From a virus (Duplodnaviria; Caudoviricetes), in the IMG/VR virus record IMGVR_UViG_3300009095_000065, positions 1 through 25,201 of that record: DNA of 25,201 bases, one strand, 5' to 3'. Below, piece by piece: positions 1 through 25,201 of this stretch. The position numbers and the translations under genes were made by a program. Each line of letters begins with the position of its first letter. Position 1 is the stretch's first letter. The notes below the pieces were generated by a model. The model ran no database searches. It saw only the letters and a program-made list of their open reading frames with translations, and was not told the origin of the DNA.

Positions 1-12
1 CGCCGTCTCCAT
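1..12 (+). other. Probable att core / 3' end of tmRNA (ssrA), left prophage junction (truncated by window edge)
   Basis: Window starts CGCCGTCTCCAT, which matches the 3' acceptor end of staphylococcal tmRNA as I recall it, a known integration core. It lies about 50 bp from the integrase stop. Confidence 0.7.
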
Positions 13-47
13 ATTTCACCCCATGTATGATGGGATTTCAAGCTAGC

Positions 48-67
48 AAGTGTCAAAAAAGTGTCAA
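48..67. repeat. Direct repeat AAGTGTCAA x2, candidate integrase arm-type sites
   Basis: Copies at 48-56 and 59-67, plus a third at 129-137, next to the att core. Confidence 0.45.
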
Positions 68-1113
68 GAGAATAATTCTCTAACACGTTGACCTTGCTCT
101 TTTTTATGTTCATCAAGTAAGTGTGAATAAGTGTCAAGTGTCTGTGATATTGTTGCGTGTCCTAATCGTTTACTAATATATTCAACAGGGATAGATTTAC
201 TTAATAGATATGAAGTGTGTGTATGCCTTAAAGCATAAGGTGTGATGGTGTCATCATCTAACTCAATTTGCTTTTTAGCATAGTTAAATGATTTTTTAAT
301 AGCATTGTGTGATACGTGAAACAATTTACCATCAGTTCTAACTGGTAATTTAGATAATTTTGTATTGATCAGTAATATATCTTTTTGATTAACTTCAACA
401 TCTCTTTTAGAATTCTTAGTTTTTGTACCTGGTAAATGTATGATGCCTTTAGCTTTATTTAAATCTTTTTTAGTCATACCAATTAAATCACTAAATCTAG
501 CACCAGTAATAGCAAGTAAATATAAAAATATATAACTCTGCTCATTTCTTGTTTTAAAATACTCAATCATATCTAAATATTGTTGTATTGTCATATACTT
601 GTTATCTTCGTTTTTAGTTTCTTTAGTTCCATTTAACTCAATTTTATAAGTTGGGTCTTTCCTCAAATAACCATCGTATACTGCATCTCTAATACAAGGC
701 GCAATACAACCATGTACTTTCCTAACTGTTTCAGTAGTTCTACCTTTTCCATATTCATTTAAAAATTTTTGATATTCAGAACGTGTTATATTTTTAACTA
801 ACATATAATCTCCAAAGTGTTCTTTAAATAAATTAAGTGACCTTTCATACCAATAATATTGTTTCGGTGCAACTTTCTTTTTGTTTTTAATCACAAGCCA
901 ATCATTGTAATAATCTTCAAACGTTTTATTATCTTCAATCATATTACCATCTTCTAAATCCCTAATTAATTGTTGGGCTGCGTATGTTGCCTCTGCCTTA
1001 GTTTTAAAGCCAGATTTACGTTTTTTACCTGATTTAAAAGATTTGTCTTTCACATCATATTGCCAAGAAACAGACGTTTTGTTTTTTCGTTTTGTAACTG
1101 TAAATGATGCCAT
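64..1113 (-). CDS. int: Tyrosine recombinase / phage integrase
   Basis: N-terminal arm-binding domain (KSGFKTKAEA); catalytic motifs TGARFSDL, LRHTHTSYL, RLGH and Y in TLDTYSH. Confidence 0.96.
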   Translation of the reverse strand: MASFTVTKRKNKTSVSWQYDVKDKSFKSGKKRKSGFKTKAEATYAAQQLIRDLEDGNMIEDNKTFEDYYNDWLVIKNKKKVAPKQYYWYERSLNLFKEHFGDYMLVKNITRSEYQKFLNEYGKGRTTETVRKVHGCIAPCIRDAVYDGYLRKDPTYKIELNGTKETKNEDNKYMTIQQYLDMIEYFKTRNEQSYIFLYLLAITGARFSDLIGMTKKDLNKAKGIIHLPGTKTKNSKRDVEVNQKDILLINTKLSKLPVRTDGKLFHVSHNAIKKSFNYAKKQIELDDDTITPYALRHTHTSYLLSKSIPVEYISKRLGHATISQTLDTYSHLLDEHKKEQGQRVRELFS

Positions 1114-1130
1114 AGTTATTCCTCCTTACA

Positions 1131-1156
1131 ATAAAACCTCACGTGTTAGGTGAGGT
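1131..1156 (-). terminator. Intrinsic terminator-like hairpin between lipoprotein and int
   Basis: ACCTCAC/GTGAGGT stem at 1136-1156, followed on the minus strand by TTTATT. Confidence 0.5.
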
Positions 1157-1162
1157 GGTTAA

Positions 1163-1795
1163 TTAATCAAAAGATAGTTCTATTTTTTCTTCTGGATGAA
1201 TTTCTTCAAATTCATCATCAAAAATTGCAGGTGCAACTAATTCAAATTTTTTCACGTCATTTATATCTGTATTTTTAAGTTCCCAGAATATCGTCCCTTT
1301 AGACTTAACTTTTCCTAACATGTCACTCTTAATTTCTCCATCTAAGTATGACATAGAAGTTTCAGCTTGTTCATTTGTATCAGTTATGATTTCAGATTGG
1401 TCTATAAAGTATTCAGTAGGTTCATCTGATAAATTTTCTAACTCTATTTCAGCATATAAAATATTTGCCTTTTCTCCGTCTTTATATTCATTGTCTAATG
1501 TCATAACATTATTTTCATGTTCAGGATTTAATTTAGCTTTCCCAATATTGTGAATAGTATACTTAATATTTCCGATTTCTTTAGTGATATTTACTTCTTT
1601 TGTCTTTAAATCCGTCATATCTTCTACATCTTCATCATCTTCGTAATCTAAATCTTCATCATCCATTTCCTCTACATTATCAATATCATCCTCAGAAATT
1701 TTCCCGTCTGATGTACCTAGTTTCTCACTATCTGGACTGCCACATGCACCTAATACTAATAAACTTGCGAATAATAAAAATAATAATTTCTTCAT
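1163..1795 (-). CDS. Lysogeny-module lipoprotein (DUF4352-like; candidate superinfection exclusion)
   Basis: Signal peptide with lipobox LVLGA-C, acidic linker, beta-rich C-terminal domain; sits between int and the repressor. Confidence 0.75.
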   Translation of the reverse strand: MKKLLFLLFASLLVLGACGSPDSEKLGTSDGKISEDDIDNVEEMDDEDLDYEDDEDVEDMTDLKTKEVNITKEIGNIKYTIHNIGKAKLNPEHENNVMTLDNEYKDGEKANILYAEIELENLSDEPTEYFIDQSEIITDTNEQAETSMSYLDGEIKSDMLGKVKSKGTIFWELKNTDINDVKKFELVAPAIFDDEFEEIHPEEKIELSFD

Positions 1796-1830
1796 TTGAT
1801 ACTCTCCTTTATTTTATATATTTATATTAA

Positions 1831-1848
1831 GCACCACAGAAGTGGTGC
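1831..1848. terminator. Hairpin between repressor and lipoprotein
   Basis: GCACCAC-AGAA-GTGGTGC perfect 7-bp stem. Confidence 0.4.
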
Positions 1849-1854
1849 GATTAA

Positions 1855-2187
1855 CTATTTTTGTTGTGATTTTAAAAATTTCACATACTCTAATACTTTT
1901 TGCATTTCTTCTTCATTTAGGTCACTTACTTCTCCGTCAAGATGTGCTGCAATCGTAGTTGGTTTGTAAGGTTCTTCATTGCCTTTACTTAAATCTTTAG
2001 TCATTAAATCATCTATATTAACATTAAATAAATTAGCGATATCAGATAAAACTTTTAATTTAGGAGTATATTTACCTTTTTCCCATTCGCTAATACTAGA
2101 CGCACTTTTTCTACCTAATTTATGTGCAAGATCAATTTGTTCCATATTGTGTTTATGACGCAAATATTTTAAATTCTCACTGAACAT
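1855..2187 (-). CDS. CI-like XRE/HTH repressor, short ImmR type without S24 peptidase domain
   Basis: HTH (LAHKLGRKSASSISEWEKG) and C-terminal TTIAAHLDG motif. Start probably at 2187 after RBS AGGAGTG (2194-2200), not 2229. Confidence 0.88.
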   Translation of the reverse strand: MFSENLKYLRHKHNMEQIDLAHKLGRKSASSISEWEKGKYTPKLKVLSDIANLFNVNIDDLMTKDLSKGNEEPYKPTTIAAHLDGEVSDLNEEEMQKVLEYVKFLKSQQK

Positions 2188-2243
2188 TTTCATCACTCCT
2201 AAATAGTTTGTACTTATATTATACACCAAAACAAGAAAAATAA

Positions 2244-2318
2244 AACAGTTTTACCGAAATTATTTTTCGGAAAAAATGATATAAAGCTATTGACTTCGGA
2301 ATTTCCGTATTGTATTGT
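2244..2318. promoter_or_regulatory. Genetic switch: three 15-bp operator-like sites and the rightward promoter
   Basis: TTCGG-N5-(CCGAA-like) sites at 2244-2258 (reverse), 2266-2280 and 2295-2309; TTGACT(2290-2295)-17bp-TATTGT(2313-2318). Confidence 0.7.
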
Positions 2319-2348
2319 AGTAGTTAAGATAAGCGAGGTGATACAAAA

Positions 2349-2591
2349 ATGAATGAAAAAACTGTTTTAACTTTAAGACAATGGAGAGCATTAAGAGGTT
2401 ACAGTCAAAGGGAATTATCAGAAATGACGGGCGTTAACGAACGTACAATTATAAACTACGAAAAAGACGTAACTAATTTACACAATGCTAAATATTCCAC
2501 AGTTGAGAAGTTAGCAATTGCTTTAGATGTAAAAGTAGCAAATATTTTTTTAGGTTCTAATTCGGAAAAACCGAATTACATTAACAAATAA
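2349..2591 (+). CDS. Cro-like HTH regulator
   Basis: XRE HTH (SQRELSEMTGVNERTIINYE), divergent from the repressor. Confidence 0.88.
   Translation: MNEKTVLTLRQWRALRGYSQRELSEMTGVNERTIINYEKDVTNLHNAKYSTVEKLAIALDVKVANIFLGSNSEKPNYINK
2558..2578. promoter_or_regulatory. Distal operator (perfect palindrome) in cro 3' end
   Basis: TAATTCGG-AAAAA-CCGAATTA, the same motif as the switch operators. Confidence 0.65.
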
Positions 2592-2608
2592 ATTAAGGAG
2601 GAAACAGA

Positions 2609-3400
2609 ATGAACGAATTACCGGCATTATTTAATTTCAAACGTAACAACGATGGAACTGTAGCAGTAAGTGGAAGAGAACTTCACAGAGGATTAGAAAT
2701 TGGTACAAGGTATGACAAATGGATAGACAGAATGATTGATTACGGATTTGAAGAAGGCATTGATTACATTACCAAAAGTGAAATAGTACACGGTCAAAAA
2801 AGGGCTCGTACTTATGAACAACTAGACCACATCATGACACTAGACATGGCTAAAGAAATTTCAATGATACAACGTAGCGAAATCGGTCGCAAGATTAGAG
2901 GTTATTTCATCAAAGTTGAAAGACAACATACAGAGTTGGCTCAAACTTATGGCATTACAACTAAAGACGACATGAACGAACTTATCGAACAGTTAGTAAG
3001 TGACAAACTAGATTATCTAATTTCAACAGGACAGGTTAGCAACAATAAGCTAGATGATTTAAATAATAAATTCGAAGGTGAATATGTAACGCCACAAGAT
3101 ATTGATGCGATTAAGTTCACTGTTAAAAGTAAAGCTGAGCAACTTTTACAAAATGAAGGCTTACAAATGACTTTAGATACTTTGTTAATCGGTGATGTGT
3201 ACGAGCAGGCTTTAGCTAATAAGAAAATGAAAGAAGAATATCGTTACCAACTAGGTAAAGCTAAAAGCAAGATACTGGTTGCTACTAAGAAAGAATTAGG
3301 TATGAAAGGTAACGCACCTAACAATCACATCAAACGTAAAGATGTAGATATGGCAATTCAATTCATTAAAGATTTAAGAGCATCACAAATCGAAATATAA
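2609..3400 (+). CDS. AntA/AntB-family antirepressor
   Basis: VSGRELHRGLEI...YGFEEGIDY...TLDMAKEISMIQRSEIGRKIRGYFI motif. Confidence 0.85.
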   Translation: MNELPALFNFKRNNDGTVAVSGRELHRGLEIGTRYDKWIDRMIDYGFEEGIDYITKSEIVHGQKRARTYEQLDHIMTLDMAKEISMIQRSEIGRKIRGYFIKVERQHTELAQTYGITTKDDMNELIEQLVSDKLDYLISTGQVSNNKLDDLNNKFEGEYVTPQDIDAIKFTVKSKAEQLLQNEGLQMTLDTLLIGDVYEQALANKKMKEEYRYQLGKAKSKILVATKKELGMKGNAPNNHIKRKDVDMAIQFIKDLRASQIEI

Positions 3401-3412
3401 GGAGGAAATGAT

Positions 3413-3622
3413 ATGGAATTCATAGGCTTTGCAGATGTGAAAGAATTCAAAAAAATTAGTGGAATATCTGAGAATGATCTAGAAAGAAAAGTTTTCGCTA
3501 ATAAAGGTTTCCAAGAAAAATGTATGTATCGTTTTGGAAATGGAAACAAGCGTTACATCAAAGTAAAACCAGCTATTGAATATATAGCAGATAACATTAT
3601 GAAAAATGAAACAGAACTATAA
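3413..3622 (+). CDS. Small phage DNA-binding / excisionase-like protein (DUF771-like)
   Basis: Strong RBS; position after the antirepressor; G-x-KRYI motif. Confidence 0.5.
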   Translation: MEFIGFADVKEFKKISGISENDLERKVFANKGFQEKCMYRFGNGNKRYIKVKPAIEYIADNIMKNETEL

Positions 3623-3634
3623 AGAGGCAACCAA

Positions 3635-3817
3635 ATGAGATACACAGCAACTCTTATGAGTGAATTTGTCATAGCACTAATCGCAATATGGATATTCGAC
3701 AATATCTTCTTGGCTGGACTGATAACAGTAATGGCAACATTCCTTATATATCACGTATGGGATTCATTCTTCAACATGATTGAGGACGAAAAATTAAAAG
3801 AAGTGGAGGGGAAGTAG
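3635..3817 (+). CDS. Small two-TM membrane protein
   Basis: Two hydrophobic segments; RBS AGAGG. Confidence 0.6.
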   Translation: MRYTATLMSEFVIALIAIWIFDNIFLAGLITVMATFLIYHVWDSFFNMIEDEKLKEVEGK

Positions 3818-3818
3818 G

Positions 3819-3920
3819 ATGAGAAAGTTAAAACTAATAAAAATAACACTCCTAATCATCATCTTGGCGGAGGAGATTAAGAGTGTTAAAGAAAAATGCC
3901 AAAAGGTTACTTTAGTATGA
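3819..3920 (+). CDS. 33-aa peptide MRKLKLIKITLLIIILAEEIKSVKEKCQKVTLV (not in ORF track)
   Basis: Translated by hand; RBS GGAGG; the LLIIILAEEI motif is familiar from staphylococcal phage early regions. Confidence 0.55.
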   Translation: MRKLKLIKITLLIIILAEEIKSVKEKCQKVTLV

Positions 3921-3953
3921 ATAGTCACCTGAATTTTAATATTAATAGATAAT

Positions 3954-4604
3954 TTATTTAGAATCATTTGAGTCAATTGTGAAGTAGTAACATATTAAAG
4001 AAACCATCAAGACAAATACTGATATTGGAATATTTACAGGTTCATTGTTTGATGAGTGCCAATAGATATTAAATGGTACACCACCAATAAAAGTCATGGA
4101 TACGTTATTAAATAAACTTTTAGAAGGAGGTAAATAATTTTGCAACATAGTATTTGGGAAGTCCTTGTTTTCATCATCAGTCTTTTCATCCTCTATTGGA
4201 TCGGCAGGCTCGACGGCTTCAATAAAGGAAGAAAATTTAACAGCATCGATAAAAGAATTACGAAGTATATCATTCATTCTCGTTATATCATTAGGTGCAA
4301 AATTACTGAACTCCATAAAATTATTCAAAACTTTTTCAGAAAATAAATTTTGCTGAAAGTTTCTATCTTTAAAGATTGATGGTAGTTCGATATTTAAAGC
4401 ATCTTGAATATTTATATTATTTATTACATTAAAATACCCAGGATTTAACAATGATTTGTTGTAAGTGCTAAGTATTTGAGTTGAAATATTGGCGGATTTT
4501 AGTAATGATTCTAAATTTTTTTGAGGTATTGATGAAATCAAACTCATTTGTCGAGATTGTGCATTTAATATCTCTCTTAAATATTTAGAGTAATCGTAGT
4601 ACAT
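3954..4604 (-). CDS. Reverse-oriented accessory protein with C-terminal hydrophobic segments
   Basis: 216-aa AT-rich ORF against the early operon; RBS-like GTGGTGAG; C-terminal PISVFVLMVSLICYYF. Confidence 0.7.
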   Translation of the reverse strand: MYYDYSKYLREILNAQSRQMSLISSIPQKNLESLLKSANISTQILSTYNKSLLNPGYFNVINNINIQDALNIELPSIFKDRNFQQNLFSEKVLNNFMEFSNFAPNDITRMNDILRNSFIDAVKFSSFIEAVEPADPIEDEKTDDENKDFPNTMLQNYLPPSKSLFNNVSMTFIGGVPFNIYWHSSNNEPVNIPISVFVLMVSLICYYFTIDSNDSK

Positions 4605-4648
4605 TTTCTCACCACACTTTAATTGTAAATTAATTCAATTGTGCCAAA

Positions 4649-4680
4649 TAAAACTCCAACTGTTAGCAGACAGAAGGAGT
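4649..4680. terminator. Hairpin (terminator-like on minus strand)
   Basis: ACTCC-aa-CTGT...ACAG-aa-GGAGT at 4653-4680 with flanking A tracts. Confidence 0.4.
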
Positions 4681-4740
4681 AAAAGAAATTAGGAATATAT
4701 ACAACTAAACAATACAACTAAATATGGGAGGACGTCAAGT

Positions 4741-4998
4741 ATGGATAGAACAAGACTTGCAAATATAGCTGCTGATATAACGTTAAAACGTTTCTTTATA
4801 GATATTGATGTGAGTGTTATATCACGAAATTTTGAGAACGGAGATTATGCTGTACTAATCAAGCATGTAGACCCAAGATACGAATACGGTTATGAGTACA
4901 TGGGCATATACAATTTCAACTCAGTAGAAGTGGCAAAGGAACGACACAAAATAATGCTAGAAGTTATGGCTGGAGAAAGATTGATACCTGATGAGTGA
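4741..4998 (+). CDS. Phage hypothetical protein
   Basis: RBS GGGAGG; coupled to the next gene. Confidence 0.7.
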   Translation: MDRTRLANIAADITLKRFFIDIDVSVISRNFENGDYAVLIKHVDPRYEYGYEYMGIYNFNSVEVAKERHKIMLEVMAGERLIPDE

Positions 4999-5230
4999 AA
5001 GTATCGAAGTAACTTACTACATTAAAACACTTGAAGGTTTGTTTTTAACGAATATCCCTAAAGAGCCTTCAGATGCCACATATCACGCAAGTAGACCACG
5101 TGAATACAATGGCTTAGAAAATGTAAATGTGGACTGGGAAAAGCATCTAGTGGTCGTTATAGAGACGATTACACATAAGAAGTATAAAACAGTAAGTCCG
5201 TCAGAATTGGAGGTAATTGAAAGTGACTGA
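4991..5230 (+). CDS. Phage protein (DUF2483-like)
   Basis: TYYIK...LFLTN.P...REYNGL pattern; typical position before the recombinase. Confidence 0.55.
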   Translation: MSESIEVTYYIKTLEGLFLTNIPKEPSDATYHASRPREYNGLENVNVDWEKHLVVVIETITHKKYKTVSPSELEVIESD

Positions 5231-5837
5231 AAATTTATTCGATAAACTAAATAAAATTAATGTAAACGAACATGTTGAAAAGAAAAACGGGTTAAGTTAT
5301 CTATCTTGGTCATGGGCGCACCAACAACTTAAATCAATTGATCCAGATTATAAAGTGGAAACTCATACATTCCCACATCCAGATATACAGAATGAACAAG
5401 TATTTGTACCATACCTTGCTACACCAGAAGGATATTTTGTACAAGTGTCAGTAACTATTAAAGGTAAAACTGAAACTGAATTATTACCAGTATTAGATTT
5501 TAAAAACAAATCGTTACCTAGAGGGTCAGCTACAACATTTGACATTAACAAAGCACATAAACGTTGTTTTGTTAAAGCGGCAGCTTTACATGGATTAGGA
5601 CTCTACATCTATAACGGCGAGGTTATGCCTGAACAACCTAAAGCTAAACCGGAACACATTAAAAACTTGAAAGAAAAGATAGCACAAGCAGTTGAAATTG
5701 GTGGCGATGATGCTTCGGAACAAAAAGTAATGCAATGGTTAAGAATAAGCGATTACGACACTGTAACGGAGGCACAAATCAATCCAATGATTAAGCGATT
5801 GAATGAACTTATCGAGAATAAGCGAGGTGGTAAGTGA
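5217..5837 (+). CDS. Single-strand annealing recombinase, Sak3/DUF1071 family
   Basis: NVNEHVEKKNGLSYLSWSWA and KRCFVKAAALHGLGLYIY motifs. Confidence 0.85.
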   Translation: MKVTENLFDKLNKINVNEHVEKKNGLSYLSWSWAHQQLKSIDPDYKVETHTFPHPDIQNEQVFVPYLATPEGYFVQVSVTIKGKTETELLPVLDFKNKSLPRGSATTFDINKAHKRCFVKAAALHGLGLYIYNGEVMPEQPKAKPEHIKNLKEKIAQAVEIGGDDASEQKVMQWLRISDYDTVTEAQINPMIKRLNELIENKRGGK

Positions 5838-6610
5838 TGGCTAGTAAGTTGTTAATTGATGACTATCCTATACAAGTTTTACCTAAACTCGCTATAGAAA
5901 TCGGTCTGAACGAAGCGATTATATTACAACAAATTCATTACTGGTTAAATCAAAGTAATCACAATCATGATGGTAAGAAGTGGATATATAACACTTATGA
6001 TGACTGGAATAAACAATTTCCATTTTGGTCAGTAATGACTATTAGACGAACCATTACTAGTTTGGAAAAACAGAATTTGATATTAATCGCTAATTATAAC
6101 AAAGCAGGTTTTGATAAAACTAGGTGGTATTCGATTAATTATCCAGTAGTTGAATCAGTGAACAGACGATGTGTTCAAAATGAACAGACGATATGTTCAA
6201 AAAGAACAGATGGAAGTGTACAAAATGAACAGACCAATACCAGAGACTACACAGAGAATACTACAGAGAATATTAGTATGTCAGATAAATCTGACGCAGC
6301 ACCTTACAAAACTATTATTGAATATCTTAATAATAAAGTTAATAAGAGATTTAGTTATAAATCAGAATCTAATAGAAAACTAATTAAAGCAAGATTTAAT
6401 GAAGGATATAAGCTAGAAGATTTTATAAAAGTAATAGATATCAAAACTAATGAATGGATAAATAATGAGAAGATGAAAAGTTATTTACAACCCTCAACTT
6501 TATTTAGAGGATCTAACTTTGATAAATACCTTAATCAAGAATTACCTGAATTATCAAATGATGAAACAGATAATAGCTTCATTAGTGAATTGATTGGAGG
6601 TAGTAATTAA
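5834..6610 (+). CDS. Phage replication initiator (N-terminal wHTH, conserved phage C-terminal domain)
   Basis: IGLNEAIILQQIHYW N-terminus; YLQPSTLF...FDKYLNQ C-terminus; internal iterons. Confidence 0.88.
   Translation: MMASKLLIDDYPIQVLPKLAIEIGLNEAIILQQIHYWLNQSNHNHDGKKWIYNTYDDWNKQFPFWSVMTIRRTITSLEKQNLILIANYNKAGFDKTRWYSINYPVVESVNRRCVQNEQTICSKRTDGSVQNEQTNTRDYTENTTENISMSDKSDAAPYKTIIEYLNNKVNKRFSYKSESNRKLIKARFNEGYKLEDFIKVIDIKTNEWINNEKMKSYLQPSTLFRGSNFDKYLNQELPELSNDETDNSFISELIGGSN
6159..6234. repeat. Iteron-like repeats (putative phage replication origin)
   Basis: About 22-bp unit TGAACAGACGAT(G/A)TGTTCAAAA at 6159 and 6181, a degenerate copy at 6203 and a partial copy at 6226; each full unit contains TGAACA/TGTTCA inverted halves. 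Confidence 0.75.
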
Positions 6611-6978
6611 TGCCAATGACACAAAGAGAGGCGGCTTTAATTATCAATGAGTTAAACAATGTATACAACATGGGACTTAATGATAAAGCTAATTTAGAAA
6701 AAGCAAAGATATGGGTTAATACCTTATCTAAAAGTGGAGATTATGAACCGACACTAAAAAGAGCAAGACAATATATTAGGACCAGTAAATATAAACCTAA
6801 TATAGCTGATGTCATTGCATATAAACCTAGAGAAATAGAATCAAAAGAAATCCATTTAGAAGAAACACACGAATGGAAATTAGAAAATGATAAAGAATAC
6901 GCAAAGAAATGGAATGAGTTGCAAGAAAGAGGTAAGCGTATGTTAGCAGAATGGAGTGCAGACGATGACGAATATTGA
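6610..6978 (+). CDS. Helicase loader (G39P-like)
   Basis: Between initiator and DnaB; W..L...Y...KYKPNIAD motif. Confidence 0.65.
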   Translation: MPMTQREAALIINELNNVYNMGLNDKANLEKAKIWVNTLSKSGDYEPTLKRARQYIRTSKYKPNIADVIAYKPREIESKEIHLEETHEWKLENDKEYAKKWNELQERGKRMLAEWSADDDEY

Positions 6979-8215
6979 TCAATTATCTACAGAAGAGTCT
7001 GTTATTTCTAACTTAATTACAAATCCTAACTTGCTAATAGATTTTAAATTAAAGCCACACATGTTTAGAAATACTGAATATCAAAAGTTAATCGAATATA
7101 TATTCGAAACTGGAAAATCAGATATCAATTCTCTTTATTACAAAAGTAGAGAAGATGAGAATTTTATATCAACGAATGAACTAAAGCGATTATACAAATC
7201 AGAGGCAACTGCACCAATGTTCTTTATGCAGGACCAGATGAATATGTTGAATAGTTATGTCGTATTTAAGGCTAATGAATTGTCAGCAGAATATAACAAG
7301 ATGCCTAGTAGAGAAAATATGAGCTTATTGCTAGATGAATTGCAGAAACTTAATAAGTTATCGATAGATAAAAAGAACCCTACAGATGAGTATATTAAGC
7401 AAGTAATGTCTGATACGCTCTCAGACGAGCCTAGAGCGCTTATAACGACAGGTTTTAAGTCTATGGATAGTAAGATATACGGATTTGAAAAAGGGCAATT
7501 AAACGTCATTGCAGCACGTCCGAGCTTAGGCAAGACAGCTTTAGCTTTAAACATGATGTGGACGATGGCAACAGAAGGTTATCCTACTACATTCTTTAGT
7601 TTAGAAACAACTGGCGATTTGGTTGTACAAAGGATGGTTTCTTCAATAGCTAACGTTGAATTAACAGAACTTAAAAGGTCGAGCAATTTAGGTATAGAAA
7701 AAACAGACAAAGTTATGAAAGCCTTAGACCTTATTAAAAAAAGTGGATTAAATATATTTGCTGAAAGTGACTTAACGCCTCAGAGAGTTAGAGAGCAGGC
7801 TATGAAACAAACAGATAAACCACAAATTATATTTATAGATTACTTACAACTTATGAAATCAGATATCCCTACAAACGATAGACGAGTTGAAGTCGAAACA
7901 ATATCTAGAGACTTAAAAAACATTGCGAACGAAACAGGTTCAATTATCGTGCTGTTATCACAACTTAATAGAGGTGTTGAATCTAGGAATGATAAACGTC
8001 CTATGATGTCAGATTTAAAAGAATCTGGAGGAATAGAAGCTGATGCCAACATGATCATGATGTTATACAGAGAAGATTACTACGACCGAGAGGCAGTAGA
8101 CACTTTCACAGGTAAGTCAGAGTTAGAAGTTAATATTGCAAAAAATAAAGATGGAGAAACTGGTGTAATCAAACTAGATTTCTTCAAGAAAACACAGAGG
8201 TTTATGGATGTTTAG
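6956..8215 (+). CDS. DnaB-family replicative helicase
   Basis: Walker A AARPSLGKT, IFIDYLQL, LSQLNR, ESGGIEADA, AKNKDGETG. Confidence 0.95.
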   Translation: MQTMTNIDQLSTEESVISNLITNPNLLIDFKLKPHMFRNTEYQKLIEYIFETGKSDINSLYYKSREDENFISTNELKRLYKSEATAPMFFMQDQMNMLNSYVVFKANELSAEYNKMPSRENMSLLLDELQKLNKLSIDKKNPTDEYIKQVMSDTLSDEPRALITTGFKSMDSKIYGFEKGQLNVIAARPSLGKTALALNMMWTMATEGYPTTFFSLETTGDLVVQRMVSSIANVELTELKRSSNLGIEKTDKVMKALDLIKKSGLNIFAESDLTPQRVREQAMKQTDKPQIIFIDYLQLMKSDIPTNDRRVEVETISRDLKNIANETGSIIVLLSQLNRGVESRNDKRPMMSDLKESGGIEADANMIMMLYREDYYDREAVDTFTGKSELEVNIAKNKDGETGVIKLDFFKKTQRFMDV

Positions 8216-8414
8216 TGTTGAAGATGCTCTGCTTAGGATGAGAGAACTGTATAAATGTGAAGACGGACCAGCTAAAGAATTATATAAGCATTATGGAATG
8301 GCGCTAAGAAGGTTGTTAGATAACCAAACCATCATGATATTTGATGAATACGATGATGTAAAAGATGAAATTTGGAACGAAACACTAAAAATTAAAAACG
8401 AAATGGAGAAATGA
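8208..8414 (+). CDS. Phage hypothetical protein
   Basis: Overlaps helicase stop; RBS GAGG. Confidence 0.6.
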   Translation: MFSVEDALLRMRELYKCEDGPAKELYKHYGMALRRLLDNQTIMIFDEYDDVKDEIWNETLKIKNEMEK

Positions 8415-8417
8415 CAA

Positions 8418-8816
8418 ATGACAAACGTAACTATATTAACAGGAAGAATTACAAAGGATTTAGAACTTAAACAAGCAGGACAAACTACGGTAACTAATTT
8501 TAGTTTAGCAGTAGATAACCCATTCAAAAGAGATGACGCTTCGTTTTTTGATATAGCAGCGTTCGGTAAAACAGCAGAACTTTTAAATAATTACTGCAAT
8601 AAAGGTAGCAAAATTTTAGTTGAAGGCAACTTGAAACAAGATAGATTCACAGATAAAGAAGGTAAAAACCGTTCAGTAGTAAGAGTTGTGGCAAATAGAG
8701 TTGAATTTTTAGACACAAAAGGTAGCAATCAAGGGCAAGGCGCACCTAAACAACAAAGTAATGATCCATTCGCAAATTCAGCACCAGATGTGGATTCAAA
8801 TTCATTACCATTTTAA
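8418..8816 (+). CDS. ssb: Single-stranded DNA-binding protein
   Basis: OB-fold LTGRITKDLEL...FSLAV...AFGKTAE; acidic tail ending LPF. Confidence 0.95.
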   Translation: MTNVTILTGRITKDLELKQAGQTTVTNFSLAVDNPFKRDDASFFDIAAFGKTAELLNNYCNKGSKILVEGNLKQDRFTDKEGKNRSVVRVVANRVEFLDTKGSNQGQGAPKQQSNDPFANSAPDVDSNSLPF

Positions 8817-8828
8817 TGAGGTGAGTAC

Positions 8829-9497
8829 ATGTCAAAAGTGACAAAGTACAAACAAAGTAACGGTCGTTATTCAGTAGTGGTAGAGGGCGTTGATTTAACC
8901 GATGACGCTTTACTGCTACTAGATAACGGTTATCCGTTAGATGTAAATATAGAAATACAAGACGGTAAAAAAATAACGGTCAAGCAACGTAAAAAGATAT
9001 TTGCGCTTGTAAACGACATAGAGGGTCATACAGGGCAACCTAGAGACTGGTTAAGGTTAATGTTCCAAGATTACGTTTCGTTGCTAAAAGGGTACTCTAA
9101 ACGCCTCTCATTGAGTGACTGTACACGTAAGCAAGCTGGAGAGTTAATCGATGTGATATTGGAATGGGTTTTTGTAAATGACATACCACTCAATTATAAA
9201 ACGAGCGACTTGATGAAGCAGGAGCAAACATTCTTATATCTAGCGACGGTGCATAGGAAGTGTGTGATTTGTGGGAAGCGTGGAGAGTTAGCACATTATC
9301 ATGCAGTCGGCAGAGGACGAAACAGACGCAAGATAGATCATACAGATAATAGAGTGTTGGCATTATGCCGAGAACATCATCAAATGCAGCACGACATGGG
9401 CATGGATAGTTTCAATGCTAAATATCACTTAACGGATAGTTGGGTGAAAGTTGATGACAGATTAAACAAAATGCTAAAGGGTGAGAAAACTGACTGA
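8829..9497 (+). CDS. Putative HNH nuclease (DUF968/HNHc_6-like)
   Basis: CVICG...LAHYHAVGRGRNR...LALCREHH motif. Confidence 0.85.
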   Translation: MSKVTKYKQSNGRYSVVVEGVDLTDDALLLLDNGYPLDVNIEIQDGKKITVKQRKKIFALVNDIEGHTGQPRDWLRLMFQDYVSLLKGYSKRLSLSDCTRKQAGELIDVILEWVFVNDIPLNYKTSDLMKQEQTFLYLATVHRKCVICGKRGELAHYHAVGRGRNRRKIDHTDNRVLALCREHHQMQHDMGMDSFNAKYHLTDSWVKVDDRLNKMLKGEKTD

Positions 9498-9909
9498 ACA
9501 TATTATTCAACTTAATTTTACAGATGAAAAAGGGTTCGATGCACCAATGGCATCACCTAGACCTAGATTCAGAAACGCTGGCAAGTTTGTACAAACATAT
9601 ATGCCGACTAATTATACAAAGCACAAAGAATATTTAAGAAATCAAATGACTGCATTAGGAATAGAAGGACCAATCAAAGTAAGTATTGAGTTTTACTTCC
9701 CAATGTTGAAATCATGGAGTAAGAAAAAGCAAGCAGCCAGTGTACTCACATATAAAGTAACGAAACCGGATATAGATAACTTACTTAAAACAGTAATGGA
9801 TGCAGCAAACAATCATGTATGGAAAGACGATAACCAAATCGTAGAAGTGCATAGTTTTAAAAAGTACGAAGAAACATCACGAATCATAATGAAGATAACT
9901 GAAGTATAG
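9481..9909 (+). CDS. rusA: RusA-family Holliday junction resolvase
   Basis: PRPRF, KPDIDNLLKTVMDA, WKDDNQIV. Confidence 0.92.
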   Translation: MRKLTEHIIQLNFTDEKGFDAPMASPRPRFRNAGKFVQTYMPTNYTKHKEYLRNQMTALGIEGPIKVSIEFYFPMLKSWSKKKQAASVLTYKVTKPDIDNLLKTVMDAANNHVWKDDNQIVEVHSFKKYEETSRIIMKITEV

Positions 9910-9919
9910 GAGTGATTAA

Positions 9920-10105
9920 GTGAAACAGACTGAACGACATATAGGTATGGACGTTACAGCAAAAATCAGAGTGGAAATGTATGTGCCAGCTACTAACGAT
10001 GAAGAGGCAGAGAAGTACATCGAATGTTTAGCACAGAATAAAATGTCGGATTTGATTGAAGGCAAAATTAAAGAACTTGATCCAGATATTCTTTGGATTG
10101 ATTAA
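9920..10105 (+). CDS. Phage hypothetical protein
   Basis: RBS AGGAG with GTG start. Confidence 0.6.
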   Translation: MKQTERHIGMDVTAKIRVEMYVPATNDEEAEKYIECLAQNKMSDLIEGKIKELDPDILWID

Positions 10106-10118
10106 AGGAGAATAAATC

Positions 10119-10268
10119 ATGAGCTTATACAGACATTACGCACCAGTCATTGACTGGACAGAGAAGAAAACGAAGTCCTTTAAATATAAGAAGGCAGAAG
10201 TTAAACCAGTAGCAAGAAGTAAGTATTACAACACATTATTTTATTCATGCTTTAAGGGGTGGGAATGA
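10119..10268 (+). CDS. 49-aa basic peptide MSLYRHYAPVIDW...CFKGWE (not in ORF track)
   Basis: RBS AAAGGAG; stop overlaps the next ATG. Confidence 0.6.
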   Translation: MSLYRHYAPVIDWTEKKTKSFKYKKAEVKPVARSKYYNTLFYSCFKGWE

Positions 10269-10708
10269 TGGCGAAAACGTTGAGAACTACAAATAGTAAT
10301 AAATTAATATTTAGTATTTATTCACACTTGAACGATAAAGAACGTACACCAGAAGAAGAAGAAATATACACAATGATTGATGAAGAGTACGGAGAGGCGT
10401 TAAGAAATACATTACTTTACTACTACAAATTAAATAAAAGTAAAGCGAAGGTATCATATAGTGGGTTTTATGGTCGAGTAAGTAAAGGTTGGTCACGTAT
10501 AGAAGCACTTACGACACCACCTGTGAAAGATAATAGTTATAACGAAAATAGGCCAAAAGGTAAGACGATGAAAGAAATTGAAAGAGAAGAACGCGAAGAA
10601 GATATTATTAACATGCTAAAAGCTGGCGTTGCTTTAAATCGTAGGCAATTGAAATACATTGAGAGCAATCCTGATTTTGCAAAGAAGTTGAAGAAATGGA
10701 GTGATTGA
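10259..10708 (+). CDS. Phage protein with small DNA-binding-like motif
   Basis: SYSGFYGRVSKGWSRIEALTTP motif; true start probably 10265 or 10268. Confidence 0.6.
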   Translation: MGMMAKTLRTTNSNKLIFSIYSHLNDKERTPEEEEIYTMIDEEYGEALRNTLLYYYKLNKSKAKVSYSGFYGRVSKGWSRIEALTTPPVKDNSYNENRPKGKTMKEIEREEREEDIINMLKAGVALNRRQLKYIESNPDFAKKLKKWSD

Positions 10709-10933
10709 ATGGGACTATTAGAAAGTTATCATTTATACAATTCAGAAGGTAAAAAGATGTTTACAGTGATACCTGGTAAAGATACAAACACTTTACTGGG
10801 TATGCCGCACACAGCATTTGTGAATCAAGAACACCAATTCACAGATAGTGAGTTAAGACAATTTAAAGCAGCGCATGATTTGAAGTTAGAAGAAGAATTA
10901 GGATTACAACTTGATATATGGGATGTGATTTGA
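10709..10933 (+). CDS. Phage protein (DUF3269-like)
   Basis: ELRQFK..HDL..EEELGLQLDIWD C-terminus. Confidence 0.55.
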   Translation: MGLLESYHLYNSEGKKMFTVIPGKDTNTLLGMPHTAFVNQEHQFTDSELRQFKAAHDLKLEEELGLQLDIWDVI

Positions 10934-11109
10934 TGTCAACAATCTTAGACGAACTAATCGTAGCGAATTATAACTTAAACAAAAACAAAACAGGTAACTT
11001 GCACATAGATAATATGACCGATTCATTTGCTAAAGAGTTGTTACGAGAAGTCATGAAACAAATTGAGAATGGTGCAAAGTTAGATGATGAATATATGGAG
11101 GTGGATTAG
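10918..11109 (+). CDS. Phage hypothetical protein
   Basis: Tightly packed with neighbours; start probably 10933. Confidence 0.55.
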   Translation: MGCDLMSTILDELIVANYNLNKNKTGNLHIDNMTDSFAKELLREVMKQIENGAKLDDEYMEVD

Positions 11110-11409
11110 ATGGTAACAATCAAACATACACGTGAGTCAATTGCAGAGTTGGAACAAGAACGAGAGCAGTATAAGCAACAACGTGACTCGCTTATCAAAG
11201 ATGTGGAGAAGTTGAGGGAAGAAAAGGCAGCAATTGAAATGCATTTGGATGCAGTTAAGACATATTACCCGATGTATGAAGAATTGAACAAGAAATATAA
11301 CAGACTCACTGAACACATCAGACTAAAAGCGAATAATAATCCAGGCAACAGTAGATATATTGCGTTAGTACATTTCATAGATGATTTGGAGACTGGAACA
11401 GATGATTGA
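11110..11409 (+). CDS. Coiled-coil phage protein
   Basis: ERDQYK.QRDSLI.D-like heptads; RBS GGAGG. Confidence 0.65.
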   Translation: MVTIKHTRESIAELEQEREQYKQQRDSLIKDVEKLREEKAAIEMHLDAVKTYYPMYEELNKKYNRLTEHIRLKANNNPGNSRYIALVHFIDDLETGTDD

Positions 11410-11620
11410 AGAAATAGAAGTTTTAGTTAAGGGGCGTTTATTTACTTTTAAAAATAAAGATTTTTCGCAAGAAGATTTAGAAATAATGTGGGATTGTTTA
11501 AAAACAAAAATAGGTTCTGAATTATTTTTATCTTTTACACCAAAAGAAGATTTAATAATAAAAGCATCATCAATTGATTTTGTAAACAAAGTTATGCTGG
11601 AGGCTGATACTCATGATTAG
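11381..11620 (+). CDS. Phage hypothetical protein
   Basis: Probable start 11402, coupled to the upstream stop. Confidence 0.55.
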   Translation: MIWRLEQMIEEIEVLVKGRLFTFKNKDFSQEDLEIMWDCLKTKIGSELFLSFTPKEDLIIKASSIDFVNKVMLEADTHD

Positions 11621-11786
11621 AGAAATATTTCAAGATATTACCGATACATTTGACATGAACCAATGGACAGTATTGTGGATGGATGATAAAGGAAAGTCAC
11701 ACGGTAAAAGGTTTTATTATAAGCACCATGCTAGAGACTTTTATAATGACCTACCTTATATAAATAAAAAAATGAAAAGAGCGTGA
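11613..11786 (+). CDS. 57-aa hypothetical protein MIREIFQD...KKMKRA (not in ORF track)
   Basis: RBS GGAGG; fills the gap exactly. Confidence 0.6.
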   Translation: MIREIFQDITDTFDMNQWTVLWMDDKGKSHGKRFYYKHHARDFYNDLPYINKKMKRA

Positions 11787-12014
11787 GTGACTATGGCGTA
11801 TGAGCATGAGGGAGAAAACATCAGAAAAGTAAGGTTATACAACGTAATGACAGGGTCTAGTAAGAAAACTAAACCTATAAAAGAGTTAGAAGAAGTCTAC
11901 GCTAAAGCAAAAGCGTTTAATGAAATTTCAGATGTAATTAAGAAAGCAGAGTTTTACGACAGAGATACAGCATTAGATGTTATAGAGATAGTAGAAGAGT
12001 TGGAGGATAAATAA
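11787..12014 (+). CDS. DUF1024-like phage protein
   Basis: KELEEVYAKAKAFNEI motif. Confidence 0.65.
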   Translation: MTMAYEHEGENIRKVRLYNVMTGSSKKTKPIKELEEVYAKAKAFNEISDVIKKAEFYDRDTALDVIEIVEELEDK

Positions 12015-12015
12015 A

Positions 12016-12318
12016 ATGAATAACTTAATTAAACAAGTAGAACAATGGTCAATTGACAAAGGACTAGATAAAGGTAATAGCTTTACACAATATGCTAAGA
12101 GTTCAGAAGAAATGGGCGAGGTTGCAGCAGCATTGTGTAGGAATGATATAGACGAACTTAGAGACGGTATAGGAGATGTTATTGTCACGTTAGTTATATT
12201 GGCTCAACAAAACAATATGACGTTATATGAGTGTCTAGAACAAGCATATGGAGAGATTAAAAATAGAACTGGAGTAATGAGTAAAGATGGATCGTTCATC
12301 AAATCAGAAGACTTGTAA
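12016..12318 (+). CDS. MazG-like all-alpha NTP pyrophosphohydrolase
   Basis: QYAKSSEEMGEVA...DGIGDVIVTL...AYGEIKNRTG. Confidence 0.85.
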   Translation: MNNLIKQVEQWSIDKGLDKGNSFTQYAKSSEEMGEVAAALCRNDIDELRDGIGDVIVTLVILAQQNNMTLYECLEQAYGEIKNRTGVMSKDGSFIKSEDL

Positions 12319-12378
12319 GGATAAGGGCGGCGAAAGTTACCCAGATATATTAGATAAGGTAAAGGAAGTGTTGAAAAG

Positions 12379-12771
12379 ATGATAACGAAGTTTAAGGCTT
12401 ATGATTTAAATGAAAAAGAATGGATAGACATTCGATATATCGAATTAAGAGATGATGGTAGCTTATGGTATGTGCAAGCATGGGATGAATGCGAACGTGA
12501 TATAGCCCCACCATATTTTGAAGAAGACTTAGGTAAAACATGGGCGCTTATGCAATCCACAGGACTATTAGACAAGAACGGTAAGGAAATATTTGAAGGG
12601 GATATTGTTAAAAATGAAATAAATGAAGTGGGTTACATCGAGTGGTCAAAATGTAGGTTTAACTTTTGTGATAGTGTTGGTCATTTCTATTTATTTAGTA
12701 TAGGTGCGAGACAACCGTTTGAAATCATAGGCAATATTTATGAACATCCACACTTACTAGAGGAGGAATAA
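12379..12771 (+). CDS. YopX-family protein
   Basis: KFKAYD...LMQSTGLLDKNGKEIFEGDIV...EIIGNIYEHPHLL. Confidence 0.92.
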   Translation: MITKFKAYDLNEKEWIDIRYIELRDDGSLWYVQAWDECERDIAPPYFEEDLGKTWALMQSTGLLDKNGKEIFEGDIVKNEINEVGYIEWSKCRFNFCDSVGHFYLFSIGARQPFEIIGNIYEHPHLLEEE

Positions 12772-12774
12772 CTT

Positions 12775-12967
12775 ATGAAAAAATACAGAGTAACATTTGA
12801 AAACAGCACACTGGCACATGGGTGTATTACCTCTATTCTTTCATCCACAATATGAAGTAGAAGCTAAGGACAAAGAAGAAGCAAAAGAAAAAGCGCAAGA
12901 AGCATTTAATAGCCATCCAAATAATTTGGATTTAGAAAGAGAAATTGTGAAAGTGGAGGAGTTGTAG
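12775..12967 (+). pseudogene. Small phage gene split by a 1-nt frameshift near 12796-12802
   Basis: Start frame stops at 12853-12855; the +1 frame continues ...YEVEAKDKEEAKEKAQEAF...KVEEL* to 12967. Confidence 0.65.
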
Positions 12968-12969
12968 TC

Positions 12970-13143
12970 ATGAAAATATACTTAATCACATTAACACTAG
13001 CAGCATTAACACTATACACATTCATTAAACGCACATATAAGTATGCGAGCGTGAATGATGAAGTAGAGGCACCGATTGATTATGAAGAAACTAGAGAGTA
13101 TAAAGAGAATGAAATTTGGTTTAGTGGAGTTGGTCGATATTGA
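12970..13143 (+). CDS. RinB-like small protein (57 aa, not in ORF track)
   Basis: Hydrophobic N-terminus plus NDEVEAPIDY, resembling the RinB NDDVEAPSD motif; RBS GGAGGAG. Confidence 0.55.
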   Translation: MKIYLITLTLAALTLYTFIKRTYKYASVNDEVEAPIDYEETREYKENEIWFSGVGRY

Positions 13144-13211
13144 TATTTGCAGCAACACTATTTGTAGTAATTGTATTAGCACTAATTATTATGGCGACAA
13201 TGGAGGAGTAA
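13140..13211 (+). CDS. 23-aa hydrophobic peptide MIFAATLFVVIVLALIIMATMEE
   Basis: TTG start overlapping the previous stop; single TM segment. Confidence 0.4.
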   Translation: MIFAATLFVVIVLALIIMATMEE

Positions 13212-13215
13212 TAAA

Positions 13216-13446
13216 ATGAGTAAATTATATATGTTTAGCACGTCACAATGTACGAAGTGTCCAGAAGTTAAGGAAGCATTAAGCAAGAAAAATGTAGAGG
13301 TAGAATATATAAATGCAGAAGAAACACCAGAACTAGCAATGAGGTATATGGTCATGAGCGTCCCTACAATTGTCGATGATAGAGACCATGCAGAAGATAA
13401 ATACTGGGGGCAGGAACAATGTTTAGCGTTTGTGAATACGTTATAG
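13216..13446 (+). CDS. Glutaredoxin/NrdH-like redoxin
   Basis: CTKC active site, VMSVPTIV cis-Pro motif. Confidence 0.85.
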   Translation: MSKLYMFSTSQCTKCPEVKEALSKKNVEVEYINAEETPELAMRYMVMSVPTIVDDRDHAEDKYWGQEQCLAFVNTL

Positions 13447-13459
13447 GGAGTGAGTAACA

Positions 13460-13825
13460 ATGGACGAAGACATACTAAATTATTTAGATAAAGTAGGGCA
13501 ATATGTGCAAGGTGCGAGTGAGAAAGGTTTCGAGGTATATGTGCATGGAGTGTTTGTGAAATCAATACTAATGACACTTATTGGTTTAATTATAATATCA
13601 GTTATTGCAATCGCTAGTTATAAGGTTATAAAAAAATATTTTGAAACAGATGAATACGAACGTATAAATATAGATGATTTAATTATGATATCGATAATTC
13701 CTTTATTTTTAGTATCAGCAATATTCGTAACAGCTTTTATTATAGTTACTACTAACATCACAGGCATATTCGCACCAGACTATGTAGCCATTAAACAAAT
13801 CATAGATGGCATTGGAGGTAAGTAA
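13460..13825 (+). CDS. Two-TM membrane protein
   Basis: Two hydrophobic helices; C-terminal P.Y.AIK.I. Confidence 0.7.
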   Translation: MDEDILNYLDKVGQYVQGASEKGFEVYVHGVFVKSILMTLIGLIIISVIAIASYKVIKKYFETDEYERINIDDLIMISIIPLFLVSAIFVTAFIIVTTNITGIFAPDYVAIKQIIDGIGGK

Positions 13826-13826
13826 C

Positions 13827-13958
13827 TTGTGGATAATACTAACAATTGTACTAGCGATAAATTCAATATGGTTGCTTAAACTAAATAAAGACTTGGTAGA
13901 GCGTAACGAGGAATTGATAGCAACGATTGTTATTAAGGATATGAACAAGGAGGACTAG
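13827..13958 (+). CDS. 43-aa membrane-anchored peptide (DUF1514-like)
   Basis: MWIILTIVLAINSIWLL...; RBS GGAGG; typical slot before the late activator. Confidence 0.5.
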   Translation: MWIILTIVLAINSIWLLKLNKDLVERNEELIATIVIKDMNKED

Positions 13959-13959
13959 C

Positions 13960-14361
13960 ATGTACTCAAAGAATGATATAAGACAAATCATACAAGACTA
14001 TCACTGGTTGGTTAGGTTGATAGATAGTAAGGTATATGAATGTGATAGTACAGGTATAGGACAATATGGCATTGAGTCTGCTATGCCAAGAGCTAAAGGT
14101 ACGACAGGTGATAAGGTATTAGTGAGAGTTCTCCGTAATGAAAAGGACCGTAAGAAAACAGAGAACATGATATCACGTACAAGTGTAATAGATAACCATG
14201 AACATTTAATCAAGAATGAAAAGACTTACCATATATTGCAGCTGATGAAACAAGGGGAAAGTAACAGACGTATTAAGATACTACTCAAGATAGGACACAC
14301 TAACTTAACTAAACGAATAGAAGATATAGTGAACATACTATACGAAGCTCAAGACAACTAG
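13960..14361 (+). CDS. Late transcriptional activator (Ltr/RinA/ArpU-like)
   Basis: IGQYGIESAMPRAKG motif, C-terminal HTH; last early gene before packaging. Confidence 0.75.
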   Translation: MYSKNDIRQIIQDYHWLVRLIDSKVYECDSTGIGQYGIESAMPRAKGTTGDKVLVRVLRNEKDRKKTENMISRTSVIDNHEHLIKNEKTYHILQLMKQGESNRRIKILLKIGHTNLTKRIEDIVNILYEAQDN

Positions 14362-14412
14362 AACAGTTAGAACAGTTAGGACAGGTAGAACAGTTAGAAC
14401 AGGTAGAACAAT
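14359..14412 (+). repeat. Six 9-bp tandem repeats TAG(A/G)ACA(G/A)(T/G), probable activator binding array
   Basis: TAGAACAGT TAGAACAGT TAGGACAGG TAGAACAGT TAGAACAGG TAGAACAAT, directly upstream of a promoter. Confidence 0.8.
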
Positions 14413-14415
14413 ATT

Positions 14416-14443
14416 TTGAGACATACCTAATTCATAGTATAAT
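14416..14443 (+). promoter_or_regulatory. Putative late promoter
   Basis: TTGAGA-16bp-TATAAT next to the repeat array. Confidence 0.6.
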
Positions 14444-14448
14444 CACAA

Positions 14449-14565
14449 TATAAGAAAGGTTATAGATAAACAATTATCCGTTCAATCACATGCCTCCTTT
14501 AAATAATACGTTAATTAATATCTATAATCTTATAGGCTACACTCATTTGAGTGTGGTCTTTTTTT
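14449..14565 (+). ncRNA. Candidate ~115-nt sRNA with anti-SD loop
   Basis: Promoter, long basal stem (14449-14468 pairing with 14519-14534), CCTCCTTT in the loop, terminator. Confidence 0.45.
14534..14565 (+). terminator. Intrinsic terminator
   Basis: AGGCTACACTC-ATTT-GAGTGTGGTCT followed by a T run. Confidence 0.8.
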
Positions 14566-15065
14566 ATTATGCTTATATTTAAGCACCACACATATTTAAT
14601 GCTATTCATTTATAGCGCCATACATTTATAACAGGCATCATTTAATTAAGGCTATGTCATTTAAGGTGCATGGTAATTAAGAGGCCCACTATTATTAAGG
14701 GCTATCTATTTAACATGCCACATATAAAGGGCGCAAGTATTAAGTAGCTATACTAAACATACTAAGGGCTATAAGGGTTACACACATACAAGCAATCACA
14801 TAAGGTTCTATTGATTATATAAACTTATATCAATTAGATAAGTGAATGATTAATTAGATTAAGTTGTTATGTTGTTTGAAAGATTGATTAAAGATAATGA
14901 TTGATGATTGTTTGATTGAGATTGAATGATCTAATTATTATTAGAAATGTTTTATTGATTTATAAATATGAAAGAACAAAAACGAAATTCATTTGATGAT
15001 TTTATTTCATTTCAATTTGATTTCATTTTATGATTTGAATTTGTTTATTTGTTTAGAGAAAGAAG

Positions 15066-15425
15066 TTGATTGAATTGTCTTTCGTTCAACCAAGAGTTCG
15101 ACTTGGTAATAAGTCATATACTCAAAGCGAGCTAGAAACCTATAGGAAACGGAATCATAGAAGGTATAACCAAGAGGTTAGATACAACGATGATAATAGT
15201 GAATATACATCATTCTACAATACTACAATGTGGCGTAGAACAAGAGAACAAGTGCTGATACGTGATAACTATATGTGTCAACATTGTTTAGCTGAAGGCA
15301 TCGTTAATGACAAGAATTTAATTGTCCATCACAAGATAGAACTCAAACGGGATTGGTCGAAGAGGCTGGATATGGAAAATTTAGAGGCAGTATGTTTTTC
15401 ATGCCACAATAAAATTCATAAATGA
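15066..15425 (+). CDS. Packaging-associated HNH endonuclease
   Basis: RDNYMCQHC...VHHKIEL...NLEAVCFSCHNKIH; upstream of TerS. Confidence 0.92.
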   Translation: MIELSFVQPRVRLGNKSYTQSELETYRKRNHRRYNQEVRYNDDNSEYTSFYNTTMWRRTREQVLIRDNYMCQHCLAEGIVNDKNLIVHHKIELKRDWSKRLDMENLEAVCFSCHNKIHK

Positions 15426-15439
15426 AAAAAGTTGGAAGA

Positions 15440-15619
15440 ATTTTGGGAGGCTTCGTGTAACCCCCGTCACTATGGGCTTTGAATACAACGACTGCCACTT
15501 TTCTTTCAATCGATGTTGATTTTGAAACCTAAATATTCGTAAAATATTTTTACTTTACGTGTTTTCGAGGTAGGAAATGGAAAGATTAAGCAAAAAAATA
15601 ATAAATATATTTGTGAAAG
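15440..15619. other. Probable cos region
   Basis: Non-coding gap between HNH and TerS with CCCCCG and the GC-rich CGACTGCCA (15489-15497); called from position only. Confidence 0.45.
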
Positions 15620-16099
15620 GTGGTGAGTAGCTTGGCGCAACGCAAGATGTTATCACAACAAAAAACTAGAAGAACAAAAGAAGTGCAAGAAGAATTAAAA
15701 GGTGCTGAAGAAGCAATGGGTAAATTGAAACCAATAACAAAAACTGCACCAGATTGGTTAGATGATTATGCTGTCGAAGAATGGGATAGGATAATGCCAT
15801 TAGTTGAAGATTTAAAAATAAAAGAATTAGATAGAGGCTTGTTAGCTACTTACTGCCAAACATATAGCAACTATAAAAACGCTACTCTTAAATTAAAAGA
15901 GCAAGGTTTGGTAATTGAAACAGAACGAGGTACGAAGTTGTCAAGTTATTATACAGTACAAAGAGATAGTGTTAATACCATGAACTCCATTTGTCCTAAG
16001 TTAGGATTAACTGTTGAATCACGTTTGAAAATACTAGCACCAACAGAAGAAACATCGACGAATGACCCGTTTGAAGGTGTTTTAAATGCTAAAAAGTAA
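15620..16099 (+). CDS. terS: Terminase small subunit (P27 family)
   Basis: APDWLD...EWDRI...LATYC...LGLTVESR. Confidence 0.92.
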   Translation: MVSSLAQRKMLSQQKTRRTKEVQEELKGAEEAMGKLKPITKTAPDWLDDYAVEEWDRIMPLVEDLKIKELDRGLLATYCQTYSNYKNATLKLKEQGLVIETERGTKLSSYYTVQRDSVNTMNSICPKLGLTVESRLKILAPTEETSTNDPFEGVLNAKK

Positions 16100-17780
16100 T
16101 GATCCAGTAACTCAATACGCTGTTAAAGTTGTTAATGGTGAAATAATAGCAAGTGAAAAAAACGTGAAATCATGTCAAAGGCACTTAGATGATTTAGATA
16201 ATCCTAATTTTAAATATCGTTTTGATATAGATAGGGCAAATCATGTTATCGACTTTTTAGAAATGTTGCCAGACCCTAAAAGTGGAAAGCAATTAAAGTT
16301 GGCAGAATTCCAAAAGTTTATTGTTGGTTCAATATACGGTTGGATAGATGAAGATAATTACAGAAGATACACAAAAGCATATCTATCGATGGCAAGGAAA
16401 AATGGAAAAACGCTTGCAATTTCTGGTTTGTCATTATACGAATTAATAATGGGTGAAGACCCAGAAAACGAGAGACTGGTAGGATTGAGTGCTAACAGTA
16501 GAGAACAAGCGGGAATTGCTTATGATATGGCTCTAGCACAAATACAGTCCCTACGTAATTTGTCACCAAGCATTAAGAAAATAACAAAGATAACTGAAAG
16601 TATGAAAGAGATTTCTAACTTATCAGATAGAAGTAAGATTAAAGCTGTTTCAAATGATGCTTCGAATTTAGAGGGTTATCAATTTAGTTACGCTATCATA
16701 GATGAATTCCATGAGGCGAAGAATAAGAAAATGTATGAAACGCTAAGACGTGGACAAGTATTATTAGATAATCCGACATTGATAATTATATCTACTGCTG
16801 GTGATAATCTTAATGGTCCAATGTATGAAGAGTATTTGTATATAGATAAAATTCTTGATGGTGTTTCTCAAAATGATAACTACTTTATATTTTGTGCTGA
16901 ACAAGATAATGAGGAAGAAGTGTTCAATCAGGATATGTGGATAAAGTCCAATCCATTATTTGAAATACCAAATTTAAAGAAAGTATTAACTAAAAACATA
17001 CAACCAGAGGTAAGTGCTGCAATAGATAGTGGCGAAGGATTAAATGGCATATTAATAAAAAACTTTAACATGTGGAGAGCGGCATCTAAAGAGACTTATA
17101 TCGACTTCAACGATTGGCGAAAGAATGAAACTGATTTCGATATCAAAGGTACTAAAGTATATATCGGACTCGACTTATCACGTGCTGACGATTTAACAGC
17201 TTTGTCGTTCATCCATTTAGACGAAGAGAACAGAGAATACTATATTAAAAGCCATTCGTTTGTGGCTACTAAGGGTGGCTTACAAGCGAAGATAGAGCGT
17301 GACCTTATCGACTATAGGCAATTAGAAAAAGACGGATTCTGTACTATCTCTAACCTCTCTAGCGGCATTATCAACACAGACCAAGTATTAGATTACATGG
17401 AAAGTTACATTATAGATAATCAACTTGATGTACAAGCGCTCTGTTATGACCCATACGCTATTCATGGTGTGTTAGCAGAATTAGAGCGTAGAGGATGGCA
17501 AGATGAGTTGTATGAGATTAGACAAGGACCACAAACGTTATCTAATCCAATATCTGATTTTAGACTTAAAACAATCAATGGAAACATCAAGCATGAGAAG
17601 AATCCGTTATTAGATATAGCAGTTAAAAATGCGATAGCCAAGAATGTTAACGATTCGCTTATGATAGAAAAACAGATGAATAGAGAAAAAATAGATCCAT
17701 TAATGGCGACAATATTCGGTTACGTCATCGCAAGTGAACATGAATGGGACGTAGAAACTATTATGCCTTTATTCATATAG
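16086..17780 (+). CDS. terL: Terminase large subunit
   Basis: MARKNGKT, IIDEFHE, ISTAG, GLDLS..DDLTA, KIDPLMA. Confidence 0.96.
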   Translation: MLKSNDPVTQYAVKVVNGEIIASEKNVKSCQRHLDDLDNPNFKYRFDIDRANHVIDFLEMLPDPKSGKQLKLAEFQKFIVGSIYGWIDEDNYRRYTKAYLSMARKNGKTLAISGLSLYELIMGEDPENERLVGLSANSREQAGIAYDMALAQIQSLRNLSPSIKKITKITESMKEISNLSDRSKIKAVSNDASNLEGYQFSYAIIDEFHEAKNKKMYETLRRGQVLLDNPTLIIISTAGDNLNGPMYEEYLYIDKILDGVSQNDNYFIFCAEQDNEEEVFNQDMWIKSNPLFEIPNLKKVLTKNIQPEVSAAIDSGEGLNGILIKNFNMWRAASKETYIDFNDWRKNETDFDIKGTKVYIGLDLSRADDLTALSFIHLDEENREYYIKSHSFVATKGGLQAKIERDLIDYRQLEKDGFCTISNLSSGIINTDQVLDYMESYIIDNQLDVQALCYDPYAIHGVLAELERRGWQDELYEIRQGPQTLSNPISDFRLKTINGNIKHEKNPLLDIAVKNAIAKNVNDSLMIEKQMNREKIDPLMATIFGYVIASEHEWDVETIMPLFI

Positions 17781-17789
17781 GAGGTAAAA

Positions 17790-18542
17790 ATGGAACTAAA
17801 CAAGATATACAATGAGGAATGTTTGGAAGGTATGAAACGTATACCTGATAAATCAGTGGATATGATTTTATGCGATTTGCCTTACGGAACGACAGCGTGT
17901 AAATGGGACGCAATAATACCTTTCGAACCATTGTGGGAACAGTACGAGCGAGTGATAAAGGATAATGGGGCGATTGTTTTAACTGCAAGCCAGCCATTTA
18001 GTAGTACATTAGTCGCTAGTAATTTAAAAAGTTTTAAACACGAATGGATATGGGAAAAAGAGCGTGGTACTGGTTTTCAAGTGGCGAAATATAGACCGAT
18101 GCAAAAACATGAACATATACTTGTGTTTACGAGAAAAGGCGAGAAAGTTAAGTATTATCCAATAAAAACAAAATTAGAGAAACCTTCAAAAAGTAGAAGT
18201 GCAGGAACGGCGAGTGGGTCAAATCCGTTAGCTAAAGTTAATAATTACGAGATTACCTATACAGATAAACACCCTTTGAGTATATTGAAATTTTCAAGAG
18301 ACAATGCTAACAGAGTACACCCAACTCAAAAGCCGGTAGCTTTATTTGAGTACCTAATCAAGACATACACGAATGAGGGTGAAACGGTACTTGACAACTG
18401 CATGGGAAGTGGCACAACAGCGATTGCATGTATCAATACTAATCGTAACTATATAGGGTTTGAGTTAGATGAAGAGTATTACAACTTAGCTAATGAAAGA
18501 ATATCAAAAACATTAAAGGATGAAAATTTAGCAACTTGTTAA
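17790..18542 (+). CDS. Orphan N6/N4 DNA methyltransferase (beta class)
   Basis: Motif IV DLPY near the N-terminus, HPTQKP, motif I VLDNCMGSGTT. Confidence 0.92.
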   Translation: MELNKIYNEECLEGMKRIPDKSVDMILCDLPYGTTACKWDAIIPFEPLWEQYERVIKDNGAIVLTASQPFSSTLVASNLKSFKHEWIWEKERGTGFQVAKYRPMQKHEHILVFTRKGEKVKYYPIKTKLEKPSKSRSAGTASGSNPLAKVNNYEITYTDKHPLSILKFSRDNANRVHPTQKPVALFEYLIKTYTNEGETVLDNCMGSGTTAIACINTNRNYIGFELDEEYYNLANERISKTLKDENLATC

Positions 18543-18564
18543 ATGTACTTCAGGAGGTGTTTGT

Positions 18565-18738
18565 TTGAAAATAGTATACGCACTGATAGTTTTATTACTA
18601 TTTGTAGTAGGGTTTGCCTCCTTATTCTATGGACTTTACCTATTTGCGCCGCCTTTGGCCTATGTGATTGGTGGCGTATTAATACTTGTCGTGGCTTATA
18701 TATTGAATGAAGCCTATGACAATACAGAAGGGAGGTAA
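18565..18738 (+). CDS. 57-aa two-TM pre-portal membrane protein (not in ORF track)
   Basis: RBS AGGAGG, TTG start: MKIVYALIVLLLFVVGFASLFYGLYLFAPPLAYVIGGVLILVVAYILNEAYDNTEGR. Confidence 0.7.
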   Translation: MKIVYALIVLLLFVVGFASLFYGLYLFAPPLAYVIGGVLILVVAYILNEAYDNTEGR

Positions 18739-18745
18739 ACAATAA

Positions 18746-19993
18746 ATGGCATTATTTGATTTAGGTTTAGGTGGCAACAAAGATAAGATACACAAAGACT
18801 TGGAAAACTTATTGTATATGCAAGAGCATGGCATACATTCCTCATATACAGGCATTAGGGCGCTCAAGAACAGCGATATTTTCACAGCAGTACGTATTAT
18901 ATCAGCAGACGTTGCAAGCACTAAAATAGGTACTAAAGGGCATGATAAGCACCCTATTATCCAAGATGTGTTGAAGTTGTTTAATCGTGGACCATATGGC
19001 GATTTACCAGGTTGGCACTTTAAATTCATCATCATAGCTAACATGTTGTTAAATGGTTCGTCTTATGTAGAAATAGTTCGAGATAAAAAAGGTATTCCTG
19101 AAATTCTACACTTCTTACACAATGATCTAGTAAGCATTGAAGAACGAGACGGTGAAATACTTTATAACGTTACACAGGACTACAAAGGACAACATGCAAA
19201 GATAACAAGTGATGATGTACTGCACTTTAGATATATGACATTAGATGGATATATCGGTTATTCGCCACTTTACGCATTGTCTAATGAGGTTGGCATTTCA
19301 CAAGGTAGTAAAAAGTTCTTACGTGATTTCTTTGATAATGGAGGTACGTCAACTTCGGTGTTGAAGTATCGTAAAGGTCAAATTAACGAAGAGCAATTGA
19401 AACAAATGAAAGACAACTTCAGTAATAGTCAATTGAAAAATAATGGTGGCTTAGTGGCTATTGATGACACGATGGACTTTAGCAGATTGCAAATACCTGT
19501 TGAGGTCCTTAATTTTTTAAACTCTTACAAATTCAGTACATCGCAAGTCGCTAAAGCATTTGGCTTGCCTTTGAGTAAATTAGGTATCGAAACAGTTAAT
19601 ACATCTATTACGCAAGCAAACCTCGAATACTTACAGAGTACATTACAGCCAATATTCGAAATGATGACTGCCGAACTTCAAACTAAGATATTCAAATATA
19701 TTGATGATGATTATGAATTAGAGTTTGACGCTTCGAGATTAGTTGATATTGACCCAGAGCTAAGATTAACACGTACAACTGAATTGTCATCAAAAGGCAT
19801 TATATCTATTAATGAAGCTAGAAGTACTTTCGGTTATGAACCTATTGAAAACGGTGAAGAGCCATTGGCAGACCTCAATAAAGCACCTTTATCAACGCTT
19901 CAAGATTATCAAGGAGCTAAGATACAGAAAGCTTTAAGTGGCAATGAACAAGCTAACAGCGACTTAATTAAAGGAGGTGAGGCTGATGAGTAA
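18746..19993 (+). CDS. HK97-family portal protein
   Basis: NSDIFTAVRII, LLNGSSY, VLHFR...GYSPL, VAKAFGLP, INEAR. Confidence 0.95.
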   Translation: MALFDLGLGGNKDKIHKDLENLLYMQEHGIHSSYTGIRALKNSDIFTAVRIISADVASTKIGTKGHDKHPIIQDVLKLFNRGPYGDLPGWHFKFIIIANMLLNGSSYVEIVRDKKGIPEILHFLHNDLVSIEERDGEILYNVTQDYKGQHAKITSDDVLHFRYMTLDGYIGYSPLYALSNEVGISQGSKKFLRDFFDNGGTSTSVLKYRKGQINEEQLKQMKDNFSNSQLKNNGGLVAIDDTMDFSRLQIPVEVLNFLNSYKFSTSQVAKAFGLPLSKLGIETVNTSITQANLEYLQSTLQPIFEMMTAELQTKIFKYIDDDYELEFDASRLVDIDPELRLTRTTELSSKGIISINEARSTFGYEPIENGEEPLADLNKAPLSTLQDYQGAKIQKALSGNEQANSDLIKGGEADE

Positions 19994-20540
19994 CAGTAGC
20001 GTTGATACTGCACAAGAAATGGTTATCGAGGGTTATGCAATATTATTCAATACACTTAGTGATGACTTAGGGGGATTTAAAGAAATTATTTCACCAGATG
20101 CGTTAAATGGGGTTGATATAAGCGACGTTAAATGTTTAATCAATCATGATTTCAATTACGTAATAGGACGCACGCAAGCTGAAACGTTAGAACTTGGCGT
20201 AGATGAAAAAGGGTTATGGTTTAAATGTCATTTACCTAATACAAGCTATGCTCGAGACATATACGAAAACATAAAAGCTGGCAACGTGAACCAATGTAGT
20301 TTCTTCTACACCTTGCCACCTAAAGATGACAACGCGATTTCTTGGTCAAATGAGAATGGTGAATACGTGCAAACGGTAAACCAAATAGATCAATTAATTG
20401 AAGTGAGTGTTGTGACTGTACCTGCATACAAAGAGACCAATGTTGCAGTAGGTCAACGCGCGAAGGAATTTGAAAGATTTAAAGAACTACAAACATTGAA
20501 AATACAGTTAGATATTGAACGCCTACGTTTTGAAACGTAA
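19977..20540 (+). CDS. HK97-family prohead protease
   Basis: IEGYAILFN, LINHD...IGRT, EVSVVTVPAY; start probably 19986. Confidence 0.93.
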   Translation: MRLMSNSSVDTAQEMVIEGYAILFNTLSDDLGGFKEIISPDALNGVDISDVKCLINHDFNYVIGRTQAETLELGVDEKGLWFKCHLPNTSYARDIYENIKAGNVNQCSFFYTLPPKDDNAISWSNENGEYVQTVNQIDQLIEVSVVTVPAYKETNVAVGQRAKEFERFKELQTLKIQLDIERLRFET

Positions 20541-20550
20541 GGCTATTTTT
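20521..20550 (+). terminator. Terminator-like hairpin over the protease stop
   Basis: GCCTACGTT-TTGA-AACGT(A)AGGC then TATTTTTT. Confidence 0.45.
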
Positions 20551-20580
20551 TATATCTAAATTTAAGAAAGGAGCTATACA

Positions 20581-21900
20581 ATGGCTAATCTTGAAGAACG
20601 TAAAAAACATATTCAAGAGCTTATCGATAAAGCAGAAGATGCTATCGAAAAGGGCGATCTTGAAGCAGCAAGACAGTTAAAAAGTGATATTGAGTCACAA
20701 AAGAAAGAGTACGAAGAATTATCAGCTTTAAAAGAAGAAGTAGCAAGCCACAAACCAGCAGAACCTGAAACGGAGGCTGAGGAAGTGGACGAGGAAGTTG
20801 ATAACGAAGAGGATGCAGTAAAGGAAGAGGAAAAGCCTGAAGCTGATGAACCTAAGTTAAACGAACCTCAAAAAGAAACAGAAGAAGAACAAGAAGTCGC
20901 AATTCAAGAAGAGGGCGAAGATGCAGTTGTAAACGCTGAAAAACTTGAAGATGACGAAGAAGAAAAGAAAAAGAAAAAGGGAGCGAAACGAGATATGGCG
21001 AAAATTTTAAATAACGAAGTAGAAACAAACGAGAGAGTAGAAGGTTTTGCCGATTTTATTAAAACGAAAGGTGCTAAGCGTGACAACGTTATATCAGATG
21101 ATGTTGGTGTAACGATTCCAGAAGATATTAAATATGCACCAGAGAAAGAAGTAAACACAGTACAAGACTTATCACAATATGTAACTAAAACATCAGTTAA
21201 AACAGCATCAGGTAAGCATCCTATCTTGAAACGTGCTACTGCTAAATTCAATACAGTTGAAGAATTAGAGCAAAACCCAGAACTTGCTAAACCTGAATTC
21301 GAGACAGTAAGTTGGGAAGTAAACACTTATTGTGGTGCTATTCCAGTATCAGAAGAATCAATCGCAGACAGTGCTATTAATTTAACTGCTTTAATTGCTG
21401 AAAACATTCAAGAACAAAAAGTAAATACTCTAAATGAAAAAATTGGTAACGTTTTAAAATCATTTACTGCTAAAGAAGTATCTGACGTAGACGAATTAAA
21501 ACATATCATCAACGTTGATTTAGACCCTGGATATGACCGTCAAATCGTATGTACTCAATCATTCTATCAAGCATTAGACACTATCAAAGATAGTAACGGT
21601 CGTTACTACTTAAATGATTCAATCATTAACACGTCTGGACTTAAATTACTAGGCATGAACGTAACGGTAGTACGTGATGACTTATTAGGTGAAAACGGAG
21701 ATGCTAAAGCATTCGTTGGAGATTTAAAACGTGGTGTATTCTTCGCTGACCGTTCAGACCTTTCTGTAACTTGGCAAGACCACAACATCTACGGTCGTTT
21801 CTTAATGGGTGCGTTCCGTTTCGATGTTAAGCAAGCAGACGAAAATGCAGGTTACTTCATCACTTTCAATAATGACGCAGAAGAACCAGATACTCCCTAA
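20581..21900 (+). CDS. HK97-fold major capsid protein with N-terminal scaffold/delta domain
   Basis: Coiled-coil and acidic N-terminus; G.TIPEDI, IKDSNGRYYL, AFVGDL, RFDVKQAD. Confidence 0.95.
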   Translation: MANLEERKKHIQELIDKAEDAIEKGDLEAARQLKSDIESQKKEYEELSALKEEVASHKPAEPETEAEEVDEEVDNEEDAVKEEEKPEADEPKLNEPQKETEEEQEVAIQEEGEDAVVNAEKLEDDEEEKKKKKGAKRDMAKILNNEVETNERVEGFADFIKTKGAKRDNVISDDVGVTIPEDIKYAPEKEVNTVQDLSQYVTKTSVKTASGKHPILKRATAKFNTVEELEQNPELAKPEFETVSWEVNTYCGAIPVSEESIADSAINLTALIAENIQEQKVNTLNEKIGNVLKSFTAKEVSDVDELKHIINVDLDPGYDRQIVCTQSFYQALDTIKDSNGRYYLNDSIINTSGLKLLGMNVTVVRDDLLGENGDAKAFVGDLKRGVFFADRSDLSVTWQDHNIYGRFLMGAFRFDVKQADENAGYFITFNNDAEEPDTP

Positions 21901-21961
21901 GCCACCCCGAAACGTTGAGGTAACAGCTAATGCTAAATCTGTTGTTATCTCTGCGGAATAG
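21896..21961 (+). CDS. Predicted +1 frameshift extension of capsid: KPPRNVEVTANAKSVVISAE
   Basis: CCC-TAA shifty stop; the +1 frame CCT AAG ... GAA TAG is open for 20 added codons and is homologous to the tail extension. Confidence 0.75.
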   Translation, partial: PKPPRNVEVTANAKSVVISAE

Positions 21962-21972
21962 GGGGGTATTCA

Positions 21973-22317
21973 ATGTTTAAACTAGATGACATTGAATCAA
22001 TCAAACGTGCAATTAGAGTTGACCATAACTTAGATGATGATTTAATTCTAAATGTGTATCTACCTGCTGCACAACGACAAATTAAGACAGCTATAACATT
22101 AGATGAAAAGGATGACAGTTTCTTTGAAAGTAATTCAGTCTATAACTTAGCTGTTTTAAATACGTTGGCTCATCACTATGACAATCGTTCGTCTACAACT
22201 GATACACCTAAGCAAGAAGTACCTTTATCATCATTAACGTTAATCCAAGCGTTACGTGGTGATTTAGAGAAATGGCGTGCAGAGAATGTGGAGGTTGATA
22301 CTGATGGACTTGAATAA
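21973..22317 (+). CDS. Head-tail connector (gp6/gp15-like)
   Basis: IKRAIRVDH..DDDLI, LAVL...HHYDNRS. Confidence 0.88.
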   Translation: MFKLDDIESIKRAIRVDHNLDDDLILNVYLPAAQRQIKTAITLDEKDDSFFESNSVYNLAVLNTLAHHYDNRSSTTDTPKQEVPLSSLTLIQALRGDLEKWRAENVEVDTDGLE

Positions 22318-22633
22318 TCTTAATTGGTATATCGAGTTTTTAGAAGTAAAGCCTACAGGTCCAGAAGCAGGAATGAACGGAGAAGTTAAAGTTTATTCTT
22401 GCTTTGCCGACTTGTACGAGCCAACACAAAAAGATGTGCAGCTAGGTAATTTAGAAACAACTAACAATTCAGTAACAATTAAAATTCGAAATGCTCATCC
22501 ACAATTTACGCCGAGTGTTAGCCAAGTTTTCGTTGTTAAAAATGGTATATACAAAGATATGAAATTTAATATCAAAAATGTAGCGCCATCTAAAACACCT
22601 GACTATTTAAAAGTAGTAGGTGAGGAACAATGA
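22277..22633 (+). CDS. Head closure / head-tail adaptor
   Basis: Position and beta-rich size class; start probably 22304. Confidence 0.7.
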   Translation: MQRMWRLILMDLNNLNWYIEFLEVKPTGPEAGMNGEVKVYSCFADLYEPTQKDVQLGNLETTNNSVTIKIRNAHPQFTPSVSQVFVVKNGIYKDMKFNIKNVAPSKTPDYLKVVGEEQ

Positions 22634-23034
22634 GTGTAAAAGTAAATGGGAATAAAGAAATACTGGCTTATATTGAAAAGAAGTATGGCACTGCTGGTAG
22701 AAAGAAGATGGAATCAGCAGCTATCACTAAAGGTGGTAATGTACTTGAAAACAATATGAAAGATGCGTTTTATCCATATAGAGATACTGGTTATACAGTG
22801 TCGGATATGAACCTATATGGACCAAACAAAAAGACGGGTTCTAATAGAGCTAAATTAAACTGGCAAGGTCCTCATCAACGTTATAAACTTATGCACTTAA
22901 ACGAATATGGCCACTTTATGCGTAATGGTAAATTTTTAAGCCCACGTCAAACTGGACTAATAGAAAATACTACAAGAGCATCGAGAGACAGTTACAGAAA
23001 AGCTATCAAAGAAGAACTAGAAAAGAGGGTGTAG
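22630..23034 (+). CDS. HK97 gp10-like neck protein
   Basis: RDTG...HLNEYGH motif. Confidence 0.75.
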   Translation: MSVKVNGNKEILAYIEKKYGTAGRKKMESAAITKGGNVLENNMKDAFYPYRDTGYTVSDMNLYGPNKKTGSNRAKLNWQGPHQRYKLMHLNEYGHFMRNGKFLSPRQTGLIENTTRASRDSYRKAIKEELEKRV

Positions 23035-23036
23035 CG

Positions 23037-23441
23037 ATGGAAGATATGACAATCAAAATTTATGAAGCGATTAAAAATAATAAAGAATTTATGAGTCATG
23101 TTAACGAAAGTGATATAAAATTCTTTGATTATCCAAACGCACAAGAAATAAAAAACATAGCTGTTGTTATTGATCCATTAGATACACCTAAACCTCGAAA
23201 CTTTGGCGATAACGATAACTTAATGTACGAATATCTATATCAAATAGATGTATTTGTAAAACAAAAGAATGGCGTAAACGGACGAGTCCTATCAGATAGG
23301 CTCGTTTTTTTATTGCAAAGAATTATGTGGGAGGAATTGGGGTTCGGTGAAACGTCCTCAATGAAACCTGAATATATCAAAGATTTCAATTTATACCGAC
23401 AAGCTAAAAGGTTTGAAGGAAAACAATATTACAAAATTTAG
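23037..23441 (+). CDS. Tail terminator / completion protein
   Basis: YQIDVF motif; position before the tail tube gene. Confidence 0.7.
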   Translation: MEDMTIKIYEAIKNNKEFMSHVNESDIKFFDYPNAQEIKNIAVVIDPLDTPKPRNFGDNDNLMYEYLYQIDVFVKQKNGVNGRVLSDRLVFLLQRIMWEELGFGETSSMKPEYIKDFNLYRQAKRFEGKQYYKI

Positions 23442-23453
23442 GAGTGTTTATAT

Positions 23454-24053
23454 ATGGCAGAGAAAAATTACCGTTCATTCACAGGTTTAACAGAATTTTA
23501 TTACAAAGTGCATGGTGGAGAAGTACAAGCAGTAACAGACCCAGAACGTATCAAGTATTTACAAAGTATTTCAGTATCAAAAGACCAATCAATCGAGAAA
23601 GCATACGGAGATAACGTAGTAGCTGAAATGGCAGTAGCTAACGGTACAATCGAAGTAGAGGCTGGATTCCACAAACTACCTTTAGAGGACAGAGTGGCTT
23701 TATTTGGCTTAGAAAAATCAGAAGATGGTATTGTATCAGTTGGTAACGATACGCCTCCATACGTAGCTGTTATGTTCGCTAAAACTATGGAAGATGGTTC
23801 ACGTGAATATGTTGGGTTGCCTAAAGGGTTATTCACATTCCCAGAACTTGAAGGCAACACTAAAGAAGATGGCGTTGAATTTAGTTCAGACTCAACTACT
23901 GCAGAATTTATGCAAGCTGAGGTTAAAGGCTTTGAAGAAGAAAAAACAATGTTACTTGGTCACGATGAAAAAGGCGCTACAGTTATGAAAGATGCAATCT
24001 GGGAAGCAGTATTTGGAAAAAGTACAGAAGATGAAGAACCAGATACTCCCTAA
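23454..24053 (+). CDS. Major tail (tube) protein, phi13-like family
   Basis: KAYGDN, PPYVAVMF, GLPKGLF, TKEDGVEFS. Confidence 0.9.
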   Translation: MAEKNYRSFTGLTEFYYKVHGGEVQAVTDPERIKYLQSISVSKDQSIEKAYGDNVVAEMAVANGTIEVEAGFHKLPLEDRVALFGLEKSEDGIVSVGNDTPPYVAVMFAKTMEDGSREYVGLPKGLFTFPELEGNTKEDGVEFSSDSTTAEFMQAEVKGFEEEKTMLLGHDEKGATVMKDAIWEAVFGKSTEDEEPDTP

Positions 24054-24114
24054 GACACCCCAAAATGTAGTGGTGGATCCTGATGCTAATTCGGTATCTA
24101 TTACTGCAGAATAG
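24049..24114 (+). CDS. Predicted +1 frameshift extension of tail tube: KTPQNVVVDPDANSVSITAE
   Basis: Same CCC-TAA cassette as the capsid; 20 added codons ending GAA TAG. Confidence 0.75.
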   Translation, partial: PKTPQNVVVDPDANSVSITAE

Positions 24115-24128
24115 GGGCGCTCATTAAA

Positions 24129-24173
24129 TTATCAAATTATAGCTTATCAAATTATAGATTATTAAATTATAAA
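24129..24173. repeat. Three 15-bp tandem repeats
   Basis: TTATCAAATTATAGC TTATCAAATTATAGA TTATTAAATTATAAA, running into RBS AAAGGAG. Confidence 0.7.
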
Positions 24174-24185
24174 GGAGTAAATATA

Positions 24186-25201
24186 ATGACTGACATATTA
24201 AAAGTATACAAAGGCGATGACGTGGTAGATACTGCAGAACGTGGAGAAAATGGTAAAGCGAAAGTAACAATTGATGGATTAGACGCTAACACTGATTACC
24301 CTACTGGCACTTACCAAGTGTCATTTGAAAATGAAAATGGTGAGTCAGAAAAAGTAGACGTACCATCATTCAAAACAAAACCAATTTCAGTTACAGGCGT
24401 AACTTTATCTAAAGAAAGTTTAACACTTGAACCAGGTGCTAAAGGTTCTATACAAGCAACTGTGCAACCAAGTAACGCTACTAATAAAGGCGTGACGTTC
24501 ACATCAAGCGATGAAGCAGTTGCAACAGTAGACAATAAAGGTGAAATCACTGCTAAAACTGAAGGTAGTGCAGATATCACAGTAACAACTGTAGATGGTG
24601 GCAAAACAGCTAAATGTGAATTAACTGTTGAAAAAGCAGTAGTTAATGTAACTGGCGTAAAGTTAGATAAATCTACTTTATCATTAGAGGAAGGTGCTAC
24701 AGGCAATTTAGTTGCAACAGTTGAACCATCAACTGCTACAGATAAGACAGTTACGTTTGCATCATCTGATGCAGAAGTAGCTACAGTTGATAATAAGGGT
24801 AAAGTAACAGCAGTTAAACCTGGGTCTGCTGACATTACGGTTACAACTAAAGATGGTGGCAAAACAGCTAAATGTGAATTAACAGTAACAGCTAAACAAA
24901 TACCAGTTACTGGTGTGACAATCGCACCTAAGACTGCAAGCGTTGATGTAGATGCAACAACTAAATTAAATAGTACGGTTGCACCATCAACTGCTACAAA
25001 CAAATCAGTATCATATAAAAGCTCTGATGAAGCAGTCGCTACAGTATCAAGTAATGGAACAGTAACAGGAGTTGCAGCAGGAGAAGCAACAATCACTGTA
25101 ACGACTAAGGACGGAAGCAAAACAGATACTTCTATAATCACAGTAACTGAACCAGTAACTGAGCCGGAAAACGTACAAGTTGAAACAACACAAGATAGTG
25201 C
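24186..25201 (+). CDS. Ig-domain virion decoration protein: partial FN3-like N-domain, three Big_2 domains, C-terminal tag (3' truncated; not in ORF track)
   Basis: RBS AAAGGAG; MTDILKVYKGDDVV... is open to the window end; three VTGV...V.PS.AT.K.V.(F/Y).SSD..VATV...G repeats. Confidence 0.9.
   Translation, partial: MTDILKVYKGDDVVDTAERGENGKAKVTIDGLDANTDYPTGTYQVSFENENGESEKVDVPSFKTKPISVTGVTLSKESLTLEPGAKGSIQATVQPSNATNKGVTFTSSDEAVATVDNKGEITAKTEGSADITVTTVDGGKTAKCELTVEKAVVNVTGVKLDKSTLSLEEGATGNLVATVEPSTATDKTVTFASSDAEVATVDNKGKVTAVKPGSADITVTTKDGGKTAKCELTVTAKQIPVTGVTIAPKTASVDVDATTKLNSTVAPSTATNKSVSYKSSDEAVATVSSNGTVTGVAAGEATITVTTKDGSKTDTSIITVTEPVTEPENVQVETTQDS

Follow-up and report, generated by a model that had tools for sequence, protein, structure and literature searches.

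Predicted +1 frameshift tags on the capsid and tail tube of a phage and their likely docking partner, a separately encoded Ig protein

In a stretch of 25,201 nt of staphylococcal-type phage DNA (IMG/VR record IMGVR_UViG_3300009095_000065; hereafter the window), a part of the capsid and tail-tube subunits very probably carries a short C-terminal tag made by ribosomal slippage, on which a separately encoded Ig protein docks through a split FN3 domain. Ribosomes likely slip +1 at CCC-UAA, which would leave a 20-residue beta-hairpin tag on a fraction of subunits, and either tag, capsid or tail tube, is a predicted docking site for the Ig protein (the acceptor protein), because the N-terminal domain of that protein matches an FN3 sandwich minus the first two strands. 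If slippage takes place in this phage, as we infer, it would be stimulated by an RNA hairpin, and the Big_2 domains of the acceptor protein would be shown on head and tail alike at a density set by the frameshift rate. Their role there would probably be to adhere weakly to the surface of the host. All of these steps are open to test with peptides and one small domain. The features are collected in Table 1; the RNA hairpin and the acceptor's own C-terminal tag were both absent from the first-pass annotation of this DNA.

Table 1. Features of the window that bear on the predicted tag-acceptor system
Feature	Position	Strand	Remarks
Major capsid protein gene, 439 aa	20581..21900	+	PF05065, phrog_10; last codons CCC TAA
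Predicted +1 slip site CCC-TAA, capsid gene	21895..21900	+	hexamer as in SPP1 gene 17.1 (excerpt of PMC6316719); CCC rare
Capsid tag, 20 codons + stop, +1 frame; predicted FN3 strands A-B	21899..21961	+	
Predicted RNA hairpin over capsid tag	21901..21967	+	-31.7 kcal/mol, z -4.8; covariation
Tail tube protein gene, 199 aa	23454..24053	+	PF04630, phrog_88; last codons CCC TAA
Predicted +1 slip site CCC-TAA, tail tube gene	24048..24053	+	sequence
Tail tag, 20 codons + stop, +1 frame	24052..24114	+	
Predicted RNA hairpin over tail tag	24054..24122	+	-29.2 kcal/mol, z -4.2; covariation
Acceptor ('catcher') domain, residues 1-66, FN3-like strands C-G (predicted)	24186..24383	+	phrog_341/4178; AF2 model pLDDT 89; structural alignment
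Three Big_2 Ig-like domains (cargo; boundaries approximate)	24384..25151	+	PF02368, 3 stretches, E 5e-60
In-frame C-terminal tag of the acceptor protein itself, first part only (the window ends within it)	25161..25201	+	tag HMM 14 bits

Tags, slip sites and the RNA hairpin

The first-pass annotation had described 20-residue extensions of the capsid and tail-tube genes in the +1 frame, and these were upheld by the CCC TAA gene ends and by the selection found in the tag frame of 35 DNAs. Read in the +1 frame, the capsid tag is KPPRNVEVTANAKSVVISAE and the tail-tube tag KTPQNVVVDPDANSVSITAE, each followed by a stop, and the two are homologous to each other. CCC accounts for 3 of 5493 codons in the 28 plus-strand ORFs of at least 80 aa, among which the capsid and tail-tube genes are the only two with CCC as last codon. 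As contigs from other studies span both sites without indels (X3 records 14 and 18, 0 differences; X2 record 9), CCC-TAA and the tags are not an assembly slip. Stops inside the tag were found in 0/35 distinct frameshift-type tag DNAs in the tag frame, vs. 34/35 and 35/35 in the other two frames, and single-base codon differences were synonymous in 65% of cases in the +1 frame, vs. 16% and 9%. Judged from these DNAs, the +1-frame tags are under selection at the protein level.

The hairpin predicted over the tags has a CCCC:GGGG base in 45 of 46 tag segments, with both sides changed in 8 of 17 pairs and 94.5% of cells paired in register, vs. 39–55% when the register was slid. The folding z had a median of -3.8 for the 35 frameshift tags, vs. 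-0.3 to +1.5 for the in-frame tags. At the base of the capsid-tag hairpin, the run of Gs shares positions with the likely ribosome binding site of gene 21973. The Rfam search of 21800–24250 gave 0 matches. Such a strong covarying hairpin across the tag, with its base on a likely ribosome binding site, would also suit a conserved RNA element (processing, stability, or translational coupling) whose peptide is incidental or not made; we consider this very improbable, since the open frame and the synonymous bias are confined to the +1 frame, in-frame copies of this peptide have no hairpin (4/4 in-frame tags), and a 25,208 Da virion peak of related phages fits the tagged tail-tube product.

The acceptor domain and its predicted docking

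Gene 24186, for which an N-terminal segment of about 65 aa had been noted, proved to encode a 66-aa domain followed by the three Big_2 domains. The acceptor model aligns to residues 31–92 of the 92-aa FN3tt, 28–90 of Tencon, and 588–644 of a chitinase FN3, alignments that omit the first ~30 residues of the FN3 domain, and in comparisons with many FN3 domains (VIA Z 5.2–5.8) the matched ranges begin at about residue 28–39 of single domains. The top structural match was domain 2 (227–285) of Tuc2009 BppA (Z 7.2, rmsd 2.5, 59 aligned, 30% identity). With Z under 8, the FN3 match is at fold level only; within that limit, the modelled N-domain matches FN3 strands C–G only. Foldseek returned 0 matches at E 0.001, with anastellin (1q38) fifth among its rows at E 0.22. 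No PF00041 row was obtained at E 0.1 for the acceptor, which is a partial domain, while phage K gp114 reached 13.5 bits, under the cut-off of 25; PDB sequence searches found weak fibronectin rows only (E 0.05–0.6) and no solved homolog. FN3 domains carry a strand-B tryptophan and an L-x-x-x-T-x-Y motif. The latter is present in the acceptor as L32, T36, and Y38, invariant in 26 aligned sequences, and the tryptophan is missing from the aligned tags, whose C-terminal ends read I-S/T-A-E.

A complex prediction, proposed as a check in the first-pass annotation, was run with the capsid tag and the acceptor domain and passed, scoring 0.88 vs. 0.02 for the best of three controls; the mark used is reached by 116 of 157 solved pairs and by 2 of 215 mismatched pairs. 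Contacts agree between runs to 98% or more, with a partner pLDDT of 81 or higher, and the predicted interface comprises tag 7–30 and acceptor 23–35 and 45–67, with antiparallel pairing of acceptor 25–29 with tag 29–25. Resemblance to the solved structures of FN3 domains and 5E7T may account for this pass. By eye, a tag-like stretch lies N-terminal to an acceptor-like stretch in the single chains P0135, P0136, P0140, P0147, and P0166. These natural one-chain proteins, the complex prediction, the structural alignment, and the co-occurrence given below all favor the original proposal of a split FN3 fold, with strands A–B predicted on the virion subunits and strands C–G on the Ig protein.

The acceptor protein's own C-terminal tag is complete in homologs (e.g., P0075, P0092, P0109) and may allow acceptors to chain. 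This tag, and the natural proteins of 89–92 aa that are acceptor plus tag alone (P0125, P0127, P0129, P0139, P0190), would also be expected if the acceptor were completed by its own tag, through circular permutation or a dimer, and reached the virion by another route while the virion tags do something else. We give this little credence, for three reasons: a C-terminal tag was detected by HMM in only 13 of 120 longer acceptor homologs, with visual inspection adding a few; the Ig protein of S. aureus has no such tag and yet is a virion peak in the published spectra; and the AF2 model of P0127 shows the tag as a separate hairpin, with no strand assignment gained by the acceptor's pairing strand. 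No convincing alignment of the P0127 model with tandem FN3 domains was obtained.

Relatives and their virions

Docking on virion-borne tags, our preferred reading, agrees with the distribution of the parts, for which a co-occurrence survey had likewise been suggested: among 80 loci picked by tail-tube homology alone, the acceptor and both tags were present in 12, neither in 68, and discordant loci numbered 0. This co-occurrence is not fully independent, because the contigs used to build the tag HMM include 4 of the 12 positive loci, and of the 7 changes needed on a quick tree the starred branches force only 1. The acceptor matched 544 phage records and is 63% and 60% identical to the phiSLT and phage K proteins, respectively. 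Triavirus capsid and tail genes have +1 tags, and phage K gp116 and gp115 have in-frame C-terminal ones; a search of the whole phage K record with the frameshift-tag alignment gave no match and was uninformative, as it missed even these two in-frame tags. The staphylococcal tag HMM does not detect the BppU or phiEf11 tags.

The published S. aureus Triavirus virion spectra, in the part available, give peaks of 23,295 and 15,871 Da, the latter being the Ig protein, together with one of 25,208 Da that is left unassigned. For the related phage 47, the calculated masses are 23,295 Da for the tail tube minus Met and 25,205 Da for its +1 product, so the 25,208 Da peak fits a tagged tail tube. Other registers were considered for phage 47 (+1, 25,221–25,324; -1, 24,119–24,210), and none fits 25,208. 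Within the 9.2 and 12 kb loci, to whose ORFs this comparison was confined, no ORF start came within 25 Da of this peak. The list of shared virion peaks from the same spectra has none for the tagged mature capsid of phage 47, for which 32,310 Da was calculated. Virions of phiEf11 contain two capsid bands, for which a 21-aa extension was proposed by a frameshift that its authors called speculative; no extension peptide was found, and none of the six bands analysed was the acceptor. This extension is tag-like by eye and adjoins an acceptor gene. If true, slippage-made tagging would explain both the phiEf11 extension and the unassigned virion mass.

The mass match is limited to the tail form, in a relative, and in the available portion of PMC8236893 immunogold locates Kayvirus TmpH on tails, though there the tag is in-frame and on a separate protein. 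Both would be compatible with a tail tag that is the sole working anchor, a capsid tag that is rarely made or unused, and an Ig protein on the tail only. We find this improbable, given that the capsid tag with its slip site and hairpin is kept in 12/12 positive and 61/65 acceptor-selected loci (the other four have only 0.6–2.2 kb of upstream sequence each), that the common tag is borne by capsids that are not orthologous (341, 374, 382, 387, 407, and 439 aa), that the prediction that passed was with the capsid tag, and that phiEf11 shows two capsid bands.

Known systems and a wider layout

The novelty implied at first for the docking mode was set too high, because the same complementation has been solved in the baseplate of the Lactococcus phage Tuc2009, where, according to the excerpt of PMC4742702, a C-terminal beta-hairpin of ~25 residues of BppU completes a partial BppA domain (PDB 5E7T), the composite resembling a titin domain (2NZI). 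The likeness lies in a C-terminal hairpin on a virion protein and a homologous acceptor, as read here from sequence and prediction; hhalign gave a probability of 90.8 for acceptor vs. BppA and a weak 11.5 for tag vs. BppU, whose Trp (I-S-W-E) is replaced by Ala in window-type tags. As excerpted, the Tuc2009 anchor is in-frame, confined to the baseplate, and borne by one protein, with a C-terminal acceptor and carbohydrate-binding cargo, whereas the window's phage has predicted frameshift tags on capsid and tail tube, an N-terminal, self-tagged acceptor, and Big_2 cargo. In the Bacillus phage SPP1, according to the excerpt of PMC6316719, the tail tube gene ends in CCCUAA, where a +1 frameshift yields gp17.1* with an FN3-like extension; the ratio in tails is 3:1. 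In both phages the gene closes with a rare CCC codon and a stop, but the SPP1 extension is 87 residues long, lies in a single chain, and is confined to the tail, whereas the window has two proteins with predicted 20-residue tags and an acceptor encoded separately. Frameshifts at the ends of both the capsid (cps) and tail (tsh) genes, +1 at CCC, are reported for the Listeria phages PSA, A118, and A500 in the accessible part of PMC5009743; in the head-tail regions of PSA and A118, the HMMs found no tag or acceptor, and the extensions are other sequences. What would be new here, judging by the DNA, is the frameshift-dosed tagging predicted for both head and tail.

Triavirus 'major tail protein 2' (phrog_341) and the Kayvirus TmpH-region genes share the same acceptor domain and are known virion components whose annotation goes no further than tail or Ig protein; the excerpted literature names no mechanism for their attachment, and the excerpts on the phage 812 neck, JS1, NF5, and mycobacteriophage baseplates make no mention of a tag-acceptor system. 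If true, the split-FN3 docking would supply an attachment mechanism for these abundant proteins of S. aureus prophages and therapeutic Kayviruses, for which 'major tail proteins' is a misnomer. Anastellin, pilus donor-strand complementation, and SpyTag/SpyCatcher are further cases in which an incomplete Ig/FN3-type sandwich is completed in trans; here, in contrast, the two donated strands are predicted to come from the C-terminal end of a virion protein. The Ig cargo could be exchanged with the structural genes untouched, and a natural display handle of 20 residues would be on offer.

More tentatively, and with clearly less confidence than in the docking itself, the frameshift-dosed FN3 tags on head and tail could seed head-to-tail chains of self-tagged acceptors, with tagless acceptors as caps, in a swappable plug-and-socket layer of Gram-positive phages in which an unrelated pair can take the same slot and the capsid and tail termini change together. 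Such a second cassette, a C-terminal Gly-Ala and a 60-aa gene, occupies the same gene slot in relatives, and its 60-aa protein falls only into hypothetical clusters (atlas) and bears the PHROG label 'Arc-like repressor'.

Predicted recoded tags on the capsid and tail tube

The capsid and tail-tube genes both end in CCC TAA, after which homologous 20-codon +1 frames run to a TAG. The first-pass annotation had read these as homologous 20-aa +1-frame extensions of both genes; the frames are borne out by sequence, coding selection and contigs from other studies, in which both predicted slip sites were free of indels (run X1, a possible source of the window, was left out of this comparison). The tag feature is real and conserved. 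Among the plus-strand ORFs of at least 80 aa, these two were the only ones ending in CCC (2/28), a codon used 3 times in 5493. In a set of 35 distinct tags of the frameshift type, variability peaked at the third codon position (1.06 bits, against 0.51 and 0.41 at the other two), the synonymous share of single-base codon differences was 65% in the tag frame vs. 16% and 9% in the other frames, and stops were found in 0/35 vs. 34/35 and 35/35, although these counts are not independent events because the sequences are related. Slip-site variants in relatives included CCC TAG, CCC TGA, CCC AGC TAA, and CCC TCA/TCG plus stop. A contig of run X4 has the capsid tag DNA in common with the window (21883–21973) but is flanked by another capsid on its upstream side and another gene on its downstream side, which looks as though the tag were a mobile module.

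A long hairpin was predicted over each tag (see table), its conserved base beginning 4 nt past the stop and its CCCC:GGGG base being present in 45 of 46 segments. Over 35 sequences, which also supplied the structure, 94.5% of cells were paired (39–55% in slid controls) and both sides had changed in 8 of 17 pairs. Compared with synonymous recoding, the median z was −3.8 for the 35 frameshift tags vs. +1.1 for 4 in-frame tags, which had no such hairpin; the hairpin therefore tracks the frameshift and not the peptide, and we infer that it would stimulate the shift. An Rfam search gave no match for the hairpin, and the capsid-tag copy overlaps the ribosome binding site that gene 21973 likely uses.

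Coordinates of features in the window and in loci of phage relatives
Feature	Location	Remarks
Integrase	window, 64–1113	
RNA hairpin over capsid tag	window, 21901–21967	z −4.8
RNA hairpin over tail tag	window, 24054–24122	z −4.2
Phage K gp116–gp114	L068, 2337–3746	three neighbouring virion genes, encoding in turn an anchor tagged in frame, acceptor-Big_2-tag, and an acceptor by itself
~60-aa gene	L083, 6643–6828	phrog_3673, labelled Arc-like repressor

The acceptor protein and its predicted docking

The ~65-aa opening segment previously noticed in gene 24186 proved to be a 66-aa N-domain (the acceptor). Three Big_2 domains come next, and then the first part of a tag belonging to the protein itself (window 25161–25201). 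The acceptor domain was N-terminal in 120/120 longer homologs, 13 of which carried a C-terminal tag by HMM, and the number of Big_2 repeats in homologs ranged from 0 to 3. One contig from another study (run X3) is without 258 nt at window 24592–24851, equal to one Big_2 repeat, which could be repeat variation or assembly.

The N-domain model (pLDDT 89) gave no Foldseek match at E 0.001, the list being filled by FN3 domains. In VIA alignments it matched residues 31–92 of the 92-aa FN3tt and like ranges in other single domains (Z 5–7); therefore, approximately the first 30 FN3 residues are absent. As the first-pass annotation had anticipated, complex prediction indicated binding of the capsid tag to acceptor residues 1–67 (0.88; best control 0.02), a value to be read with the tendency of split halves to pass through likeness to solved folds, a like complex being already solved. 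The mark used was reached by 116/157 solved and 2/215 mismatched pairs, counts that are only rough for the alignments used. Predicted contacts agreed at least 98%, and the partner had a pLDDT of 81 or more; the strongest contacts placed tag residues 29–25 antiparallel to acceptor residues 25–29. The first 9 residues of the 30-mer used are not part of the real product, and the tail tag entered only as an alignment row. Split-FN3 docking is the likely mechanism.

Several long proteins hold a tag-like and then an acceptor-like stretch within one chain, two of them with weak fn3 matches below the cut-off. Five proteins (P0135, P0136, P0140, P0147, P0166) carry whole FN3-like repeats in tandem and, by eye, an acceptor-like partial domain at the start that was unscored by HMM. 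In PDB 9d93, chain S, from the tail tip of mycobacteriophage Bxb1, opens with a domain (residues 4–72) that matched the acceptor model (Z 6.8) and may be another split junction. Five further proteins (P0125, P0127, P0129, P0139, P0190; 89–92 aa) consist of acceptor plus tag and nothing else, a layout that a head-to-tail polymer would be expected to have.

Co-occurrence and a possible second cassette

In 65 acceptor-selected loci (L066, with a Big_2 match only, was excluded), the tail tag was found in 65 and the capsid tag in 61, 52 of these loci being near-identical S. aureus prophages. The fair test was provided by 80 loci picked by tail-tube homology, where the proposed co-occurrence held: 12 had the acceptor and both tags (4 of them had supplied the tag HMM), 68 had neither (12 without a capsid gene in range), and none was discordant. 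One acceptor-less locus has a tail tube 94% identical to that of the window, and a quick tree needed 7 changes vs. a shuffled mean of 11.2, with starred branches forcing only 1.

The acceptor-less loci (L073–L152) had a Gly-Ala C-terminus, preceded by an acidic linker, on 65/68 tail tubes and 53/56 capsids, and a ~60-aa gene at the acceptor's position in 12 of the 16 listed. Judged by sequence, these ends and this gene are a possible second tag-decorator pair; this and the chaining of acceptors are the boldest readings still standing. In L133, L150, and L152, other matching termini (EPEA, PTA, LPGA) are common to capsid and tail tube, and a 57–67-aa gene is instead placed after the capsid.

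Precedents and phage setting

The predicted recoding resembles that of SPP1, whose tail tube uses a +1 shift on the identical CCCUAA (PMC6316719); CCC is also a frameshift site in Listeria phages (PMC5009743), although the extensions of PSA and A118 differ from the window's tags. For phage 47, an S. aureus Triavirus relative, calculated tail-tube masses were 23,295 Da minus Met and 25,205 Da after a +1 shift at CCC. According to PMC5923470, Triavirus virions have peaks at 15,871, 23,295, 25,208, and 30,373 in common, only the first two assigned, with tail-tube mass errors of −5 to +3 Da; the 25,208 peak is a mass match in this relative, not an identification. The 30,373 peak matches a mature capsid starting at L114 (30,375 calculated), and the tagged capsid mass (32,310) is absent from the shared peaks given there. 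Two capsid bands occur in phiEf11 virions, for which its authors suggest a 21-aa −1 extension that they call speculative and of which they detected no peptide (PMC5221750). This extension and the in-frame tail-tube end are tag-like by eye, were unscored by the tag HMM, and lie upstream of an acceptor gene.

The predicted docking resembles that of Tuc2009, where a 25-residue BppU hairpin completes a BppA sheet to give a composite similar to titin 2NZI (PMC4742702); BppA 227–285 was the best structural match to the acceptor. The window's system stands outside the BppU-BppA and SPP1 classes because its tags are short, out of frame and on two major proteins, and its cargo is Big_2. Phage K has an in-frame version, with gp116 tagged, gp115 as acceptor-Big_2-tag and gp114 as acceptor alone; TmpH was observed on Kayvirus tails (PMC8236893). 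In full-text literature (main texts, with subscription papers mostly outside coverage), no paper was found to describe a split FN3 that docks through frameshift-made tags to both head and tail. Split-domain docking and CCCUAA recoding are each known, and their combination on head and tail would be a new variant.

The window is a fragment of a temperate siphophage. Besides the integrase it encodes replication functions and a DNA methylase, and it includes a head-tail module. Most named protein homologs came from Mammaliicoccus, and the closest named phage was vB_SauS_IMEP5 (93% for the capsid, 96% for the tail tube and 88% for the acceptor), in whose record (L067, 3656–6762) the tail-tube region is present twice, the first copy with a truncated 83-aa acceptor gene, either by duplication or by misassembly. 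The N6/N4 DNA methylase gene (PF01555, 17790–18542) sits within the packaging module, between terminase-like and portal-like genes.
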